A stretch of 64,000 nucleotides of DNA, taken from a virus (Duplodnaviria; Caudoviricetes). The notes below the pieces were generated by a model that saw nothing but the letters and a program-made list of their open reading frames with translations, had not been told where the DNA came from and did no database searches. The stretch lies in IMG/VR virus record IMGVR_UViG_3300021426_000001. One strand, written 5' to 3'. Numbering within the stretch: the stretch's first letter is position 1; each line of letters starts with the position of its first letter. Shown here in pieces: positions 1 through 64,000 of this stretch. Both the position numbers and the translations under genes were made by a program.

Positions 1-13
1 TCATCTTCTAAAC

Positions 14-2719
14 TCACTGCGCATAGACGTATCTGAATCTGAGTCTCACGACTGGGATGTCGCGGTCTGAAGTATAGTTCACGATGTTGTTGTTGTCATC
101 CAAGATGTTGTCGTCGAAGATCTGCTTGAGTGCCGGATATACGTAGTTGAAGTTTCTCTTAGCAGTATCGTAAGACACGTCACCGCTCTGGATGGCGTCT
201 CTCAGCATGAAGTAGAAGGACTCTTCGCTGAGGTTCTCGTTGAGGTTGAAGCTGTTAGCGCCGACTCTTCTGAAAGTCTCCTCACGGACGACTTTTCTAG
301 CCACTAGGTCTTCGATCTCTGATTGAAGCTTGCTGTAGTTAGCGAGAATGTCGCTCATCGCGTTAGCCATCTTCGTAGCTTCTTCTACCTTTCCGCTCGC
401 CCTGAGAACAGCTAGCCTCATGAGAAGCTCCTGCATACTCTCTTCAAGCTCGTAGTACTCTGCTGGGAGTCCAGCGTCGAACTCGATCTCGTAGGGAAGC
501 GGAATCGGACGCTCGTCTGTGCTCGTCGTGACAGGTCTTCCAGTGATCCAGTTCTCTACCGCGTAGATTAGCTTAGAGTCAACGCTTGACATGCGGTTCT
601 TTGTGAAGAATGAGTCTTCTTCGAGTACGATGTCGAAGTAGTACCCGTCGTCAACTGTCGGATTGCCGTTGAGCGAGAGATAGACATTGTCTGGATCTAC
701 GCTCACTTCGTCGATTCTGAACTTCTCTTCTCTCTGATTCTCCGACTGGATGATCAGACTTATGTCCTTTCCGACCATGCTCTTCAAGATGTCCCTCATG
801 TCGTTTCCGCGAATGTCTTGCTGCGGGACTATGAGGATGTTCTTGTTCGTCTTGACGTCTCCAGGCTCGAATCTGTAAGTCTTCTCAGTTCCCTTGATGA
901 GCTCAGAGACCTTGATGTCGATGTTAGCTCTCTTTGCGCCAGCGTGCTTCAGGATCTGGTTGTAGATGTCGGACTTGAAGATCTGGGACTTGAAAGTCGT
1001 GTTCTGTGCGAGCCACTTGTACAGGTCGTTCTCTAGCTCATCTTTGAACTTAGAGAGATCTACGTGTCTGTCGACCTGTATGTCGCCGACGCAGTCGTAG
1101 TAGTGGAACAGCGGAGGCATGCTGATGAGCTTCGTGTTGATCATCATTCTGTCTTCTGCGTCTGCTCTCACTTGGAGCGCCCACTGACCGAAAGTGCTAC
1201 GATCGGTGTACTGATCCTGGGTCGTTCCCTTTGGGTATATAAGGAACGACACGTAGTCGAACAGGTGGCTCATGTAAGTGCTGTAGTCGATGTAGAGAGA
1301 TGAGCTCGATAGATCTTCCTTCTCGTCGAACACGTTGACTGGACGGTAGAGACCGTTCGTATCGCGATAGATGTCTGAGAAGAGGCAGTACATGATCAGG
1401 TTCGTTCTGCCAGCGTCGTGCTCTCCGAGCTGATCTTCCATCTGATTTTCGCCGTATGCGATAGCGTGCTTCACGTTGATCGGATCGGTGATAGTGAGAA
1501 GGTAAGACATGAAGTCAGGCAGTGTGATCAGCTTAGCGTTTGATGCGAAGTAGATCTTTGCGTTTCTCTTCATCGCGTCTCTGGCCTCGAAGTCAGTTCC
1601 GCCGTGGATAGAGCTCTCGAAGAGGAATGTCACGTTGTTGCTGATGTTGGTGACTCTGCCCACTCCAGATGCGTATACCTTTCCGACAGTTCTCATCTGT
1701 GATCCGACTGCGTCAGGGTAGTTAGCCTCTGATCCGTCAGTTGTGAAGTACTGAACATAGATGCTCTGATCTGTGCTCGTGAGTCCAGGAGAAGTGTCTA
1801 TTCCGTTTCCGAAGTATAGACGAACCGTCTTGTCGTAGTTCGATCTGATGCAGACGACTGGAAGAGGCGCATCTCCGGGCTTCCTCTTCTTGATATTCTT
1901 GTTGAGCTCGACCGCTTCGTCCTCGATCTCGAACAGATTGTTCTCACAGAAAGCGTCTGCTTGGTCAGTTCCGATTCCGACTTTGCACAGACCGTACAGC
2001 TTGTTGTACTCGCCGTTCTTGAATGCGAACGGATCTCTTATGCCGTAGTAGTTAGAGAACTTCAGATCGTCGATGTCATACCACTGGTACTGCTGTCCGA
2101 CCTTGCTTGAGTAAGTGATTGAGTCGAGGACTTTCACAGTCTTCTTGCCCTGAACGACCCTGATCGTGTGCAGCTTAGAGGTAGCAGCGCTGTTGACCTT
2201 TCCGTCTAGCGTGATGTAGCCCTCTTTCTGAGACTCGTAGCCGTTGACTGCGAATCTGATCTTCTTAGTCCATGACGGATCCTGGCCTCTAGCAACATCG
2301 TCGTCTGTCAGCGTGTAAGAGTAGCACGCGTCGAGCATGTAGTCATGTCCGTTGAAGCTGAACGTGAGACTCTCGTTGTTCAGCCAGATCGTGTCGCCAG
2401 ACTGAACCGTCTTCGGAAGAGGACCTCGAATGTTGAGCGAGATGTCTGCTACTGCTGGAACTGCTCTCTTCGGATTGTAGCCGAGGTTGTGGGACAGCTT
2501 GATGACACTCGAGTCTAGCTTAGCAGTGTCGAGGTAGTTCTCCTCGGCAGTTCTCTGAATGTAGTAGTTCGTCAAGTCCATGACGCCAGAGAACAGCTCC
2601 TGGAAGAAGGAGTATATGCTAGCCTTGCTGAGATTCTTGTATCTCTCGTCTGCTAGAATGCGGTTGTTCCACTCGTCTAGAATGGATTGATGCGTCAATT
2701 TTGTATAGTCCAAGCTCAT
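14..2719 (-). CDS. gp6: Baseplate wedge subunit, T4 gp6-like
   Basis: 901 aa; N-terminal 'ENYLDTAKLDSSVIKLSHNLGYNPKR', 'LYFGNG' and 'LITLPDF' resemble gp6; late promoter TATAAATA just upstream. Confidence 0.8.
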   Translation of the reverse strand: MSLDYTKLTHQSILDEWNNRILADERYKNLSKASIYSFFQELFSGVMDLTNYYIQRTAEENYLDTAKLDSSVIKLSHNLGYNPKRAVPAVADISLNIRGPLPKTVQSGDTIWLNNESLTFSFNGHDYMLDACYSYTLTDDDVARGQDPSWTKKIRFAVNGYESQKEGYITLDGKVNSAATSKLHTIRVVQGKKTVKVLDSITYSSKVGQQYQWYDIDDLKFSNYYGIRDPFAFKNGEYNKLYGLCKVGIGTDQADAFCENNLFEIEDEAVELNKNIKKRKPGDAPLPVVCIRSNYDKTVRLYFGNGIDTSPGLTSTDQSIYVQYFTTDGSEANYPDAVGSQMRTVGKVYASGVGRVTNISNNVTFLFESSIHGGTDFEARDAMKRNAKIYFASNAKLITLPDFMSYLLTITDPINVKHAIAYGENQMEDQLGEHDAGRTNLIMYCLFSDIYRDTNGLYRPVNVFDEKEDLSSSSLYIDYSTYMSHLFDYVSFLIYPKGTTQDQYTDRSTFGQWALQVRADAEDRMMINTKLISMPPLFHYYDCVGDIQVDRHVDLSKFKDELENDLYKWLAQNTTFKSQIFKSDIYNQILKHAGAKRANIDIKVSELIKGTEKTYRFEPGDVKTNKNILIVPQQDIRGNDMRDILKSMVGKDISLIIQSENQREEKFRIDEVSVDPDNVYLSLNGNPTVDDGYYFDIVLEEDSFFTKNRMSSVDSKLIYAVENWITGRPVTTSTDERPIPLPYEIEFDAGLPAEYYELEESMQELLMRLAVLRASGKVEEATKMANAMSDILANYSKLQSEIEDLVARKVVREETFRRVGANSFNLNENLSEESFYFMLRDAIQSGDVSYDTAKRNFNYVYPALKQIFDDNILDDNNNIVNYTSDRDIPVVRLRFRYVYAQ

Positions 2720-2723
2720 ATAG

Positions 2724-2731
2724 TATTTATA
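2724..2731 (-). promoter_or_regulatory. T4-type late promoter, 4 nt before the gp6-like ATG
   Basis: TATAAATA; divergent GATAAATA at 2738-2745 on plus strand. Confidence 0.75.
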
Positions 2732-2769
2732 GAACCGGATAAATAAGCATATCTCAAAGGAGAACTACG

Positions 2770-3678
2770 ATGAGAAAAACTAAAGACGTGACACTGAATA
2801 TCTCTAGCGACGATGTGCTGAAGATGATCGAACACGAGGAGAAGACCATGAAGGTCTCTAGCAAAGGTATGCTGAAGGCGGTCAAGGATTCTCGCGAGCG
2901 CTTTGACAAGTTCGCTAAGAAACTAAAAATCCTCGGACCTGAGGGAGAGGAAGAGTTCAAGCCGTTCACATGGCAGAAGAACCTCGGTCTCGCATTCCAG
3001 CAGGCTTACGAGTCTAAGAAGAAGTATCAGAGAAACTTCGTCGTCGTGAATCCGAGACAGGGCGGAATGACTACCCTTCTGTGCGCATACGCTCTATGGC
3101 TCGCATCTACGAAGCCGTGCAAGAGAGTTGGAATTCTCTGCGGCAGCAACATGCAGGGTGTCGAGAAGATGTTGAGAATCCAAGCGATGTATGACTCTCT
3201 CCCTAACTATCTGAAGAAGCCGATCAAGAAGAGACGCAAAGATCTGCTGGAGTTCACAGACGGAAGCTACATATATGCTACTCACGCCCATAGGAGCGAG
3301 GTGCTCGGAAAGACGCTCGATCTGGTGATTCTGGATGATGCAGCGTTTATCAGGGATCTATATGACTTCTTCAAGTGCTATCTACCGATGCACTCTGCTA
3401 TGTGCGTCAACTCTAAGACGGACAAGCCTCAGATGATCGTGACATCTGCTGCTAAGCCAGGGACTGCCTTCGCAGATCTCTATGGTAAGGCAGTCGGAAA
3501 GAAGTCTCTGTTCAGAAAGGTGCGCATTCCGTGGGACTGCCGTCCCGGCCGAGACAAAGCCTGGAAGGAGAAGATCATCCGCGATTACGGCCAAGCCTTC
3601 TTCGACTTCGAATACGACGGAAAGTTCGCCTCATATTCCGAACCTCCTACTCAGAAATCTGATCCGAAGAAGTCATAG
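2770..3678 (+). CDS. Terminase large-subunit ATPase-domain paralog with degenerate Walker motifs
   Basis: gp17-like motifs 'FKPFTWQ', 'NPRQGGMTT' (Walker A Lys replaced by Met), 'LVILDDAAF', 'IPWDCRPGRDKAWKEK..FFDFEY'; no nuclease domain. Confidence 0.75.
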   Translation: MRKTKDVTLNISSDDVLKMIEHEEKTMKVSSKGMLKAVKDSRERFDKFAKKLKILGPEGEEEFKPFTWQKNLGLAFQQAYESKKKYQRNFVVVNPRQGGMTTLLCAYALWLASTKPCKRVGILCGSNMQGVEKMLRIQAMYDSLPNYLKKPIKKRRKDLLEFTDGSYIYATHAHRSEVLGKTLDLVILDDAAFIRDLYDFFKCYLPMHSAMCVNSKTDKPQMIVTSAAKPGTAFADLYGKAVGKKSLFRKVRIPWDCRPGRDKAWKEKIIRDYGQAFFDFEYDGKFASYSEPPTQKSDPKKS

Positions 3679-4306
3679 TAGACTTCCCAGATCCGTTCGA
3701 CTTCTCGTAACGGAAGTCTCCAATGGTCATTGTCCCTTCCAGGGCAGTGACCTCTTCTTTTGTTATCTTGCGGAGTCCTACCTGCTTCTCGACGTAGAGC
3801 ATGTTGTGGGCGTTCGTCTTGTTGATCTCAGCTTCGAGTCCGAGACGGAAGCAGCGGTTCATAGAGAGCGACATCTGCCATGCTTCTCGTTCTACGAAGT
3901 AGCGAGTGATGTTGTCGCATGGCAGCTTCGGGAGCTTGAGAGTCTCGATGATCGGCAGATCTTTCTGGGTGTATTTTCCGCCGTTGCATGCGAAGTGGAT
4001 GTAGTGGGAGCACTCATGGAGAAAGATCGCTACGTCGTGATCAGATTCGAACTTGAGCACGTTCCTCTGAGTGTCGTAGTAGTTTTTCGAGAGATAGAGG
4101 ATGTTGACGAACTTCTGAGTCGTGAAGAATCCTCCGATCCCTCTGCGATCCAGAACTTCTTGGTCCTGAAATACGATAGAAGCGTACTTGGCAGAGGTGA
4201 TCTTGCCGCGAATGAAGTTCCATGCGATGCTGAACTTCTTGTTCTCTTCAGTGAGTTCGAGCTTTGCGACCTGAATTCTGGTCAAAATGATGCGGTTGTC
4301 TTTCAT
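3647..4306 (-). CDS. Putative zincin-type metallopeptidase
   Basis: 'FLHECSHYIH' (HExxH) plus downstream 'EREAW'; start moved to ATG 4306 behind AAGGGA and an early promoter. Confidence 0.55.
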   Translation of the reverse strand: MKDNRIILTRIQVAKLELTEENKKFSIAWNFIRGKITSAKYASIVFQDQEVLDRRGIGGFFTTQKFVNILYLSKNYYDTQRNVLKFESDHDVAIFLHECSHYIHFACNGGKYTQKDLPIIETLKLPKLPCDNITRYFVEREAWQMSLSMNRCFRLGLEAEINKTNAHNMLYVEKQVGLRKITKEEVTALEGTMTIGDFRYEKSNGSGKSTMTSSDQISE

Positions 4307-4336
4307 GAGTGGTCCCTTGTTCCTGTTTACGCTATC

Positions 4337-4365
4337 AATATAGGATTTTCTCAAGGCTTTGTAAA
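4337..4365 (-). promoter_or_regulatory. Early sigma70-like promoter
   Basis: TTTACA-N17-TATATT on minus strand. Confidence 0.8.
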
Positions 4366-4398
4366 TGGAAAAAATTGAGATTTTCTCAAAAATAGGGG

Positions 4399-4427
4399 TT
4401 TACAAAGTGTCTGGAAAATCCTATATT
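4399..4427 (+). promoter_or_regulatory. Early sigma70-like promoter
   Basis: TTTACA-N17-TATATT upstream of the vWA gene. Confidence 0.85.
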
Positions 4428-4456
4428 CTACTCGTAAAACAACAAAGGACCTAGAA

Positions 4457-6271
4457 ATGGAAATCGAGATCACTCCGGAAAACGTAGAAAAGAAGTTCGC
4501 CAACGCAGTCGACTACTACTGCATCTACATGCCGAACCTCCTCAACTTCTACCAGCTGTTCACACGCCGCGTGAACAACAAGATCGCTTCCATGAGAATC
4601 TGCGTCAAGCGCGACGTCACTCCGGTTCTCGAATACAACGAGAAGTGGGTCTGCGAAATCGACCCGGCTCTCTTCAATCAGGCTCTCGCAATCGATCTCT
4701 ACCGCTTCATCAATCATCACTGCACGCTTCGTGAACTTCAGGGCGCTAACGCTTTCAAGGCTTCCACTGCCGTCTGCAACAGCCCGGAACTTCAACAGTT
4801 CCTCAAGGCTGCTCCGTTCGAACTCGCCGAGATGGCTAGAAAGCTCATCTGGTCTCGCGAAATCATCGAAGAAGAGATCGGAGAGAAGATCTCTGATGAA
4901 GACTGGTATTATGAATCCGTCTTCGAGATCCTCAACCGCAAGTCTCCGCAACAGCAGCAACAGAACCAGAACCAAGACGACAACCAGTCTGGATCTGGTC
5001 AGGAACAGCAGCAACAGTCTGGGTCTTCCGACGATGACAAGAAGGATGACAACAAGGACGGCTCTGGCAAGAACGACCAGAAGGACAAGGACGACAAGTC
5101 CAAGGGCTCTTCTAAGAAGGACAAGGATGGAGAAGAGGGCGACAAGGACTCTGACTCCGACCAACAGGACGGAGACGGTGACGGCGACGAAGAAGACCAA
5201 GACCAGAACTCCAACGGCAAGGACGGAAAGGACAAGGACTCTAACGGGAAAGACGGAAAGGACAAGGACTCTAAGGACCAAGACCAAGAAGGTGACGGCA
5301 AGGGCGACAAGAACCAGAAGTCCGATGGAAAGGACGGAAAGGATGACCAGAACGAGCAGAACAGCCAAAACGGCGGCAAGGACGGTCAGGAGGGAGACGA
5401 AGAAGACGACTCCGACGAACAGGACGGCGAAGGCGATTCTGACTCCAAAGACGGTCAAAACGGCAAAGACGGCGATTCCGACAAGCAGGACGGAAACGGC
5501 GGAAAGAGCCCTCGTGACCAAGAACTCGACGACAACGCCAACGCAGATCCGTCCAAGGCTCCGAACAGCACTGGAAATCCGTTCAAGGACTGGAGCTCTA
5601 ATGGCGACGAAAACACCGAAGAATGGGGCAGAAATCAGGTCGTAGACCAGCTCATTCAGGAAGCTTTTGAACACAGCAAGAGCACTGGCTGGGGCTCTCT
5701 CACCGGTTCCGAGATCTCTCAAATCGAGATCGCCAACCGCAGAAAGATCAGCATCACGCCGATTATCGCTTCTTTCGCTGCCTCTGTCCGCACGAGAAAG
5801 CGCTTCGCAACCCGCATGCGCTACAACAAGCGCTACGGATTGATCTTTCCGGGCTACCGTCTCGACCGCAAGTCCAGAATCCTCTTCGCCATCGACTCTT
5901 CGGGATCTATGAGCGACGAAGACATCAACAAGGGCTGCGCAATTCTGCACAACTTCCTCAAGAAGTGCGACATCGACGTGGCATTCTGGGATGCACAGAT
6001 GATTGACCCGTTCAAGTTCAAGAAGAACATCACGAAGATCGATGCTCCGGGCCGTGGCGGCACTGATCCGCACTGCGTAGGTGAATACCTCGACGAACAT
6101 CAGAAGCTCCACTACGACGGCGTCATCCTCTTCACTGACTGCATCTGGCGCTGGGAAGAGAACAACCTCAAGATGCCTATCTTCATCATCAGCTCGGAAG
6201 AAAAATACCGCGTGCCGAGCTTCGTGAAGCACCATACGACGATCCAGGCTCTCACTCACTGCTTCGACTAA
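4457..6271 (+). CDS. vWA-domain protein (DUF2201-like) with acidic low-complexity linker
   Basis: C-terminal MIDAS 'AIDSSGSM', 'GRGGTD', 'ILFTD'; N-terminal metallopeptidase-like region lacking HExxH; D/G/K/Q/N-rich middle. Confidence 0.8.
   Translation: MEIEITPENVEKKFANAVDYYCIYMPNLLNFYQLFTRRVNNKIASMRICVKRDVTPVLEYNEKWVCEIDPALFNQALAIDLYRFINHHCTLRELQGANAFKASTAVCNSPELQQFLKAAPFELAEMARKLIWSREIIEEEIGEKISDEDWYYESVFEILNRKSPQQQQQNQNQDDNQSGSGQEQQQQSGSSDDDKKDDNKDGSGKNDQKDKDDKSKGSSKKDKDGEEGDKDSDSDQQDGDGDGDEEDQDQNSNGKDGKDKDSNGKDGKDKDSKDQDQEGDGKGDKNQKSDGKDGKDDQNEQNSQNGGKDGQEGDEEDDSDEQDGEGDSDSKDGQNGKDGDSDKQDGNGGKSPRDQELDDNANADPSKAPNSTGNPFKDWSSNGDENTEEWGRNQVVDQLIQEAFEHSKSTGWGSLTGSEISQIEIANRRKISITPIIASFAASVRTRKRFATRMRYNKRYGLIFPGYRLDRKSRILFAIDSSGSMSDEDINKGCAILHNFLKKCDIDVAFWDAQMIDPFKFKKNITKIDAPGRGGTDPHCVGEYLDEHQKLHYDGVILFTDCIWRWEENNLKMPIFIISSEEKYRVPSFVKHHTTIQALTHCFD
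5208..5274 (+). repeat. 30-bp tandem repeat encoding SNGKDGKDKD
   Basis: actccaacggcaaggacggaaaggacaagg followed by actctaacgggaaagacggaaaggacaagg. Confidence 0.85.
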
Positions 6272-6290
6272 CTTCAACCAAGGACAAACT

Positions 6291-6506
6291 ATGAACAAGA
6301 AACTCATCGCACGCTTCATCCACGACTTCGTAGAATCCAAGTACCGCGATCTCATTCCCTACTCTGTCATCGAGAATTCAGTCACTGTGTACCCTGATGG
6401 CAGATTTGGCTTCAACTGTCATGATCTGATGATGAAGTACGGGATAGGCCTAGATCAGTTCAAGAGGGACTTCTCAGACCTGATTCTGATCTTCAACAAG
6501 ACGTAG
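6291..6506 (+). CDS. Hypothetical protein
   Basis: 71 aa, AAGGA RBS, phage-like codon usage. Confidence 0.65.
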   Translation: MNKKLIARFIHDFVESKYRDLIPYSVIENSVTVYPDGRFGFNCHDLMMKYGIGLDQFKRDFSDLILIFNKT

Positions 6507-6540
6507 CGCATAAAAATCCGAGAAAATCTGAAAATCGAGG

Positions 6541-6569
6541 TTTACAAAGAACCTCGATTTTTCTATATT
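6541..6569 (+). promoter_or_regulatory. Early promoter inside a 12-bp inverted repeat
   Basis: TTTACA-N17-TATATT; AAAATCGAGGTT (6531-6542) / AACCTCGATTTT (6550-6561). Confidence 0.8.
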
Positions 6570-6597
6570 GGGAATGTAAAACAAAGGGAATTGAACC

Positions 6598-6903
6598 ATG
6601 AGAAAAGATGAAAAGCTCCACAAAATCTACGTTGCGCTCGAAAACGCACTCAAAGATCTCAATCTTCAGCATCACGGCTATCCGGAAATAGTGAACTTCA
6701 CGGTCTTCCAGACTGGCACTCCAGAGGTCTTCGCATTCTTCCCTAACCTCGGTCTCGTTGAGGCTAAGGTAGCTGCAGGCGAGACTACGGTCGACGAAGT
6801 CATGAGGAACGTCAAGAAGTTCGACGACGAAACCGCAGAATATCTCTTCGAAGTCGCATCCGATCTCTACTTCCACAACACTTTCGTGGGTCTTCCCAAA
6901 TAA
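6598..6903 (+). CDS. Hypothetical early protein
   Basis: 101 aa behind early promoter and AAAGGG RBS. Confidence 0.7.
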   Translation: MRKDEKLHKIYVALENALKDLNLQHHGYPEIVNFTVFQTGTPEVFAFFPNLGLVEAKVAAGETTVDEVMRNVKKFDDETAEYLFEVASDLYFHNTFVGLPK

Positions 6904-6929
6904 AACTCAAAATTTTCTCGATTTTGGGG

Positions 6930-6958
6930 TTTACAATCTGTTGAGAAATTCCTATATT
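6930..6958 (+). promoter_or_regulatory. Early sigma70-like promoter
   Basis: TTTACA-N17-TATATT. Confidence 0.85.
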
Positions 6959-7003
6959 GATAATGTAAAACAAAAGAGCTAACTTCAACAAGGACCATTT
7001 AAA

Positions 7004-8131
7004 ATGCTCGAAAAAGTCTCTATCGCAGAATTTATCGAACTCGCCCTCTGCTGCCCTGATGAACAGGCAATGCTCATTCTCGGCGACTTCGGTATTGGTA
7101 AGACCCAAGTCGTTCAGAAGGTCGGAACTATTCTCGGAATAGACGTCATCGTGTTCGACTGCACTCACCTCAATGACCCTGGCGACATTCTCGGTCTTCC
7201 GTCCATCATCAACGGTCGCACCATCTTCAACCCGACTTACTGGTATCATCCTGAAAAGCCGGTGCTGCTCTTCTTCGACGAAGTATTCCGTGCTACTCCG
7301 GAAGTTCGCGCTGCTCTCATGACTCTCTGCTTGGACCAGACAATTGGCGACAAGAAGCTCGCTCCTGGCTCTCGCGTCTTCGCTGCTGCTAACCCGCCGG
7401 GATTCCACGGCTACGAAGGTGAAATTCCTGACCCGGCTCAGCTCTCCCGCTACGCTCCGTACTGGCTTGATCCGACCTTCAACGAATGGTACGAATACGC
7501 TAAGGAAGCTAAGGTTCACCCAGCTATCCTCGAATACTTGAACAACAACAAGAAGGACCTCGACGCTTACTCCGCTGCTAGCGACATGAACGTCGCAGCC
7601 GACGACGGCAACGGCGCCGACCTCAAGATCCTCCAGTGCCGTCGTTCTTGGTTCAAGGCTTCCGACAACCTCTACAAGGCCGAGAAGGTCAAGAAGGTCA
7701 AGAAGCTCGACCGAAACCTCGTGATCCGCATCATGAGCGGCTACATCCCGGCTACGATGGCTGTGAAGTTCGCTCAGACCTACATGAACACTTCCACTTC
7801 GAGCCTCAACGCCGAAGACGTCCTCAACGACTGGAAGAAGGTCAAACCGGCCGATGGCGCTAAGCTGGATGTGCCGACCGCTGCAAAGCTCGCTGGCGAC
7901 ATCAAGCTCATCGTCAAGGAAACGATGAAGGAAAAGGGATCTATCCCGAAGAAGTGGAAGAACAACTTCTCTGGCTTCATTCAGGAAGGTCTCTCGAAGG
8001 AATCCCAAGTCGCTGTCATTAACAACCTGATCTTCCAGGACATGACGAACAACGAAGACTGGGTCTTCTGGATCTCCGACGACGAACTCCAGTCGTTCTT
8101 CGAAACCACGGTGGCCTCCAAGGTCGCCTAA
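7004..8131 (+). CDS. MoxR-family AAA+ ATPase
   Basis: Walker A GDFGIGKT, 'DILGLP', Walker B LFFDEVFRA, 'AAANP', 'DPAQLSRY'; near the vWA gene. Confidence 0.85.
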   Translation: MLEKVSIAEFIELALCCPDEQAMLILGDFGIGKTQVVQKVGTILGIDVIVFDCTHLNDPGDILGLPSIINGRTIFNPTYWYHPEKPVLLFFDEVFRATPEVRAALMTLCLDQTIGDKKLAPGSRVFAAANPPGFHGYEGEIPDPAQLSRYAPYWLDPTFNEWYEYAKEAKVHPAILEYLNNNKKDLDAYSAASDMNVAADDGNGADLKILQCRRSWFKASDNLYKAEKVKKVKKLDRNLVIRIMSGYIPATMAVKFAQTYMNTSTSSLNAEDVLNDWKKVKPADGAKLDVPTAAKLAGDIKLIVKETMKEKGSIPKKWKNNFSGFIQEGLSKESQVAVINNLIFQDMTNNEDWVFWISDDELQSFFETTVASKVA

Positions 8132-8144
8132 CATTAAAATTCTC

Positions 8145-8201
8145 GGACCCTCACCCTTTCCTTATGGTCCTTTGTTTTACACTGGGTGAGGGTCCTTTCT
8201 T
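8145..8201 (+). terminator. Terminator-like 12-bp stem with a 27-nt loop antisense to early leaders (candidate regulatory RNA)
   Basis: GGACCCTCACCC / GGGTGAGGGTCC then TTTCTT; loop TTTCCTTATGGTCCTTTGTTTTACACT. Confidence 0.7.
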
Positions 8202-8202
8202 G

Positions 8203-8210
8203 TATAAATA
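8203..8210 (+). promoter_or_regulatory. T4-type late promoter
   Basis: TATAAATA upstream of 8227. Confidence 0.75.
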
Positions 8211-8226
8211 AAGAGAGGTTTAAATT

Positions 8227-8991
8227 ATGTCAATGGATATTGAAAAAGCGCTTAACATACTCTCTGAGTCTCACATCATCTTGGAGAGAAAGAAGGTCTC
8301 TGAGATGACTCCTGAAGAGTACGAGAGAGATCTCGCAGCGAGAAGAAAGAGAAGAGAGCTTAGAAAGCAGAGAGCTGCTAACGCTTCGCCTGCTCAGCAG
8401 CCTGAGAAACCGAAACAGGCTGAGCCGAGAGAAACTCCGAAGCCGACTGGAAAGTGGTACGTGATCGGAAGGAGATCTCCGATTCCAGAGACACTAGAAG
8501 AAAAGGGACTCGTGAAGAAGCTCGCTACTAATGAGGACCTAGATGCATTCTTGAGATACAAGGGCGGTCTGAAGATGGGCCCGTTCGGCACTAAGGAAGA
8601 GGCTGTGGCTGCAGCGAGAAGCTCAGTGAAGAATCTAGTGAACTATTACAGAGATAGAATCTCCAAGAAGGTAAAAGAGAATCCAGACTACTTGACTGAG
8701 TACTCTCAGGACAATTCCTACGTCAATTCTAAGCTATACGTAGTAGACTTCTCCGAGAAGAACCGCAAATGGTCTAGCGGTAGAAGAGGTCCGGGCGACT
8801 CTGGCTGGTGGTACAACTCAGACGATGAGGCTTCTGACAATTTGAACAGACCAGCTAAGAAGTTCAACGACGACCTCACGAAGCTCATAGAGGATGCACT
8901 AGAGGCTAAGCGTGAGCGTCAGAGACGCAGCAGCTACTCTTCATGGGATCCGAACTCTCCGACCTACAGAAACGTCTTCGCTCATCATTAA
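8227..8991 (+). CDS. Hypothetical late protein, possible internal head protein; paralog of 9007
   Basis: Late promoter; N-terminal ~43 aa shared with next gene; LSE/ILE protease-site-like motifs. Confidence 0.7.
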   Translation: MSMDIEKALNILSESHIILERKKVSEMTPEEYERDLAARRKRRELRKQRAANASPAQQPEKPKQAEPRETPKPTGKWYVIGRRSPIPETLEEKGLVKKLATNEDLDAFLRYKGGLKMGPFGTKEEAVAAARSSVKNLVNYYRDRISKKVKENPDYLTEYSQDNSYVNSKLYVVDFSEKNRKWSSGRRGPGDSGWWYNSDDEASDNLNRPAKKFNDDLTKLIEDALEAKRERQRRSSYSSWDPNSPTYRNVFAHH

Positions 8992-9006
8992 GAAGGAGAT
9001 TTGAAC

Positions 9007-9480
9007 ATGTCTATGGATCTAAAAAGAGCACTTGGAATTATCAATGAGTCTAGACTCATTCTTGAGCGTAAGAGGGCTTCTGAAATGACGCCTGAAGAGC
9101 ACGAGAAGTATCTAGCTGATAGATCGAACAGAAGAGCTGCGAGAAAGAGAGTAGCGTCTTTCGCAGTAGAGAGGAACAAGCTAAAAGAACTAATCGCTTG
9201 CGCCGAGGGTCTACTTGGGGCTAGAGAAGAGCTCCTGAAGAGAGGCTGGGAACCACTAGAGGGACGTGACATCGACAAAGAGCATCAGGGATTCTGGCTC
9301 AAGAAGGCTAATGGACCCGATAGATGGATATATGTTGGAGCCCACATCGCATACCTAGGCGATGGCGTAAGAGTACGTATCGACAATCCAGCAGAAGATG
9401 CGTTCATAAAGCCTGTAGCTACTAAGGAATCGATCGTATCAGCTATCGATAATCTCTTGGCTAAGAACAATCTTCAGTAG
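9007..9480 (+). CDS. Hypothetical late protein, N-terminal paralog of 8227
   Basis: MSMDLKRALGIINESRLILERKRASEMTPEE vs MSMDIEKALNILSESHIILERKKVSEMTPEE. Confidence 0.7.
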   Translation: MSMDLKRALGIINESRLILERKRASEMTPEEHEKYLADRSNRRAARKRVASFAVERNKLKELIACAEGLLGAREELLKRGWEPLEGRDIDKEHQGFWLKKANGPDRWIYVGAHIAYLGDGVRVRIDNPAEDAFIKPVATKESIVSAIDNLLAKNNLQ

Positions 9481-9497
9481 AAGAAAATCCAAATGAC

Positions 9498-9533
9498 AAA
9501 AAGAGCAGAGCCGTCAAGCTCTGCTCTCTTTTT
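9498..9533. terminator. Bidirectional intrinsic terminator
   Basis: AGAGCAGAGC/GCTCTGCTCT stem with A- and T-tracts between convergent genes. Confidence 0.75.
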
Positions 9534-9550
9534 GTGATGACAGTAAGTCC

Positions 9551-11521
9551 TTACAGATCTTTCATCTCGAGCGCGTACTCGTACCACTTTCTGGCGTCGA
9601 ACTCTCTCTTTCTGTCATTGGAGTATGACTTTCTCGGAGTGAGGAATCCGACGATTCTCGTGTACTGATCATAGACGCCTTCGCCGCAAACTGGACAGAT
9701 GTTCGTTCCCACGAAAGCGTGATGGTTCTTGCAGACGTTGATCTTCGTGTTGAATGCGAAGTAGATCACGCCTCTAGAAGCGATCTTGTTGAGCATGTCC
9801 CACGCGACATCCTTGTTCGGGAAGTTGCTCTCGATGTTGATGTGAGCGATAGCGCCGCCAGAGCACATCTTGTCGAGGACTGAGGAGAGACGGATCTTCT
9901 CCTGGATAGTGCACTTCTCTTTGAGCGGGATCCACTGGTTCGAGTAGATGAAGTCGTCATCTCTGTCATAGAGAAGGTTGTCCTTCTGGCAGAGAATCAC
10001 AGCAGCTCTCTCGGCTGGAACAGACTCGATGTTGAAGCTGTACTTGTCAGTGAAGTTGTCCTTCACGTCGTTGATCGTGTCGAAGATTGCTTGAGCGAGC
10101 TTGATTCCCTCGTCAGTGTAGCTCTTGTTTCCGAACTCGTCAGTCTTGATGAATCCGAACTCCTTGATTGTCTCGTAGAGTCCGAGAATTCCGACAGTGC
10201 TGTACTGATGGTTGATGTCGATTCCGCCCTCGATGTAGTTCGGCAGAAGTCCACGCTGAACATTCTTCGTGATGATCTCTCGCTGGACGTCGAGAAGCTT
10301 GCAGCAGAGCTCAGTTCTCTTTCTCAGCAGCTTGAGGTAAGCGTTGATCCAAGAGATCTTGGAGTCTTCCTTCTCCTTCTTAGTCTCGATAGCGATTCTC
10401 ACTAGGTTCATCGTATTGACCTTGATCGATCCGATGGATAGCGAGGTTCCGCCGATGGAGTTCATGAAGCCCTTGAGCTTTGATGTGTCACTCAGCAAAC
10501 GACAGCAGTTCGACAATGTAGTCACGTCTTCTGAGACGAAGAAGTTAGAGTCGTTCCACTTCGTGTTGTGGTCAGAGCACCAGCGAGCGAAGTCTTCGTC
10601 AACAAATTTTCCGTTCTTGTACTGCAGCGAGAAGGTGAGCACTGGGAACGTGAACATGTTCTCGCTGCGGATCTCTGATACGACTTCCATGAAGATCTTC
10701 TGATGCTCGATGAAGTCTTCCATCTGGTCGATGAAGAATGTTCCGTCTGGGTACTCTAGACCGCCGAAGAGAGCTTCACAGTACTGACGGTCGAAGATTG
10801 ACACGTTAACGAATGCAGTCTGGTCAATGCGCATAAACGGCTGATTTAGGCGGTATATGAGCTTCTGGAAGGCCTGTCTAAGGTAACTATCCGGGTCCTT
10901 AGTATAGAAGCCCTGATCTACGTCTTTGCGCCAAAAATAGTAGGTCCATACGAGGATGTTCGGAATGCCGACTGCGCCAGAGCTTCTGTTGCTCATGAAT
11001 GACACGAACTCGATCACGTCGTCGAGGAACGTTCCGAGGTGCTTCGGCGGTACGTTGTTGTAGTTCTTGAGGAAGAACAGACCCTCTTTAGCGAGGCGGG
11101 TGAGGTCGTAAGCGAAGCAGTAGCCCATGTAGGTAGAAGTGCAAGCGTCGTGCAGATAGAATCCGCCGTTGTACTCCTGATTGAGCCACTCGCGGGCGGT
11201 CTTGAGTCCGTATTTCTGCTTCAGCTCAAGGAAGAGCTTGTTGAACGCGAAGATCTTGTCAAGCGGCTTGTCTTTCTCGTTCAGGAGGGCTCTGATGTCC
11301 TTTGTAGAAGCGTTTGCGTTAGCGTCGATAGTGACATCTGCTGTTACTGCGTTCTTCGCAGTGAATGCGTCAATGAAGTCTGAGAAGTTCAAGTTTCTCT
11401 CAGCGAATCCGTTGAGAACTTCGAAGTCTTCGCCGTAGGTCTCTTCGATGCTAGCTAGAGCCTTTGAGAAGTCCTTGTTGACCTTCAGCGGGATGTTGAA
11501 AACTGAATTGTTTACTGCCAT
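9551..11521 (-). CDS. nrdD: Anaerobic (class III) ribonucleotide reductase, no ATP cone
   Basis: 'FYLHD', 'YCFAY', 'SNCCRL', 'ESVPAE', C-terminal metal site CKNH..CPVCG, glycyl-radical loop 'TRIVGFL'. Confidence 0.92.
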   Translation of the reverse strand: MAVNNSVFNIPLKVNKDFSKALASIEETYGEDFEVLNGFAERNLNFSDFIDAFTAKNAVTADVTIDANANASTKDIRALLNEKDKPLDKIFAFNKLFLELKQKYGLKTAREWLNQEYNGGFYLHDACTSTYMGYCFAYDLTRLAKEGLFFLKNYNNVPPKHLGTFLDDVIEFVSFMSNRSSGAVGIPNILVWTYYFWRKDVDQGFYTKDPDSYLRQAFQKLIYRLNQPFMRIDQTAFVNVSIFDRQYCEALFGGLEYPDGTFFIDQMEDFIEHQKIFMEVVSEIRSENMFTFPVLTFSLQYKNGKFVDEDFARWCSDHNTKWNDSNFFVSEDVTTLSNCCRLLSDTSKLKGFMNSIGGTSLSIGSIKVNTMNLVRIAIETKKEKEDSKISWINAYLKLLRKRTELCCKLLDVQREIITKNVQRGLLPNYIEGGIDINHQYSTVGILGLYETIKEFGFIKTDEFGNKSYTDEGIKLAQAIFDTINDVKDNFTDKYSFNIESVPAERAAVILCQKDNLLYDRDDDFIYSNQWIPLKEKCTIQEKIRLSSVLDKMCSGGAIAHINIESNFPNKDVAWDMLNKIASRGVIYFAFNTKINVCKNHHAFVGTNICPVCGEGVYDQYTRIVGFLTPRKSYSNDRKREFDARKWYEYALEMKDL

Positions 11522-11548
11522 TTCAATTATTCCTTGTAAGAGAATTTC

Positions 11549-11635
11549 GCCACATGGAAATAGCAGCAGACTAATGATCTGCTGCTTTTCCGAAGTCTTT
11601 TTAGTTGACTGAGTCTTTCATAGAGTGCCTGTGGC
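11549..11635 (-). promoter_or_regulatory. Candidate structured 5' leader of nrdD
   Basis: GCCACA/TGTGGC closing stem around AGCAGCAGA/TCTGCTGCT and AGTC/GACT hairpins, downstream of TATAAATA (11644-11651). Confidence 0.45.
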
Positions 11636-11657
11636 TGGTCGTTTATTTATACGACGG

Positions 11658-11876
11658 CTACTCCTGATTTTTGTTGATCCATGCGCATCCGTCGCGGAAG
11701 TCCATGACCACTCCGTCAACCTCCAGGAGAGGAACGGTAGTGAATCCGTGAGCTCTAGCGACGTTCTCGATCTCAGACTGCTCGGTGACTACTGTGTGTT
11801 CGATCTTCGCATCATCGAGCTTCTTCTTCATCACGTTGCACTTTGGACATCCAGTGCTGTACATCTTTACTGTCAT
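11658..11876 (-). CDS. Glutaredoxin/NrdH-like redoxin
   Basis: 'MYSTGCPKC' CxxC, 'TVPLL.VDG'; start at ATG 11876 behind GGAG; directly upstream of nrdD. Confidence 0.85.
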   Translation of the reverse strand: MTVKMYSTGCPKCNVMKKKLDDAKIEHTVVTEQSEIENVARAHGFTTVPLLEVDGVVMDFRDGCAWINKNQE

Positions 11877-11886
11877 CTGGCATCTC

Positions 11887-12348
11887 CTAGTTGTTGATAG
11901 AGCACTCGTACTTGATCGGAATCTGCTTCGGAGCCTTGAGAGGATCCTTGAGCTCAGCAGTGTCTTCCTCACGGGACTTGAAGAACGGATAGACGATGTT
12001 CTTGATGTCGTCGTCCTCGACATCCTTCTCGATAGTCATCATGTATGTCGTGGTCTGCTTCTTCTTGTTCTTCTTCACAGCTAGCTCACAGAGAATGCCC
12101 TCGAACTCTACGCCGCCGAACACGACAGTGATCTGCTCGTCGAGCGGGAGCTGAATGTTCTTCCATGTGTCGTTGCTAGCGAGTTCGCCGATCTTCTTGA
12201 GATAAGTGTCGTTCGTGAAGTGGCGGATGAGGACTGGAGAGCCCTCTTCAACTACCTTGATAGTGAGCTTTGCGTGCGGGATGAGGTCTTCTTTCTTGGT
12301 GAAGAACTTGTAATTTTCGAGTGTTGCTTCAGTGATTTCAACTTTCAT
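11887..12348 (-). CDS. Hypothetical protein
   Basis: 153 aa, GAGG RBS. Confidence 0.7.
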   Translation of the reverse strand: MKVEITEATLENYKFFTKKEDLIPHAKLTIKVVEEGSPVLIRHFTNDTYLKKIGELASNDTWKNIQLPLDEQITVVFGGVEFEGILCELAVKKNKKKQTTTYMMTIEKDVEDDDIKNIVYPFFKSREEDTAELKDPLKAPKQIPIKYECSINN

Positions 12349-12385
12349 AAGTTTCCTCTTTGATTTTTATGCCTTCAAAATCTAC

Positions 12386-12415
12386 AAAAATGCAGACGAT
12401 TCTGTTTTCGTCTGC
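12386..12415 (-). terminator. Intrinsic terminator
   Basis: GCAGACGA/TCGTCTGC stem, T-run on minus strand. Confidence 0.6.
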
Positions 12416-12420
12416 CATAG

Positions 12421-12798
12421 CTAGAAAATCTCGCGATCGTAGATGTATGCTGCTGCCGACTTCGGATCGAGCTCCTCAGATATGGATCTCGTGAGGAGCG
12501 TGAGGAAGATGTCTTTGACGGTCTTGTAGCACATCAGCTCGTCTTCTACCAAGCGGTCATATCCCTCGTTAGAGTGACCCTTTGAAGCGTATAGCTGATC
12601 CATCTCAGCCTTTAGACTAGTGAGGTTCAGCCACTTCTTGTCGTGGAAGAGATATACCGAGTTGTCGGACATTCTCTTTCCCAGCCACTTTCCAGCAGAC
12701 TCCTCGGCGATCGTCTTCACGTCGTCTGAAGAGCTGGTCAGCGATACGCCAGGCTCCACGGACTCTTTGAGAGCAGCTACCCAATCAGTCAATTTCAT
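12421..12798 (-). CDS. Hypothetical protein
   Basis: 125 aa, coupled to upstream gene. Confidence 0.65.
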   Translation of the reverse strand: MKLTDWVAALKESVEPGVSLTSSSDDVKTIAEESAGKWLGKRMSDNSVYLFHDKKWLNLTSLKAEMDQLYASKGHSNEGYDRLVEDELMCYKTVKDIFLTLLTRSISEELDPKSAAAYIYDREIF

Positions 12799-13276
12799 TC
12801 AGGAAAACCCTCAGATCTTCTAGCGTCTTCTTCATGTCGTTTCTGCGGAAGAGAACGGCGTTGCCCTTAGCGGCTTGGAACTCTTCTACGTTCTTCTCGT
12901 AGTCGTCGATCAGAACGGTCTCTTTGTCAGCGAAGTCTGCCTTGTCTCTTCTCTTAGCTACGAACACGATGTCCATCGGATTGGCTCTGAGATTCTGCTC
13001 GAGCCACATCTTCTTTCCGATTCTAGCGTTGTCGTCGACTGCGTGAGAGAGGATGTAGATCTTCAGATCGTGCTTCTTGCTGAACGCGTACAGTCTAGAG
13101 TACAGCCAGAGTCCCTCTACGATCGGCGGAAGATCAGCCCAGAAGTGCTCGTCGACCTCTTTGAACCCCTCTTCGTTGAAATATCCAGTGTCTGGATCGT
13201 AGAATCCGAGCTTCTCAGCGCCAGCCAAGAAGTCAACCAAGACTCCGTCCATGTCGATTGCTACTTTCTTTATCAT
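12785..13276 (-). CDS. HAD-family 5'(3')-deoxyribonucleotidase
   Basis: 'IDMDGVLVDF', 'FWADLP', 'LIDDY..N'. Confidence 0.85.
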   Translation of the reverse strand: MIKKVAIDMDGVLVDFLAGAEKLGFYDPDTGYFNEEGFKEVDEHFWADLPPIVEGLWLYSRLYAFSKKHDLKIYILSHAVDDNARIGKKMWLEQNLRANPMDIVFVAKRRDKADFADKETVLIDDYEKNVEEFQAAKGNAVLFRRNDMKKTLEDLRVFLNEID

Positions 13277-13279
13277 AGT

Positions 13280-13705
13280 TTATTTATACTTAAGCAAAAA
13301 GTCTATCACAGTCTTAGACGGCTTGTCTTCGCGCAATCTGCCGTCAGAGTAGATGTAGTTTATGATTTCTGTGTTCTCTATGCGGACTGGATCGAATACT
13401 CTCTTTCTGTTGTACTCTCGAACGAAAGCTTTGCATCCAGGAACGATAGAGTTGAGCTCTTCTTCTGTGAAAGTGACTCTCGGATAGCTTATGAGCTGCT
13501 TCATCTTGTGCATTCCCATGATCAGCTTCTCTCTGAGCTCCACGGGCAGATGATGGAGATTCAGTCCAACGAAGTTGTTGAGGCTCATCTGGCTCGGTCG
13601 TATGCAGAAAATGAGAGGCTCCTGATCAACGTCGGGAGCCGTGCTCTTAGCTACATAGTGAAAAGAGTAGAAGAAGCCGTCCACGATCAGATCTGTGTGC
13701 TTCAT
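13280..13705 (-). CDS. gp2: DNA end-protector protein, gp2-like
   Basis: 'FYSFHY', 'DQEPLI', 'FVGLNLHHLP..LR'; start at 13705 gives ATGA overlap. Confidence 0.7.
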   Translation of the reverse strand: MKHTDLIVDGFFYSFHYVAKSTAPDVDQEPLIFCIRPSQMSLNNFVGLNLHHLPVELREKLIMGMHKMKQLISYPRVTFTEEELNSIVPGCKAFVREYNRKRVFDPVRIENTEIINYIYSDGRLREDKPSKTVIDFLLKYK

Positions 13706-14310
13706 CCTATTCTCCTTCCGAGATAGTTGTCGATCCAAGTCGCTCTGTCGTAAGTGAAGAACTTCTCTACGACTGGCTCAAGCGACATGAACCAGCTCGG
13801 TCTTCCGTTGTACTTTCCAGGCTTGCAGACTTCCCTCATGACTTCTGGCGGAGCGTTTCTGACGAATCTCTGGACCTCGGTTAGAGCTACCATGATGATT
13901 CCCTTGCATCCGCATGACATGTACCAGAAGTCGTCTTTGACTCCGTGACCGATGAAGTTGCAGAGGTGCTCGATAGCGTCTCTCTTCGGATCATCGTATC
14001 TGTTAGGGAAAGACACAGAAGCGTAGCCGTAGTCACGAGAGTACTTCACGTCAACGTAGACCATGTACTCGCGCTGCGGACGACCGTGCATGTCGCATCT
14101 AGCGATTCTGAAGTCTCCTAGCTGCGCGTTCTTCATAGCGCTCTCGTTCCAGATCACTACGTGAGGGAGAGGATCTTTGGTCTCTCCGACGACAGAGTGA
14201 ATGACGATCCAGTCGAGTCCGTTGTCTTCGATGTACTTAGAGAAGTACTTGACCATCTCGTCTTCGATCTCGAAGCCAGCTTTAGCGTTGGGTGATGTCA
14301 GCTCAGACAT
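13702..14310 (-). CDS. Putative PD-(D/E)xK nuclease
   Basis: 'GFEIE', 'GDFRI', 'YVDVKY' pattern. Confidence 0.4.
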   Translation of the reverse strand: MSELTSPNAKAGFEIEDEMVKYFSKYIEDNGLDWIVIHSVVGETKDPLPHVVIWNESAMKNAQLGDFRIARCDMHGRPQREYMVYVDVKYSRDYGYASVSFPNRYDDPKRDAIEHLCNFIGHGVKDDFWYMSCGCKGIIMVALTEVQRFVRNAPPEVMREVCKPGKYNGRPSWFMSLEPVVEKFFTYDRATWIDNYLGRRIG

Positions 14311-14992
14311 ATTCTAGTCCCTCCTGAAGGTCTTCTTGATTCTCCATGACGCTCTGCTGATACTCGTCGCTCTCAGATTCGAACATGTGGTCATCGCCAG
14401 GGAACTCTTGAGCGAGCTCTTCCAGATCTTCTTGACTTGCTTCCTCTCGTGCGAGTCTCTCAGCTCTCTCCTCTTCTCTCTGGCGCTTTCTCTCTTCCTT
14501 CTTCTCTTCCTCGGACTCTTCTTCGCCTTCTTTCTTTCTCTTCTTTCTGGATCCTGGACCCTTAGTGCCCCAAGCGTGAACCCACGCTTCTGAGTAAGAG
14601 TCTGTCGACCAAGTGTTGACGAGCTCAGTGGAGTTGCCGTCACTGTCAGCAGAAGAGGTGTTCAGAGTAGCGAACTCGTTAGATTCGAACTTGTACTTGT
14701 TGGACCAGAGGACTAGCTTTGACCAGTACGCGGACTGAAGCAGGAACGCCAGAGCTGAGTTCGGAGTGCCGTCTTCGCGGTACTCGTTGAAGTTCTTGAA
14801 GTAGTGCTCGATCACGTAGATCACCATGTCTTGAATGAAGTCATAGTAAGCGCGATCATCTCGATTCTTCTTGATCTGGTAAGCGCAGATCTCGATCAGA
14901 TCATCCCAGAGCTGAGCGTGATCCTTCTCGCTGATAGTTCCAGCGTTGTAAGCGACGATTCTCTTCGCGAGCGCTTTGTTGTCGATTCTCAT
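14303..14992 (-). CDS. gp55: Late-transcription sigma factor, gp55-like
   Basis: 'IDNKAL', 'DFIQD..IY...FKNFN', 'SALAFLLQSAY', acidic tail; late promoters present in window. Confidence 0.6.
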   Translation of the reverse strand: MRIDNKALAKRIVAYNAGTISEKDHAQLWDDLIEICAYQIKKNRDDRAYYDFIQDMVIYVIEHYFKNFNEYREDGTPNSALAFLLQSAYWSKLVLWSNKYKFESNEFATLNTSSADSDGNSTELVNTWSTDSYSEAWVHAWGTKGPGSRKKRKKEGEEESEEEKKEERKRQREEERAERLAREEASQEDLEELAQEFPGDDHMFESESDEYQQSVMENQEDLQEGLEYV

Positions 14993-15004
14993 TGGCTTTC
15001 TCCT

Positions 15005-15226
15005 CTACTTGTTTCTGTAGACGATCCTGCCTCTGCTGAGGTCATACGGACACAGCTCTACTAGGACGATGTCGTCCGGGTTAGTTCTGATACGGTTCAT
15101 CTTGTGCATCTTTCCAGCTAGCGTGCAGATGGCTTCGCTCCCGTTGCCGAATCCGACTCTGAATCTGATTCCGCCGAGCGCTTCTAGGACCCTTCCCTCT
15201 ACGGTTATCGGCTCTTCTTTCGCCAT
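15005..15226 (-). CDS. infA: Translation initiation factor IF-1
   Basis: 'MAKEEPITVEGRVLEAL..FRV..GKM...RI...D.VLVELCPYDLSRGRIVYR'. Confidence 0.93.
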   Translation of the reverse strand: MAKEEPITVEGRVLEALGGIRFRVGFGNGSEAICTLAGKMHKMNRIRTNPDDIVLVELCPYDLSRGRIVYRNK

Positions 15227-15227
15227 C

Positions 15228-16412
15228 TTAGATGTTCTCCATCGTCTGAGTGTTGCGGTCGATAGCGGCTAGAAGACGGTTGACTGCGTCTGAAGTCTCT
15301 AGGATGATTCCGGACTTGTCGAGGTTGTCGTACTGCCACTTGATCAGCTCGTTGTAGTTGTCTTTCTTGCACATAGCCCAGAACTTCTTGTCGAGCTCTT
15401 CAACGGAGATGTCAGTTCTGATCTTGCAGTCAGGGAAGATCTCTTCGTATGGGCTGTCACTAGAGTCCGGGAATACGGATCCGAAGAAGCCCATGCCAGC
15501 GATAGAAGACTCGTAGAATCTCAGCGCAGACTTTGAACGGTTGAACTCGTTGTCCACGAGCGGAGCGATCTGGAAGTCAGCTTTAGTGCTCCAGCAGCGT
15601 CTCGGATAGTTGTACGAGTTGGTCCACGGAATGAACTGAATCTTCGGTGCGATCTCTGCGAAGAACCACGGAAAGTCTCCCATGATCTTGAAGTTGATCT
15701 TGTCTTCCTTCACGTTCTTGATGACCCACTCTCTGAAAGCCTGATCCCAGTCTCCCATGTCGCCCTTGGTGCCAGGGAAGTTCTTGCTCGGATCTGGACG
15801 CTGAGGGTTCATGTAGTGTCCAGAGGCGCCAGAGTAGAGAACTGTCGGCTTGACGAGGTCTTCTGTGATCGGCTGTCTCTTCTCGCAGGACCATAGGAAT
15901 CTCGGCACAGTGTTTCTGACAGTCACTACGTTGTCTAGCGAGTACTTCTGGGAGATGATCTTCTTCAGGTAGTCTGTCGAAGTCATGATAGTGTCGAAGA
16001 GCGGGAGGATCTGGTGAAGAGCGTCCTCTACTTCTCCGTCCACGTCTGCCTCTTGGCGTCTCACGTAAGACATGTTGTATGGCGGAACTGACTGATCACG
16101 GAACGGAGACTTGAAGAACAAGTCGTCGATCTCGTAGACCATCTTGAATCCGAACTTAGCCTGGAATCCCTTGTACTTCTGAACGATAGACAGGTGCTGG
16201 TATGTGCATGGCTTCTGCCAGATTATCGCTTTCGTCTTGCTGAGAATTATCGGATCTAGCGTGTAGACTGGAAGAATCACAGCCTTGACGCCGAAGTCGT
16301 TAGCGTTGAGATAGTCAGCGAAGAAACGGCAGCGAACATGGCTGCAGCCTGAGTTGTCCGACAGATAGAAGAGCACTAGGTTCTTGTTGTCGTCTGAATT
16401 TACTTTAAGCAT
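15228..16412 (-). CDS. Glycosyltransferase (GT-B-like)
   Basis: 'SGCSHVR', 'YEIDD', 'STDYL', 'IAPLVDNEFNRSKSALRFYE'. Confidence 0.75.
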   Translation of the reverse strand: MLKVNSDDNKNLVLFYLSDNSGCSHVRCRFFADYLNANDFGVKAVILPVYTLDPIILSKTKAIIWQKPCTYQHLSIVQKYKGFQAKFGFKMVYEIDDLFFKSPFRDQSVPPYNMSYVRRQEADVDGEVEDALHQILPLFDTIMTSTDYLKKIISQKYSLDNVVTVRNTVPRFLWSCEKRQPITEDLVKPTVLYSGASGHYMNPQRPDPSKNFPGTKGDMGDWDQAFREWVIKNVKEDKINFKIMGDFPWFFAEIAPKIQFIPWTNSYNYPRRCWSTKADFQIAPLVDNEFNRSKSALRFYESSIAGMGFFGSVFPDSSDSPYEEIFPDCKIRTDISVEELDKKFWAMCKKDNYNELIKWQYDNLDKSGIILETSDAVNRLLAAIDRNTQTMENI

Positions 16413-16463
16413 CTAGTTTCCTTGATTTACTGTTACCAATTAAATATAGTACTTTTTCTCTAT

Positions 16464-17699
16464 TTATAGTTTCTCAAGGATCTTGAACTTGAGGCTCATG
16501 GACGGATCAGACTCTTCTATTTTTTTATCTCTGAAGGAGATCTCTACTGGACGCCCGCCGAATAGCACGTAGCTGTTTCCATTGAGATCAATGTTGACTA
16601 TCGCTCTCTTTGTCGGCTTCTTGTTCATGGCAGCTTCTATGAAGTCATTCTCGACTCCCAGCTCTCTCACGACAGTTCCTGAGCTCAGCACGATGTGGTT
16701 GTAGCCAGTTCCGTCTCTTCTCACATCGCGGCCGTAGTCTCCCAGGATGTAGTGCAGGAGCTGGTATGTTCTGAATAGCGGCTTTGGATGCTCTGGATCG
16801 TGTCCGAGGTTGAAATTTAGATATTTCCTCAGCAGCTCTCCGTATGTCTCGGCGCCCAGCTTCTCTGCCTGGTTGACGACTATGTCTCTGTCTCTGTCGA
16901 CTATTCCATTGAAGCGGTTCTCCATGTCGTTGAGAAAAGCTCTGAAAGTGGTGTTGCACAAGAAGATCGGACGATTGAGCTCTGACGGGACTACGCTCTT
17001 CATCGAGACACGGCACTTCTCTGAGAGCTGAACGTCTGCACGGTCTACGTATGTGTAGTTCTTGATCACTTTGTCGGCTGCTACCCAGCGGAACTTGAGT
17101 CCCTCGCACTGAGATCTCCAGACTGGATCTCTCGCCATCTTGTCCCTGTAGAAGTCCACGATCTTGAGAATCTCGTCGCTCTTCTGCTTGACGTACTCGA
17201 TCTTCTGGTCTAGCTGGTTCAGGAGATTTCTGACCTTAGACGACTCGTCGTTGACACCTCCGACGATGTCCATTATGGCGTCAGCGATGAGCGGATTCAG
17301 ACCCTCTCTCACTATGACAGCAGATGCGTTGCTCTTCAGCATCGCTATCGGGATCAGCTCAGTGAGCATAGCGTTGAAGTTCGTGGATATGTTCACTTGC
17401 GGCTTAAGGATGATAGTCTTGAGAATTCTGCCGTGTCTGTTGTCTTCACGCAGATTTAGAGCGCCAGAGCTGCTTCTAGGGACGTATTTCTCGTACTGCG
17501 GATAGATACCGTTGACTGGTCCCAGACTCGCTATTTCGGCTAGTTTTGCGCTTCTGTCGTCATTGTAGATGTAGAATAGCGTCTTGCTGTTGCTTCTCTT
17601 CGTGTCCAGCTTGAATTTTGGCTCTGGAAAGTTCAGTTCTAGAAATGAATTGAGCGGATCTTGCTTGTCTGCTTCTTGCTTGTCGATTAGTCCGAGCAT
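16464..17699 (-). CDS. Hypothetical protein (possible PD-(D/E)xK-like fold)
   Basis: 411 aa; 'RADVQL...VSMKS' only weakly suggestive. Confidence 0.6.
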   Translation of the reverse strand: MLGLIDKQEADKQDPLNSFLELNFPEPKFKLDTKRSNSKTLFYIYNDDRSAKLAEIASLGPVNGIYPQYEKYVPRSSSGALNLREDNRHGRILKTIILKPQVNISTNFNAMLTELIPIAMLKSNASAVIVREGLNPLIADAIMDIVGGVNDESSKVRNLLNQLDQKIEYVKQKSDEILKIVDFYRDKMARDPVWRSQCEGLKFRWVAADKVIKNYTYVDRADVQLSEKCRVSMKSVVPSELNRPIFLCNTTFRAFLNDMENRFNGIVDRDRDIVVNQAEKLGAETYGELLRKYLNFNLGHDPEHPKPLFRTYQLLHYILGDYGRDVRRDGTGYNHIVLSSGTVVRELGVENDFIEAAMNKKPTKRAIVNIDLNGNSYVLFGGRPVEISFRDKKIEESDPSMSLKFKILEKL

Positions 17700-17751
17700 A
17701 GATTCTCCGAGTTTTGTAAAGAAATTTTATCTTATTTTATAAGAAAACGGA

Positions 17752-17780
17752 TTTACAAAACCCGCCAAATTTCCTATATT
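17752..17780 (+). promoter_or_regulatory. Early sigma70-like promoter
   Basis: TTTACA-N17-TATATT. Confidence 0.75.
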
Positions 17781-17826
17781 CTATTTACAGTTCCAGAGAG
17801 GACTGCTAGAAAAAAGGAAAAGAAAA

Positions 17827-18105
17827 ATGAATCAAAAGCACATCTACAGCAAGCGTCTCGGCCGAGTAGCCGACTTCCACGGAACAACGTCTCAGAATCG
17901 CGTATGCGTTCACTATCCGAACCTCATTCAGGCTAACGGTCAGCCGACATACGGTCAGATCCTCATCGGCCGCAACAACGTCTGGATCAGCGATGACCAG
18001 TACCGCATCCTTCGACTCGCTGAACAGAAGCGTCAGCTAAAGCGCAAGAACGCCTTCGCTAAGGACGTTATCCAGCACGCAGACAAGATCATCGCAGCTC
18101 TCTAA
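17827..18105 (+). CDS. Hypothetical early protein
   Basis: 92 aa with its own early promoter, AAGGA RBS and terminator. Confidence 0.7.
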   Translation: MNQKHIYSKRLGRVADFHGTTSQNRVCVHYPNLIQANGQPTYGQILIGRNNVWISDDQYRILRLAEQKRQLKRKNAFAKDVIQHADKIIAAL

Positions 18106-18122
18106 AAGACTTGGGTGAACAC

Positions 18123-18160
18123 AAAAAGAAAGAGAAGAGGCAGAACCTCTTCTCTTTTTT
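18123..18160. terminator. Bidirectional intrinsic terminator
   Basis: AAAGAGAAGAGG-cagaa-CCTCTTCTCTTT with flanking A/T runs. Confidence 0.8.
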
Positions 18161-18179
18161 ATTTCCTTTCAGCTTCCGA

Positions 18180-18530
18180 TTACTCAGCCTTTGGGAACTG
18201 AGTGTCCTTGCCGTCCACGTAGGTGCTACGTCCAGACTGCGGGAGGTTGAAGGCCTCTGAGACCTTTTCACTCTTGGCAGTGTCGTAACCCTCAGTGAAG
18301 AGAGCGGAAGTGACGAATGCAGAGCTTGCGCCCTTCTTCGGTTCACCCCAGCCAGACTGCGGAAGGTTCATCTTGAAGGTCTCCTGAACGTCAGCCCAAC
18401 CATTTGGTGCGTTGGTCTTGTCGAATTCAGTGTAGATTCCATCAAGGTAGCTGCTGGCGTTGAAAGCAGAATCTGGGACCTGCTTGTCATTGCCAATGTG
18501 GTACTGAGACTTAGAAGGTAGTTTGTACAT
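18180..18530 (-). CDS. Small protein after the major capsid gene, possible decoration protein
   Basis: Strong AAGGAG RBS; internal repeat NLPQSG twice. Confidence 0.65.
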   Translation of the reverse strand: MYKLPSKSQYHIGNDKQVPDSAFNASSYLDGIYTEFDKTNAPNGWADVQETFKMNLPQSGWGEPKKGASSAFVTSALFTEGYDTAKSEKVSEAFNLPQSGRSTYVDGKDTQFPKAE

Positions 18531-18566
18531 TTTCAAAATTCTCCTTGTGTTAAATTTTTACTCTGA

Positions 18567-19898
18567 TTACCACGTACCCTCATCGCCTTCACCGTTCAGA
18601 CGAGCTGCGAGGCCTTCGAATCTGAGAAGTCTGTAATAGTTCTCAGCGCCGAGCATATTGTCGGCAAAGGCGTATCTGGTCATCACGCCAACTCTCGGAG
18701 AGAAGTCACGTGGATCAGTTGCCTGAAGAGTCAAGCTCGTGATGTACGGGCAGTAAACGACACCGCAGTTAGAAAGGCCTTCGCCCTTGTATGCGATGAG
18801 CACTTCACCGTTGTCCATGTTGGTCATCGGATCGACAGCGTTGTTGTCGATGAAGACCTTGATGTTGCCGTTCAGAGTACCTGCGGCAGCAGTAGCAGAG
18901 CTACCGTTCACGTTGGTAACGATCTTGCTGAAGTTCGGAGCAGCGATCTGCATAGCAGTTGCGATGTCCGGAGATACGACAGCGATGTTACCTGCAGAGG
19001 TACGAGTGCTGGTTCTGATGTTGTTAGAAGCTGCGATCACCTTAGCGACGATGTTAGCCAGTCTCTCCTGAGACCAACGACCGTTCCAACCGTCACCAAC
19101 GCCACCTGCGCCTGGAGCATTGCTTACAACGCCTTCCTTGAAGCGGAAGATCTTCGGCGTGCAGAGAGCCTTACAGTGAGCGATAGTCTCACGGTCGACT
19201 TCCTGAACGAGCTCTTCCTGACAGGTCTTGATCATCTCGCTCATCATGTCGAGGTGCTGCATAGACTCGACGTCCTGAGCAGACTCGATAGAGAAGCTTG
19301 ATCCGACCTTACGGGTCTTAGCTGCCACGACCTGCGTAGCGAGCATGAGTCCGAGCTCCGGCCACTTCTCGAACTTGGCTGGATCGCCACCTAGCTTCCA
19401 GTGCTCAGCAGCCTCAGTCTCAACTGCGGTACCTGCATCTGGCTTACCGTCGCGGTTAGCCGTAGAGCCAGTGAAGCCAGAGAAGCGAGCGACGTGCTTC
19501 CAAGCAGCTTCAATGATCTGCGTAGGATCTGCCGTCTTGTAGATACGACGGACAGCGCAAGCCAGAGATACTGGACCTGCCATCGGCTGAACGCCAACGA
19601 GGACGTTTGCGAACATTTCTGGGAAAGCTCTACGAACGATGGCCATAGAGATGTTCGGGAGAACACCCTTGCCCGGACCGCCGTGCGGAATGCCCTGGTT
19701 GAGACCAGTAGCGCCACCAACGCCCATGCTGAAGTCTTCGTCAAGTCTCATGCCCTTCTTTACCCAGCGGTCCTGGTTCTCCAGAAGCTTGGCAGTGTTG
19801 GCACGAATATACTTGTCACCGATCGAAGCAACAGAAAGTGCATTTGGCTTTTCGCTCCATGCCTCTGTGATTGTCTTCTGTGAAGAAAGTATTTTCAT
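18567..19898 (-). CDS. gp23: Major capsid protein
   Basis: 'LLENQ', 'IVRRAFP..ANVLVGVQPMAGP', 'VAAKTRK', 'YCPY', 'FSPRVGVMTRY'. Confidence 0.95.
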   Translation of the reverse strand: MKILSSQKTITEAWSEKPNALSVASIGDKYIRANTAKLLENQDRWVKKGMRLDEDFSMGVGGATGLNQGIPHGGPGKGVLPNISMAIVRRAFPEMFANVLVGVQPMAGPVSLACAVRRIYKTADPTQIIEAAWKHVARFSGFTGSTANRDGKPDAGTAVETEAAEHWKLGGDPAKFEKWPELGLMLATQVVAAKTRKVGSSFSIESAQDVESMQHLDMMSEMIKTCQEELVQEVDRETIAHCKALCTPKIFRFKEGVVSNAPGAGGVGDGWNGRWSQERLANIVAKVIAASNNIRTSTRTSAGNIAVVSPDIATAMQIAAPNFSKIVTNVNGSSATAAAGTLNGNIKVFIDNNAVDPMTNMDNGEVLIAYKGEGLSNCGVVYCPYITSLTLQATDPRDFSPRVGVMTRYAFADNMLGAENYYRLLRFEGLAARLNGEGDEGTW

Positions 19899-19921
19899 TC
19901 TCTTTTACTCCTTGAAAATTC

Positions 19922-20953
19922 TTACATCTCGCAATATCTTGCCACAGAGGTCAGATATGCGTCCGTGTTTTCGTCGATTCTCTCTCTCGACTCTTTGTGT
20001 GATTTGATACGTTCATTTACGAAGTCAGGCGTGCTATCTTCTGTGATAGACTTTGGAACGAACGCTGGCTTAGCTGGCTGTCTCTTTGCAGCAGATTCTG
20101 CCACTAGAGAGCGATATTCCTTTGTGGGAACCTTCGACTCGCGGATAGCCTGTTCACGAGCTTCTGTGATTCTTCTTGCGGATTCTCTTAGCATTCCGCA
20201 GTAAGCATCGATGTCCTGCTTAGTAGTAGCGAAAGACTTCTCGGCGAAGAACTTCTTCACGTTGGCAGCATCCTCGGTAGAGAGTCCGACAGACTTCTCA
20301 GCGATTAGTGCGCGCTTTGCATACTTCTCAGCACGGTCAGAAAGCGTCATGTTCTCATTGATCTGCTTCTTGAGAGTCTCTTCGAGTTCGGCAACGTGTG
20401 CCTGAGCCTCTTTGATCTTCTTCTTGCCAGATACGTTGAGCGGAACATACTGCTCCTCGAAGAGGTTCTGGATACCCTTGATGATCGGGGCGAATGTCTC
20501 GTTGACAGCGGCCTGCTTGATCTGATCTGGTGAGATCTTCTCTACGATTGCGTAGTCAAGATAACGGTCAAGCTGTGCGAGGATCGACTCTTCCATCAAA
20601 GCCAATTCTTTTTCGTATTTCTCCGCGAAAGCCTTCTCGAAGTACTCAGCGATGTAGTCCTGACAAGCCTTTTCGACTTCCTCCGTCTTCTCGTTGAGTG
20701 CGATAGAAGCGTTCTTCGCGATCGTTGCTGTCTTGATCTTGATGTACTGCTCTGCATCCTCATCGAGTTTCTTAGACTTAGCCTGTAGAAGCTCGTCCAC
20801 TCTCATGGCGATATATTCTTCAGCTCTCTCGGAAATGAGATTACTCTCGGCTTTGACTCTAGCGTCAACAGCTTCATTGAAGGATTCCTGAAGTCCATTC
20901 AGGTCCTCTTCTGTGAGGCCGAGCGCCTTGAGCTTTTCTACGATTTTATCCAT
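19922..20953 (-). CDS. gp22: Prohead core scaffold protein
   Basis: Coiled-coil E/K/A-rich; 'LDRYLDYAI', 'GIQNLFEEQYV'; directly upstream of gp23. Confidence 0.8.
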   Translation of the reverse strand: MDKIVEKLKALGLTEEDLNGLQESFNEAVDARVKAESNLISERAEEYIAMRVDELLQAKSKKLDEDAEQYIKIKTATIAKNASIALNEKTEEVEKACQDYIAEYFEKAFAEKYEKELALMEESILAQLDRYLDYAIVEKISPDQIKQAAVNETFAPIIKGIQNLFEEQYVPLNVSGKKKIKEAQAHVAELEETLKKQINENMTLSDRAEKYAKRALIAEKSVGLSTEDAANVKKFFAEKSFATTKQDIDAYCGMLRESARRITEAREQAIRESKVPTKEYRSLVAESAAKRQPAKPAFVPKSITEDSTPDFVNERIKSHKESRERIDENTDAYLTSVARYCEM

Positions 20954-21082
20954 CTATTTCCTCCGGCTTATGTTTTATATATTACGGAAAATTTTCCTAT
21001 TTTTTGCTTTTTTGAACAATTCTTGAAAAAAGTTAACATTTTGTTCAAAAATTGTTCATAAAAGGGTCATGTAAGTTATTTA

Positions 21083-21826
21083 TCAGATCTTGTCGGTGAT
21101 GTCGCGTACTTGTTCGACTTCTCCGTTAGCCTTGTTGGCGTCGATCTTCTTTGCGTTCTGGAAGTTCAGAAGAGCTTCCTTGATCTTCATAGTCACGTAG
21201 TTCTTCGTCTTCTCGTCCACAGACTCGATGCTGCGCTTCACGATGTCAGAGAAGGACTCGTTGTTCTGAATGTCCTTGAAGTCATCGTCGATGAGCTTCT
21301 TTCCGTTGGCGACTAGCTCTAGAACGTTCTTAGCTGCGTCAACCTCGGCTAGATCGATGTCGTTAGCTTGAATAGTCTTGTTCAGACCTGCAAGAACGCC
21401 GTCGAAGTCGTAAATCCCTGCAGCACCGGGACCTCTGTCGTTGGGACTTCCGTCACCTGCTGGCGCTCCCTTGAAGTCGGGATCATCTTCACGATCTCTG
21501 AACTTGTCATTAGTGCTAGTAGTGTCATCGCCTGGCACATCATCTGAGCTAGTTGAGCTTCCTCCGCTTGGTCCACCGCCAAATCCTCCTAAGTCTCCGC
21601 CTCCGCCAATGTCTCCACCGCCTCCGAGATCATCTGCTGGCGGAGTGTCGTTGAATCCTCCATCGTCTGAAGGTGCCGTGTCGTCTGCTGGCGGCGCATC
21701 ATCGGCTGGAGCTGCATCGTCTGCTGGAGGGGCTGAGTCATCTGGACCGTCTTCTAGCAGAATCTTGCTGAAGTCGATGGGCTTAACCCTCTCGTTCACG
21801 TACTGTCTGATATTCTCAATTGACAT
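21083..21826 (-). CDS. Acidic Gly/Pro/Asp-rich protein, possible prohead core protein
   Basis: PPADD repeats and poly-Gly; head-gene neighbourhood. Confidence 0.65.
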   Translation of the reverse strand: MSIENIRQYVNERVKPIDFSKILLEDGPDDSAPPADDAAPADDAPPADDTAPSDDGGFNDTPPADDLGGGGDIGGGGDLGGFGGGPSGGSSTSSDDVPGDDTTSTNDKFRDREDDPDFKGAPAGDGSPNDRGPGAAGIYDFDGVLAGLNKTIQANDIDLAEVDAAKNVLELVANGKKLIDDDFKDIQNNESFSDIVKRSIESVDEKTKNYVTMKIKEALLNFQNAKKIDANKANGEVEQVRDITDKI

Positions 21827-21827
21827 G

Positions 21828-22151
21828 TCAAATCTCCTGTTTCTCTAGGGCCTCTTGCAGATTCTTTCTCGACAGCTTGAACGTGTTAGCGCACATCAGG
21901 TAGTCGAATATTCGGCGATTCAGCTTAGCGTCGCAGTTCTCGCCAAGGATCAGAAGCATGACTCTCTGCTTGTCATGGTTCTGTATGGCGTCTGCCAGTA
22001 TGTCGAAGGTGTGCGAGTACGTGTTGTAGATCACGTCGTAGTCCTTCAGATCCTCGCGGTTGCAGATGCTCAAGATGAGCTTTCGAAGGAACTCGTCCTT
22101 CTTGCTGATTCGGTAGAAAATCGAAAATCTTGTGTAGAGAGGTCTTCCCAT
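21828..22151 (-). CDS. Hypothetical late protein
   Basis: 107 aa; GATAAATA 5 nt upstream. Confidence 0.65.
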   Translation of the reverse strand: MGRPLYTRFSIFYRISKKDEFLRKLILSICNREDLKDYDVIYNTYSHTFDILADAIQNHDKQRVMLLILGENCDAKLNRRIFDYLMCANTFKLSRKNLQEALEKQEI

Positions 22152-22174
22152 TGCTTTATTTATCCAGAAAATTT

Positions 22175-22906
22175 CTACTCTAGCTTGAACTTCGGCAGAT
22201 CTTCTTCTTTGACCTTCTGAACTGGAGGCATAGCGCTCTTGACGAGCTTGAGAAGCTCATCGGAAGCGAAGTTGAACGTGTTGTTGATCTGTGTGATCTG
22301 AGCGCCATGACCATTCTGGCCAGCTGCAGCAGCTTCCATCTGATCTTTCATCACGTCGTGCTTGATGTTTCCAGTGCCCTTGTCCTCTACGATCTTGTAG
22401 TCTGTCACCATCTGGTCTATCTTGGCTAGACGCATGATGTTGTCAGAGACAGTCTTAGAGAGATTTCCGTATACCTCGAAGAGGTGCGGGTTAGTGCCGA
22501 TCTTCAGCTGAGACTCGATGCAGTCCAGGACAGCTCTGTTGTCGGAGATGAGAGCCTTTAGCTGCGCCTTCATGTAGGCGCGATCTTCGAGGTCATATCT
22601 CTGGAGCTTCACTTCTTTTTCGAGCGCTACGATCTGCTTGTGATCTTCCTTCGCTTTCTGCTTCATCTCAGCTACTGACGGACCGGACGGCTCGTCATCT
22701 TCGTCTGACTCTTGTGCGTCTGGAACAGTGTTCACGAGAGCGTCGTCTAGGAAGCTCATCGGATCTGGCGCTGCGACTGGAGGAGTCGGAGTCACTTGCT
22801 GCGCTTCTGAAGCTAGTTGAGGTTTTGGCTGTGTATTTCCCTCGTCTCTAACGTCTTCTATCTCGAAGTCGCGGACGAGAGCATCGATTGAAGTTTCTAA
22901 GCTCAT
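22175..22906 (-). CDS. gp16: Terminase small subunit, gp16-like
   Basis: 'NPHLFEVYGNLSKTVSD' and 'INNTFNFASDELLKLVK' resemble T4-like small terminases; late promoter upstream. Confidence 0.6.
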   Translation of the reverse strand: MSLETSIDALVRDFEIEDVRDEGNTQPKPQLASEAQQVTPTPPVAAPDPMSFLDDALVNTVPDAQESDEDDEPSGPSVAEMKQKAKEDHKQIVALEKEVKLQRYDLEDRAYMKAQLKALISDNRAVLDCIESQLKIGTNPHLFEVYGNLSKTVSDNIMRLAKIDQMVTDYKIVEDKGTGNIKHDVMKDQMEAAAAGQNGHGAQITQINNTFNFASDELLKLVKSAMPPVQKVKEEDLPKFKLE

Positions 22907-22946
22907 AAGTTGTCCTTCTTGGATATTCTATTTATCGTGAAAACAC

Positions 22947-22974
22947 AAAAACGGCTGCCGCTCTTGCGACAGCC
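22947..22974 (-). terminator. Intrinsic terminator after topoisomerase A subunit
   Basis: GGCTGTCGC/GCGGCAGCC stem then T-run on minus strand. Confidence 0.65.
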
Positions 22975-22995
22975 TTAGTGAACAGATGGATGAGC

Positions 22996-24495
22996 TTAGA
23001 TTTTCAGAGTTCTCTCTTTGAAGAACTCCTTTAGACCGTTGAGCTTTCTCACGATGACTCGGTCGATGTCGAGAAGATCAGCGTCGATTCTCTCCATCTC
23101 CTTGATCAAGTCCTTAGAGTCCTTCTCAAGCTTCTCAATGTCTACCTTCTTGAGAGCAGAGAGCTTAAGGTCTGTGATGTACTCAGCGCCTTCTTTGACT
23201 TTCTGAGGATCTTTAGTCTTCTTGAAGAGCGGAAGATTCTTCGCGATGTAGTCTTCCGTCTCGTCTGCTTCTAGAGCCTTCTTGATCACGTCTAGGTGCT
23301 TAGCAGCGTCGATTCGGCACACAGTCTTGAAGTACTTTAGCTCAGTGTCAGCTCTCTCAACCTTCAAGAGCTTAGCTTCCACTTCTCTTCTCCAGTCTAG
23401 CCATATCTTCATGTAGTCGATTAGTCCCAGCTTTAGGAGCTTAGTATCGATGTCGCGGATTTCTGGATTGGCGCTTCTTCTTCTGTCTAGAGCGTAGTAC
23501 TGGACAGTGTAGTTCTTGATGAGATGCTTGTGAATCTCCTTCTCGAAAGTGTCCTCGCCAACGAACATGACTTCGAAGTTGCAGGGATTTTCTTTCGTAG
23601 AAGCGTCATTAGCATACTGGACCATTCTGTCGCCGTCTACCTTCTCGTCCATGAGCTTGATCATAGCAGCTTGGAAAGCAGAGGGCTTGAATGTAGGACA
23701 GTAGCCAGTGACGTTCAGAATGTAGCTCTTCTTTCCGACTTTCGTGATAGTGTAGTCGCATTCGTAAGTGAGCTTGCCCTCGCCAGTCTCGTAGATCTTG
23801 ATCAGCTCGTCGACTGGAGTTAGAAGCTTTCCGCCAGATGTGCCGTCAGGACCGTGGAAGACCTTCATGAGATCTTTCATCTTCACGCTGTCCCACTTCT
23901 TCAGGACGATCTTCAGAGCTTCTACGACTTCCTGTAGGTTGTGGTCAGGAGTGTGGTACGTGATAGCGACTCCAACGCCGTCACCGCCGTTGACGAAGAA
24001 GCACGGAAAGTCCATAGGGATGTCGATTGGCTCCATGTACTCGCCAGAGAAGTTCGGAACTTCTTCCGCTACGCAGTAAGACTCCATGCACTTCTGACCG
24101 AGCTTAGAGAACTTGCACTCTGTGTATCTCGGAGCAGCAGCTTCGTCATCTACGCTTCCCCAGTTACCCTGACCCTGAACGAGACTGTATGTCTGATTCA
24201 CGAGAGTCTGAAGAGGCTTATATGCTTCTGAGTGCGGGTGGTACTTGCCCATAGTGTCGCCGAGAACTCTTGCGCTCTTGACGGTCGGAGATGAGTTCCA
24301 GCACTTCATGTCGTACATAGCCTTCAGAAGGCGTCTCTGTGCTGGCTTAAGGCCGTCTCTCACTGACGGAATCATTCTGTCTTCGAGGACAGACAGACCA
24401 TACTCGGTGATGTTGTTCTCTAGAACACCCGTGAGATCTGCCTCCCTGATAGTCGGTGCTGTCTCTTCTTGTATCAAAAACTTCTTTTTTGCCAT
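22996..24495 (-). CDS. Type IIA topoisomerase subunit A (GyrA/ParC-like, no C-terminal pinwheel)
   Basis: 'RDGLKPAQRR', 'KSARVLG..MGKYHPH', 'GQGNWGS', catalytic 'AAAPRYTE'. Confidence 0.92.
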   Translation of the reverse strand: MAKKKFLIQEETAPTIREADLTGVLENNITEYGLSVLEDRMIPSVRDGLKPAQRRLLKAMYDMKCWNSSPTVKSARVLGDTMGKYHPHSEAYKPLQTLVNQTYSLVQGQGNWGSVDDEAAAPRYTECKFSKLGQKCMESYCVAEEVPNFSGEYMEPIDIPMDFPCFFVNGGDGVGVAITYHTPDHNLQEVVEALKIVLKKWDSVKMKDLMKVFHGPDGTSGGKLLTPVDELIKIYETGEGKLTYECDYTITKVGKKSYILNVTGYCPTFKPSAFQAAMIKLMDEKVDGDRMVQYANDASTKENPCNFEVMFVGEDTFEKEIHKHLIKNYTVQYYALDRRRSANPEIRDIDTKLLKLGLIDYMKIWLDWRREVEAKLLKVERADTELKYFKTVCRIDAAKHLDVIKKALEADETEDYIAKNLPLFKKTKDPQKVKEGAEYITDLKLSALKKVDIEKLEKDSKDLIKEMERIDADLLDIDRVIVRKLNGLKEFFKERTLKI

Positions 24496-24532
24496 TATTA
24501 GTTTACCTGTTTAGTTCAAATATAGAAAAATT

Positions 24533-25015
24533 CTACATTTCTATCACTTTCTGCTGAATGAGGTATCGCAAGTAAGCGTAGATGTGCTTGCAGAATGTCG
24601 GAATCTTGCCAGGATTGTTCACCCTGTTCGGAATCATAGCGACTCCAGGCGCTCTTCCAGCGTAGTTCTTGTTCTGCTGGAGCGGGTACGCGACATTGTA
24701 GCGGAAAGCGTTGCAGGTGCACTTGACCTCTACGACGCAGTTGATGTCGAACGGATCTTCAAGCGTCTTTCTGTGGAACTGAACGAGAATCTTGTAGTTC
24801 TGGTTCTGGAGAGACGACTGGACAGTGCCGTTGCATATCAAGTTGAGAGTGTCTTTGCCCTTAGAGGTAGAGTTTATGATGCGCAGATTCTTGTAGTCAG
24901 AGTAAGGGAAGACTTTCTTGAAGTTATCCCTGAGCTGAATCAGACTCTGCTTTTCGTCTACTCTTTGACTTGGTCTCTGGCTCTCGCTGAACTGTAGGAA
25001 TCTCAACATCTTCAT
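24533..25015 (-). CDS. SWIM-type zinc-finger protein
   Basis: 'VKCTCNAF...FCKHI'. Confidence 0.7.
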   Translation of the reverse strand: MKMLRFLQFSESQRPSQRVDEKQSLIQLRDNFKKVFPYSDYKNLRIINSTSKGKDTLNLICNGTVQSSLQNQNYKILVQFHRKTLEDPFDINCVVEVKCTCNAFRYNVAYPLQQNKNYAGRAPGVAMIPNRVNNPGKIPTFCKHIYAYLRYLIQQKVIEM

Positions 25016-25706
25016 CTCTCCTGAATAGTGCGAACTTGTTGATCGGGAACGTGTTTGCTAGTCTAGCCCACTTCTCGAAGACTGGCGCTCTCAGCTCGTT
25101 GATGTTCTTCGGCAGATCACCAGGAGAAGCGTGCCATACGCTGACTGGGATAGTGCAGATTCCGAAGCCGTTTCTGAGTCCCTGGAGACAGAAGTCCACG
25201 TCATAGAAGTGGTAGCTCGGGATGTTCTCGTCGAATCTCTGCTTCTCGAACACGTCTGTGTGGATCCACATCACGCATCCGTCAACTGTAGCGAGACCGT
25301 CATGGTAGCCAGGCCAGTCTCTCATCTCGTAGAACTTCGGCGGCTCTACTGGCTTCTTGTCTGGTCCGAGAACTCTCTGCTTGATGTAGCCGACTCCGTT
25401 GACTTGACGGTCTGGATTCCACCAGTGCATGAGATAGTCCAAGTTGAGCGTTCCGATGACGCCAGCGATTCTCTGACCCTTCTCGTATGCCTGATCTAGT
25501 CTAGCAGCTACGATGTCTTGAGGAGTCTCTATGCAGGCGTCGTCGTGGATGAAGCAGACCCAGCCCTTGTAGCCCTCCTTCTGGACCATGTCGATAGCTA
25601 CATTGTACTTCTTGCACATCGAGTCTCCGTAAGAGTTGTCAATGTATGTAGTGTCAGTCTTCGGATCATACGGCTTCGGTTCAATTGTCGCAGTGAAAGT
25701 TTTCAT
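24924..25706 (-). CDS. Glycosyltransferase family 2-like
   Basis: 'KYN', 'CFIHDD', 'GVIG', 'VDGCVM', 'FDE...YHFYDVDFCL'; start at 25706 (ATGA overlap). Confidence 0.75.
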   Translation of the reverse strand: MKTFTATIEPKPYDPKTDTTYIDNSYGDSMCKKYNVAIDMVQKEGYKGWVCFIHDDACIETPQDIVAARLDQAYEKGQRIAGVIGTLNLDYLMHWWNPDRQVNGVGYIKQRVLGPDKKPVEPPKFYEMRDWPGYHDGLATVDGCVMWIHTDVFEKQRFDENIPSYHFYDVDFCLQGLRNGFGICTIPVSVWHASPGDLPKNINELRAPVFEKWARLANTFPINKFALFRRDEDVEIPTVQREPETKSKSRRKAESDSAQG

Positions 25707-26497
25707 AGGTATAGTCCCAGAGTCTCCAAGTTCTTCTTTATTAGCGGGTACACGCGCAAGTTTGGCCAGTCTCTCTGGCACTTGGCGTGAAGGTTAGACA
25801 TTACATATATCTTGTTTACGACTGGCTTAGTGATGATGACAGTGCTGTCGTTCTTGTTCTGCTGCTGAGCGTGTGCCATGATCTCCAGCTTGTAGCGGTT
25901 CAGAAGAGGTCCAGCGTTCTTGTAGATCAAGTCGGTGTAAGCTCTCTTAGAGTCGTCCGAGCAGGCAGAGATGTAAGAGTCTCTATCATTGGATCTGACT
26001 ACGAACTTCTTGAACATGTCCCAGTCGTCTCCGAGAGATATGCGATAGGAATCTGGAAGATCTCTAGCGGCTCCGGCGAACCATGAGTCGACATTGTCTC
26101 TGTTCCATAGCGCCTTCTTGAATACGACTTCCTTGAGCCCGCGAATCTCGTTCCTGAGCTCTTTGGAGTATGTTCTGAAGTCAGTCCATGTGCAGTCGTC
26201 CTTCGATCTCAGAACGGCGTCAAGATAGTTGTCTTCGGACTTCTTCAGTCCCTCTATCTTGATGACGCAGTCGAAAGAGACTGTCGGGTTGTTGATGCTG
26301 TCGAAAAGCACTTGACCATTGAGCGTTCCCTGAATCTCTGGAGCTCTGTTGATAGTGTCTATCGTCTGAATCAGATCTTCGTACTTGCACAGGATGTAAG
26401 AGAAGATCGGCTTAGAGTCTAGACACGTCTTCAAGAGATCCTTGGAGAGCGGGAGAGTCGTTGCGTCAACGTCATATATGAATCTACTGTCTAGCAT
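25703..26497 (-). CDS. Hypothetical late protein
   Basis: 264 aa; TATAAATA at 26505-26512. Confidence 0.65.
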   Translation of the reverse strand: MLDSRFIYDVDATTLPLSKDLLKTCLDSKPIFSYILCKYEDLIQTIDTINRAPEIQGTLNGQVLFDSINNPTVSFDCVIKIEGLKKSEDNYLDAVLRSKDDCTWTDFRTYSKELRNEIRGLKEVVFKKALWNRDNVDSWFAGAARDLPDSYRISLGDDWDMFKKFVVRSNDRDSYISACSDDSKRAYTDLIYKNAGPLLNRYKLEIMAHAQQQNKNDSTVIITKPVVNKIYVMSNLHAKCQRDWPNLRVYPLIKKNLETLGLYL

Positions 26498-26518
26498 GTC
26501 TTAGTATTTATAGTGAAC

Positions 26519-28345
26519 CTACTGCTTTATAGTCAGATCCAGTACGCCAGAGCAAGGGCAGAAAGTAGCCTCGCAGAAGTAGACTCGCTCGTTGACCCAG
26601 AAGAGATCGACTCGAACGAACTTGAACTGCTTAGCGATTCTTCTCACGACTGGAAGCATGGTCTTGACTGCCTGCAGCTGAGACTTGTTGAGTCCGCGCT
26701 GGAGAGGCTTGCTTCCGATGTACCAGTCTAGAGGATTTCCGTCTGTGTCAGTCCATGCTATGTGCTCGATTATGACCTTGCTGACCTTTCTCTGGAGCTC
26801 TACTGCTACGACTTCTCCGTTCTCGCACCAGAACTGGTAGTCTGTCGGATGAACTGATGCAGGGAAGAGCGCTGGCTGAACTAGGATGCCCGGAACGATC
26901 GGCTCATAGTGCCACTCGTAGCCAGCGATGTAAGCGTAGTTCAGACTTAGCCACTTCTCGATCTTCTCGATCAGGTAGTCGTAGTTGACTCCATCTTGTG
27001 GAGTGAATCGAATGTTCCAGCCAGAGCCGTGATTGCACTTCAGAATCATGTCGCTGCCCTCACAGAGAGATATAGCGTGCTCAATTTCAGCTATAGACGG
27101 CTTGTAGCGCTCGTAAATCACTGGAATCCGTGTATTCTCAAGGCCGAGCTCATAAAGCTGCTTATACACGCCTATTTTGTCGGCCCAGAGGATCTTAGCT
27201 GGATTGCAGTCCCAGAGCTTGTTGAAGTTTATCCTGTCGACGATGTTCTTCGGATTGTAGATGTCGACGGCTGGACAGTTCTGGTGGATCCATCTGACGC
27301 CCTCGCCTATCTTGTCGTCTGAGAATCTTATGGTCTCGTAGTCTACTGGAGCTTTAGCGAGCTCGCCAAGCTCTCTCGGCTTTCTAGACTGGAGGATTCC
27401 TTTTCTGATAGTCGTGTAGTTCTCTACGATTGGAGTCCAGTCATCGTGGCACTTCTCTCCTGGCCACGGATGCTCTATCTTGACGAGCTTGTTGAACTCT
27501 AGCGCCATTCTCTCGTCTTTGACAGTGTAGTCTCCCCAGAAGCAGTTCTCTTCGACTTTCTCTGAGTACCACGGAATTACTCCAGCGCAGGATCCTCTCT
27601 TGATCTTCTGGTCCCAGTCCCATCTGCTCTTCAGATGGTAGTGATAGAGCCTCACGTTGCTGTCGTAGTCTATGTGTGCGAATGAAGTGTTGCCTATCGG
27701 GAAGAACAGACCCTTTGAGCATCCCACCTCTTTGTCGAACCATGCTGTGAAGACGGCAGCCTTTCTCTCTCCGTTGACGAACGGAACGTGACCAGCTTCA
27801 TCGATTCCAGGCTGAATGCCCCACGCGTACTTCTTGTCACTTCTGTATCTGACGAAGCACTTGACTGTTGCGCTCTCGTCTGAGCGGTGGTAGTGACCAG
27901 TGTTGGGCATGCCGAGGTAAGTCTTTCTGTCCTTTGGCAGCTCTGGCTCTGAGATGTTGATGTGAGGAAGTACTAGAGTGTCATACTGCTCTAGTCCCAT
28001 GCTGAGAACCTTCTCGAGGTGAATGTCTCTGTCTCCAGCGTTCGGATCATGACAGTAGAGAAACTCGTCATCGTCAATGAAGCATACGGCGTCTCCGTCT
28101 TTGAAGAGCTCGCCATACTGCTTGTTCATGATGTCTCCATAGAGCTGCTTCTGATTGGGGAATCCGCAAATTCTGAAGTAGCGGTACTTCTCTGGATCCA
28201 CGGCAGATCTAATGTCTACTGGAGAGTCGTTGTCGAAGACTATGAATCTTGCGCTCGGAAAGCGCTTTGAGTGATATTCGAACCAGTACTTGAAGTCGTA
28301 TAGATCGTAGCATTTTGTCAACAATACGAAGTTTAACTGAAGCAT
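26519..28345 (-). CDS. Fusion of a GT-A glycosyltransferase and a TupA-like ATP-grasp domain
   Basis: N-half 'WFEYH', 'FDNDS', 'FIDDDEFL', 'LYHYHLKS'; C-half 'ADKIGV', 'ILKCNHGSGWN', 'DYQFWC', 'FVRVDLF', 'FCEATFCP'. Confidence 0.75.
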   Translation of the reverse strand: MLQLNFVLLTKCYDLYDFKYWFEYHSKRFPSARFIVFDNDSPVDIRSAVDPEKYRYFRICGFPNQKQLYGDIMNKQYGELFKDGDAVCFIDDDEFLYCHDPNAGDRDIHLEKVLSMGLEQYDTLVLPHINISEPELPKDRKTYLGMPNTGHYHRSDESATVKCFVRYRSDKKYAWGIQPGIDEAGHVPFVNGERKAAVFTAWFDKEVGCSKGLFFPIGNTSFAHIDYDSNVRLYHYHLKSRWDWDQKIKRGSCAGVIPWYSEKVEENCFWGDYTVKDERMALEFNKLVKIEHPWPGEKCHDDWTPIVENYTTIRKGILQSRKPRELGELAKAPVDYETIRFSDDKIGEGVRWIHQNCPAVDIYNPKNIVDRINFNKLWDCNPAKILWADKIGVYKQLYELGLENTRIPVIYERYKPSIAEIEHAISLCEGSDMILKCNHGSGWNIRFTPQDGVNYDYLIEKIEKWLSLNYAYIAGYEWHYEPIVPGILVQPALFPASVHPTDYQFWCENGEVVAVELQRKVSKVIIEHIAWTDTDGNPLDWYIGSKPLQRGLNKSQLQAVKTMLPVVRRIAKQFKFVRVDLFWVNERVYFCEATFCPCSGVLDLTIKQ

Positions 28346-28388
28346 TATTTGCTCCTCTCAGTTCAATTTAAGTAAAATATAAGAAAAA

Positions 28389-28613
28389 TCAGAGCGGGCT
28401 GCGATCGAGCCATGAGGACTTCATGAAGTCCATGAACGGCTTCGAGTGCTCAACTCCGTCTTGTGTCGTGAACTTGACTTCTCTCGATGTGAAAGAGACG
28501 ACAGTGACCTTCTTAGGGCAGCACGCCTTCTCGCTAGCAGTGTAGCACTTGAGACCTGGCTTAAGTGCGAATCCGTAGACTCTGAAAGCGCTCTCGCATA
28601 TTGGGCAGCTCAT
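28389..28613 (-). CDS. Hypothetical protein
   Basis: 74 aa, ATGA-coupled, N-terminal CxxC. Confidence 0.55.
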   Translation of the reverse strand: MSCPICESAFRVYGFALKPGLKCYTASEKACCPKKVTVVSFTSREVKFTTQDGVEHSKPFMDFMKSSWLDRSPL

Positions 28614-29164
28614 TTCAGCAACTTGTCCAGCTCGTCGTTTACTCTGAGGACAGTAGCTCTCTTAGACAGAGACTCTGAGTTTCCCAGAGCGTTCTGAATG
28701 CGGTAGTTAGCGTCCATAGATCTGACCCAAGCCATGCGGGCGAGCTTGCTCATGTAGGGTCTCAGCCAAGTTCTCAGCTGTGCGACGAACAGATCGAGGT
28801 TGGAGATGCAGTCTTCCTCCTCTTTGTTCTTCGGCTCTCTGAGAAGCTTTCCGTCTTTGTCGATCAGTCCCAGCTTGTAAGCCTTAGTCGTTGTCGGCGC
28901 TGTCATGAGATTCTTGAGGAAGATATACACTAGGATGTTGTCTATGCTTCTCAGGTGAGTAGACATAGAGATCTTCTTGTTCATCGCCTTCAGCGTCTTA
29001 GAGGTGCTCTGAGCTTCGTTGATCACTCCATCTGACTCCAAGACTGCGACAGCGGTGCCGCAGTGTCTCGTGAGCTTCTCTAGGAAGTGCTTGTTTGATC
29101 CAGCAGCTTCTTCGATTCTTCTGAAGCAAGTGTTCAACTCGTCTAGATTCAAAGCATTCTCCAT
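28610..29164 (-). CDS. Conserved T4-like hypothetical protein
   Basis: 'TKAYKLGLIDKDGK' motif familiar from T4-like phage head regions. Confidence 0.7.
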   Translation of the reverse strand: MENALNLDELNTCFRRIEEAAGSNKHFLEKLTRHCGTAVAVLESDGVINEAQSTSKTLKAMNKKISMSTHLRSIDNILVYIFLKNLMTAPTTTKAYKLGLIDKDGKLLREPKNKEEEDCISNLDLFVAQLRTWLRPYMSKLARMAWVRSMDANYRIQNALGNSESLSKRATVLRVNDELDKLLK

Positions 29165-29352
29165 ACTGGCTTGTCGCCGTAATTTCTCATCTGCGCCTTG
29201 ACAGCGTCTCTTACATCTGGATCGAGGTCATTCCAGAACTCTCTGTCTGAGTTCCTTTCGGAGAAGCTCATACGCTCTAGAGCGACCTTGTAGAGGTCTT
29301 TGTGCGCTTTCACGAAAGGCTGATCAGCTAGCTCTTCTAGAGGTATGGCCAT
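29149..29352 (-). CDS. Hypothetical protein
   Basis: 67 aa in gene chain. Confidence 0.55.
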   Translation of the reverse strand: MAIPLEELADQPFVKAHKDLYKVALERMSFSERNSDREFWNDLDPDVRDAVKAQMRNYGDKPVWRML

Positions 29353-29355
29353 GTC

Positions 29356-30294
29356 TTATTCTCCCTTGTCTTCCTTCTTTCTCGGAGTCGGAGGAACGTC
29401 GATCGGGGTCACAGTCTCTGCTTCCTCGATCGGCTTGTCCCAGTCGTCTCCGCTGTCGAAGTTGCCCTCTTCTACTGTCGGAGGAACGACCATAGAGATT
29501 GACTCTGCTTCTCTAGCAGTTCTCTGGTCGACGACAGCTTCTGCGAAGTCGAACTTCTTCTGAGATGGAGCTTCTACCTGCTGTAACTGAGCTGGAGTCG
29601 TGACTGGCTGTGCAGTCTCTGCGTGCTCTTCGCCAGTGACGCCGACTTCGACCATCTCGTCGCCCTCAATGTGCTTGTCCATCTGTGGCTGAGGTGCTAG
29701 ATCGACTTTCTGGTTTCTCTGTGCTCTCTCAGCGAGGATCTGGTCTCTCGGAATGTTAGAGTTGATCTGAACTTCGTGGATCTCTGTCGGAGGAATGATG
29801 TCGTTGAGGACCTTGTTGATCACATCATCATTTCTCCAGTCCTGCTGAACTGGCTTAGGCTGTGTGAACGTCTGAGGCTGTCCTTGCGGACCCTCTACGA
29901 TTCTAACTGGCTTCTTGAACGGCTTAGATGGCTGTGCTGGCGCTGCAGGTGCAGCTTCTTGAACTTGCGGAGCTGCCTGTCTTGAGCTCGGTCTCGGCTG
30001 ACCCTTGAGCTGAGCTATGTAGTCAGCGAGAGAGTTAGCGATTCCCTCGTCGATTCTTCTCAGACCCTCAAGTCCGTATCTGACCAGGCAAGAGTCGATC
30101 TTCTTGTAGAGGCGCTGCTTGTAGAAGTCGATCTCTTCGAACAGCTTCTGCTCTTCTTCGTCGATTCTCGGTCTTCTAGGAGGTCTCGTGTCATATTCGT
30201 AGTTTTCGTTCATTTCGGGTTCTCTCTCCGGAACGAACTCAGGCTCCCTCTGTGGGTTTCTTCTGTTGTGGAGGAATTCATCAAATCCGCTCAT
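29356..30294 (-). CDS. Hypothetical Pro/Gln/Glu-rich late protein
   Basis: 312 aa; TATAAATA at 30319-30326; GGAG RBS. Confidence 0.7.
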   Translation of the reverse strand: MSGFDEFLHNRRNPQREPEFVPEREPEMNENYEYDTRPPRRPRIDEEEQKLFEEIDFYKQRLYKKIDSCLVRYGLEGLRRIDEGIANSLADYIAQLKGQPRPSSRQAAPQVQEAAPAAPAQPSKPFKKPVRIVEGPQGQPQTFTQPKPVQQDWRNDDVINKVLNDIIPPTEIHEVQINSNIPRDQILAERAQRNQKVDLAPQPQMDKHIEGDEMVEVGVTGEEHAETAQPVTTPAQLQQVEAPSQKKFDFAEAVVDQRTAREAESISMVVPPTVEEGNFDSGDDWDKPIEEAETVTPIDVPPTPRKKEDKGE

Positions 30295-30295
30295 C

Positions 30296-30709
30296 TTAGT
30301 TAGCTCCTGTTTCTGGTTTATTTATAGCAGCTGCCTTGGCGTCTCTTCTTGCTTTGCGGCGCTTCTTGGCTCTCTCGCGTCTATAGGCTCTCTTCTCTTC
30401 AGGCGTCATCTCTTTCAGGCTGTTGTACTTGCCGCGAGGCGTGATGTCGCATGTCCAGTCCTTCTCAAGAAGAGTGCGATCTGGCTTAGCAGACCTGAAC
30501 CATACCCTTCCGCTGTTGAAAGCGGCGTATGTCGATCCGTAGCGGATGATCTTGAACTTCTTCTTGACGAAGTTGAACTTCGCCTCCATGATGTCGCCGT
30601 TGATTGAGAGTACCCTGTAGTCGTTTCCCTGTTCGTCTTTGTACTCGCCTCCGACCTTAAACTCCGGGATCTTTACCACTTCCTTCTCTAGATAGCTTTC
30701 TGTCTTCAT
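30296..30709 (-). CDS. Hypothetical protein with basic C-terminal helix
   Basis: Start ATG 30709 behind GGAG; 'EMTPEEKRAYRRERAKKRR'. Confidence 0.65.
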   Translation of the reverse strand: MKTESYLEKEVVKIPEFKVGGEYKDEQGNDYRVLSINGDIMEAKFNFVKKKFKIIRYGSTYAAFNSGRVWFRSAKPDRTLLEKDWTCDITPRGKYNSLKEMTPEEKRAYRRERAKKRRKARRDAKAAAINKPETGAN

Positions 30710-30977
30710 ATCGCTCCAATACACAGTTGAGTTCTTCTAAGAATATGTCTCGGCAGGGCATATCCTCTGAGATTCTGCAGGAGACGAAAGCGATAGCTTC
30801 TTCAGCCGTCTTGAACTTCTCGTTCTCGAACTTGTGGATGTTGTTGGTGACTTTTGTCGCAGTTTCCAGCAGGTTCATCATGCGCTTGAACTCTGCCGGA
30901 TTCTTAGTTAGCCTCAGTACGTCTTTTTCGCGTCTGGTCTTAGGAATGGCGTTAGCCCATGTATGCATCTTCTTCAC
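30657..30977 (-). CDS. Hypothetical protein
   Basis: 106 aa in gene chain. Confidence 0.5.
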   Translation of the reverse strand: MKKMHTWANAIPKTRREKDVLRLTKNPAEFKRMMNLLETATKVTNNIHKFENEKFKTAEEAIAFVSCRISEDMPCRDIFLEELNCVLERYEDRKLSREGSGKDPGV

Positions 30978-31254
30978 AGGTGTCGTCCTTAGAGAGATAT
31001 CCGTCTTTGGCGCACTCTAGAAGCTTTTGGTAGTCGTCATGGGACACAAAAGAGAAGAACGGGAGCTTCTTGTGATTGCTCTCGTTTACGGGGAACTTCA
31101 TCCACCACTTATTCTCGACTGGGTCGTGGAACAGCTTTATTCCAGTGAGGCGGATCATTCCAGCGATAGTTGCTTTGAAGATCGCAACACAGTTGTGTGT
31201 TCCGTTTGTGAGTGTTACCATATCCAGAGTGTCGACCGTTATAGTCTTCTTCAT
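30952..31254 (-). CDS. SpoVG-like nucleic-acid-binding protein
   Basis: 'VAIFKATI...IRLTGIKL....WWMKFP...' pattern ending in a helix with Tyr; early promoter upstream. Confidence 0.5.
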   Translation of the reverse strand: MKKTITVDTLDMVTLTNGTHNCVAIFKATIAGMIRLTGIKLFHDPVENKWWMKFPVNESNHKKLPFFSFVSHDDYQKLLECAKDGYLSKDDTCEEDAYMG

Positions 31255-31309
31255 GTCAGCTTTCCTTTAGTTATATTCCATTTATAGCTATTGGCGCTAA
31301 CACTTAACT

Positions 31310-31338
31310 AATATAAGAAACCAGCGTCAATTTGTAAA
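31310..31338 (-). promoter_or_regulatory. Early sigma70-like promoter
   Basis: TTTACA-N17-TATATT on minus strand. Confidence 0.75.
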
Positions 31339-31398
31339 CGGTAGTTAAAAATTATTTACGTGAGATTGTCTCGATTTTCTCTTATCATGATTCTCTTA

Positions 31399-32145
31399 TC
31401 AAGAATTCTTCGGATTGAGCCAGATTCTCTCTGAGTCAGTCCCGAGCTTCAGGGAGAGCTTAGAGTATCTCTCCTCTTCCTCCGCAGTCACGCCGAGATT
31501 GATGTCGTCCATGAGCTGTTCGAAAGTAGCGTAGCACTTGACTCGGTTGGCTGCGCTCTGCTGGAGGTTTGGCTTCACTCTGAAGATTCCGCGAACGTCC
31601 GTCTTCTTGAGAGTCTCGATCTCTTCTTGGCTCAGATCCTTGACTGGGATGAGCTCTCTCGTTCTCAATACGACTACGTAGGCGTTCGCTAGCGTCTTCG
31701 TCGTGTGCATCATCTTGTAGTGGCTCTTTCTCTCTACTTCGTGAGCGTCTGCGTATCTCTCGATGCTTCCGAGCTTGGATCCGTAGATCTCAGTAGCCCT
31801 CTTAGCAGTCTTCGTCCACAGAGCGCCGTGACCAGCCCTGTAGTTTCTCACGTTCGGGTTGTACTGCTGGTCGTAGAGGTGTATCATCTCGTGCAAGATC
31901 GTGTTGGCCATTAGCTTCTTGCTGTCGAGAAGCATCTTGTCCATGTAGATGTAGTTTCGTCCGTCTTTGTACCAAGAGAGTCCAGAGAGGTGATCCCAGT
32001 CGTCTATGTCGGTGAACACCTCTTTGGCTTCGTCTGGATTGATGAAGATCAAGCATGGTCCGAGCTTCACTCCGAGCTCTCTCTGAAAGAAGTCTTTTTC
32101 GAAGAACTTGTAGATCTTCTGGCACTCTGCTAGCGAATACTTCAT
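31399..32145 (-). CDS. SprT-like zinc metalloprotease
   Basis: 'TILHEMIHLY...GHGALW'. Confidence 0.75.
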   Translation of the reverse strand: MKYSLAECQKIYKFFEKDFFQRELGVKLGPCLIFINPDEAKEVFTDIDDWDHLSGLSWYKDGRNYIYMDKMLLDSKKLMANTILHEMIHLYDQQYNPNVRNYRAGHGALWTKTAKRATEIYGSKLGSIERYADAHEVERKSHYKMMHTTKTLANAYVVVLRTRELIPVKDLSQEEIETLKKTDVRGIFRVKPNLQQSAANRVKCYATFEQLMDDINLGVTAEEEERYSKLSLKLGTDSERIWLNPKNS

Positions 32146-32157
32146 CTAATCCTCCAA

Positions 32158-33771
32158 TTAGAAGTCGACGTCCGTGTCGTCGCCCTCCATGTCTTCTGGC
32201 TTGTCTTCCGGAGCAGCCTCGTCTTTCTTTGCCTTTGCCTCTTCGAGGATAGCTTCCTGCTCTTGTCTGATGCACTCTTGGTTCTTGAGAATGTCTGCGT
32301 CGCTCATGTGAAGCACGTTCTCGTAGAGGTACTGACGAGAGAACAGCGGCTTTTGCTCTTCTGAGTCTGGCTTAGAGTTAGCGAGATTCGGAAGCATGCT
32401 CTGTAGCTGTCCTATGATTCCGCCCATCTTCTCCCATACTGCGAGCTGTCTGATCTTCTCGAAGTTGTTAGCGCCGTTGAGCGTGATGTTGTATAGAGTC
32501 GGATCAAGGAACTTCTTCTTGAATCCAGCGAGCTTCAGGTGAACAAGGAACGTGTGCTTGATGATCTGGTTGCAGTATCTCTGTCCGAGTCTGCGACACA
32601 TCTTCTGGTAGGTGATCTCTGTGATCTCTTGCTCTGGAGCAGTAGCGTACTGAGCGTTGCCTCCCTCTCCGACTAGCCATCTTCCAGACGGAGTCAGGAG
32701 AGCGTCCATGACCATCTGCTGGAACATTCTGACGTCATCCATCTGGCCGTTGAACTCGGTAGAGGACTTGATAGGCTCGACGGTAGTTCCGTTGCCAGTG
32801 TCAGTCTTTCCGACGAAGATGTCTTCTGTGAAGCTCTGAACGTTCTTAGAGGAAGTGATCATTCCAGTGATCGGGTCGATAGTCATGGTCTTGCGGTACT
32901 TGTTTCTCACGTCGTTGACCATAGCGTTGGCCTTAGCGTCGTTAGCACGACCGATGTACACGTTCCAGAGTCTGCGTTCTGGAGCTCTGTTGATTCTCGT
33001 CACTGTGAGAGCGTCTTCGATTGCTCTGAGCTGGTTGAGAGGTCTGACCGCCGCGTCCAAGTGGCCTCGAACGTCGTTTCTGTTGACGCCCCACTGACCG
33101 TAGTCAGAGTAAGAGACCTGGTCAGTCGTGAATCTCTTGATCTCTCCAGTAGAGTTGAGATCGATCATTCTAGGATCCTGGACATAGCCAGTAGCTACGC
33201 CCTCTTCGTAGATGACTAGAGAGCAGTATGCGGGAAGCAGCTTGACGCCGACTAGACGGTCTCCCTCGTCGCTAGCGCAGTTCTCCATGAACTGCTCACC
33301 GTCAACGAGCCAGCGTCTGAGATAGTCGTGTATGTTCTCTTGACCGAAGACACAGTTCATCACGTAGTCGAACTCCTTCTTGAGAGCGTCATACTCAGTC
33401 ACGTTGAACTGATCTACGGCGTGCTTAGCGATGTTGAATGATGCGACTTCGTTCTCTGCGTTAGGCGTGCACATCTCGTCCACCATCATCGTGATGGCCT
33501 TCTTGACGAGAGGATAGTTGTACATGCTGCGGTAGAAAGCTATCTTCTGTTTCTTTGACTCGAAGACCGCGTCGAATAGGATCGACTGCTGATCTGGGTT
33601 CACGCAGTCTCCCTGCGCATAGCCCCAGCCGCCACCGACTGCGCCCCAGTTAGTCTGGTCTTCATCTAGACCTATAGAGTTGTTCTTAGCCTCGAGCTCG
33701 CGAAGCGTCTGAGCGTCTTCTTCGTTCTTGAGGAAATTGTTGCTTAAAAAGTTGAGATATCCTAGCTTCAT
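32158..33771 (-). CDS. gp20: Portal vertex protein
   Basis: 'YRSM..YPLV..AI...VDE', 'RRWLVDG', 'NQLRAIEDAL...RINRAPERR'. Confidence 0.93.
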   Translation of the reverse strand: MKLGYLNFLSNNFLKNEEDAQTLRELEAKNNSIGLDEDQTNWGAVGGGWGYAQGDCVNPDQQSILFDAVFESKKQKIAFYRSMYNYPLVKKAITMMVDEMCTPNAENEVASFNIAKHAVDQFNVTEYDALKKEFDYVMNCVFGQENIHDYLRRWLVDGEQFMENCASDEGDRLVGVKLLPAYCSLVIYEEGVATGYVQDPRMIDLNSTGEIKRFTTDQVSYSDYGQWGVNRNDVRGHLDAAVRPLNQLRAIEDALTVTRINRAPERRLWNVYIGRANDAKANAMVNDVRNKYRKTMTIDPITGMITSSKNVQSFTEDIFVGKTDTGNGTTVEPIKSSTEFNGQMDDVRMFQQMVMDALLTPSGRWLVGEGGNAQYATAPEQEITEITYQKMCRRLGQRYCNQIIKHTFLVHLKLAGFKKKFLDPTLYNITLNGANNFEKIRQLAVWEKMGGIIGQLQSMLPNLANSKPDSEEQKPLFSRQYLYENVLHMSDADILKNQECIRQEQEAILEEAKAKKDEAAPEDKPEDMEGDDTDVDF

Positions 33772-33775
33772 ATTG

Positions 33776-33783
33776 TATTTATA
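33776..33783 (-). promoter_or_regulatory. T4-type late promoter, 4 nt before the portal ATG
   Basis: TATAAATA-CAAT-ATG. Confidence 0.75.
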
Positions 33784-33800
33784 ACTCCAGTTTACTCTAC

Positions 33801-34337
33801 TTAGACTCTACCCTTCTCTCCAGCGAGACCAAAGATCTCGTTCTCAGTCTTCACAGCGAACTTGAACCCTCTCTTAGCAGCCCATCTCTTAGCAGCGTCC
33901 CACTTCTCTGAGTTTCTCCTGATGACTTGGCACTTCTCTTGCCACTTAGCTAGAGACTTCTGCGTCTTCTTTTTCGGCGCTGGAGGATAGATCACGTTTC
34001 CCATCTTGTCCAAGTAGGCAGACTGGCTGTTCGGCTTCACTTCGATAGCCCACTTTCCGAGTGTTCCGTCTTTCTTCCTGAGTATGATGAGAAAGTCAAG
34101 GATGTATCTGTGCGTCTTTCCGTCGATCTCTGAGTAGTACGGAATCTCTACGACTTCTGAGCCCCATGACAGAACATTCACTTCGATGTCGCAGAAGTTG
34201 CACATGATCTGCTCCCATGAGCTTCTGTAAGTTATAGGCTGCACTCTGTCCCAGAGCTTTCTGTTGAAGTTCAAGCACTTCTCTGGATGCTTGGGAACGA
34301 AAGAGCCCTGATAGTAGTTTTTCGCGAATGTAGACAT
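33801..34337 (-). CDS. gp4: Head completion nuclease
   Basis: 'YQGSFVPKHPEK', 'YRSSWE', 'WGSE..IPY', 'HRYILDF', 'IEVKP'. Confidence 0.88.
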   Translation of the reverse strand: MSTFAKNYYQGSFVPKHPEKCLNFNRKLWDRVQPITYRSSWEQIMCNFCDIEVNVLSWGSEVVEIPYYSEIDGKTHRYILDFLIILRKKDGTLGKWAIEVKPNSQSAYLDKMGNVIYPPAPKKKTQKSLAKWQEKCQVIRRNSEKWDAAKRWAAKRGFKFAVKTENEIFGLAGEKGRV

Positions 34338-34350
34338 AGAATATTTACAC

Positions 34351-34380
34351 AAAAAGCACAGCCCTTTTCGAGCTGTGCTT
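34351..34380 (-). terminator. Intrinsic terminator
   Basis: AAGCACAGC/GCTGTGCTT with T-run on minus strand. Confidence 0.65.
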
Positions 34381-34401
34381 CATGGCATGCAGGAGACCTT
34401 T

Positions 34402-34593
34402 TTAGACGGTCATCTCTATGTGTCTGATTCCGTCTTGTTCAGCGTCAACTGTGATTCTCTTCATTCCCTCTTCGGCCCAAGCCTTGCATCTTCTCCACAG
34501 AGAGATGTGTTCGTCTTTGATCTTTCTCGGACCTCTGGCTGCGATTATCTCACGCTCAAGGTCGAGATTCTTATTTAGAATCAGTCTTCTCAT
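34402..34593 (-). CDS. Hypothetical protein
   Basis: 63 aa in gene chain. Confidence 0.5.
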   Translation of the reverse strand: MRRLILNKNLDLEREIIAARGPRKIKDEHISLWRRCKAWAEEGMKRITVDAEQDGIRHIEMTV

Positions 34594-34810
34594 CTTTGAT
34601 CTGCTCCCTGTAAGAGTGAATCATCTTGAACACTTCACTGATCGCGAAGTAGATGTCTATGCCTGCCATAGTTGCTGCGCTGATCTGCTCAGCTAGATTT
34701 CTCGGCTCATTCGTAGAGAAGAAGAAAAAGATCAGGTAGAGGATAGTGCCAGTGTAGATTGCGAACAACACTTGGTGCTTCCAGAGATCTTTAGATGGTT
34801 CGAACTTCAT
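34571..34810 (-). CDS. Small membrane protein
   Basis: Two hydrophobic stretches; ATGA overlap with primase. Confidence 0.6.
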   Translation of the reverse strand: MKFEPSKDLWKHQVLFAIYTGTILYLIFFFFSTNEPRNLAEQISAATMAGIDIYFAISEVFKMIHSYREQIKDEKTDSK

Positions 34811-35901
34811 TGTTCCTCCAGTTCAGGTTCGTCGAAGTCAGGCTTTGGCTTGATTCCGACCGGTTCTTCAGTTGTGAGCTCTATCGCTTTGTACTGTTCT
34901 GGATAGCGGGTGAAGCATCCCCTGAGCTCTGCTATCGAGAACTTCTTCGTTCTCTTGAGGTAGAGAACTACGTCGTTGATGTCGTTGATGTCGCTTGGAA
35001 GATTGTAGAGGAAGATGAGCTTGTTCCACATCAGAACTGGCTTCTCTTCGTTAACTTTCTTCCATGCTTTCTTCTTTCCAGACTTGTCGTTGTCGTAGAT
35101 GAACCAGCAGTCGAGGTTCTTCAGCTGCTCGTCAAGCTCCTTAGAGGATCCTGCGCCGACTGTAGCAGTCGAGTTCTCTACGAAGATGCTGTTGATCGGA
35201 CCCTCTAGCACAGCTATCGGCTTCGTCTTGTCTACGAAGTCCCAGTTGTACAGAGCCGTGTGTCCGACTCTTGACAAGTACTTCGCATCATCATCTATGA
35301 GCGTTCTGCCCTGGAAGAATTCGATCTTTCCAGCAGCAGTGAAGAACGGGATGATTACACGGTCGTGATACTTGCCGTCGTCGCAGTAGTAGAACTTAGA
35401 CCAGACTTCTTCTGGGATCATGCGCTTCTTGCAGTAGGCGATCGCGTCTGCCTGGCAGCGTCCCGGCACTGAGATCTTCTTGAAGTGCCTAGCTTCTCTA
35501 CGGTCTTTAGCCATAGCTTCCTCTAAGCGCTTCTTCTGCTCCATAGCGTCGATCTCTTTCTTTCTCTCTATGAACTCTTTGATGGCGTCGAGGTCCTTCT
35601 GAGACTTCTTGTTCAGACCCTTTAGCTCTTCGAGGTACTCGTTGTACATTGACGGCGAGACTTCCCTGAGCCACTTCGTAGCGAGGATTCCGTGATCGGA
35701 GCACTGACAAGAGGCTCTCCAGCAAGTGTAGCACCAGCGGTATGTGTTAGTGAGCCATAGAGTGCCCTTGTACTCCCTATCTCCACAGAACGGGCAGCAG
35801 ACCTTGATCTCGTTTCCGCGACCCTTGTGTCTGACGCCCTCTACTGCTCTACGGATGTACTTCTCTAGAGTGAATGTCTTTGTCTGTTCATCGATTTCCA
35901 T
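34807..35901 (-). CDS. gp61: DNA primase
   Basis: Zn ribbon 'CPFCGD..YTCW..C', 'RVIIPF', 'FQGR', TOPRIM 'EGPINS', 'YDNDKSG'. Confidence 0.9.
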   Translation of the reverse strand: MEIDEQTKTFTLEKYIRRAVEGVRHKGRGNEIKVCCPFCGDREYKGTLWLTNTYRWCYTCWRASCQCSDHGILATKWLREVSPSMYNEYLEELKGLNKKSQKDLDAIKEFIERKKEIDAMEQKKRLEEAMAKDRREARHFKKISVPGRCQADAIAYCKKRMIPEEVWSKFYYCDDGKYHDRVIIPFFTAAGKIEFFQGRTLIDDDAKYLSRVGHTALYNWDFVDKTKPIAVLEGPINSIFVENSTATVGAGSSKELDEQLKNLDCWFIYDNDKSGKKKAWKKVNEEKPVLMWNKLIFLYNLPSDINDINDVVLYLKRTKKFSIAELRGCFTRYPEQYKAIELTTEEPVGIKPKPDFDEPELEEQ

Positions 35902-35907
35902 AGCGGG

Positions 35908-36807
35908 CTATTTATTGTCCTTTGGAAGATGAGCCTTGACAGCGTTTTCAACTCTCACGCAGATCATCTTAGCTTCGTTAGCGTCCTGACACGGAATGAC
36001 TCCCACATTGCTAGAGGCAGAGAAGACCTTCAAGTCTCCGAGAACTTCACGGCAGTCTACGAGAGCGTTGCAAGAGCGGATCGTGATGTAGTGAGACTTC
36101 GGATGATAGACCATGAAGTAGTTGACGCCCTCCATGTCCATCTGTTTGCTGATCTCGGAGTGGTACTCGTTAGCGGTGATGAAGCGTCCGTTGAAAGACA
36201 TCTCCAGCTGAGCTAGAGACTCGTAGTAGAGCTTCCAGTCACGGACATGTTCAGTGAGAATGTCCTTCTCGGTCTGAGTGAGTGCGAAAGCTCCGCCCTT
36301 GCTCCAGCGCTTCATGAACGCGTATGCGCTCTCTGCCTTCCAGAAGAGAGTGTTGAAGTGGAACGAGCGGATGTCCTTGAGCTTCCAGAGCTCGAAGTCG
36401 TCTGCGATCTTTGCGATGTCGGCATAGCGTTCCATGTCGGCCATCCAGCGCTTGTAGTACATGTAGACCATGATGGATCCAGAGTAGTCCTGATTGACGT
36501 GGACATCCTTGTTGTTCAGCGTCTTCCACCAGTTGGCGTTCTCGTGATGGTCGAAGATTACGAACGGAGTCTTGCCGTTGGTGAAGACTTCGCGACTCGT
36601 AGTCGGTGCGAAGTTCGTGAAAATGACGACATCGTAGCGGCCAGGAGCTTCCCTGTAGCGCTTGATCATGTCTTCAGGCTTTCTGTAGGAGACGAAGAAA
36701 GTGTCGCAGTGCGGATAGTAGGCTTTGAGCAAAATTGATGAAACTGCGCCATTTAAGCTATATGATGTAAAGTTGAGAATTCTTAAGTTTCGATTTTTCA
36801 GGTCCAT
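35908..36807 (-). CDS. DHH-family phosphoesterase
   Basis: 'VIFDHHEN', 'DDFELW'; start ATG 36807 behind AAGGA. Confidence 0.7.
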   Translation of the reverse strand: MDLKNRNLRILNFTSYSLNGAVSSILLKAYYPHCDTFFVSYRKPEDMIKRYREAPGRYDVVIFTNFAPTTSREVFTNGKTPFVIFDHHENANWWKTLNNKDVHVNQDYSGSIMVYMYYKRWMADMERYADIAKIADDFELWKLKDIRSFHFNTLFWKAESAYAFMKRWSKGGAFALTQTEKDILTEHVRDWKLYYESLAQLEMSFNGRFITANEYHSEISKQMDMEGVNYFMVYHPKSHYITIRSCNALVDCREVLGDLKVFSASSNVGVIPCQDANEAKMICVRVENAVKAHLPKDNK

Positions 36808-36832
36808 GAGTAGTTCCTTGTTGTTCAATGAC

Positions 36833-36861
36833 AATATAGGAATTTCTTCCGAGTTCGTAAA
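36833..36861 (-). promoter_or_regulatory. Early sigma70-like promoter
   Basis: GGGTTTACG-N17-TATATT on minus strand. Confidence 0.75.
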
Positions 36862-36864
36862 CCC

Positions 36865-36901
36865 AAAAACACCGAAAGTCCCAGAATTGCTTCTGGGACT
36901 T
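36865..36901 (-). terminator. Intrinsic terminator after gp32
   Basis: AAGTCCCAGAA-GCAA-TTCTGGGACTT on minus strand. Confidence 0.75.
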
Positions 36902-36917
36902 GTTTCTTTTTACCTCG

Positions 36918-36965
36918 TGAACGGTCTAAGATAGGAGTAAAAGAGTAAAAGAGTTGGACCGTTCA
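36918..36965 (-). ncRNA. Candidate 3'-UTR stem-loop RNA with loop antisense to the gp23 RBS
   Basis: TGAACGGTC/GACCGTTCA stem; minus-strand loop CTCTTTTACTCTTTTACTCCT. Confidence 0.45.
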
Positions 36966-36985
36966 ACCAGTTTCTTTGACGAGCT

Positions 36986-37924
36986 TTAGGTGAGATCGTT
37001 CAAGAATTCGTCGATGTTCTCGCTAGACGGCTTTTCAGCTGCTGGCTCTGCATCTTCGCTTCTGACAGACTCGTTCGTTGCAGCAGTGTTGCTCGGGTCC
37101 ACGCCTGGAATGATCGGCATGTACTTGTACTTGCCTTGCGGATCTTCCTTGGTGCGGTCGTAGAGCTTCTTTGCTGCGAGCTTCTCGTAGGTGTCCAAGA
37201 CATCTTCAAAGGTTTCCTTGCTGGTGTCCTTCTCGCACTCCTTGAGAGTGTAGAGCTTAGCGTCAATTGCTTCAATCTCCTGGTCAGTGAGAGGGTTGTT
37301 GTTCTTGTCGCTGATCGGCTTCTGGTCACCGAAGTAGGACTCTTCTGGGTTCGGACCGAACTCAGTGTCCTTAGCCTTGTAGATGAGGTTTGCGCCCTTG
37401 TAGTAGTCGAACACGTTCACGCCAGCGATGTGTCCCTTATCCGGATCGTCCTTACCGTTGAGCTTCTCGAGCAGCTTGTCCATGATTTGGACGCCGAACT
37501 TGAAGCGGTAAACTTTGCCTTCGCTATCTGGGTTGCCAGGGTGCTTCACGACATAGACGTTGCAGATGTAGGTCTTCTTGGCCTTCTTCGCGCCAGCCTT
37601 CTTAAGGACATCCTTTGCCTTCTCTTTCGGGAAAGCGTCGAACACAGCAGAGTTCCAGTCGCAGAGAGGACACTTGTGGTTGTTCTTTCTGAGACAGTCA
37701 ACGACCTTCCACTTGCCGTCAGTGTCCTTGAAGGAGTGAGTTCTGTTCTCTACGAACGGAGCCGTCTCTGTTGCAGGCTGCGGGAGCAGTCTTAGGACAA
37801 TTTCGCACTTGTGGTTGATCATGATGGGTTCGAAGAGATTTTCGATTTCGTAGCCCTTCTTATCCTTCTTGCCTGCGAGTTCGTTGACCTGCTGGAAGTA
37901 ACCGTCAAAATTGCGTTCGATCAT
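36986..37924 (-). CDS. gp32: Single-stranded DNA-binding protein
   Basis: 'LRLLP', 'HSFK..GKW..DC...CPLC', 'YICNVYVVKHPGNPDSEGKV', 'FD..KGAN', acidic tail. Confidence 0.92.
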   Translation of the reverse strand: MIERNFDGYFQQVNELAGKKDKKGYEIENLFEPIMINHKCEIVLRLLPQPATETAPFVENRTHSFKDTDGKWKVVDCLRKNNHKCPLCDWNSAVFDAFPKEKAKDVLKKAGAKKAKKTYICNVYVVKHPGNPDSEGKVYRFKFGVQIMDKLLEKLNGKDDPDKGHIAGVNVFDYYKGANLIYKAKDTEFGPNPEESYFGDQKPISDKNNNPLTDQEIEAIDAKLYTLKECEKDTSKETFEDVLDTYEKLAAKKLYDRTKEDPQGKYKYMPIIPGVDPSNTAATNESVRSEDAEPAAEKPSSENIDEFLNDLT

Positions 37925-38037
37925 ATTTTTACCTTTATTGTTCCTTTATCTTTCATTCATTTTTCTTCTTAACGCCTCACCGGAAGTTTATCTCCCGGGG
38001 ACATGTTATATATAGAAACTTTTTTGCGCTCAAAAAT

Positions 38038-38739
38038 TCATCTCATGCCGCCAGATCTGTGGCAGTAGATGTCCTGGAGAGTTATGCCGTCTTCAGCGAG
38101 ATACTTGACCATCTTGATGAACTTCGCGTACTCCTCGTCTCTGATCTTCTTCTCGTCGATTCCGAAGCCGTCGTTCTTCTGCCAGAGGTAGAGATAGAGG
38201 TGCAACCCGATCTTCCCGTCGATGAGCATCTGGAACAGGACATTCTTCTGATCATCATCAATGTTCAAGACGCTCACTACCTTCTCCGACATGTCCCTTA
38301 GACAGTCAGTCTGAGCCTTCAGATTCTCTGGTCTGTACAGATCTATTCCCTCAAGCTTTCCTATGGCGTCAAGGTCAAGGCAGTTGTATACGGGCTTCTT
38401 TTTCTTTCCGTTGCCCTTTGGAGCGTATAGCTCGCCGTTCTTCTTGCGCTTGAGGAAGCATCCCTTGTAGTGTCTGATGTACTCGCCGAAGATGTAGATC
38501 TTGAAGGTCTTCATGTTCAGCAGTCCAGACTCTAGGGCGTTAGCTGCTCTGATGACTTTGTTCATCAGGAGCTCGTGGTAGTTGCCTCCCTTAGCGAACA
38601 TGGCGCTTCTCTCCATCTCTTCGACAGCTAGCGTCCAGTTGATCTCTCTGAACACGTTAGCGAAGTTGATGGTCTTCAGGGACTTTCGAATCTCCTGATT
38701 GAAGAGCCAGACGATAGAGTAAATTTCAGTCTTTGTCAT
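38038..38739 (-). CDS. Hypothetical protein in the position of the gp59 helicase loader
   Basis: Between gp33-like and gp32 as in T4; sequence similarity not evident. Confidence 0.6.
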   Translation of the reverse strand: MTKTEIYSIVWLFNQEIRKSLKTINFANVFREINWTLAVEEMERSAMFAKGGNYHELLMNKVIRAANALESGLLNMKTFKIYIFGEYIRHYKGCFLKRKKNGELYAPKGNGKKKKPVYNCLDLDAIGKLEGIDLYRPENLKAQTDCLRDMSEKVVSVLNIDDDQKNVLFQMLIDGKIGLHLYLYLWQKNDGFGIDEKKIRDEEYAKFIKMVKYLAEDGITLQDIYCHRSGGMR

Positions 38740-39116
38740 CGTATCAAGAACTTGCTCAGTTTTTCTACGCTAGCGCCCTTCTTCTTTCTGAGCTCTAGAT
38801 AGAGGGCGTCATATAAGTTGGTTTGAAGCAGAGTCAAGAGCTGCTCTGGCTCGAAGAAGTCTTCGATCAGGTAGGTGCACATGTCAATGACGCTGATGTC
38901 GTGATCCACATGGACATGCTCTAGCATGCTGTTGAAGAGAATGAAGCTGTTGAGGTCCTTCTTCTTGATTATCGGAAGAAGGCACTTCGGCAAGTTCGTC
39001 TCTTCGTCGACGTCATACATGTCGTAGCCCTGACGCTTGAGAATCTCGAAGAACTCCTTCTTCGCAGCTTCTCGCTCTAGAGTCTCTATCTTGTAGTCGC
39101 TGTCTACTACCATCAT
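38736..39116 (-). CDS. gp33: Late-promoter coactivator, gp33-like
   Basis: 'ISVIDMCTYLIEDFFEPEQLLTLL..NLYDALYLE' resembles gp33; synteny. Confidence 0.5.
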   Translation of the reverse strand: MMVVDSDYKIETLEREAAKKEFFEILKRQGYDMYDVDEETNLPKCLLPIIKKKDLNSFILFNSMLEHVHVDHDISVIDMCTYLIEDFFEPEQLLTLLQTNLYDALYLELRKKKGASVEKLSKFLIR

Positions 39117-39122
39117 TTCCTC

Positions 39123-40553
39123 CTATAGCAGTCCGTTTAGCTTGTCAAGGTCAACTTCTGCTGTAGCTATGTAAGCGTTGTCTGCGACATCCTGATTGAC
39201 TGGCTGGGCTGGAGCGGGTGTCGGAGCTGGATTCTGAACTGCAGTAGTCTCGGTGACGTTGACCTGACGCTGTGGCTTTCCTCCAACGTCGTAGATCTGC
39301 TGCTTGCCGATGTCCACGCCTATCATGATCTCAGTGCCCTTGTTGTTCTTCAGTCTAGTCTTAGCTACTTTGAGCTTGTACATGCCCTGCTCTAGCTGAG
39401 ACTTGTCCTGAGTCACTGCTATCACAGCATCGAGCTTCATCGTAGATCCGTAAGAGTCAGCCACGTCGTTGAGGTCCACGTCTGCGCTGTCGAAGCCTCC
39501 TCTGTTAGTCTGGAGGGCAGTGACGATGGGAATGCCCATCTTAGTGCAGATAGCGCCTCTCGTCTCAGCTGCGACTCTCTGAAGGATAGTGTTAGTGTTT
39601 AGAGTCGGGTTCGGACGTCCGTTCGGAATCATGCATCCGATGTAGTCAAGGAAGATGATCTCTGGGACGAAGTTCTTCTTCTCTTTGAGATCCTTCAAGA
39701 CCGTGCAGATCTTCATAGCGTTAGCAGTCGAGTCAGGAAGCTCCACGATCTTAAGGTGGCTCTTCGTCATCTCCTTCATTCTGTTCTTGAGGGCGACGAA
39801 CGAGTTCTTGTTGAGAAGCTTGAGCTTGTCCTGGCTGATGTCGCAGAGGTTCTGCATCATTCTCAGAGCGATCTTCTTGTCTGGGTCTTCCATCGTGATG
39901 TACAGGACGTTGTGACCTCCAGCCATCATGTTAGAAGCGATAGCGGATAGGATTAGCGTCTTACCGATGTTGGTAGAAGCGAGAACGCCGATCATGACCT
40001 TCTCTGGAACGCCGCCGTTGAGCAGCACGTCCACGTCCTTCAAGCCAGTTCCGATGATGTTGACAGCCATCACCATGTCTTCGTAGACTTCGTCAAGGTC
40101 GTCGATCAAGTCGAGGCCGATCTCAGTCTGGAACGTGAATCCTTCAGCGTCTGCCATCATCTGAGAGAAGCACGGCACTTCTTCGTCTTCTTTGTGCTTC
40201 TTGAACAGCCACTCTTGAGCGTCTAGGGTGACTTGGTAGATGAGCTTCTTGCGGATGAAGTCTTCGATGTCGTCTAGAATGCACTCTGTGTTGCACTCTT
40301 CGTCTGGAATGTTGATAGCAGCGTCGAACTCTTCAAGGACTGCTTGGTCGGTTCTGAGGAAGTTTCTGGACTCGATGACGTTCGGGAAGTTGTTATACTT
40401 CTCTACATACTTTACGATCTTCTCAACGATAGTGCTTATGTTCTGGTTCTCTCTGAACCAGTCGGAGGTCAAATACGGAAGGATCCTGTTTCTAGCGCTC
40501 GCATTAGCGTAGAGGGTCTTCAGGATCAAGTGTGGAAATTGAACTTGTACCAT
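39123..40553 (-). CDS. gp41: Replicative DNA helicase
   Basis: 'LASTNIGKT', 'VLYITME', 'IFLDYIG', 'TALQTNRGG', 'ADSYG'. Confidence 0.92.
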   Translation of the reverse strand: MVQVQFPHLILKTLYANASARNRILPYLTSDWFRENQNISTIVEKIVKYVEKYNNFPNVIESRNFLRTDQAVLEEFDAAINIPDEECNTECILDDIEDFIRKKLIYQVTLDAQEWLFKKHKEDEEVPCFSQMMADAEGFTFQTEIGLDLIDDLDEVYEDMVMAVNIIGTGLKDVDVLLNGGVPEKVMIGVLASTNIGKTLILSAIASNMMAGGHNVLYITMEDPDKKIALRMMQNLCDISQDKLKLLNKNSFVALKNRMKEMTKSHLKIVELPDSTANAMKICTVLKDLKEKKNFVPEIIFLDYIGCMIPNGRPNPTLNTNTILQRVAAETRGAICTKMGIPIVTALQTNRGGFDSADVDLNDVADSYGSTMKLDAVIAVTQDKSQLEQGMYKLKVAKTRLKNNKGTEIMIGVDIGKQQIYDVGGKPQRQVNVTETTAVQNPAPTPAPAQPVNQDVADNAYIATAEVDLDKLNGLL

Positions 40554-40568
40554 ACTTCTTTAAAATAG

Positions 40569-40605
40569 AAAAAAGGCGAGAGCTGAAAATTCGTGCTCTC
40601 GCCTT
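40569..40605 (-). terminator. Intrinsic terminator after uvsX
   Basis: AAGGCGAGAGC/GCTCTCGCCTT with T-run on minus strand. Confidence 0.7.
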
Positions 40606-40619
40606 GAGTGAAGAGAAAC

Positions 40620-41966
40620 TTACTCTTCGTCGTCAGTGCCTTCGAGAATGACTGGACCCTTGTCCTCGCCCGCTTCAGCCTTAGCTTCTGCGATCTCTTC
40701 AGCGCTGTACTTCTGGAAGATTCCAGTGCCGTCGACTTCGAGGTCTTCGTTCTCGTCGCCATATTCCTGCTTGAACTGCTCATCTTCTGAAGCAGCCATA
40801 GTCGGAACGGAGTTCTCGTCGAACTCGGTAGCGTTGTCGATGAGGTCCATCACGTTGACCTGAGAGGAGATCATCTTAGCGTTGACGAAGCTGAACTTGT
40901 CTTCGCAGTAGTCCACGAACTTCTGGTCACGATAGAGCGGAATCCAGAATGCAGCGCAGTACAGGTCTGCTTCCTTCCACATTCTTGTGACTTCTCCAGT
41001 CTCCTTGTCCACGTCGTAGTCGGTTCTAGCGTAGTAGCCGTTCTGAGGCTTGAACACGCATCCAGATGCGACTGCGTCGTCCAGAAGTCCGAAGAACGGA
41101 TCCAGACCGCCGTCGAGACGGATGAGGTACTGAGTCTTGAGGAATTCCTTAGCGCCACGACCCTTCTTGACGCCGACCGTGACCACCTTGCCGAGGATGT
41201 TGTCCTGAGCGTCCTTGTACTTAGCAGCAGATGAGCAGAGGCCGATTGAGTCAGAGTTGAAGAACAGTCTCTTACCGCCAGGAATCTTGACCTTCTCGCC
41301 GTACATCTCGAGCGAAGCGTAGACGTGGTTGATGACGAAGGTAGTGTTGCCGCAAGCGTTGATCACGTTAGCGAGCTCGTTCTTGAACTTTGCAGAGCTC
41401 ATGTTAACAGCAGATGAAGCCTCTTCTGCCTTCTCCATGACCTGAACTTCCACGATCGGACCCCAAGAGTCCAAGAGGATGAACGTGTTCATCGACTCTT
41501 CACGAGTCTTGCCGTGGTTGATTCTTGCGAAGATCTGCTTCAGCTCGTTGACCTTAGAGGTCTGGTAGATAGCGATCTTGTGGAGGTCGATTCCGAGCTG
41601 CTTCAGAATGTCAAGGTTGATAGCGTGCTCCGTGTCGATTACGACGCAAGCCATGCCAGCTCTGTAAGCGGACTGTAGAACGTTGTAGCCGATGAGTGAC
41701 TTACCGAGCTGAGAGTCAGCAGCGATAGACGTGATTGCGCCCTTCTTGATGCCTCCGCGAATCTTTCCGCCGAACACGAGATTTAGCGAGATCACGTTGG
41801 TGTTGAGCCATTCATACTTCATCTTTTCGGGATCAATGATGAGCTTGTTCAGCTCCTTGTCTTTCTTGATCGCTGCGATGATTTCTTCGGATGTGAGCTG
41901 CTTCTTTTCTTTTGTGCTGGTACCCTCAGTGTCTGGGATTCCAGCTGATTTCTTTTTCTTAGCCAT
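40620..41966 (-). CDS. uvsX: RecA-like recombinase
   Basis: 'AADSQLGKS', 'IDTE', 'LLDSWG', 'INHVY', 'PGGK'; start ATG 41966 behind GAGG. Confidence 0.88.
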   Translation of the reverse strand: MAKKKKSAGIPDTEGTSTKEKKQLTSEEIIAAIKKDKELNKLIIDPEKMKYEWLNTNVISLNLVFGGKIRGGIKKGAITSIAADSQLGKSLIGYNVLQSAYRAGMACVVIDTEHAINLDILKQLGIDLHKIAIYQTSKVNELKQIFARINHGKTREESMNTFILLDSWGPIVEVQVMEKAEEASSAVNMSSAKFKNELANVINACGNTTFVINHVYASLEMYGEKVKIPGGKRLFFNSDSIGLCSSAAKYKDAQDNILGKVVTVGVKKGRGAKEFLKTQYLIRLDGGLDPFFGLLDDAVASGCVFKPQNGYYARTDYDVDKETGEVTRMWKEADLYCAAFWIPLYRDQKFVDYCEDKFSFVNAKMISSQVNVMDLIDNATEFDENSVPTMAASEDEQFKQEYGDENEDLEVDGTGIFQKYSAEEIAEAKAEAGEDKGPVILEGTDDEE

Positions 41967-42090
41967 ATATTTCCTTCTCTTCACTTTGATGTGAAGATAG
42001 GTAATATATAGAATTTTTCTAGCGATTGAATTTTCGTGATAGTGCTCAAATCTGGTGCTCAAAATTATGAGAAAATCCTGATTTTATGGG

Positions 42091-42119
42091 TTTAGATTTC
42101 TTATCAGAATACCTATATT
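42091..42119 (+). promoter_or_regulatory. Early promoter (TTTAGA variant)
   Basis: GGGTTTAGA-N17-TATATT. Confidence 0.8.
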
Positions 42120-42149
42120 GTACATACAAACTTAAACAAAGGATAAACA

Positions 42150-42614
42150 ATGAAAAAACTCTTGATTGCAATTTTTATTTTAATTACAACTGCAGTAGGA
42201 TCCGATCATTCTCCGTTAAATATACATCCTCGCTTGGAGCTTATTGGTGAGACTACTGGATGTGATAAAACTAACGACACAAGTTGGATTTGTTTCAACT
42301 TTATAGCTGATAAGTATTGCGATCTCGTAAAAAACTATTATGTAGAATATAGTGATGAAATTGGATGGATAATAAGATATTTAGGCAGTTATAAAAACGA
42401 ATGTCTAGGTGCAGATCATACGGAAGAATACTGGGAATATAGAATATCTAGAGAAAATATCATAACTGAATATAGATGGCACGTAGACGAAGATTACGAT
42501 AGGGTATTGGATCATTGGCGTAAGGGAGAGGTTAGTCAAGCTCGTGCCAATAAACAGAGAGAAGCTATTATAGAATTTACCAAAAATAAATGGTTCGATC
42601 GTAGCAAAATCTAA
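42150..42614 (+). CDS. AT-rich hypothetical protein with signal peptide
   Basis: 'MKKLLIAIFILITTAVGS'; lower GC than flanks. Confidence 0.7.
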   Translation: MKKLLIAIFILITTAVGSDHSPLNIHPRLELIGETTGCDKTNDTSWICFNFIADKYCDLVKNYYVEYSDEIGWIIRYLGSYKNECLGADHTEEYWEYRISRENIITEYRWHVDEDYDRVLDHWRKGEVSQARANKQREAIIEFTKNKWFDRSKI

Positions 42615-42622
42615 AATATGGG

Positions 42623-42651
42623 TTTAGATTTCTCACAGAAATGTCTATATT
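42623..42651 (+). promoter_or_regulatory. Early promoter (TTTAGA variant)
   Basis: GGGTTTAGA-N17-TATATT. Confidence 0.8.
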
Positions 42652-42675
42652 CTACTCGTAACTTTAACATAGGAA

Positions 42676-43137
42676 ATGAAAATGAAATTTTATAAAATCC
42701 TAAATTCCAAAATCGCATGGCTTATCTATTTTATGCTACCTACAATAATTTTTTACGTTATAAGTTTATATGGATCTGGATTTATGGAAGCATTAAAACG
42801 AGAAGGATTACCTATGATTATAGCATTGCTTCTATTTAATACAGTTTCCTGGATATATTGCAAATTTTTAATACTAGATCGATTTATATTAAAGCGCATA
42901 AATCTTGGTCTAGCAAATGAAAAGCGAGAATTCTGGAAAGACGTAAAACATGGAATAAATAATTTTCTCTGGGATACTATTCCTGGACTTAGTCTAATTA
43001 TTATAGGCGCAGGATATATGCTATATGTTGGAATAACTGAAGGCAGTGTCCTCAAGATCCTAGTCTTCGGATTTCACTTTTTATTCGCAATATCTGGATT
43101 TATTTCTATCTCGGTAAAGAATGGTAAAGAAGTCTAG
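42676..43137 (+). CDS. AT-rich membrane protein (about 4 TM segments)
   Basis: Four hydrophobic stretches; low GC. Confidence 0.7.
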   Translation: MKMKFYKILNSKIAWLIYFMLPTIIFYVISLYGSGFMEALKREGLPMIIALLLFNTVSWIYCKFLILDRFILKRINLGLANEKREFWKDVKHGINNFLWDTIPGLSLIIIGAGYMLYVGITEGSVLKILVFGFHFLFAISGFISISVKNGKEV

Positions 43138-43232
43138 ATCTGGTGCTCAAGCATGCTGTAGAGCTCTTCCATCGTGACTACGGACTCGACGCCGTTTCTT
43201 CTGATCTTGACCCTCTGCTTTCCATCACAACA
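43134..43232 (-). mobile_element. Atypical split intein N-fragment (32 aa)
   Basis: CCDGKQRVKIRRNGVESVVTMEELYSMLEHQI then stop; fits intein block A at the terminase insertion site after QEY/F. Confidence 0.75.
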
Positions 43233-44030
43233 TGCATATTCCTGAGCGAAGTGCTTAGCTCCGAAGTCTCTGATGATTCTAGCCTTCCAAGCTTCGTCTC
43301 TTCCCTCGATCTCGTACCATTGCACCTTGCAAGGAATGAACGAGTTAGCGCCAGCTACAGCTTTCTGCCAGATGTCAGCGAAGTGGTTCATTCCGTTCGG
43401 CGTAGAGATCAAGATGAGCTCAGCGTCTGGGTCAGAAGCCTGCACCGGCATGACTGACTGAATGAAGTCGTCTGCGATAGAGTCATCCAAGTGAGCGAAC
43501 TCGTCTACGAGCATGAAGTTTACTGACTTACCACGAATAGCAGATGAAGATGATGCAGCTGCGAAGATCTTCGTTCCGTTGTCGAGACCTATAGAAGACT
43601 TAGACCAGCCTCCTCTCTGCGGATCGATTCCCTGCTGGAGCCATAGAGGCAGTCTGATGTAGGCGTCTCTGATACGAGCCATGATTTCCAGAGCCTGGTT
43701 CAGCTTGTTAGCCAGGATAGCGATCGTCTTGTCTTCGTTGAAGAGCGCCTTCCAAGTCAGATACAGGGTAGCGATAGTAGTCTTTCCAGACTGACGACCC
43801 TGCATGATGATTCGGTTGTTCTTGCCCTCTACCTTTGCGCAGAGCGTCTTGATCTCTCTGATCTGGTACTCGCGCAGCGGAATCGGTCTTGATCCCTTCG
43901 GAGTCAAAATATAGAAATACTTTGCGAAGTGGAAGATGTCGTTAGCGCACTTAGTGTACTCCTCGATCTGCTCTGGAGTCATGTCGATCTTCTCTAGATG
44001 TCCTCGTATGTTCTCTGCACCCTGAAACAT
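43134..44030 (-). CDS. gp17: Terminase large subunit N-terminal ATPase half fused to a split-intein N-fragment
   Basis: 'LREYQ', Walker A 'GRQSGKTT', Walker B 'MLVDEFAH', 'ISTPNGMNHF'; ends FAQEYA-CCDGKQRVKIRR...MEELY. Confidence 0.9.
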   Translation of the reverse strand: MFQGAENIRGHLEKIDMTPEQIEEYTKCANDIFHFAKYFYILTPKGSRPIPLREYQIREIKTLCAKVEGKNNRIIMQGRQSGKTTIATLYLTWKALFNEDKTIAILANKLNQALEIMARIRDAYIRLPLWLQQGIDPQRGGWSKSSIGLDNGTKIFAAASSSSAIRGKSVNFMLVDEFAHLDDSIADDFIQSVMPVQASDPDAELILISTPNGMNHFADIWQKAVAGANSFIPCKVQWYEIEGRDEAWKARIIRDFGAKHFAQEYACCDGKQRVKIRRNGVESVVTMEELYSMLEHQI

Positions 44031-44055
44031 TTTTAAGATTTCTCCAAAATATGGG

Positions 44056-44084
44056 TTTAGATTTCTCTAAGTTGTTTCTATATT
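44056..44084 (+). promoter_or_regulatory. Early promoter (TTTAGA variant)
   Basis: GGGTTTAGA-N17-TATATT. Confidence 0.8.
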
Positions 44085-44116
44085 TACATCGTAAACCAAT
44101 AACAAAGGACTTGAAG

Positions 44117-44443
44117 ATGGCTAAAGAACTCACAGAAGAACAAAAACTCCGCCGCAAGGAACGTGCTGCTGCTCGTCGCGCTAAGAAGAAAGAAGAGAAG
44201 GCTGCAGAAGAAGCTAAGAAAGCTGCACGCAAGAAACACGCTGAAGAACGTCGTCGTCAGAAGAAAGCTGAGTTCGACCGCACAGAACAACGCCTTAAGA
44301 AGACCTATATCGGCAAGAATATCGACAACACTGATCTCGAACTGATCAACTACCCGTTTTACACCACTAGCTACAATCACGAAGTCAAGGTCGATGTCGG
44401 AGCCGACGACATCATCAAGGCCGTAAAACTCACGAGAATGTAA
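44117..44443 (+). CDS. Highly basic hypothetical early protein
   Basis: Start ATG 44117 behind AAAGGA; K/R/A/E-rich helix. Confidence 0.7.
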   Translation: MAKELTEEQKLRRKERAAARRAKKKEEKAAEEAKKAARKKHAEERRRQKKAEFDRTEQRLKKTYIGKNIDNTDLELINYPFYTTSYNHEVKVDVGADDIIKAVKLTRM

Positions 44444-44456
44444 GGAGAAACTAACA

Positions 44457-44672
44457 ATGAAGATCAAAGATTTTACAATCGAATTTGAAGCTGGCGAGTT
44501 CAAAGATCACGTAATGGACATCATCACGTTTAACATCAAGCGTCGAGCAAACCGAGATCTGGTCATCGAAAAGACCGACAATCAAACAACAGTCACTATT
44601 CCTGGCGAAGTAGATTTCATTCAAATCACTGACATCATCGGCATGATCAAATACTGGAAAAACGTTCAATAA
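44457..44672 (+). CDS. Hypothetical protein
   Basis: 71 aa, TAAGGAG RBS. Confidence 0.7.
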   Translation: MKIKDFTIEFEAGEFKDHVMDIITFNIKRRANRDLVIEKTDNQTTVTIPGEVDFIQITDIIGMIKYWKNVQ

Positions 44673-44686
44673 GGAGAAACTAAACT

Positions 44687-44860
44687 ATGCCTCAATTCAC
44701 TGCTCTCATCGTAACTCGCCACGTGTCTGGATCTCCAGCTACCTATACGCTGACTCACGAGATCAAAGACCGTAGAGCTATGTTCAACTACATCCTTGAC
44801 CGATACAGCACTGATGTCGCTGTCATCGAAAGCATCACAATCCTTGAAGAAGAGAAGTAA
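44687..44860 (+). CDS. Hypothetical protein (57 aa, not in ORF track)
   Basis: TAAGGAG RBS; MPQFTALIVTRH...ILEEEK fills the gap between neighbours. Confidence 0.65.
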   Translation: MPQFTALIVTRHVSGSPATYTLTHEIKDRRAMFNYILDRYSTDVAVIESITILEEEK

Positions 44861-44862
44861 CT

Positions 44863-45468
44863 ATGAAAGACTGGAACCCGCACATTGACAGACTCATCAA
44901 GATCGCCGAATCCATCGAGCTTGGAAAGCTCACTATTCTAACTGGATCTAACGGCTCTGGAAAGTCTGTGATCCGCAAGCTTCTTCCGACTCGAATTCAG
45001 GAGAAGCTCGGAAAGGACAGTCCAGAGCGTCTCGTCAGCTCTCTGTCCTTCACCTCTAGAACTTCTCTAGCCAGCTGGTGCGGAACCAACTTCCTTCGCG
45101 ACTCTGAATGGACTTCTACTGGCGACCACACTGTCCACTTGCTCAAGTCGATTGTCAATCACGACGAACGCTTCATCGTCCTGGACGAAGTAGAGCTCGG
45201 CATGGGAGAAGAGCTCCAGCTCTCTATCGCCAACTATATCAACTCTATCAAGGACGAAGTGCTCAAGAAGTCTTACGGCTTGCTAGTCATCACTCACTCC
45301 CGAATCGTCGCTAAGACGCTAAAGGAAGACGCATTCTTCAACATTGACGGCATCGAGACGAAGGAAGAATGGCTCAACCGTGAGATCGTTCCGACTGATC
45401 TGGACCAGTTCGAAAAAGACTGCGATGAGCTCTTCGTCGCTATACGTGATCGATCTCAGAAAGATTGA
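44863..45468 (+). CDS. Stand-alone ABC-type ATPase
   Basis: Walker A GSNGSGKS, 'STGD', Walker B IVLDE, H-loop ITHS. Confidence 0.8.
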   Translation: MKDWNPHIDRLIKIAESIELGKLTILTGSNGSGKSVIRKLLPTRIQEKLGKDSPERLVSSLSFTSRTSLASWCGTNFLRDSEWTSTGDHTVHLLKSIVNHDERFIVLDEVELGMGEELQLSIANYINSIKDEVLKKSYGLLVITHSRIVAKTLKEDAFFNIDGIETKEEWLNREIVPTDLDQFEKDCDELFVAIRDRSQKD

Positions 45469-45488
45469 GATTTTCTTGATTTTAGGGG

Positions 45489-45517
45489 TTTAGATTTCTC
45501 ACGGAAATGCCTATATT
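45489..45517 (+). promoter_or_regulatory. Early promoter (TTTAGA variant)
   Basis: GGGTTTAGA-N17-TATATT. Confidence 0.8.
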
Positions 45518-45552
45518 TTACGTGTAAAACAAATCAACAAAGGATCAAGAAA

Positions 45553-45954
45553 ATGCTCGAACCGACCTCTAAAGCTCTCCAATACTTCGAAGAAAAAGCC
45601 ATGAAGGCTATGAAGCGCAAAGTCGCTAAGGCTAAGAAGCGCCTCTCTAACTTCGAAAAGCACTACTTGGCCCTCAAGAATAGTCTCGTCAACGCCGACT
45701 TCACTGAACTCAACCAGATGTCAGATGACGAGAACACGTTCTGCTTCTACTTCACTACGCCGATGTTTCCGAAGGATCTCTTCCGTGTCGCTATGGAACT
45801 CAACTGCGACAAAGTATGGGTAGAGTCCACTCAGAAGAATGAACAGGGGATCACGCGCTGGACTTTCACTGGATGCTTCGAAGATGTCAATCGCGAAGAC
45901 TTCATTCAATACTTTGACCACGTCTTCTACGAACGCGGCCGTAAGCAATGCTAA
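45553..45954 (+). CDS. Hypothetical early protein
   Basis: 133 aa behind early promoter. Confidence 0.7.
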   Translation: MLEPTSKALQYFEEKAMKAMKRKVAKAKKRLSNFEKHYLALKNSLVNADFTELNQMSDDENTFCFYFTTPMFPKDLFRVAMELNCDKVWVESTQKNEQGITRWTFTGCFEDVNREDFIQYFDHVFYERGRKQC

Positions 45955-45969
45955 CAGGAGAGACACAAA

Positions 45970-46236
45970 ATGACCAAAGAAGAATTCATCAACACCTTGA
46001 AAGAAGAGGGCATCGACTTCGAAGATCGCGGCGACTTCATCAGTATCAAGGGCTGGATAGTCTGGATCGAATGCTCCAGCGGCGTCAAGACTGCTACAGT
46101 CTTCGTGGAAGAGAAGCCCTACAAGACTGGGTTCTACACTACTAACGAGAGGATTCCGACATGCTGCTTGAGTCGTGCTGATCTCCAGCCGATGATCGAC
46201 AAGTACCACAAGTGCTTTGGAAATTCTAAGAAATAG
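45970..46236 (+). CDS. Hypothetical protein
   Basis: 88 aa, AGGAG RBS. Confidence 0.7.
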   Translation: MTKEEFINTLKEEGIDFEDRGDFISIKGWIVWIECSSGVKTATVFVEEKPYKTGFYTTNERIPTCCLSRADLQPMIDKYHKCFGNSKK

Positions 46237-46238
46237 GG

Positions 46239-46267
46239 TTTACAAGATCCTGAGAAAATCCTATATT
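46239..46267 (+). promoter_or_regulatory. Early sigma70-like promoter
   Basis: GGGTTTACA-N17-TATATT. Confidence 0.85.
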
Positions 46268-46298
46268 TTACGTGTAGCTTCAACAAGGGATCAGGAAA

Positions 46299-46595
46299 AT
46301 GAGTTTACACACCGCTCGTAAAAGGATCGATGATCTTACGATAGACGAATTGGAACGAGAATTGGAATGCGCTTATAAGCTTTTTAGAGACATAAATTGG
46401 CGATACGAATACAATAGAAGAATGAATCAGTTTAAGCTGGATTTTCCGAATGCGTCTGAAACTGATATCAGATGTCAATATGCTAAAGAAGCGCATCACC
46501 TAGCCACTATCCTAAACGCTACTGGCGAGGATTATATCGATCTGCTGAAGACATTCATCAAGCTCAAGAAGGGTTTAGCTAAGGAGGAACTATGA
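46299..46595 (+). CDS. Hypothetical early protein
   Basis: 98 aa behind early promoter. Confidence 0.65.
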   Translation: MSLHTARKRIDDLTIDELERELECAYKLFRDINWRYEYNRRMNQFKLDFPNASETDIRCQYAKEAHHLATILNATGEDYIDLLKTFIKLKKGLAKEEL

Positions 46596-46951
46596 TCACG
46601 TTCAATGAACTCAAAGTCGGAGACAAGGTTATCTTCGTTGAAAGTTTCTGCAAGTTAGAAGAATTGACCATCAGTAAAATCGAAACTGAAGGAAAGATCA
46701 AGGGCCGTGCTCAGATCTACTGTGAAGGCGGTATGTCTTTCTATGTCGTTCTCAAGCAGTCCAAGAGCCACAGCTGTGATTCTAAAGACGGCTTACATTG
46801 CGGCTACATCTACACATGCAGAGAAGCCTACAAGAAAGCCACTCTCGCTGATCTAGCTTTGAGGCGTGCTAAGATCTTAGCACAGATCGACGAGTTCAAG
46901 CGGTTGGTCGAAAACGTAGACAAGGACATCGACGACGTGAAGGCTCTCTAA
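46592..46951 (+). CDS. Hypothetical protein
   Basis: 119 aa, AAGGAGG RBS, ATGA overlap. Confidence 0.7.
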   Translation: MITFNELKVGDKVIFVESFCKLEELTISKIETEGKIKGRAQIYCEGGMSFYVVLKQSKSHSCDSKDGLHCGYIYTCREAYKKATLADLALRRAKILAQIDEFKRLVENVDKDIDDVKAL

Positions 46952-46982
46952 ATCACAATCGTAAACAAAGTTAAGAGGAAAT

Positions 46983-47165
46983 ATGAACGCTTTTGAACTA
47001 TATCAACAACTCGGCAAGAAGTTTGAAGAAGACCCGACCACTAAGGAACTTCCAGTATGTGTCTGCGACGGTGAATGGGGCGAGATGGAAGCTACCGAAC
47101 TCGAATTCCGTCCAAAGAGCATCGTAGACGGCAAGCCGATGAACATGGTCCGCTTGGACTGGTAA
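46983..47165 (+). CDS. Hypothetical protein
   Basis: 60 aa, GAGG RBS. Confidence 0.65.
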   Translation: MNAFELYQQLGKKFEEDPTTKELPVCVCDGEWGEMEATELEFRPKSIVDGKPMNMVRLDW

Positions 47166-47203
47166 GTCCTGTAAATAATCTGTTACAAAAGAAGGGTTAG
47201 GAA

Positions 47204-47380
47204 ATGTGCGTAGAAAACGTAATGAGATCTGACATAGAGCACGAGATGGACATACAGAAGTGGCTCATGTCCGAGAGGGCTGGAAAAGATCTCGGAGAGT
47301 CTGCAAAGAAAAGATGGGCAGACGAGAATCTGTCCATCTTCATAAAGTCGTGGCACGACATGAACGACTGCGACGGCTAA
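47204..47380 (+). CDS. Small DUF4032-like protein (58 aa, not in ORF track)
   Basis: MCVENVMRSDIEHEMDIQKWLMSERAGKDLGESAKKRWADENLSIFIKSWHDMNDCDG; 'KW..SE.AG.D.G..A...W' pattern. Confidence 0.55.
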   Translation: MCVENVMRSDIEHEMDIQKWLMSERAGKDLGESAKKRWADENLSIFIKSWHDMNDCDG

Positions 47381-47607
47381 TCAACGGCGAACTTTATGCC
47401 GTCTGCTGCACAAGCAGCGCCTATAGCATCACAGACGGCTTGGCCTGGAACGAGAAACTCTTCCAGGCTCTCAAAGTCTATATGGACTTCACGGACTCCG
47501 TCTTCGACTCGGTCCGATATTCCAGTGTAGCCTCTCTGTTCGTTGACGTACTTGATCAGCCCTTCTGCTAGAGCGATCTTTGCTTTGTCCGAGAATACTC
47601 CAAGCAT
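47377..47607 (-). CDS. Hypothetical protein
   Basis: 76 aa coupled to topoisomerase B subunit. Confidence 0.6.
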   Translation of the reverse strand: MLGVFSDKAKIALAEGLIKYVNEQRGYTGISDRVEDGVREVHIDFESLEEFLVPGQAVCDAIGAACAADGIKFAVD

Positions 47608-49493
47608 CAGTTTACCCCCAGTAGAGTCTTTCTGTCGTCCTTGCCCTCTTTAGACATAGTCTTCTCTAGCGTCTCGATTGCAGTGTCATCCCACTTCATC
47701 TGAATTAGCTTTCTAGTCTTCGGAGATACGCACAGAGTAGCCAAGTCTTCAGCGTCACATTCTCCCCAGCCCTTGAGTCGAGTGATCATGTACTGCTTGC
47801 AGCCTAGCTTCTTCATCTTAGTCTCCACTTCGTTTCTGCTGTTTCCGTAGACTCTGTCGTTTGCGCCGTTAGCGAGGAACAGAGGAGCGTCGATCGTGTA
47901 GACATGTCCGTTCTTGATCAGATCAGGCATGTACTTGATGAAGAACGCGAGCAGAAGGTTAGTGATGTGTAGACCGTCAGTGTCAGCGTCAGTCAGGATG
48001 ATTAGCTTGCTGAAGCGGAGCTTAGACTCGTCGTACTGGTCTAGAACGCCGCAGCCGAGAGCAGCTGTGAGGTCTTTGATCTCTCTGTTTCCGTCCTTCT
48101 CAGCGCCCTTCTTAGTGCTTCCGAAGAGATCGGCTTGAGTGGCCTTAGCTGCGTTGATGATCTTTCCGCGAAGCTTCAGACAGGCCTGGAATCCCTCACG
48201 AGCTTGCTTGAAGTGACCGCCAGCAGAGTCTCCCTCCACTACGAACATCTCTAGGTCGTCGATGTTTCGGTACTTGCGTCTGTCAGCGTCTGAGAACTTG
48301 TCAGAGATGTAGCGTGCAGCGTTGCTCAGCTTGTTCAAGCCCTTGAGCATCTCCTTGTTAGCCTTCATCTTCTGACGCTCGTCATACATCTTCTCTGCGA
48401 ACTTGACGATTCTGTCTAGAGTGTCTTTGTTCTCCTTGAAGAACTTTCTGAGAGGCTTGTCCAAGAGATCCTGAACATCCTTCTCAGCGGAGACTGTAGT
48501 TAGCTCGTTCTTAGTCTGGCCCTGATACTGCGGATCTGCCATCTTGAAGTGGATAGCGCCGATTACGCCCTCAAGAATGTCGTCGCTGTTGATCGGCTTC
48601 TTAGAGTTCTCCTTGACCACGTCGCAGATGGCTCTTCTGAATCCCTTGAGGTGAGTTCCTCCCATGTCCGTGTAGACGTTGTTCACGTAGGATCTGAAGG
48701 AAGTTCCCTCGCGCTGAGTGAAGTTGACAGCAGCGTCGATGTTCTCGGCCGAGTAAGAGAAGATTACCTCTTTCTCCTTGCCCTCAGAGACCATGTCAGC
48801 GAGTCCAGCCTCTGAGTAGAACTCCGTCTCTTCTCCGTCGACGAAGAGCTTGATGTGCAGCTTCGGACAGAGATACTTCACGTCGTCTAGCTCACGCTTG
48901 AGACGGTTGATGTCCATCTCGATTCCGTCCGTGAAGATCTTAGAGTCTGGTCTGAACTGAACGATCGTTCCAGTGTCTTTGACCCACTTCTCGAACTTGT
49001 CGCATCCGCCCTTGGTGACTTCTCCGTCAGCGACTCCTCTCTGGAACTTCTGGTGCATCCAGACTTTCTTCTCGTTGTTGTTGGAGTATGCGACGAGCCA
49101 CTCAGACAGAGCGTTAGTGCCCTTGTTACCGACTCCGTTCTTTCCAGCAGAGATCTTGTAAGCTTCCTTGTCGAACTTTCCGCCTGCGTGCATCTGGCCA
49201 AATACGAGCCATAGAGCCGACTTTCCGGTCTTTTTGTTGATGCCCGTTGGAATACCGCGTCCGTTGTCAACTACCGTGCAGATGTTGCTTACGCTGCTGT
49301 AGTCGATCACTATCAGGTCATTGTGTCCGATGATGTACTCGTCAAGCGAGTTGTCTACGATCTCTCTGAGACAACGGTATAGAGCTGGAGCGTACTTTCC
49401 CGTAGTAGCTCCCATATACATGTCTGGTCTCTTTCGAACGAAGTCTGGATAGACGAGTCCCTCGATCGAGTTTGCGTCATAATTCTTGGCCAT
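47607..49493 (-). CDS. Type IIA topoisomerase subunit B (GyrB/ParE-like)
   Basis: 'VRKRPDMY', 'EIVDNSLDE', 'DNGRGIP', 'HAGGKF', 'VEGDSAGG', 'LRGKI', 'TDADTDG'. Confidence 0.93.
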   Translation of the reverse strand: MAKNYDANSIEGLVYPDFVRKRPDMYMGATTGKYAPALYRCLREIVDNSLDEYIIGHNDLIVIDYSSVSNICTVVDNGRGIPTGINKKTGKSALWLVFGQMHAGGKFDKEAYKISAGKNGVGNKGTNALSEWLVAYSNNNEKKVWMHQKFQRGVADGEVTKGGCDKFEKWVKDTGTIVQFRPDSKIFTDGIEMDINRLKRELDDVKYLCPKLHIKLFVDGEETEFYSEAGLADMVSEGKEKEVIFSYSAENIDAAVNFTQREGTSFRSYVNNVYTDMGGTHLKGFRRAICDVVKENSKKPINSDDILEGVIGAIHFKMADPQYQGQTKNELTTVSAEKDVQDLLDKPLRKFFKENKDTLDRIVKFAEKMYDERQKMKANKEMLKGLNKLSNAARYISDKFSDADRRKYRNIDDLEMFVVEGDSAGGHFKQAREGFQACLKLRGKIINAAKATQADLFGSTKKGAEKDGNREIKDLTAALGCGVLDQYDESKLRFSKLIILTDADTDGLHITNLLLAFFIKYMPDLIKNGHVYTIDAPLFLANGANDRVYGNSRNEVETKMKKLGCKQYMITRLKGWGECDAEDLATLCVSPKTRKLIQMKWDDTAIETLEKTMSKEGKDDRKTLLGVN

Positions 49494-49768
49494 TAAACAA
49501 ATTCCTTGACTAAGTAGTCTGTGAGATTCAATTTACGTGCTGAAATATAGTCAATTTTGATGAACTTTCCCTCTGCTGGATTCCAGAGGCAGAACTCAGG
49601 GCTCTTCATGAACTGCTTGTCTAGAGTGTCCATGACAGACAGAAAGCTCTCCAGCTCGAAGTAGTGAACGCCCTCTAAGTTTCCGCTAGCTCCAGCGAAA
49701 ATCTCACGATATTTTGACTCCAGGTCTTCCCCGAAGCTGACCATTATAGTGGGTCCATTGATACTCAT
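49493..49768 (-). CDS. Hypothetical protein
   Basis: 91 aa in operon. Confidence 0.65.
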   Translation of the reverse strand: MSINGPTIMVSFGEDLESKYREIFAGASGNLEGVHYFELESFLSVMDTLDKQFMKSPEFCLWNPAEGKFIKIDYISARKLNLTDYLVKEFV

Positions 49769-49777
49769 AAAAAATTC

Positions 49778-50083
49778 CTACATAAGACCATTCATCTGGT
49801 CATACTTTTTCGCTTCTTCACGCATCTTCTTGTTGATCGCGGCCTGTCTAGCGATGCGCTTCTCCTCTTCGATCTTTCTCTTGATCTCTGCGTTTCTCTC
49901 CAAAGCCCACATGACTCTGTATGGCACTATGGCTACGACAGCTAGACCCAGAGTAGCGAAGAAGTATGGGGCGACAAGCTTCACGAATGAAGCTGCCGTC
50001 TCACCGAACAGACCGATGCCCGTCATCACTGCCAGATAGAGGACGGTGACGATGGCGCTTGGTATGATCTTCTTCTTGTCCAT
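49778..50083 (-). CDS. Two-TM membrane protein
   Basis: Two hydrophobic helices and a charged C-terminus. Confidence 0.65.
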   Translation of the reverse strand: MDKKKIIPSAIVTVLYLAVMTGIGLFGETAASFVKLVAPYFFATLGLAVVAIVPYRVMWALERNAEIKRKIEEEKRIARQAAINKKMREEAKKYDQMNGLM

Positions 50084-50091
50084 CTTTCCTC

Positions 50092-50463
50092 TTACATTCC
50101 GAAGAGACCGGTTCTGGACATGCCGTTTGCTTGATCGCTCACGTTCTCAAGGAACTCGTCTGCGTGCTCGCCCTCTTCGAGGACCATCACGATCTCAGGC
50201 TCCTTGCAGACCCATACATCCTTCTTCTCTCCGTCCTTCTCGTAGTTGAGGTGGAGAGCAGCGATGTTGTTGATCACGACTCTGTCGCCTACATTCACGT
50301 TGGGCGGTCTACGCTGGCCGTCTGGATAGTAGCGGCCCGGACCGATCTTGATGACCGTGCCCTCTACGAGACCGATGGTCTTGTGGTCTTGCGGGATGTA
50401 GATTCCCTTGATCTGTGTCTTCTGTGGAACTTCGATTGCGATCTTATCGTCTACGATTCTCAT
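50092..50463 (-). CDS. groES: Co-chaperonin GroES
   Basis: 'DDKIAIE', 'GIYIP', 'GTVIKIGPG', 'VNVGDRVV'; start ATG 50463 behind AGGAG. Confidence 0.85.
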   Translation of the reverse strand: MRIVDDKIAIEVPQKTQIKGIYIPQDHKTIGLVEGTVIKIGPGRYYPDGQRRPPNVNVGDRVVINNIAALHLNYEKDGEKKDVWVCKEPEIVMVLEEGEHADEFLENVSDQANGMSRTGLFGM

Positions 50464-50514
50464 AGTTTTCTCCTGTGAGTTAACTTCAGTAATATACAAA
50501 TTTATAGCAGCTAC

Positions 50515-50538
50515 AAAAAAGTCCCGAAAACCGGGACT
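50515..50538 (-). terminator. Intrinsic terminator
   Basis: AGTCCCG/CGGGACT with T-run on minus strand. Confidence 0.65.
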
Positions 50539-50542
50539 ATCG

Positions 50543-51400
50543 TTAGATGTTCATGAGAAACTCTGACTTCGGTATGTCGTGCAGAGGAGGCTTCTCTTTT
50601 GTGCCGACAGAGTTGTTGACTGCCAGTATAGTCTTTCCGTCGATGTTGACTTCTTCGAGAATCTTGTCGTGAAGATGTCCGAAGTGCCATATCGTTCCTG
50701 ACTTGAGATTCTGAAGGATAGAGGATCCGTCGAAAGCGCTCAGACCGTAGTCAAGGCCCTTCTTCTCCAGATTCTCTGACTTCTTGATCAGCTGGATCGG
50801 CGCGAAGTGAGTCATGACGATCTTAGTCGTGGGCTCAGCTTCAGTTACTCTGTCCACAGCGCCGTTCTCGTACTCTGAGATCTCTGCCATAGACGTAGCC
50901 CAGCCGAGTTCGAACTCTCTAGCGTCCCTAGTCTCTCTCCAGCGCTCTTCAAGCGTAGACGGATCTCTGCTGTCGACTCCGTCAGAGTAGCAAGTTCCGC
51001 CAGAGACTCTCAGACCCTGCCAGTGGAACGAAGATCCCTTCAGGATGCTGAGCATGTCTACTCTGGTTCTCTTGTTGAGAGTAGCAGTCTCTAAGAACTG
51101 CTCGATTCTGTCTCTCTTAGTGTATGTAGTGAGCCCGCGATTTCTGTCTTCTTGCGTCAGTCTCATCTCGTGATTTCCGTAGATGTAGAAGATGTGGTCA
51201 TACATCTGCGATAGAACCGAGAATGTAGCGTAGATCGCGTTGACGCTAGAAGCGACATCGCCAGCTATACACAAGACATCAGCGGGAAGGCACCACTTCT
51301 CCAGCAGCTTCTTGTACTGAGCTGTGTTGGAGAAGCCCACTTGTGACTGTGTCTTAACCCACTGGTCAATGTGCAGATCGTTTATGAAGTATGCTTTCAT
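50543..51400 (-). CDS. Calcineurin-like metallophosphoesterase
   Basis: 'NDLHID', 'IAGDV', 'YGNHE', 'THFAP', 'FGHLH'. Confidence 0.88.
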   Translation of the reverse strand: MKAYFINDLHIDQWVKTQSQVGFSNTAQYKKLLEKWCLPADVLCIAGDVASSVNAIYATFSVLSQMYDHIFYIYGNHEMRLTQEDRNRGLTTYTKRDRIEQFLETATLNKRTRVDMLSILKGSSFHWQGLRVSGGTCYSDGVDSRDPSTLEERWRETRDAREFELGWATSMAEISEYENGAVDRVTEAEPTTKIVMTHFAPIQLIKKSENLEKKGLDYGLSAFDGSSILQNLKSGTIWHFGHLHDKILEEVNIDGKTILAVNNSVGTKEKPPLHDIPKSEFLMNI

Positions 51401-52882
51401 TTAGATTGCGAGTGCAGCGCAAGTCTTCCAGTTGACTGGATCAGAAGCCTTGAGCTTGCAGAGGTTGATCAGAGTTCTGAACGAGACCTGAGCCTTAGCT
51501 CTTCTCTCCAGAATGTTTCTGAACTCGGAGCTGAGCATGTACTCCATGACTTCGTTCTTGTCTTCTTCGTTAGTGATGTCGACTGGCTTTCCGTCGATCT
51601 TCTTAGCTGCGTAGTATCTGATGCCCGGAAGGCAAGTCTTGATTCTGTTGATCGTGTCAGTCAAGCTCAGCGTCACGTCGATGCTCATGCAGCGAGTGAG
51701 AAGAGCAGCGTCCTTCTGCTCGATCTGCTTCTTCGTCATGTTAGAGATGAAGATGATAGAGCCCTCGAACTCGAACTGAGACGGAACAGCGATCTTTCCG
51801 CCGTGCTTAGCAGAGTACTCGGCTAGAACTTCCTCGATCTCCTCGTGGCTCATTCCAGCCTTGACTGGAACTGTTCCAGCAGTGTCCCAGCCGACGATTC
51901 TCTCGGATCCAGAGTCTAGAACGCCCTTGAGGATGTTCATAGAGTCCTTGTCTGCGAAGACAGAGTCGCAGTCATCGAAGATGATGGTCTTGTTGTAGTT
52001 GTTGTACAGGAATCTATACATGGCGAACGAGCTGTTAGAGCCCTTCATGACGACGTAGTCCTGACCCTTGACGAGGCCGAGAACGTTGTTCAAGACCTTT
52101 CCCACTCCGAATGACTTACCGATACCGCCCTGACCAGTGATGAGAAGAGCTGGGTTAGCGCCCATGCCGACAGACTTCACGAGAATGTCCATCTGATCGA
52201 ACACGATCTTCGGATCCGCGTACTCTGTCTCGTCGAACTTCTTCACGGCAGAGTTGACTTCTGGAGCCTCTTCTGCCGTCTGCGGCTCGCCGACCGAGAT
52301 CACGTATGATCCAGACTCGGAAGTCTCTTTCTCTTCTCCGCCGAGAAGCTTTCTCAGCTTAGAGGCTGGAACGTCGAGCGCTCTCATGATCTGAAGGTCG
52401 CCCATGCCGTCAGCTTTCATAGCTTGAGCTGCAGCTCTCTTTCCAGTGTACTCGACACCCTTGTAGTTGTAAGAGTTGATCACTTCGTTGATCATGCTCT
52501 CGTTCACTTTTCCCTGAAAGAGCTCGTCGACAGCTGCTGGAAGAGCAGTAGCGAAAGACTCGGAAGATGCGAACTTGATCTCACGATCTGGCTGTGACCA
52601 TGTGCCGTTCGGCGTCAGATGAAGCTTGTTCCAGACTGACACAGACTTGAACTCGCCGGCGGGAGTGAAGTTCACGCCGACAGCTGTTCCCCAAGAGTCC
52701 TTGTAGAGGCCCTGAATTAGTCTCTCTGATCCCTTGATGATCGTGAGCTTGTCGATCATCGTGTACTCGCGGCCCACCTTCTTGCTGAAGTAGCTCACCA
52801 CGAGATCTGCTGCCTTGTCTGCGTTCGTAGGGGCTACCTTAGCCTCTGTCAGCAGGAACTGCTTGAATGATGGAATCTCCAA
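51401..52882 (-). CDS. AAA+ ATPase with capsid-targeting-like N-terminus
   Basis: 'ITGQGGIGKS', 'IIFDDCDS', 'IFISN', 'ALLTR'; N-terminal 'SFKQFLLTE'. Confidence 0.75.
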   Translation of the reverse strand: MEIPSFKQFLLTEAKVAPTNADKAADLVVSYFSKKVGREYTMIDKLTIIKGSERLIQGLYKDSWGTAVGVNFTPAGEFKSVSVWNKLHLTPNGTWSQPDREIKFASSESFATALPAAVDELFQGKVNESMINEVINSYNYKGVEYTGKRAAAQAMKADGMGDLQIMRALDVPASKLRKLLGGEEKETSESGSYVISVGEPQTAEEAPEVNSAVKKFDETEYADPKIVFDQMDILVKSVGMGANPALLITGQGGIGKSFGVGKVLNNVLGLVKGQDYVVMKGSNSSFAMYRFLYNNYNKTIIFDDCDSVFADKDSMNILKGVLDSGSERIVGWDTAGTVPVKAGMSHEEIEEVLAEYSAKHGGKIAVPSQFEFEGSIIFISNMTKKQIEQKDAALLTRCMSIDVTLSLTDTINRIKTCLPGIRYYAAKKIDGKPVDITNEEDKNEVMEYMLSSEFRNILERRAKAQVSFRTLINLCKLKASDPVNWKTCAALAI

Positions 52883-52897
52883 AATAGCCCCCTTCTA

Positions 52898-53572
52898 TTA
52901 GACCTTGAATGTGACGTCGACCTTGTAGTCGTCGCTGTCCTTGCCTGGATATGACGGAATGTTCTTCTTGATCAGAAGCTCAAGCTGGTTCTCTACCAAG
53001 CTTCTCTGATCGTCATACTCTCCCGGCTGGAAATCGAAGCTCTCTTCGAACTTGTTCCATGCGTCAGAGCTGCCAGCGAACTTGATCATCCATGTTCTCT
53101 TGCTCTTCGTTACGAAGTAGAAGATAGATGCGCTGTTCTCGCCATACGGACCTTCAACGCCCGGAGTTCCAGCAGTCGGCTCGTCGTCCCATGATCTAGA
53201 GACTTCAGCCTGACCGTGCTGCTCTGTGACTGTGATTCCGTACTGAGCGAGAGCTTCCTGAATAGCCTTCACGTCAATCCAAGTCCATGACTTAGTGACT
53301 AGCTCGCTGTTGTGACGGTTCATGCCAACTGTGCTTCCGCCGATTCTCTCTTCGTTGACCTGAGACTCGTTGATTCCGAAAGCTCTAGCGTTCATGTGAT
53401 ATACTCTGCGTCCCTCTTTAGTGGACATATCAGCAACTTTTACAGTGTCATGCTCGATTCGAACAGTAGCGACGTACTCAAAATTGTCGATAGACTCATT
53501 CAGACGGACTTCAAAACCGACAGATTCAAGAAGCTTCTTAGCGTTGATGAATTTTGACATTTCGCCTGTCAT
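52898..53572 (-). CDS. Hypothetical late protein, possible internal head protein
   Basis: TATAAATA at 53593-53600; AGGAG RBS; LLE/LNE/INE motifs. Confidence 0.7.
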   Translation of the reverse strand: MTGEMSKFINAKKLLESVGFEVRLNESIDNFEYVATVRIEHDTVKVADMSTKEGRRVYHMNARAFGINESQVNEERIGGSTVGMNRHNSELVTKSWTWIDVKAIQEALAQYGITVTEQHGQAEVSRSWDDEPTAGTPGVEGPYGENSASIFYFVTKSKRTWMIKFAGSSDAWNKFEESFDFQPGEYDDQRSLVENQLELLIKKNIPSYPGKDSDDYKVDVTFKV

Positions 53573-53607
53573 TGTATAATCTCCTGTTTTAGTATTTATA
53601 CTCTGAC

Positions 53608-54108
53608 TCACTTCTTCTTCTCTAGCTCTTCCTGTACGATGTCTCTCCAGCGCTTGCGGATGTACTCCTCTTCCTCTGGATCTAGGTCCTGGACGTACTC
53701 GCGAGCCTTCTTCAGCGTCATGTTGTACTCGTGCATGACGGATCTCAGAAGCTCTGGATCTTCCTCGACCTTCTTGTAGATCTTAGAGTTGAAGTAGTGC
53801 TTTCTCGGCTTGAGCGTCTGGCACATAAGCTCGTAGAAGTCCTTGTCTGAGAGCTCCATCTGAGAGACGAAGTTCAAGATCGGAAGGTACTCCTGATAGG
53901 TCGACAAGTACTTCATGATGACGTGCTGACTCATAGCCTCTCGCTCAGCGTCGTCTAGATCTTCCCACGGCTTCTTGTCCATGCTCATGTGGTCAACGAG
54001 AGAGAAGAGCGGGCTGCGCTTCTTCTCCTTCTTGACTTCCTCTGGTTCGGGATTTGCTAGCTTAAGTTGCTTCTTGAAGAGTGCGATACTCGATAGGCGC
54101 TTTGCCAT
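53608..54108 (-). CDS. gp62: Clamp-loader small subunit, gp62-like
   Basis: 'IMKYLS', 'FYELM...LKPRKHY', 'VMHEYNMT.KKAREY'; near gp44. Confidence 0.65.
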   Translation of the reverse strand: MAKRLSSIALFKKQLKLANPEPEEVKKEKKRSPLFSLVDHMSMDKKPWEDLDDAEREAMSQHVIMKYLSTYQEYLPILNFVSQMELSDKDFYELMCQTLKPRKHYFNSKIYKKVEEDPELLRSVMHEYNMTLKKAREYVQDLDPEEEEYIRKRWRDIVQEELEKKK

Positions 54109-54748
54109 ACTCTGCGTCCTCCAGCTTCATTTTCATCAGTTCAGTTCCGACTTCACCGTAGTCGGAAGTCGTGAATATGTCGAACACTACCAATTTAGAA
54201 AATCCGACAACGCCTCTGAATAGTCTCATCTTCTCTGTTAGGTCTGAGCTCGGAACAGCTCTCTTCAGCGCTTCGTCGACATCGATGGGCAGCTCGTCAT
54301 GCTCGTAGGATTCATTTAGAGCACGCTTACGGGCCGTTTCGTCAGTTCCCGGTGGGAATAGATATAGCGCTAGCTTACAGACTCTAGAAACGGCTCTTTT
54401 GAGCTCTTCTAGCTCTTCTGGCTTCAACTGTCTGTCAGGGAACTTCTCAAGGAACTTGAAAGTTTCGATTCTCTCTTTTCCATAGAGGATTCCGCCCTTG
54501 ACGAATCTGACTTGGTTCATCCAGAATCCAACTGTGAGCGGGAATCCTCCACGTCCGACTATCTCTTTGATAGCTTGTCGATCTGCGTCTGTGACTGCCT
54601 CTACGAAGTGGAGATGAGCGGAGTTGATCTCAATTATCTCCCTCTTGTAGTCCTCGCATATCTGGCAGGCGTCGTTCGTTATGATGTAGATGCCGTGCTT
54701 GAACCCGATGATGAAGTTCTCAGCAGTCATCTTCTGACTCTCTAGCAT
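54062..54748 (-). CDS. Thioredoxin-fold protein
   Basis: 'ACQICE' CxxC and 'GFPLT'. Confidence 0.5.
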   Translation of the reverse strand: MLESQKMTAENFIIGFKHGIYIITNDACQICEDYKREIIEINSAHLHFVEAVTDADRQAIKEIVGRGGFPLTVGFWMNQVRFVKGGILYGKERIETFKFLEKFPDRQLKPEELEELKRAVSRVCKLALYLFPPGTDETARKRALNESYEHDELPIDVDEALKRAVPSSDLTEKMRLFRGVVGFSKLVVFDIFTTSDYGEVGTELMKMKLEDAEYGKAPIEYRTLQEAT

Positions 54749-54751
54749 CTG

Positions 54752-55678
54752 TTACCCCAGTCCAGCGAGAGAGACCAAGCAGCAAGCGAGCTGAATGTCT
54801 GGGAGACGAGAAGTGGCTCCAGCGAGCTCGTATTGACCGATAGTGAGGATTGCGCTGCCCTTCTTAGAGCATGCTGGGACGTACTTGTCGAACAGGAAGC
54901 GGTACACGTCAACGTCACTCCAGCCTCTCTCGATGATGAGGCGTCTAGCGTCCTCGATCTTCACCTGCTTGATGAGATCGATTAGCTGTGCGTCGACTTG
55001 GCTGAACGAGAGCAGCTTGGAATCGATCTTTCCGTAGATCTTGTAGTACTTCTGGAGGGTAGAGTAGATCTCACGAATGCAGTTGCCCTTCTGATCGATG
55101 AACTTGTTCACGACCTCTTCGTCGAACTCTACCTTCTCTACCTTGCTGAGAAGACCCTTGACTCTGCGCTTGATCTGCTCTCGAAGGCTGTCTTGCATCT
55201 CCTTCTCAGAGAAGTTGAAGTCGATCTCCATCGTTCTGCCCTCGTGGAGAGGTCCGATGATCTTGGTCGGGTAGTTGCAAGTCATGAGGTAGCTGCAGTT
55301 GACGGCAGACTCCTCGATTAGCTTTCTCAAGCCTGCCTGGAATGCAGCGGATCCGCCATCGAACTCGTCCAGATAGACGATCTTCGGTCTTCCGTTTGGA
55401 GCTCTTGTTCTAGCGAACTTCTGAAGGTCTTCCTTGAGGAGCTCAACGCGTCCGTCTAGCGAAGTGTTGATCTCGAAGACGACAGCTTCTGTGTCTCGGA
55501 TGATAGCTTCTGCCATCGTAGACTTTCCAGTTCCAGCCTTTCCATACATCATGAGGTTCGGGATCTCTTTGTTAGCGACGATGTCGTTGAAGAACTTGCG
55601 GTAGCAGTCAGGAATGATCACGTCTTTCACGTGCTCAGGTCTGAACTTCATGATCCATTTGTTCGAGTGCTTGTTCAT
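54752..55678 (-). CDS. gp44: Clamp-loader large subunit
   Basis: 'WIMKFRP', 'GKAGTGKST', 'YLDEFD', 'LRKLIEE', 'MTCNY'; start ATG 55678 behind GAGG. Confidence 0.9.
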   Translation of the reverse strand: MNKHSNKWIMKFRPEHVKDVIIPDCYRKFFNDIVANKEIPNLMMYGKAGTGKSTMAEAIIRDTEAVVFEINTSLDGRVELLKEDLQKFARTRAPNGRPKIVYLDEFDGGSAAFQAGLRKLIEESAVNCSYLMTCNYPTKIIGPLHEGRTMEIDFNFSEKEMQDSLREQIKRRVKGLLSKVEKVEFDEEVVNKFIDQKGNCIREIYSTLQKYYKIYGKIDSKLLSFSQVDAQLIDLIKQVKIEDARRLIIERGWSDVDVYRFLFDKYVPACSKKGSAILTIGQYELAGATSRLPDIQLACCLVSLAGLG

Positions 55679-55749
55679 TTGTAAAATCCTCTTTACATAA
55701 CTCGGCTGCTCAATCATCGAGGACCGAGCAGCCAAAATTTAGTCAATTT

Positions 55750-56106
55750 TTAGCGTCTCTTTTTTGCCTGAGCGCGACGCTGTGCACGGTTCATGTTGTA
55801 TGAGTACTGCATGTCTCCGCCGTTCTCGTTGTGAACCGGAATGATGCAGTAGCACGGGATCGGCTCCAGAGTTCCAGCCTTGCGTCCGCGACAGCCAGTT
55901 CCGTGGCAGTGCGGGCAGTTCTTCTTCGGCTCTCTGAGAGTGATTCCACGCTCTTGCGCCATAGCACGGAAGATCTCCATCGGAGGAATCTTCGCTAGCG
56001 CTTCGAAGTCGATGTCGAGACTCTCGTCTTTCTTCTCTTCTGGCTCGACTACTGTAGTGGATCCGACGTTCTTCTCGTCGACTGTGTTGAGTTCTGGACC
56101 TCTCAT
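55750..56106 (-). CDS. Zinc-finger protein (CxxCxGxG)
   Basis: 'CPHCHGTG...PCYC', C-terminal 'NRAQRRA'. Confidence 0.6.
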   Translation of the reverse strand: MRGPELNTVDEKNVGSTTVVEPEEKKDESLDIDFEALAKIPPMEIFRAMAQERGITLREPKKNCPHCHGTGCRGRKAGTLEPIPCYCIIPVHNENGGDMQYSYNMNRAQRRAQAKKRR

Positions 56107-56109
56107 TGA

Positions 56110-56847
56110 TTAGCCCTCCGCAAGAAGCATGATCTCTAGCTCGATGCCGTCATCGCGAACCTGCTTGAGGTTCATGCAGCCGTCAGCGTCGATCTCCATC
56201 TTGTAGTTTCCACGCGGGAGAAGAGTGAGAACTTCTGCTGCGAACTTGAGGTTGACGTCCTTGGCAGCTGGTGTCTCCAGCGTGATCGGGAAGTCTGCAC
56301 GGTCAGCAGAGCGCATAGAGTAGATGCAGAAGTTGAGAACGTTGTCCTTGGCAGAGAGGTCGATGTAGTCTGCTCCGACAAGCGAGATTCTTCTCTGGAG
56401 CTCGTTGATCTGCTCTTCCGTGAAGTCCAGCACTGCGTCGCTAGCGTGCTCTGCGAGGACGTTGAATGCGCTCTTGAACGTGTCTAGCGTGCAGTCGCCT
56501 GCGCTGAGCGTGAGCTTGTCAGAGCGTCCCTCGTTGCGGAAGTAGATGTTGCTTGCTTCGTTCTGGTCGTCGATTCCGAGAGACAGAGAAGGTTCGATCG
56601 TCTTAGTGCTCATAGCCTCATAGAACTTCTTGAATCTGGTGAAGTCGATGATGCCGAGACGCTCGACAGGCATAGCGAACTGATCTTCTGGAGCTGTGAT
56701 GATGTAGCAGAAGGTAGAAGCCTGGTTGTTAGCTCTGATCACCACGTTTCCGTTTTCCTTCGTGATCTTTACGCGGTGGTTCACGGGAGACAGCGTGTCC
56801 ACTGTGTCAATGAAAGCCTTGTTATATGCGAGTTTTTCTTCTTTCAT
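56110..56847 (-). CDS. gp45: Sliding clamp
   Basis: 245 aa acidic beta-rich; 'LGIIDFTRF', 'LLPRGNYKMEI'; upstream of gp44/62. Confidence 0.7.
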   Translation of the reverse strand: MKEEKLAYNKAFIDTVDTLSPVNHRVKITKENGNVVIRANNQASTFCYIITAPEDQFAMPVERLGIIDFTRFKKFYEAMSTKTIEPSLSLGIDDQNEASNIYFRNEGRSDKLTLSAGDCTLDTFKSAFNVLAEHASDAVLDFTEEQINELQRRISLVGADYIDLSAKDNVLNFCIYSMRSADRADFPITLETPAAKDVNLKFAAEVLTLLPRGNYKMEIDADGCMNLKQVRDDGIELEIMLLAEG

Positions 56848-56886
56848 AAGAATTCCTTTCGTGAATTATGCGTAAAATTTAATAAC

Positions 56887-56916
56887 AAAAAGAGCCGAGA
56901 ATTTTCATCTCGGCTC
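56887..56916 (-). terminator. Intrinsic terminator
   Basis: GAGCCGAGA/TCTCGGCTC with T-run on minus strand. Confidence 0.75.
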
Positions 56917-56937
56917 AGAAAGTTTGATCAGATGATG

Positions 56938-57228
56938 TTATTTATTTGGACCCTTGATGAGGATGTAGACGTTCGGATAGTTGATCTCTGGCGCATACTG
57001 CTTGTGAGCTCCAGCGCCCTTGACCACTTCAGCCCTGCGGAAGCACTTCTTGAGGCTAGAGATGAGCTTCTCTACTTCATCGTCCTTCGTCTCAGGCTCC
57101 ATGACAGCGCAGACAGCTCTCTTTCCGTCTTTTGTGCCAGCTGAGATGAAGTTTAGATTGAGATCGAGCGTATGGATCACGCCGATCGTTCTCTGAATGA
57201 CTTTCTTTTCGTAGTAAGAGATAGCCAT
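56938..57228 (-). CDS. Hypothetical protein
   Basis: 96 aa. Confidence 0.65.
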   Translation of the reverse strand: MAISYYEKKVIQRTIGVIHTLDLNLNFISAGTKDGKRAVCAVMEPETKDDEVEKLISSLKKCFRRAEVVKGAGAHKQYAPEINYPNVYILIKGPNK

Positions 57229-57230
57229 AG

Positions 57231-57533
57231 TTAGTCCTTGATCTGATTTTCTTCAGCTTGTTGAATGTGAATTACCTTCTGAGCCATCTCGGAGAGAAGA
57301 GAGTCTGCCGTGTACTCGCCACGCTTGGCTTTCTCACGGATGTTCTTAGCAGCTTCTTCAAGGAAAGTCGGATAGCTGTAAGCGCCAGACTTAGCAGTAG
57401 CTTCCAGCTCGTCGGCGAGAATGTTTGCGATCTTGACGAGAGACTCTTCTGGATTCTTCATGTAGCTGAGAGCCACAGCAGCGTAGTCTAGCTGCTTATT
57501 GTCCATCGGATTGTACTTGAGTCGTCTAGCCAT
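57231..57533 (-). CDS. Hypothetical protein
   Basis: 100 aa, GGAGG RBS. Confidence 0.7.
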   Translation of the reverse strand: MARRLKYNPMDNKQLDYAAVALSYMKNPEESLVKIANILADELEATAKSGAYSYPTFLEEAAKNIREKAKRGEYTADSLLSEMAQKVIHIQQAEENQIKD

Positions 57534-57545
57534 TGTTTCCTCCGA

Positions 57546-58637
57546 TTAGCCGAGAACCTTGTCGATCATTGGAATGATTTGTCCATGTTTTGAGATCACA
57601 GCCATCTTGCCGATTTCGACGCCGAGGTTCATCATCTTGTTGAGGTTGGAGAGCGAAGCGCGAGAGACGGTAGTTCCCTCGAGCTTGACCGGTTCGATGA
57701 CTGCGACCGGATTGAGGGTAGAGCCAGCCATTTCCCAGACGATGTCGATGATCTTGGAGACGGCAGTTTCGAGTTCCGGCTTGAGAGCGACGTCGCGCTT
57801 CGGAGTCTTGAGCTGACGGTCCTTGCGGTCGATGTCGTTTGCCTTGATGACGATTCCGTCGCAGTTGAACTTGATGTTGCCAGCAGCGATTTCCTTGCGG
57901 AGGTTTTCGCGGAGATTGTCGGCGACAGAGACCATGTCCTTAGCGTCCACGAGGACCTGATTCGTAACTTCGAATCCCTCTTCCCTGAGCCAAGCGATGA
58001 GTTCTTCCTGAGTGGTGAAGTCGCCGTCTGCGTCGTAAGCGACAGCGTGGATGTAGGAGAGATCTTCCTTGTCGGAGGCAGTGAGAGTTTCGAACTTGCG
58101 GTTGATGATGCCAGCGACAGCGTTGCGCGGATTAGCGTTCTTGTCGGCGAAGCGAGCTTCAAAGTCGGAGTTGTAGATGACCATTTCGGAACGGACGGAA
58201 CCAGTGTAGTCGGACTTGAGCTTCTTCGGGAAAGACATGAGGGAGAGAGTCTGAGTGCGATCGAGACCAGTGAAGCCATCGCCGCGAGTGATAGCCTGGA
58301 CGAACTTGCCGTGTTCATATTTCAGTTCCATAGAGGAGCCGTCGATCTTGAGTTCGAGAGAGTAGCGCTTCGTTGTCTGGCGCTTTGCCCAGTCCCTGAG
58401 TTCGTCGGTATTTGCGCACTTGGAGAGAGTTCCAGTTGTCATCGTGTGCTTGATCTTCTTTTCGTTGCCGTTGGAGTCGGAAGCAGCGAGACCGTTAGCG
58501 CAGAGCGGGTTGGACGGATCAATTTCCTTGAGCTTGTTGATGAGAGCGTCATATTCCGCGTCGCTCATGATTTCGTTTCCGTTATAGTAAGCTTCTGCGG
58601 CTTTGAGGAGGAGTTCTTCGATCTGGTTCTTGTTCAT
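57546..58637 (-). CDS. ligA: NAD+-dependent DNA ligase, C-terminally short (domains Ia, adenylation and OB only)
   Basis: 'EAYYNG..IMSDAEYD', 'ELKIDG', 'TRGDG', 'NPRNAVAG', 'DGIVIK', 'PVAVIEPV..GTTVSRASL', ends at 'IIPMI'. Confidence 0.88.
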   Translation of the reverse strand: MNKNQIEELLLKAAEAYYNGNEIMSDAEYDALINKLKEIDPSNPLCANGLAASDSNGNEKKIKHTMTTGTLSKCANTDELRDWAKRQTTKRYSLELKIDGSSMELKYEHGKFVQAITRGDGFTGLDRTQTLSLMSFPKKLKSDYTGSVRSEMVIYNSDFEARFADKNANPRNAVAGIINRKFETLTASDKEDLSYIHAVAYDADGDFTTQEELIAWLREEGFEVTNQVLVDAKDMVSVADNLRENLRKEIAAGNIKFNCDGIVIKANDIDRKDRQLKTPKRDVALKPELETAVSKIIDIVWEMAGSTLNPVAVIEPVKLEGTTVSRASLSNLNKMMNLGVEIGKMAVISKHGQIIPMIDKVLG

Positions 58638-58667
58638 CTTTGAGGTCCTTGTTTAAGTTACGTATAC

Positions 58668-58696
58668 AATATAGGATTTTCCGAGGATCTTGTAAA
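58668..58696 (-). promoter_or_regulatory. Early sigma70-like promoter
   Basis: GGGTTTACA-N17-TATATT on minus strand. Confidence 0.85.
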
Positions 58697-58724
58697 CCCT
58701 TAAATTCAGAAAAATCCAAAATTT

Positions 58725-59330
58725 TTAGTAAGCTGGATAGCGGTGCTCCATCTTGAATGTCGCGTTTGACAGTACGTTTATGGCGTCCTGAACTACGTCT
58801 ATGTTCCTAACGTAGTCTGCTATAGTCTCGCCGTGCTTGAGAGTGTTCTGCTTGTTGAGACGATAGAGACGCATCTCGTAGCGTCTGATGCTCTTCATCT
58901 CTTCATCCTGTCGGCTGCTCACGATGAGGTTTGAGAACTTCTTAGCGCTGTCTATGAGCTTCTGGTAGACACTTCTCGGATCTCTCTTCTGAAGAAGGAA
59001 TCTGAAGCAGCGCTCTGCGATAGCCTCGTTTCTGAAGTCTCTTATGTCTAGCGCAGAGTTGAGAATCTCGTTAGCTAGATTGTCGCCGAGCTCAGGACGG
59101 CAGAACTCTAGCGCGAAAGCGAGTATGAAGATCTTGTCAGACGCTTCCTTCGTCGGATTCACACTGAACTTTCCGTATGCTTGTATGCTCTTCATTATCT
59201 CTTCGAGAGTGTTGTAGCACGGATTCAGCAAGAGTCGGCAGATGGAGTTCATAGCGTTCGAATCATCTTCATCAAACGACTTCATCTTCACCAGCTTAGA
59301 CAGCGCCATCTGTTCTTCTTCGTCAGTCAT
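58725..59330 (-). CDS. Helical hypothetical protein, paralog family member
   Basis: 'LLLNP', 'PELGD', 'RRYEMRL'. Confidence 0.7.
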   Translation of the reverse strand: MTDEEEQMALSKLVKMKSFDEDDSNAMNSICRLLLNPCYNTLEEIMKSIQAYGKFSVNPTKEASDKIFILAFALEFCRPELGDNLANEILNSALDIRDFRNEAIAERCFRFLLQKRDPRSVYQKLIDSAKKFSNLIVSSRQDEEMKSIRRYEMRLYRLNKQNTLKHGETIADYVRNIDVVQDAINVLSNATFKMEHRYPAY

Positions 59331-59331
59331 C

Positions 59332-60132
59332 TTATAACCCCAGTATCTTTCTCCACAGCGGGCGGTCTTTCTCTTCGACGCCCTCCATGATGTCTATTTG
59401 ATCGACTTTCTTCACGAGCCTCTCAGTCTGCTTCTCGAAGCTGTCATCTTCTAGCTTGAGCAGCTCTTCGGGAGTCATAGCGTGAAGTCCAGTTCCGATT
59501 CCCATCTCTTCGTCAGTGAAGTGCTTGCGCTCTTCCTCGGCTTCCTCTTCTGGCTCGACTTTCTTGATCTTCTTAGACTCAGCTTCGCAAGCTAGAACGT
59601 CTATGTCACCAGGCTTCAGCGGGCAGTAGTCGTTGCATATTCTCATGCCTCGTGAGATCTTCATGCGAGTGATTCTGACTAGGCGGTCGTAATTGTTCTC
59701 AGTAGAGACTGGAACGTGAGTCTTGATGTACCAGGTGAACAGGTACTCGCAGACCTTCTTCACCTCTCGGTTAGCCCTGATGCAGCTGATCATTCTCTGA
59801 ATGTACGGCTCGTTCTGTTCTGGAGTGAAGTCTGGATTGTGCTCCTTGTTGCTGTCTCCAGCCTGGTCAACGAAGAACTTCTTGACTGCTAGGTGAAGTC
59901 CGTCATTGTCTGCTAGCAGCAAGCAGCACGACAAGATCACGTACATGCGCTCGAAGTACTCGTTTCCGTATCTCAAGTAGTTCTCAGCGTCGTCTGACTG
60001 ATTCTCTACCTCGTAGTTCTGAGTGTCGTGCAGAATCAGCTCAGCGATGTCAAGTCCAGTCTGAGTTATTCCACTCGGCTTGTTTCTCTCTAGTTTCTCA
60101 GTGTCCTCTGGTTTAAACGTCGTGGGTTGCAT
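59332..60132 (-). CDS. Helical hypothetical protein, possible paralog family member
   Basis: 266 aa; 'ELILHD', 'RITRMKI'. Confidence 0.7.
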   Translation of the reverse strand: MQPTTFKPEDTEKLERNKPSGITQTGLDIAELILHDTQNYEVENQSDDAENYLRYGNEYFERMYVILSCCLLLADNDGLHLAVKKFFVDQAGDSNKEHNPDFTPEQNEPYIQRMISCIRANREVKKVCEYLFTWYIKTHVPVSTENNYDRLVRITRMKISRGMRICNDYCPLKPGDIDVLACEAESKKIKKVEPEEEAEEERKHFTDEEMGIGTGLHAMTPEELLKLEDDSFEKQTERLVKKVDQIDIMEGVEEKDRPLWRKILGL

Positions 60133-60625
60133 AGAATTTTCTCTTAGCTCCGATCATCTTGAACTGTCTCACTCTCTTGACTATGTCTAAGTCTCTATTC
60201 TTCGCCTCTTCTTCGAGAACTTCTAGCATGCGGTTGTACTTCATCCTGAACTTCGATCCAGCCCATAGAGTGTCTATGAAGTCTTTAGCGCCCTGCGGAT
60301 TGATGGTGTACTTCTTCATCCCGTCTCTGTTGTCCAAGTCTAGAATCACTCTGATGCAGCGCTGAACGAAGGGAATCTCACAGCAGTCACGAAGACCCAT
60401 GAGCAGAGTGACCATAGCGTCCTGAAGCTGATCGTTGAGCTCTGCTACGTCTTCGTCGTCAGTCTCCTCTTTGCGCAACTTGTTGTAGCTCTGTAGATTC
60501 TGCTCAGACGGATCTAAGAACATCTTCATGAGCTTCTTGAAGCACGGATCTGGATAGAACTCGCCGTCGCGGTCTTCCTTCCATCTACTGAACAGATCTC
60601 CGCCGCTTATCACGTCTATTATCAT
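60113..60625 (-). CDS. Helical hypothetical protein, possible paralog family member
   Basis: 'KMFLDPS'; early promoter upstream. Confidence 0.7.
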   Translation of the reverse strand: MIIDVISGGDLFSRWKEDRDGEFYPDPCFKKLMKMFLDPSEQNLQSYNKLRKEETDDEDVAELNDQLQDAMVTLLMGLRDCCEIPFVQRCIRVILDLDNRDGMKKYTINPQGAKDFIDTLWAGSKFRMKYNRMLEVLEEEAKNRDLDIVKRVRQFKMIGAKRKFYATHDV

Positions 60626-60659
60626 CTAAAGCTCTCTTGTTGAGGTTTTTGACAAGTAC

Positions 60660-60688
60660 AATATAAGAAAATCCTGAGGCGTTGTAAA
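60660..60688 (-). promoter_or_regulatory. Early promoter flanked by a 9-bp inverted repeat
   Basis: TTTACA-N17-TATATT; ATCCTGAGG (60671-60679) / CCTCAGGAT (60689-60697). Confidence 0.8.
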
Positions 60689-60721
60689 CCTCAGGATCAA
60701 GTTTTTGCTCAGAATATGCGA

Positions 60722-60925
60722 CTACTTGTCGACCAGCACGTGAAGTCCGCAGTGACATGATCCCGGCTGCTTAGCCTTGATCTGGTCTCTGAACTCCTTG
60801 CACATGCACTTGGTGTCTTTCGTCTTGAAGATAGAACACGGGCAGTACCCGTCGTTGTTCTTCAGCTTCTGTTCAAATTCTTTTACTTGGTCTTCTGACC
60901 ATTCAGGGTTCTTTATTACTTTCAT
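60722..60925 (-). CDS. Ferredoxin:thioredoxin reductase catalytic-chain-like protein
   Basis: 'GYCPC', 'CMCKEF', 'CHCGL' cysteine triad. Confidence 0.8.
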   Translation of the reverse strand: MKVIKNPEWSEDQVKEFEQKLKNNDGYCPCSIFKTKDTKCMCKEFRDQIKAKQPGSCHCGLHVLVDK

Positions 60926-61506
60926 GCGTTATTTATCCCACTAAGCTGATTGAAGTGATGCTTGTAGCTTGCAATTCTCATCTGCCATGCCCTCATCAGC
61001 TTCTGTTTGTCTATGTTCGATGGCGAGACGGTCGGAGCTACGGACTCTAGCATCTTGCTCACGACTGAAGCCACGTCATACTCGTTTCTGATCACTTCGA
61101 AGAACATCTTAGGAGCGTCTGCGAAGTTGTCAAGGTCGTCCAGCGCTGCGATCTTGTGCATGATCTCCCAGACTTTGTCTTCTCCGATCTCGGTCTTGAG
61201 AAAGACTGCGGTGAGAGTGATCAGCATCTTCTGGAGGTTAGCCGTCTCTATGCTGCTGTCGTAAGCTGGAATGCTGTCGCACATAGACTCGAACTGCTCC
61301 CAAGTCGGAATCTTCAGAAGCTGGTTCACGTACATGTACGAGTCGTCTATGTACTTAGAGGTGGAGTAGTTCATGTCAAGCCAGCCCATGCGGTTCTTCA
61401 TCTGCTGTCTGATGAATAGATACGGAGGACACGGAACGCTTCCGTCTTCTTCATATCTCTGAGTCGGATTGAAAGCTCCGAGATTTAGTCTTGACCATAA
61501 GTCCAT
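60922..61506 (-). CDS. Helical hypothetical protein, paralog family member
   Basis: 'QLLKIPT', 'TEIGED', 'RAWQMRI'. Confidence 0.7.
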   Translation of the reverse strand: MDLWSRLNLGAFNPTQRYEEDGSVPCPPYLFIRQQMKNRMGWLDMNYSTSKYIDDSYMYVNQLLKIPTWEQFESMCDSIPAYDSSIETANLQKMLITLTAVFLKTEIGEDKVWEIMHKIAALDDLDNFADAPKMFFEVIRNEYDVASVVSKMLESVAPTVSPSNIDKQKLMRAWQMRIASYKHHFNQLSGINNA

Positions 61507-61507
61507 T

Positions 61508-62089
61508 TTATGCTCCCGCGAATACGAAGTAGTTAGAGACCTCTATCGGATGATCGCGAACTTCGAAGATCAGCTTGGACAGCTTCATCTGGAATCCGCG
61601 AATCTTCTTCTCGTCTTCGACCGTCATGCTTCTGCCAGACGGAGTCCATGTCACTGCCGAGGATCTGAGGTCTTCGAGAGTAGCTTTAGAGGTCTTGAGA
61701 TGAAGAACTTCGTAGAGGATGTGATCGGCTTCCTCTGAAGATATTGCCCTCTTGTAGCCCATGATCTTCTGAAGAGAGCTGAGTCGATTAGTGCAGCAGT
61801 TTGGAACGAGAGCTAGCGAGTAGAGAGCAGCAGTCTTGTACTTGCGGAACTTGTACGTCGACTCTTTCTCTCTGGATAGCTTCTTCTCGTAGTCGAAGAG
61901 CTTTCCAGTCATGTAGGTCTCGTAGATGTACTGCTTGTAGTCCCAGAGCTCTATCTCCAGGTAGATCTTCTCGCTGGTCTTAGGGATAGAGTTGGCGATG
62001 TTCGGATCCTTCCAGTCTCTGTAGCTATTGCGCTGATCAGGGCAGTCTAGACCGTCGAGCATCTTGTTTATGCCATCGAGAACTCTCAT
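61508..62089 (-). CDS. Helical hypothetical protein, possible paralog family member
   Basis: 'RGFQMKL'. Confidence 0.7.
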   Translation of the reverse strand: MRVLDGINKMLDGLDCPDQRNSYRDWKDPNIANSIPKTSEKIYLEIELWDYKQYIYETYMTGKLFDYEKKLSREKESTYKFRKYKTAALYSLALVPNCCTNRLSSLQKIMGYKRAISSEEADHILYEVLHLKTSKATLEDLRSSAVTWTPSGRSMTVEDEKKIRGFQMKLSKLIFEVRDHPIEVSNYFVFAGA

Positions 62090-62560
62090 TTAGCGGTCCC
62101 AGATGATCTTGAACGGAAGATCGACTTTCGGCTTGTGTTCGATGAAGGCCATGCGGACTTCGAACTTGCGGTAGATCTTGATCTCTTCAGTAGATTCAGC
62201 CTTCTTCTTGAGGGCGTCGAGGACTTCACGCATGATCTTCTTGCCCTTGTCGTCGGACTTGAAGAATGTAGCGAGATCCTTGGCGAACTCAGCGTCCACG
62301 TCGCCAGAGGTGAGATCAGTGCCGTCAGTCATGTAGTTGAGAGCGCGAAGATATTCGTCGGACCCGATTTCGTTTTCGATGAGACTGAGAGCTGCGAGTA
62401 GAGCAGTGCGGCGGCGCTTCTTCTTAGAGCTCGTAGCAGCTCGATAGCCGTTCAAGCACTGTGTTAGCTTCTTAGATGTCGGAGAGAGAAGGAGAGAAGC
62501 GGCGCGTTCAGCGTCATGGTCGTCGATGTAGTTGTAGAGTTCGATGTCACGTTTTGCCAT
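62090..62560 (-). CDS. Helical hypothetical protein, paralog family member
   Basis: 'SLLLSPT', 'NEIGSD', 'RKFEVRM'. Confidence 0.7.
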   Translation of the reverse strand: MAKRDIELYNYIDDHDAERAASLLLSPTSKKLTQCLNGYRAATSSKKKRRRTALLAALSLIENEIGSDEYLRALNYMTDGTDLTSGDVDAEFAKDLATFFKSDDKGKKIMREVLDALKKKAESTEEIKIYRKFEVRMAFIEHKPKVDLPFKIIWDR

Positions 62561-62604
62561 GTTAGATCCCTTTGTTGGCGGTTTGACTGAAGTTTTACAT
62601 GACT

Positions 62605-62633
62605 AATATAGGATCTTTCATGAGATTTGTAAA
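62605..62633 (-). promoter_or_regulatory. Early sigma70-like promoter
   Basis: GGGTTTACA-N17-TATATT on minus strand. Confidence 0.85.
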
Positions 62634-62652
62634 CCCCAAAATTAGAAAAATC

Positions 62653-63243
62653 TTACATGTGCCAAGAACTGTCTCTGTCCATCTTCTTTGTAACTTCATC
62701 GTTCAACAGCCCGTCGTCTCTAGGGAAGTTGTCCAGAATGGTTGGATATGTCTGACCAGACACCTCTAAGTCGTTGTGTATCAATGCGTTGAGGAAGTAG
62801 TCTTTGACTTTTCCACCCTCTTCGTCAAGAAGCTTTCTCTTGTAGTATGGATAGAAGAAGTAGAACGACGGACTCACTATGTCCAGGATTCCGTCTATGC
62901 ATCTCTGCATGATCGTCTGATCGCTCATCACAGAGTGATTCGGCTGCTTCCTGAAGATGCTAGAGTACATCATGTCAAGCTCTTCGCGTACACGAGTCTC
63001 GTTCGACTCGTACATAGCTATGCGGTCCATGTACTTCAGGTTGTTGTTGATCGTTGTGGCTTCGAGACGGAGCATCGTATTGTACTTTCTCTTGTTCGGG
63101 TCTTTGCGCCATACGAGCATCGAGAAAGTGTCGTTCGTGTCAGCGATGTCTAGGTCAGGGTGCAGCTCTCTCTGCTCCCTTATGATCTTGTACTGCTTCA
63201 TAGCTAGCACGCGCTTGAACTTGTCTATCTCTACTTCGAACAA
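62653..63243 (-). CDS. Hypothetical protein
   Basis: 196 aa, GAGG RBS, TTG start. Confidence 0.65.
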   Translation of the reverse strand: MFEVEIDKFKRVLAMKQYKIIREQRELHPDLDIADTNDTFSMLVWRKDPNKRKYNTMLRLEATTINNNLKYMDRIAMYESNETRVREELDMMYSSIFRKQPNHSVMSDQTIMQRCIDGILDIVSPSFYFFYPYYKRKLLDEEGGKVKDYFLNALIHNDLEVSGQTYPTILDNFPRDDGLLNDEVTKKMDRDSSWHM

Positions 63244-63977
63244 TCTAGACCTCTCAGTATGTTCTGAATTATCGCCTCTTGATTATTTAGAGATTCTTTG
63301 ACTTGAGCCAGAATAGCGTCGTCGTGCTGCTTCATCTCGGCAGTCGGATGCGCCTGTCTGATCTTGCTAGCGAGACTCTTCGTGAAGCCAGGCAGATTCA
63401 CTATTGCGTTCTCTATCGCCTTCGGATCGTAGAATCCAAGCGAGTAGTCGCCCATCATGCACATCATCTCGCTTCTTCCGACAGTGATTCTAGTGAGATC
63501 AGAGTCTCTGACTACGAACTCTATGAACTGAAGAGATCCAGTCGTGTAGAGGTGCTCGAAGTCGATCAACTCAGAGCCGAGCGCCTGGAAGAGTCGGTTC
63601 AGCATCTCGATGTCCATCCAAGAAGTCTTCTCGTTCTTCTCTTCAAAGGTGAGACAGCGTGAAGTCATCTTCCACAGCTCTTCGGCTACATGCTTTCCGT
63701 CACTGCTGTGAAGTACGTCCTTGAGACAAGTTAGAATGTCTCCGAGCCAGTTGTTCTCTAGCTTGAGCCCGAAATTGCCCTCAAGAGCTGGATATGCGCT
63801 AAAGTCGTCTGGATGCGCATGAATCCAGCACATCTTCATGTTGTCTATGTCTTCATCGTTTGCGACTCTGTTCAGTATCTGCAAGGAGCCGTTGACCTTG
63901 TCGCGGAAGTCGTGCTCAATCTTCGCTTTGCGCATTCTCACGACTCTGAAGGCTTTCAAAATTGCGTCATCGAACAT
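63231..63977 (-). CDS. Hypothetical protein
   Basis: 248 aa. Confidence 0.65.
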   Translation of the reverse strand: MFDDAILKAFRVVRMRKAKIEHDFRDKVNGSLQILNRVANDEDIDNMKMCWIHAHPDDFSAYPALEGNFGLKLENNWLGDILTCLKDVLHSSDGKHVAEELWKMTSRCLTFEEKNEKTSWMDIEMLNRLFQALGSELIDFEHLYTTGSLQFIEFVVRDSDLTRITVGRSEMMCMMGDYSLGFYDPKAIENAIVNLPGFTKSLASKIRQAHPTAEMKQHDDAILAQVKESLNNQEAIIQNILRGLDCSK

Positions 63978-64000
63978 AGCTAATCCCTGTAAGTCTTGTT

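Follow-up and report, generated by a model that had tools for sequence, protein, structure and literature searches.

A terminator-like stem-loop behind an early gene of T4-like rumen phages and the complementarity of its loop to early leaders and ribosome binding sites

In bacteriophage T4 the translational repressor RegA and the endoribonuclease RegB are responsible for the post-transcriptional shut-off of many early mRNAs at their ribosome binding sites (RBSs). To our knowledge, these protein factors are the only ones known to act in the early-to-late transition of T4-like phages. The hairpin described here is proposed to have the same role, but with an RNA loop in place of proteins.

Several described RNAs come close to such an element. 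The RepG sRNA of Helicobacter pylori carries a C/U-rich seed in its terminator loop, directed against a purine-rich target leader or Shine–Dalgarno sequence (PMC8295292), and the LhrC sRNAs of Listeria monocytogenes also have a terminator-loop seed, in which compensatory mutations have been tested (PMC4132741). The phage hairpin resembles both in having a C/U-rich loop, on a Rho-independent terminator, that is complementary to purine-rich leader and Shine–Dalgarno sequences, the pairing being predicted in our case. However, RepG and LhrC are stand-alone bacterial sRNA genes with promoters of their own while the phage hairpin is the 3′ end of a protein-coding early mRNA; its loop is much larger (27 nt), its targets would be the phage's own early leaders and there is no sequence relationship. 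In the icaR mRNA of Staphylococcus aureus a pyrimidine-rich anti-Shine–Dalgarno motif of the 3′ UTR pairs with the mRNA's own Shine–Dalgarno sequence and blocks initiation (PMC3868564). The phage element likewise offers a 3′ UTR motif complementary to the Shine–Dalgarno sequence of the same mRNA. In icaR, though, the motif lies in a long 3′ UTR, acts in cis and leads to RNase III cleavage, whereas here it is placed in a terminator loop, and in several relatives its best complements are the leaders of other genes, which would need action in trans.

Among phages, the c4 antisense RNA of P1 and P7 (Rfam C4) has loops complementary to the RBS regions of phage mRNA and blocks their translation (PMC12197685). 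Our element is also a phage RNA with a loop complementary to phage RBS regions, but c4 is released by processing from the immI operon of temperate phages, of which it forms a 5′ part, and serves to control an antirepressor, while the present hairpin is a terminator in a virulent-type T4-like phage; the Rfam C4 covariance model found no match in 6400-9700 (cmscan, E up to 1). Bacterial 3′ UTR-derived sRNAs share their terminator with the upstream coding gene (PMC5502269), and for Pseudomonas phages candidate 3′ UTR-derived ncRNAs have been reported from ONT-cappable-seq without assigned targets (bioRxiv 10.1101/2023.10.13.562163). Classic RNAs of this kind have their seed upstream of the terminator hairpin, an arrangement that we see in a single variant only (L024, below). 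The phage hairpin thus shares the logic of these RNAs, but neither its sequence nor its context places it among them. We found no direct precedent in the literature for a phage terminator-loop anti-RBS element; what would be new is the terminator of an early protein-coding gene in a T4-like phage, with a 27-nt loop aimed at the leaders of the phage's own early class.

The hairpin and its genomic setting

The window, by which we mean the whole 64,000-nt stretch of DNA analysed, is part of an uncultured T4-like rumen phage and encodes topoisomerase II subunits, NrdD, a portal protein, a baseplate wedge protein and a DnaB-like helicase. Its relatives encode gp23, gp13 and IF-1, and the related contigs, of up to 298 kb, come from gut or rumen-type samples; a blastn search of 4300-9600 against the INPHARED phages gave no match. 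An HExxH protein, a VWA-like DUF2201 protein and a MoxR-like ATPase make up an early module that is conserved in all relatives. The early HExxH gene (3647-4306, minus strand) is divergent and adjoins the VWA gene, and its 219-aa product bears the motif HECSH.

The promoter of the MoxR-like gene (Table 1) has a TTTACA-N17-TATATT architecture that the window repeats at 10 or more sites and that also precedes MoxR in the relatives. The leaders behind it follow a common pattern: N5-6, GTAAAAC ..., AACAAGGAYC, N5-7, ATG. The second promoter class is defined by the T4-type late box TATAAATA, present in nine exact copies in the window. Beyond the hairpin, the relatives have either a late-type TATAAATA box or a convergent nrdD terminator. 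Since an early promoter precedes MoxR and a late box follows the hairpin, the hairpin closes the early MoxR unit; late transcripts of gene 8227 would start downstream of it. The exact TATAAATA boxes, at 8203-8210 and at eight other sites (2731, 11651, 13288, 16468, 26512, 30326, 33783, 53600 on the minus strand), are located a short way upstream of many gene starts and look like late promoters.

Two side observations concern these flanking elements. The −35 boxes of most early promoters are flanked on both sides by the arms of an inverted repeat resembling GATTTTCTC ... GAGAAAATC (4399, 6930, 46239, 58696(-), 62633(-), 4365(-) and also 6531-6561, the last being a perfect 12-bp hairpin with TTTACAA in its loop and T's behind it). 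This hairpin could be the terminator of the preceding unit and overlap with the promoter that follows, or could be an operator. In two relatives (L018:4309-7134 and L021:1333-4120) nrdD is called as two pieces with an extra gene of 370-410 aa between or beside them. This gene has weak DUF7487/MTES_1575 matches and may be a mobile endonuclease-type insertion splitting nrdD.

Table 1. Positions of the hairpin, its flanking signals and the early leaders with predicted loop pairing (energies include opening costs)
Feature	Position	Strand	Basis or remarks
Leader of divergent HExxH-motif gene 3647-4306	4307..4331	-	RBS box AACAAGGGACCAC; predicted -17.6 kcal/mol
Leader of VWA-like (DUF2201) gene 4457-6271	4434..4456	+	GTAAAACAA and AACAAAGGACC complementary to loop; predicted -19.6 kcal/mol
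Leader of ORF 6598-6903	6575..6597	+	Longest exact loop complement, 13 nt; predicted -20.9 kcal/mol
Early sigma-70-type promoter of MoxR-like gene	6930..6958	+	TTTACA, 17 nt, TATATT; recurrent architecture
MoxR leader	6964..7003	+	5′ box TGTAAAACAAA (6964-6974) and RBS box AAGGACCAT (6990-6998), both complementary to loop; predicted -15.1 kcal/mol
MoxR-like AAA+ ATPase gene, 375 aa	7004..8131	+	Pfam AAA_5, 7e-6; AAA_3 and bpMoxR under cut-off
Hairpin 5′ arm, GGACCCTCACCC	8145..8156	+	Inverted repeat, RNA fold; 7/12 pairs covary in relatives
27-nt loop	8157..8183	+	Anti-RBS core TGGTCCTTTGT at 8165-8175; anti-5′-leader part TTTGTTTTACAC at 8171-8182
Hairpin 3′ arm, GGGTGAGGGTCC	8184..8195	+	Inverted repeat, covariation
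U-rich tail, TTTCTTGT	8196..8203	+	With stem, intrinsic-terminator-like end of early MoxR unit
Late box TATAAATA, T4-type late promoter for gene 8227-8991	8203..8210	+	Box shared by relatives having the downstream gene
Early leader of ORF 44117-44443	44101..44116	+	Exact complement of 10 nt; predicted -15.2 kcal/mol
Early leader of ORF 45553-45954	45522..45552	+	Exact complements of 12 nt and 9 nt; predicted -13.7 kcal/mol
Early leader of ORF 46299-46595	46273..46298	+	CTTCAACAAGGGATC; predicted -16.1 kcal/mol

A sequence-only reading of this DNA had described a perfect 12-bp stem with a 27-nt loop behind the MoxR stop codon, and both are found there, the hairpin starting 13 nt past the stop. 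The predicted RNA fold consists of the 12-bp stem and an open loop (−26.1 kcal/mol, z = −4.5, with none of 200 shuffles as good), and the predicted cost of opening the loop is as low as 0.9 kcal/mol. With its G+C-rich stem (nine of the 12 pairs are G-C), the adjoining U-rich tract (6/8 T) and its position at the end of a transcription unit, the hairpin looks like an intrinsic terminator. Its loop does not have the short length (about 3-8 nt) expected of one, being 27 nt long in the window and 23-28 nt in the relatives. The loops of the other terminator-like hairpins of the phage measure 3-8 nt, with 4-6 nt for its normal terminators, so the loop was rightly called unusually large, and no other perfect inverted repeat of at least 12 bp with a large loop occurs in the 64-kb window. 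A consensus terminator scan restricted to loops of 3-8 nt missed the hairpin, and cmscan of 6400-9700 (E up to 1) assigned it to no Rfam family, giving only a sub-threshold sbrA match at 9477-9533. Parts of the stretch are present in seven public metatranscriptome runs from bovine, sheep and unspecified animal gut; the RNA-library contigs from four of them (X1, X2, X4 and X5), which as contigs give neither ends nor strand, cover parts of the VWA and MoxR genes and nothing of 8132-8210.

Complementarity of the loop to early leaders

The reverse complement of the loop had been said to match leaders behind the early promoters. All of the exact matches are where they were claimed to be: 13 nt at 6575-6587, 12 nt at 45522-45533, 11 nt at 6964-6974 and at 4441-4451, 10 nt at 44101-44110 and at 42134-42143, and 9 nt at 6990-6998. 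The six matches of at least 10 nt are all in the sense orientation and all lie in leaders that follow TTTACA-N17-TATATT. As both boxes of the VWA leader are complementary to the loop, the latter reads as a condensed antisense copy of that leader.

The core complement, ACAAGGACCA, is the RBS box of the early class and is present in the MoxR leader of every relative as well as in the VWA and HExxH leaders. This box is class-specific: each A[AG]GGA[CT]C located 4-7 nt before a called start codon in the window belongs to a TATATT-type leader, and the late genes have GGAG/GAGG as their RBS. Pairing with the canonical 16S tail, which may not be that of the host, does not require the bases 3′ of AAGGA (CC, then A). 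In the early RBS box these same bases are matched by the loop. A further block, AGAGCYAACTTCAAC, is conserved before the AAGGACC RBS of MoxR in every relative (6975-6998 in the window), and CTAACTTCAACCAAGGAC recurs before ORF 6291 (6265-6290); the block may resemble the T7 gene 10 leader TTAACTTTAAGAAGGAG, the 'epsilon' enhancer.

Pairing between the loop and a leader creates a pseudoknot, which RNAfold and cofold are unable to represent, and we therefore replaced them by the duplex energy combined with the opening energies. The mean duplex energy with 19 early leaders was −15.1 kcal/mol compared to −9.5 ± 1.1 for shuffled loops, and none of 500 shuffles was as good. With the opening energies included, seven leaders reached −13 kcal/mol or better as against 0.24 expected and a maximum of two in 200 shuffles; as the leaders are mutually homologous, this excess should be counted as a single strong fit to their consensus and not as a series of independent ones. 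The comparison with shuffled loops proposed for the earlier claim thus comes out in favour of the early leaders. The seven strong predicted targets are the HExxH gene (4306, minus strand), the VWA-like gene (4457), ORF 6598, MoxR (7004) and ORFs 44117, 45553 and 46299, corresponding to about 7 of the 20 TATATT-type leaders in the window, or about a third. Several early leaders are therefore predicted targets, as the sequence-only reading had it, but its suggestion of a simultaneous shutdown of many early genes goes too far. Pairing between the loop and the RBS of the downstream late gene was considered as well and is not conserved in the relatives.

Conservation and covariation in relatives

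Homologues of MoxR with 60-78% identity were collected from IMG/VR, JGI metagenomes, ENA, NCBI and Logan assemblies. Scanning IMG/VR with a DNA pattern returned a single relative, one already known. The anti-RBS core is found behind the MoxR stop in all 19 relatives whose MoxR is at least 60% identical, and in 18 of them it lies inside a hairpin with a loop of 23-28 nt. These hairpins have perfect stems of 11-14 bp, begin 5-43 nt past the stop and in nearly all cases carry a T-rich tail. A hairpin of this sort is absent from two distant MoxR homologues (44-46% identity), whose RBSs are of the GGAG type. In L005, L006 and L022 (e.g. L022:2096-2135) one or two tandem TAGCGCAAGCTTCGCTTA-like copies separate the MoxR stop from the hairpin; they are similar to the gene's final codons and have the appearance of small duplications from its 3′ end.

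Six different stem sequences occur (GGACCCTCACCC, GGTCCCTCTCCC, GGTCCCGTCTCC, GGTCCCGCCTCC, GCCCCACCTCC and GGTCCCACCCTC), in addition to a 14-bp version in L019, and the 3′ arm matches every time. When the 14 distinct hairpins are aligned, 96.4% of the cells are paired compared to 40-60% with slid partners, and compensatory double changes affect seven of the 12 stem pairs. Because of this degree of pairing, the double changes and the perfect pairing of all six stems, the stem can be regarded as selected. The loop core UGGUCCUU(U)(U)GU, as DNA TGGTCCTT(T)(T)GT, does not change across relatives with up to 40% difference in MoxR, in contrast to the variable stem, spacer and loop flanks. Judging from these comparisons, structure and anti-RBS core are both under selection, and conservation in relatives, on which the antisense idea had been made to depend, comes out in its favour: the core is kept, the stem covaries and the flanks drift. 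In L024 (L024:5120-5200) the big hairpin is gone, and CTGGTCCTT is kept, weakly paired and mostly open, right before a strong nrdD-side terminator; by analogy, this layout corresponds to the usual one of 3′ UTR-derived sRNAs.

The central 8 bp of the pairing are unable to show covariation since both the core and the RBS box are invariant. In every relative, at least one leader of the module is complementary to the loop over 10-16 contiguous nt, often up to the ATG. The longest contiguous complement is 13 nt in the window (leader of ORF 6598) and in L019 (MoxR), 12-13 nt in L018 (VWA), 15-16 nt up to the ATG in L014 (VWA), 12 nt in L013 (VWA) and 12 nt up to the ATG in L023 (HExxH). In the clade of the window, the 3′ half of the loop is also antisense to the 5′ end of the leader, GTAAAACAAA, a feature that the L003 clade lacks in loop and leaders alike. 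Own loops fit own leaders better than foreign ones, with a longest complement of 12.1 vs 10.4 nt (permutation p = 0.002) and a mean ∆G of −19.3 vs −17.4 (p = 0.001), p-values that rest on two or three clades and thus on few independent events. The clade-wise co-variation of loop and leaders is suggestive, and not decisive, as the signal follows these two or three clades.

Rival readings and a proposed mode of action

The reading that we favour is that the early terminator doubles as a 3′-end antisense RNA which would occlude the RBSs of early mRNAs, especially those of the MoxR/VWA/HExxH module; from the comparisons above we put its probability at roughly 0.55. Pairing between the 5′ and 3′ ends in cis had also been proposed. 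In its strict form the loop would pair, as in icaR, just with the leader of its own MoxR mRNA, closing the molecule and autoregulating its translation or decay, with no targets in trans. The loop is indeed complementary to its own MoxR RBS in all relatives, over 9-13 nt and with at least 10-11 bp of pairing, and in two cases, the window and L001, the complementarity takes in the 5′ box of the MoxR leader in addition to its RBS box (11 + 9 nt, −19.5 kcal/mol, and 12 + 9 nt, −20.4 kcal/mol, respectively; 0/300 shuffles). Moreover, L019 is the only relative with AAAGG in its MoxR leader, which fits the three T's of its loop. Cis pairing alone, however, leaves two findings unaccounted for. In L014, L018, L013 and L023 the loop matches best with the VWA leader or with the HExxH leader, the latter being out of reach in cis because the HExxH gene is divergently transcribed, and unlinked early leaders at 44-46 kb match too. 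Members of the L003 clade share one loop flank (CTGGTCC) but differ in their MoxR leaders (GGACCAA/T/G), contrary to what cis-specific covariation would produce. The flank after GGACCA fits the loop in the window, L001, L018, L019, L014, L005, L007 and L010 and does not in L003, L004, L006, L012, L013 and L021, so that the cis-specific covariation of this base with the MoxR leader is inconsistent between clades. An action confined to cis is accordingly rather improbable. Given loops that stay fixed within clades as leaders vary, and given the HExxH and 44-46 kb matches, the sequences favour an action in trans, possibly combined with cis pairing.

The loop could instead be conserved as a binding site for a protein, either a RegA-like phage factor or an RNA-binding protein of the host, on a hairpin serving as terminator or stabilizer, with the RBS complementarity being incidental or of shared origin. 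An invariant core as short as 8-11 nt, itself without covariation and placed at the loop apex in several relatives, where inner mini-stems CAA/UUG or ACAA/UUGU are predicted, would suit a protein. On the other hand, a protein with affinity for the sense RBS box would not recognize the complementary sequence, and protein binding leaves unexplained the clade-specific complementarity past the core, i.e. anti-GUAAAAC in the clade of the window, CAATT in L014 and CAGTT in L023, each of which fits the leaders of its own phage; we consider this reading to be not very likely. The resemblance of the loop's reverse complement to a condensed early leader (GTAAAAC + AAAGGACC) and the repetition of promoter–leader cassettes around the genome raise the question of whether an inverted partial cassette was simply trapped between terminator arms as a functionless relic, or whether the element works at the DNA level as a cruciform or protein-binding site. 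Such a relic is unlikely, since the core has remained invariant amid a changing stem (seven of 12 positions), spacer and loop flanks, despite the divergence of MoxR; with a core that outlives even the loss of the stem in L024 and a conserved U-rich tail that points to a role at the RNA level, relic and DNA element together have a low probability. No minus-strand −10/−35 was found upstream of the loop, which speaks against a trapped promoter cassette and equally against taking the loop for the leader of a minus-strand gene, the 440-aa antisense ORF 6812-8134 that starts just past the hairpin. The RBS-like AAAGGACC on the minus strand is followed 30 nt on by the ATG of this ORF. Nevertheless, the frame contains 1-7 stops in L001, L007, L013, L014, L018 and L019, and codon statistics favour the plus strand. 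The ORF is effectively refuted as a gene by the stops in these six relatives and is a codon-usage shadow, the antisense frame being open because the MoxR gene avoids the codons TTA, CTA and TCA (0 among 376). Early genes are overlapped by very long shadow ORFs in antisense at 6812-8134 (-), 4451-6355 (-) and 3482-4378 (+).

Returning to the antisense reading, the hairpin would act as intrinsic terminator, or 3′-end stabilizer, of the early MoxR transcription unit, and its oversized unstructured loop would be retained by selection as an antisense seed. The core UGGUCCUU(U)GU, together with the anti-5′-end extension in the clade of the window, would pair with a leader stretch that runs from GUAAAAC, at about +1, to ACAAGGACCA, its RBS box. 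The acting RNA could be the 3′ end of the full mRNA or a stable 3′ fragment. By covering the Shine–Dalgarno region up to the start codon, the pairing would reduce initiation on early mRNAs, mainly those of the MoxR/VWA/HExxH module and a few other early genes. The outcome would be a negative feedback or an early shut-off that rises with accumulating early transcripts. In this model we infer the accumulation of the RNA, its pairing in vivo and its repressive effect. The bipartite pairings of 20 bp predicted for some leaders may fall short of full formation, as a stem-closed 27-nt loop fits only about one helical turn without strain.

With seed and targets both short and defined, the antisense idea is easily testable by reporter fusions. 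It also yields a search rule for uncultured phage genomes, namely to look for oversized terminator loops complementary to class-specific leaders. Tentatively, we can imagine that T4-like and other large uncultured phages commonly carry a class-wide anti-RBS switch of this type in the terminator loops of early operons, directed against private early RBSs, as an RNA counterpart of T4 RegA/RegB, and that the rumen family is one lineage of these; we would hold this extension with less than even confidence. If the pairing is real, the locus would be a very compact temporal switch in which the terminator of an early gene is at the same time a repressor of early translation and needs neither a gene nor a promoter of its own for this purpose. 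It would explain the upkeep of a private, extended RBS box on early genes and would add an RNA-based route to the early-to-late transition of T4-like phages.

Follow-up and report, generated by a model that had tools for sequence, protein, structure and literature searches.

A conserved hairpin in the gp32 3′ UTR of uncultured T4-like rumen phages carries a loop complementary to the major capsid gene start region and is a candidate RNA brake on capsid synthesis

Introduction

Timed gene expression has its classic model in the T4-type phages, in which the post-transcriptional controls known to us all rely either on proteins (RegA, RegB, gp32 and gp43) or on hairpins acting in cis. Immunity of the temperate phages P1 and P7 is controlled by the c4 antisense RNA, a processed RNA of ~77 nt made from the same operon as its target. 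It exposes loops that complement the ribosome-binding region of a phage mRNA, and relatives differ in specificity through changes that match between loop and target; Rfam has a C4 family for this RNA.

In T4, e, soc, 49 and I-TevI have start regions that are masked in cis by hairpins formed in early read-through transcripts, and the gene 32 mRNA, processed at −71, is the most stable phage message (PMC3014915). Several bacterial systems place a similar pairing element in an mRNA or a small RNA. The 3′ UTR of the icaR mRNA of Staphylococcus aureus contains an anti-Shine-Dalgarno (anti-SD) motif that pairs with the SD sequence (PMC3868564), and 3′ UTRs are the source of bacterial sRNAs such as CpxQ, SroC, DapZ and others (PMC9438474), while CisR acts on the cep mRNA of CTXphi (PMC13250501). 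RNAIII and RsaE/RoxS represent the sRNAs of Firmicutes with C-rich loops (PMC6158497). Among the phage sRNAs listed in a 2025 review, none regulates a capsid gene and none comes from a lytic phage (PMC12197685).

Here we analyse a hairpin located behind gp32 in a 64-kb stretch of DNA (64,000 nt, referred to as the window or WIN) that derives from an uncultured rumen T4-like phage with a lytic T4-like genome. The nearest cultured relatives of this phage are cyanomyoviruses, which are similar only distantly; its close relatives are uncultured contigs of 243–248 kb (IMG/VR; sheep and cattle gut/rumen assemblies), and contigs of relatives are denoted below by G001–G004 and by L-numbers.

Results

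A hairpin between the gp32 stop codon and its terminator

The gp32 gene for the single-strand DNA-binding protein (36986–37924, minus strand; Pfam PF08804, E 7.7e-22) ends with a TAA codon at 36988–36986, and all genes neighbouring the hairpin lie on the minus strand. Between this stop codon and a separate terminator, TGAACGGTC (36965–36957) pairs with GACCGTTCA (36926–36918) to form a 9-bp stem that closes a 30-nt loop (36956–36927), which reads CAACUCUUUUACUCUUUUACUCCUAUCUUA on the gp32 (minus) strand. A 21-mer within the loop (36933–36953, minus strand) consists of two tandem copies of the 8-nt unit CUCUUUUA followed by CUCCU. The flanks ACUGGUUG and CACGAGG form an outer helix (C36970–G36913, U36969–G36914 and G36967–C36917), and the whole conserved element of flanks, 9-bp stem and 30-nt loop, which is supported by covariation in 16 variants, spans 36913–36970 on the minus strand. 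A preliminary description of this stretch, made from the sequence alone, had reported the stem, the tandem-unit loop and their place between the gp32 stop and the terminator, and every detail of it was reproduced.

The separate gp32 intrinsic terminator (36866–36901, minus strand) has an 11-bp stem (36901–36876) with a 4-nt loop, followed by UCGGUGUUUU. Its helix covaries in the relatives, with 91.7% of positions paired and 7 of 9 pairs showing compensatory change in the first eight variants, and its U tract is conserved on the gp32 strand. Runs of T are present on both sides of the 36876–36901 stem, which scores as a terminator on either strand. The upstream hairpin itself was ruled out as an intrinsic terminator, as judged by a GC-rich stem, a 3–8-nt loop and a U tract straight after the stem: its loop is 30 nt long, its stem is followed by CGAGGUAAAAAGAAAC, and the true terminator is the next hairpin at 36901–36876.

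The calculated folding energy of the hairpin was −14.7 kcal/mol on the gp32 strand and −15.9 kcal/mol on the plus strand of the window, in agreement with the earlier remark that the opposite strand folds slightly better. The gp32-strand fold was unremarkable by energy alone (z = −1.8), and the support for the structure therefore comes from covariation rather than from energy. A cmscan search of 36500–37300 on both strands against Rfam 15, which includes the phage C4 antisense RNA, returned no match at E values up to 10. The hairpin is a new conserved RNA structure that lies outside every RNA family described in Rfam 15.

Conservation and covariation of the element

Sixteen distinct variants of the hairpin were gathered from rumen metagenomes. 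The element was found directly 3′ of gp32 and 5′ of a terminator in all 16, which is the 3′ UTR location of 3′ UTR-type trans-acting base-pairing RNAs. The gp32 proteins encoded next to these variants were 56–69% identical to the window gp32, and neither of the UTR stretches flanking the element could be aligned. Within the stem, 97.4% of the cells of the alignment were paired and 6 of the 12 pairs carried compensatory changes; none of 500 shuffles matched the observed paired share or the covariation score, and slid alignments reached 29–40% pairing. The first eight variants had given the same outcome.

The flanks ACYGGUUG and CACGARGU were near-invariant across the 16 variants, and five stem pairs were invariant in all of them. 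The 30-nt loop was identical in the window, L083 and G002 apart from one extra A beside the stem, despite 62–69% identity of the gp32 proteins and differences in the adjacent UTR and in the stem bases. Of the 16 variants, 14 retained CUCCU, G003 among them with the motif shifted, and L113 and its close relative L112 had CUCGU in its place. The AACU at the 5′ end of the loop was conserved too and has no counterpart at gp23. The flanks and the AACU, which pairing with gp23 does not explain, hint at a protein partner.

The copy number of CUCUUUUA in the loop varied from 1 to 3 among the relatives (L118, 8495–8611; L087; window, 36933–36953), probably by slippage, and only the 3′-most copy adjoins the anti-SD. 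A regular-expression search for copies of the scaffold found one hairpin per genome. A distant gp32 of 37% identity was followed by a plain terminator only, which makes the element clade-specific.

Complementarity between the loop and the gp23 start

The gp23 major capsid protein gene (18567–19898, minus strand; Pfam PF07068 Gp23, E 6e-59) is preceded by the gene for a T4-type scaffold protein. The plus strand reads CTCTTTTACTCCT at 19900–19912, which in minus-strand RNA gives AGGAGUAAAAGAG, followed by A and the gp23 AUG; the proposed target, the translation start region AGGAGUAAAAGAG-A-AUG (19896–19912, minus strand), is conserved in the relatives. The loop contains a 13-nt seed, CUCUUUUACUCCU (36933–36945, minus strand), with the anti-SD CUCCU inside it; this seed complements AGGAGUAAAAGAG without a mismatch, over the gp23 SD and the spacer ending 1 nt before the AUG. 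This 13-mer and its complementarity had been pointed out in the preliminary description and held on re-examination. Cis sequestration of the T4 type was ruled out, because 17 kb of sequence and a terminator separate the loop from the gp23 start region.

Two kinds of insertion were observed in relatives. IS605-type OrfB/TnpB insertions occur in the head-gene block of one relative (L100, 2068–3447 and 6747–8018; L099, 19348–20508), one of them sitting between gp21 and gp22. Intein-like insertions (Pfam Intein_splicing) occur in some relatives in a topoisomerase-like gene adjoining the head genes and in a gyrB-like gene (L104, 15266–17185; L121, 14694–16745; L109, 1–1099).

Searching the window for the 13-mer with up to one mismatch returned the loop and gp23 sites only, with 3 matches against 0.12 expected, a number reached by none of 100 shuffles. 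Each of two relatives with near-complete genomes (243 and 248 kb) had the cognate 13-mer at exactly two places, the loop and the gp23 ribosome-binding site (RBS); the genome-wide count thus favoured the earlier claim of a specific match, since the window and both ~245-kb relatives have the word at these two places only. The longest perfect complement of the loop on either strand of the window, G001 and G002 was the gp23 site, with one tied 13-mer in G002. Among the large-loop hairpins of the window, the longest complement between loop and a start region was 6–10 nt, compared with 13 nt for the gp32 hairpin; the non-coding hairpins with 18–45-nt loops, with the 8.1-kb hairpin described below set apart, reached 6–9 nt against any start region. 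These comparisons employed contiguous complements and shuffle tests, as rankings by seeded RNAduplex were noisy, with long gapped duplexes prevailing; RNAcofold of the hairpin with the leader was left out of the evidence because it opens the stem and cannot model loop-to-linear kissing.

Start regions with GGAGUAA were found in 1 to 7 genes per genome, and loop complements of 9–12 nt in a few other genes, for instance one with AGGAGUAAAAU-AUG in G002 and G004. In G002, the leader of a late-promoter gene at ~66477–66510 (minus strand) contains two loop-complementary stretches, AGUAAAAGAGUA and UAGGAGUAAA. This gene, at ~66.5 kb and outside the homologous range of the window, is a possible second target.

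Matched and unmatched changes across lineages

To follow loop and target together, we used nine lineages that carry both sites on one contig. The paired loci were reached through a 184-aa gene located midway and chained exact-protein look-ups, a 608-aa gene also located midway being too divergent. The gp23 start region was conserved in all relatives whose gp23 was 89–97% identical, and existed in two variants, GAG and GGA. In eight of the nine lineages the loop was complementary to it at 12–15 of 13–17 positions, with differing registers; six of the nine had a unique complement of 11–15 nt, and the duplex was split in two more. With the common start region AGGAGUAAAAGAG-A-AUG, the predicted duplex measured 13 nt in the window and G002, 15 nt in L097, where an A to U change in the loop lengthens it, 11 nt in L113, whose anti-SD is CUCGU, and 11 + 3 nt in L099, in a register one base upstream; L120 had 6 + 6 nt flanking one C-A mismatch, and G003 paired at 11 of 13 positions, one of them G-U. 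With the variant start region AGGAGUAAAAGGA-A-AUG, the duplex measured 13 nt in G001 (UCCUUUUACUCCU) and 12 nt in L115, and in L104 it consisted of 9 nt over the AUG and 6 nt around a 2 × 2 mismatch. Loop changes that lengthened the duplex fitted the target, namely the A to U change of L097, which brings the duplex to 15 nt, and the CAUUUCC of L104, which reaches the AUG.

Seven loops were tested against 2000 shuffled versions each, and for five of them no more than 11 shuffles matched the observed duplex energy. L099 was marginal by energy (128 of 2000 shuffles), with 8 of 2000 shuffles matching it by contiguous pairing. For G003, 333 of 2000 shuffles reached the observed energy, which is not significant; complementarity is largely lost in this lineage, showing that the pairing can decay.

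The change from GAG to GGA at gp23 was matched in the loop by a change from CUC to UCC or CC. Genomes of the GGA type had C opposite the new G in 3 of 3 cases and U opposite the new A in 2 of 3, the GAG-type genomes had CUC in 6 of 6, and all nine loops paired better with the start-region type of their own genome than with the other type. The GGA-type genomes formed one clade in the gp32 tree (support 84/86), so the matched change amounts to a single event that involved two adjacent pairs. Loop changes elsewhere were uncompensated, the gp23 start being unchanged: UU to AA in L104, U to C in L120 and C to G in the anti-SD of L113. Matching start-region variants predicted for L104, L120 and L113 were looked for and none was found. 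One additional uncompensated mismatch each in L099 and L115 brought the lineage-specific uncompensated changes to five in all.

The loop thus presents a conserved seed that complements the start of another mRNA, and it shows covariation that comprises one matched change and leaves G003 without significance. The co-variation of loop and gp23 RBS suggested in the preliminary description stood for the GAG/GGA change, and was tempered by its being a single event, by the uncompensated changes and by the decay in G003. Because loop and gp23 start region both show strong conservation, much of the complementarity that they share is inherited and not repeatedly re-selected. The pattern is asymmetric, in that the RBS is near-static and the loop followed on its one move. 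Drift of the loop is tolerated while a duplex of ~11–15 nt, or two halves of 6–9 nt, persists. In a more distant sister clade gp23 is 58–66% identical and has a different start region, UUGGAGGAUUCUAAUG (UUGGAGGAUUCUA); the contigs of this clade are without gp32.

The loop is carried on an abundant gp32 RNA

Part of the stretch was present in 13 metatranscriptome runs from sheep and cattle gut. We mapped four runs from four studies onto the region as contigs, which show neither strand, true ends nor level; the word depth of the gp32 contigs in these four rumen metatranscriptomes was 5–21, compared with 0–4 for the flanking genes. Upstream of gp32, the leader and a promoter-like TTTCTATATAT occupy 37925–38015 (minus strand), and RNA contigs in two studies started at 37989/37990, 66 nt upstream of the gp32 AUG and just below TTTCTATATAT. 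Contigs from two runs spanned the whole hairpin down to 36914. An abundant and apparently monocistronic gp32 RNA carries the loop.

The hairpin remained joined to the gp32 coding region in the RNA contigs, which cannot show RNA ends. In two studies the contigs ended at 36914, the 3′ base of the hairpin, with no contig cover over the terminator; this end was not counted as evidence, because de Bruijn branching among co-occurring strains explains it equally well. Contigs of two sheep-gut runs contained a 9-nt insertion, TAACCTGCG (plus strand), at 36985, directly after the gp32 stop, which is a strain variant in the variable linker ahead of the hairpin.

The gp32 leaders of the window (37925–38015, minus strand), G001, G002 and G003 consist of a 5′ stem-loop followed by 2–3 ACAAUAAAGG repeats running into the SD, and resemble the T4 gp32 autoregulatory operator with its structured 5′ element and unstructured A-rich repeat. 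When compared with the loop, the leaders of the window, G001 and G002 paired no better than with shuffled loops, the longest complement being 6 nt, and the leader of G003 was marginal (26 of 500 shuffles). Since the gp32 leader is not complementary to the loop, the hairpin is not a case of icaR-type self-pairing.

A second hairpin at 8.1 kb

The preliminary description had placed the gp32 hairpin in a system of 3′ UTR anti-RBS loops together with a hairpin at 8.1 kb. This second hairpin (8145–8195, plus strand) has the same design, with a 12-bp stem and a 27-nt loop complementary to a leader and its SD. Its loop is complementary to UGUAAAACAAAGG(ACC), the leader found after TTCYTATATT promoters at six sites of the window, including that of its own gene; the leader and SD together read UGUAAAACAAAGGACC. 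Counterparts were present in G001 (204747–204794), G002 (75560–75609) and G003 (about 34461), in all of which the stem covaries and the loop complements ACAAGGACCAG start regions located after the same promoter type. The 8.1-kb hairpin is terminator-like, is located behind the gene at 7004–8131 and is directly followed by a TATAAATA late promoter.

Scans for further large-loop hairpins with complements to start regions, or for copies of the scaffold, found none beyond these two. As to the proposed system, the 8.1-kb hairpin proved to be genuine and conserved, with a loop that complements the starts of a class of genes, and the scan for similar hairpins that had been envisaged left the system with two elements only.

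Promoter motifs in the window were of two kinds. A sigma-70-like class, TTTACR-N17-TATATT, was over-represented (6 sites against 0.2 expected), with TYCYTATATT sites at 36833–36861 (minus strand), 6949, 17771, 28376, 31310 and 60660, and was interleaved with TATAAATA late-promoter motifs (9 against 0.27 expected). The early-type TTTACR-N17-TATATT promoters, the TATAAATA late promoters and the head genes share one strand.

Discussion

The sequence comparisons lead us to favour, as rather probable, a reading in which the gp32 mRNA represses translation of gp23 through an anti-RBS loop that acts in trans. Pairing in vivo, repression rather than activation, and a role in timing are what we infer. 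In the proposed mechanism, the 3′ UTR of gp32 mRNA would display an unstructured pyrimidine-rich loop of ~30 nt atop the covarying stem, composed of the anti-SD CUCCU and a gp23-specific extension. The loop would pair in trans with the SD and spacer of the gp23 mRNA, and in some lineages with the AUG, and the resulting duplex of 13 nt, which reaches from the SD to position −1, would shut out the 30S subunit. The gp32 mRNA is abundant and is expected to be made ahead of the late genes and to be long-lived, which predicts a threshold effect: gp23 carried on early read-through or first late transcripts would stay untranslated until gp23 mRNA outnumbers the gp32 3′ UTR. Read-through into gp23 before its assembly partners are present is plausible, because both promoter classes and the head genes lie on one strand.

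The hairpin can also be read as a conserved 3′ UTR element with another job, either as a 3′ stabiliser of gp32 mRNA or as a protein platform, with the gp23 complementarity being an inherited by-product of a pyrimidine-rich, anti-SD-like loop. We regard this as unlikely, while giving it real weight. The bound protein could be gp32 itself, a RegA-like repressor, a host chaperone or a nuclease, and this reading agrees with the near-fixed flanks and five stem pairs, with the loop-start AACU that lacks a gp23 counterpart, and with the several uncompensated loop changes and lost significance in G003. The contigs stopping at 36914 would fit 3′-terminal protection, a weak hint that assembly branching explains equally. 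A stabiliser requires a stem, however, and not a conserved loop, and it is very unlikely that the start of the main late gene should be matched over 13 nt by chance, given 6–9 nt in other hairpins and its uniqueness in 245 kb. An element of this kind also leaves unexplained the matched GAG/GGA and CUC/UCC change, the preference of nine loops out of nine for their own start-region type, and the extensions that follow the target toward the AUG and upstream.

It is improbable, in our judgement, that the loop serves as a broader anti-SD regulator or sponge of AGGAGUAAA-type start regions for which gp23 is merely the best match, or that the relation is reversed, with late gp23 mRNA pairing with the gp32 3′ UTR and altering the fate of gp32 mRNA. 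Retention of CUCCU in most variants and the few other genes with 9–12-nt complements, such as the ~66.5-kb gene of G002 and the AGGAGUAAAAU-AUG gene of G002 and G004, are what a broad regulator would produce. GGAGUAA start regions, on the other hand, are confined to 1 to 7 genes per genome, the extension past the SD tracks gp23, and no secondary target was found to be conserved across the genomes. Far less credible still is a function of the plus strand, as an antisense RNA whose RBS mimic AGGAGUAAAAGAG would act as a decoy for ribosomes or for a repressor that binds the gp23 RBS, an alternative already raised in the preliminary description. The plus strand has the slightly better fold in the window, and the wobble test leaves the strand undecided, with 187 of 192 cells pairing on the gp32 strand and 183 of 192 on the opposite one. 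It is the context that favours the gp32 strand: the element is part of the gp32 transcription unit, with the stop codon on one side and the U-tract terminator on the other, and the neighbouring genes are all on the minus strand. Plus-strand RNA from below would halt before the hairpin, because the terminator is terminator-like on that strand too, and no start codon is conserved behind the mimic in the relatives. Taken together, these considerations leave the trans-acting loop on gp32 mRNA as our preferred reading, and the earlier interpretation as a whole is partly supported.

Repression of gp23 by the gp32 3′ UTR, if true, would link the replication and assembly phases through RNA-RNA pairing and would add to phage biology an mRNA that acts as a regulator; the natural GAG/GGA pairs of loop and target would provide a ready specificity swap. 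The comparative data make the element a probable RNA brake on capsid synthesis, and control of this kind has so far not been demonstrated in T4-type phages. It is quite possible that part of the early-to-late programme of T4-like rumen phages runs, beside the promoters, on trans anti-RBS loops at 3′ ends, with the hairpin at 8145–8195 directed at the early-promoter class and the gp32 loop setting the capsid threshold; no T4-type phage would have provided a trans-acting circuit of regulatory RNA before.

Compared with described systems, the gp32 hairpin likely shares with the T4 cis hairpins the purpose that no late protein be made from transcripts that arise too early. The T4 hairpins act within the same leader, whereas the gp32 loop would act in trans from another mRNA. 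The likeness to icaR lies in a regulator placed inside a coding mRNA, with a 3′ UTR anti-SD blocking translation at the SD; icaR pairs with its own 5′ UTR, while the target of the gp32 loop is another gene 17 kb away, and the two have no sequence relation. As in the 3′ UTR-derived sRNAs, the seed lies in an mRNA 3′ UTR upstream of a shared terminator and would act in trans on other start regions, but those sRNAs are released and mostly Hfq-dependent, whereas the gp32 hairpin stays joined to the coding region in the RNA contigs. The C-rich sRNAs of Firmicutes likewise use a pyrimidine-rich anti-SD in a hairpin loop to pair with a G-rich SD; they present a short UCCC to many targets, in contrast to the 11–15-nt gene-specific complement held in one large loop of the gp32 hairpin. 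The gp32 hairpin differs from c4 in having no Rfam match, and in its lytic T4-like genome, its 3′ UTR site and its structural-gene target, and shares with it a phage-encoded loop that is complementary to an RBS and has changed in step with its target, here in one event.
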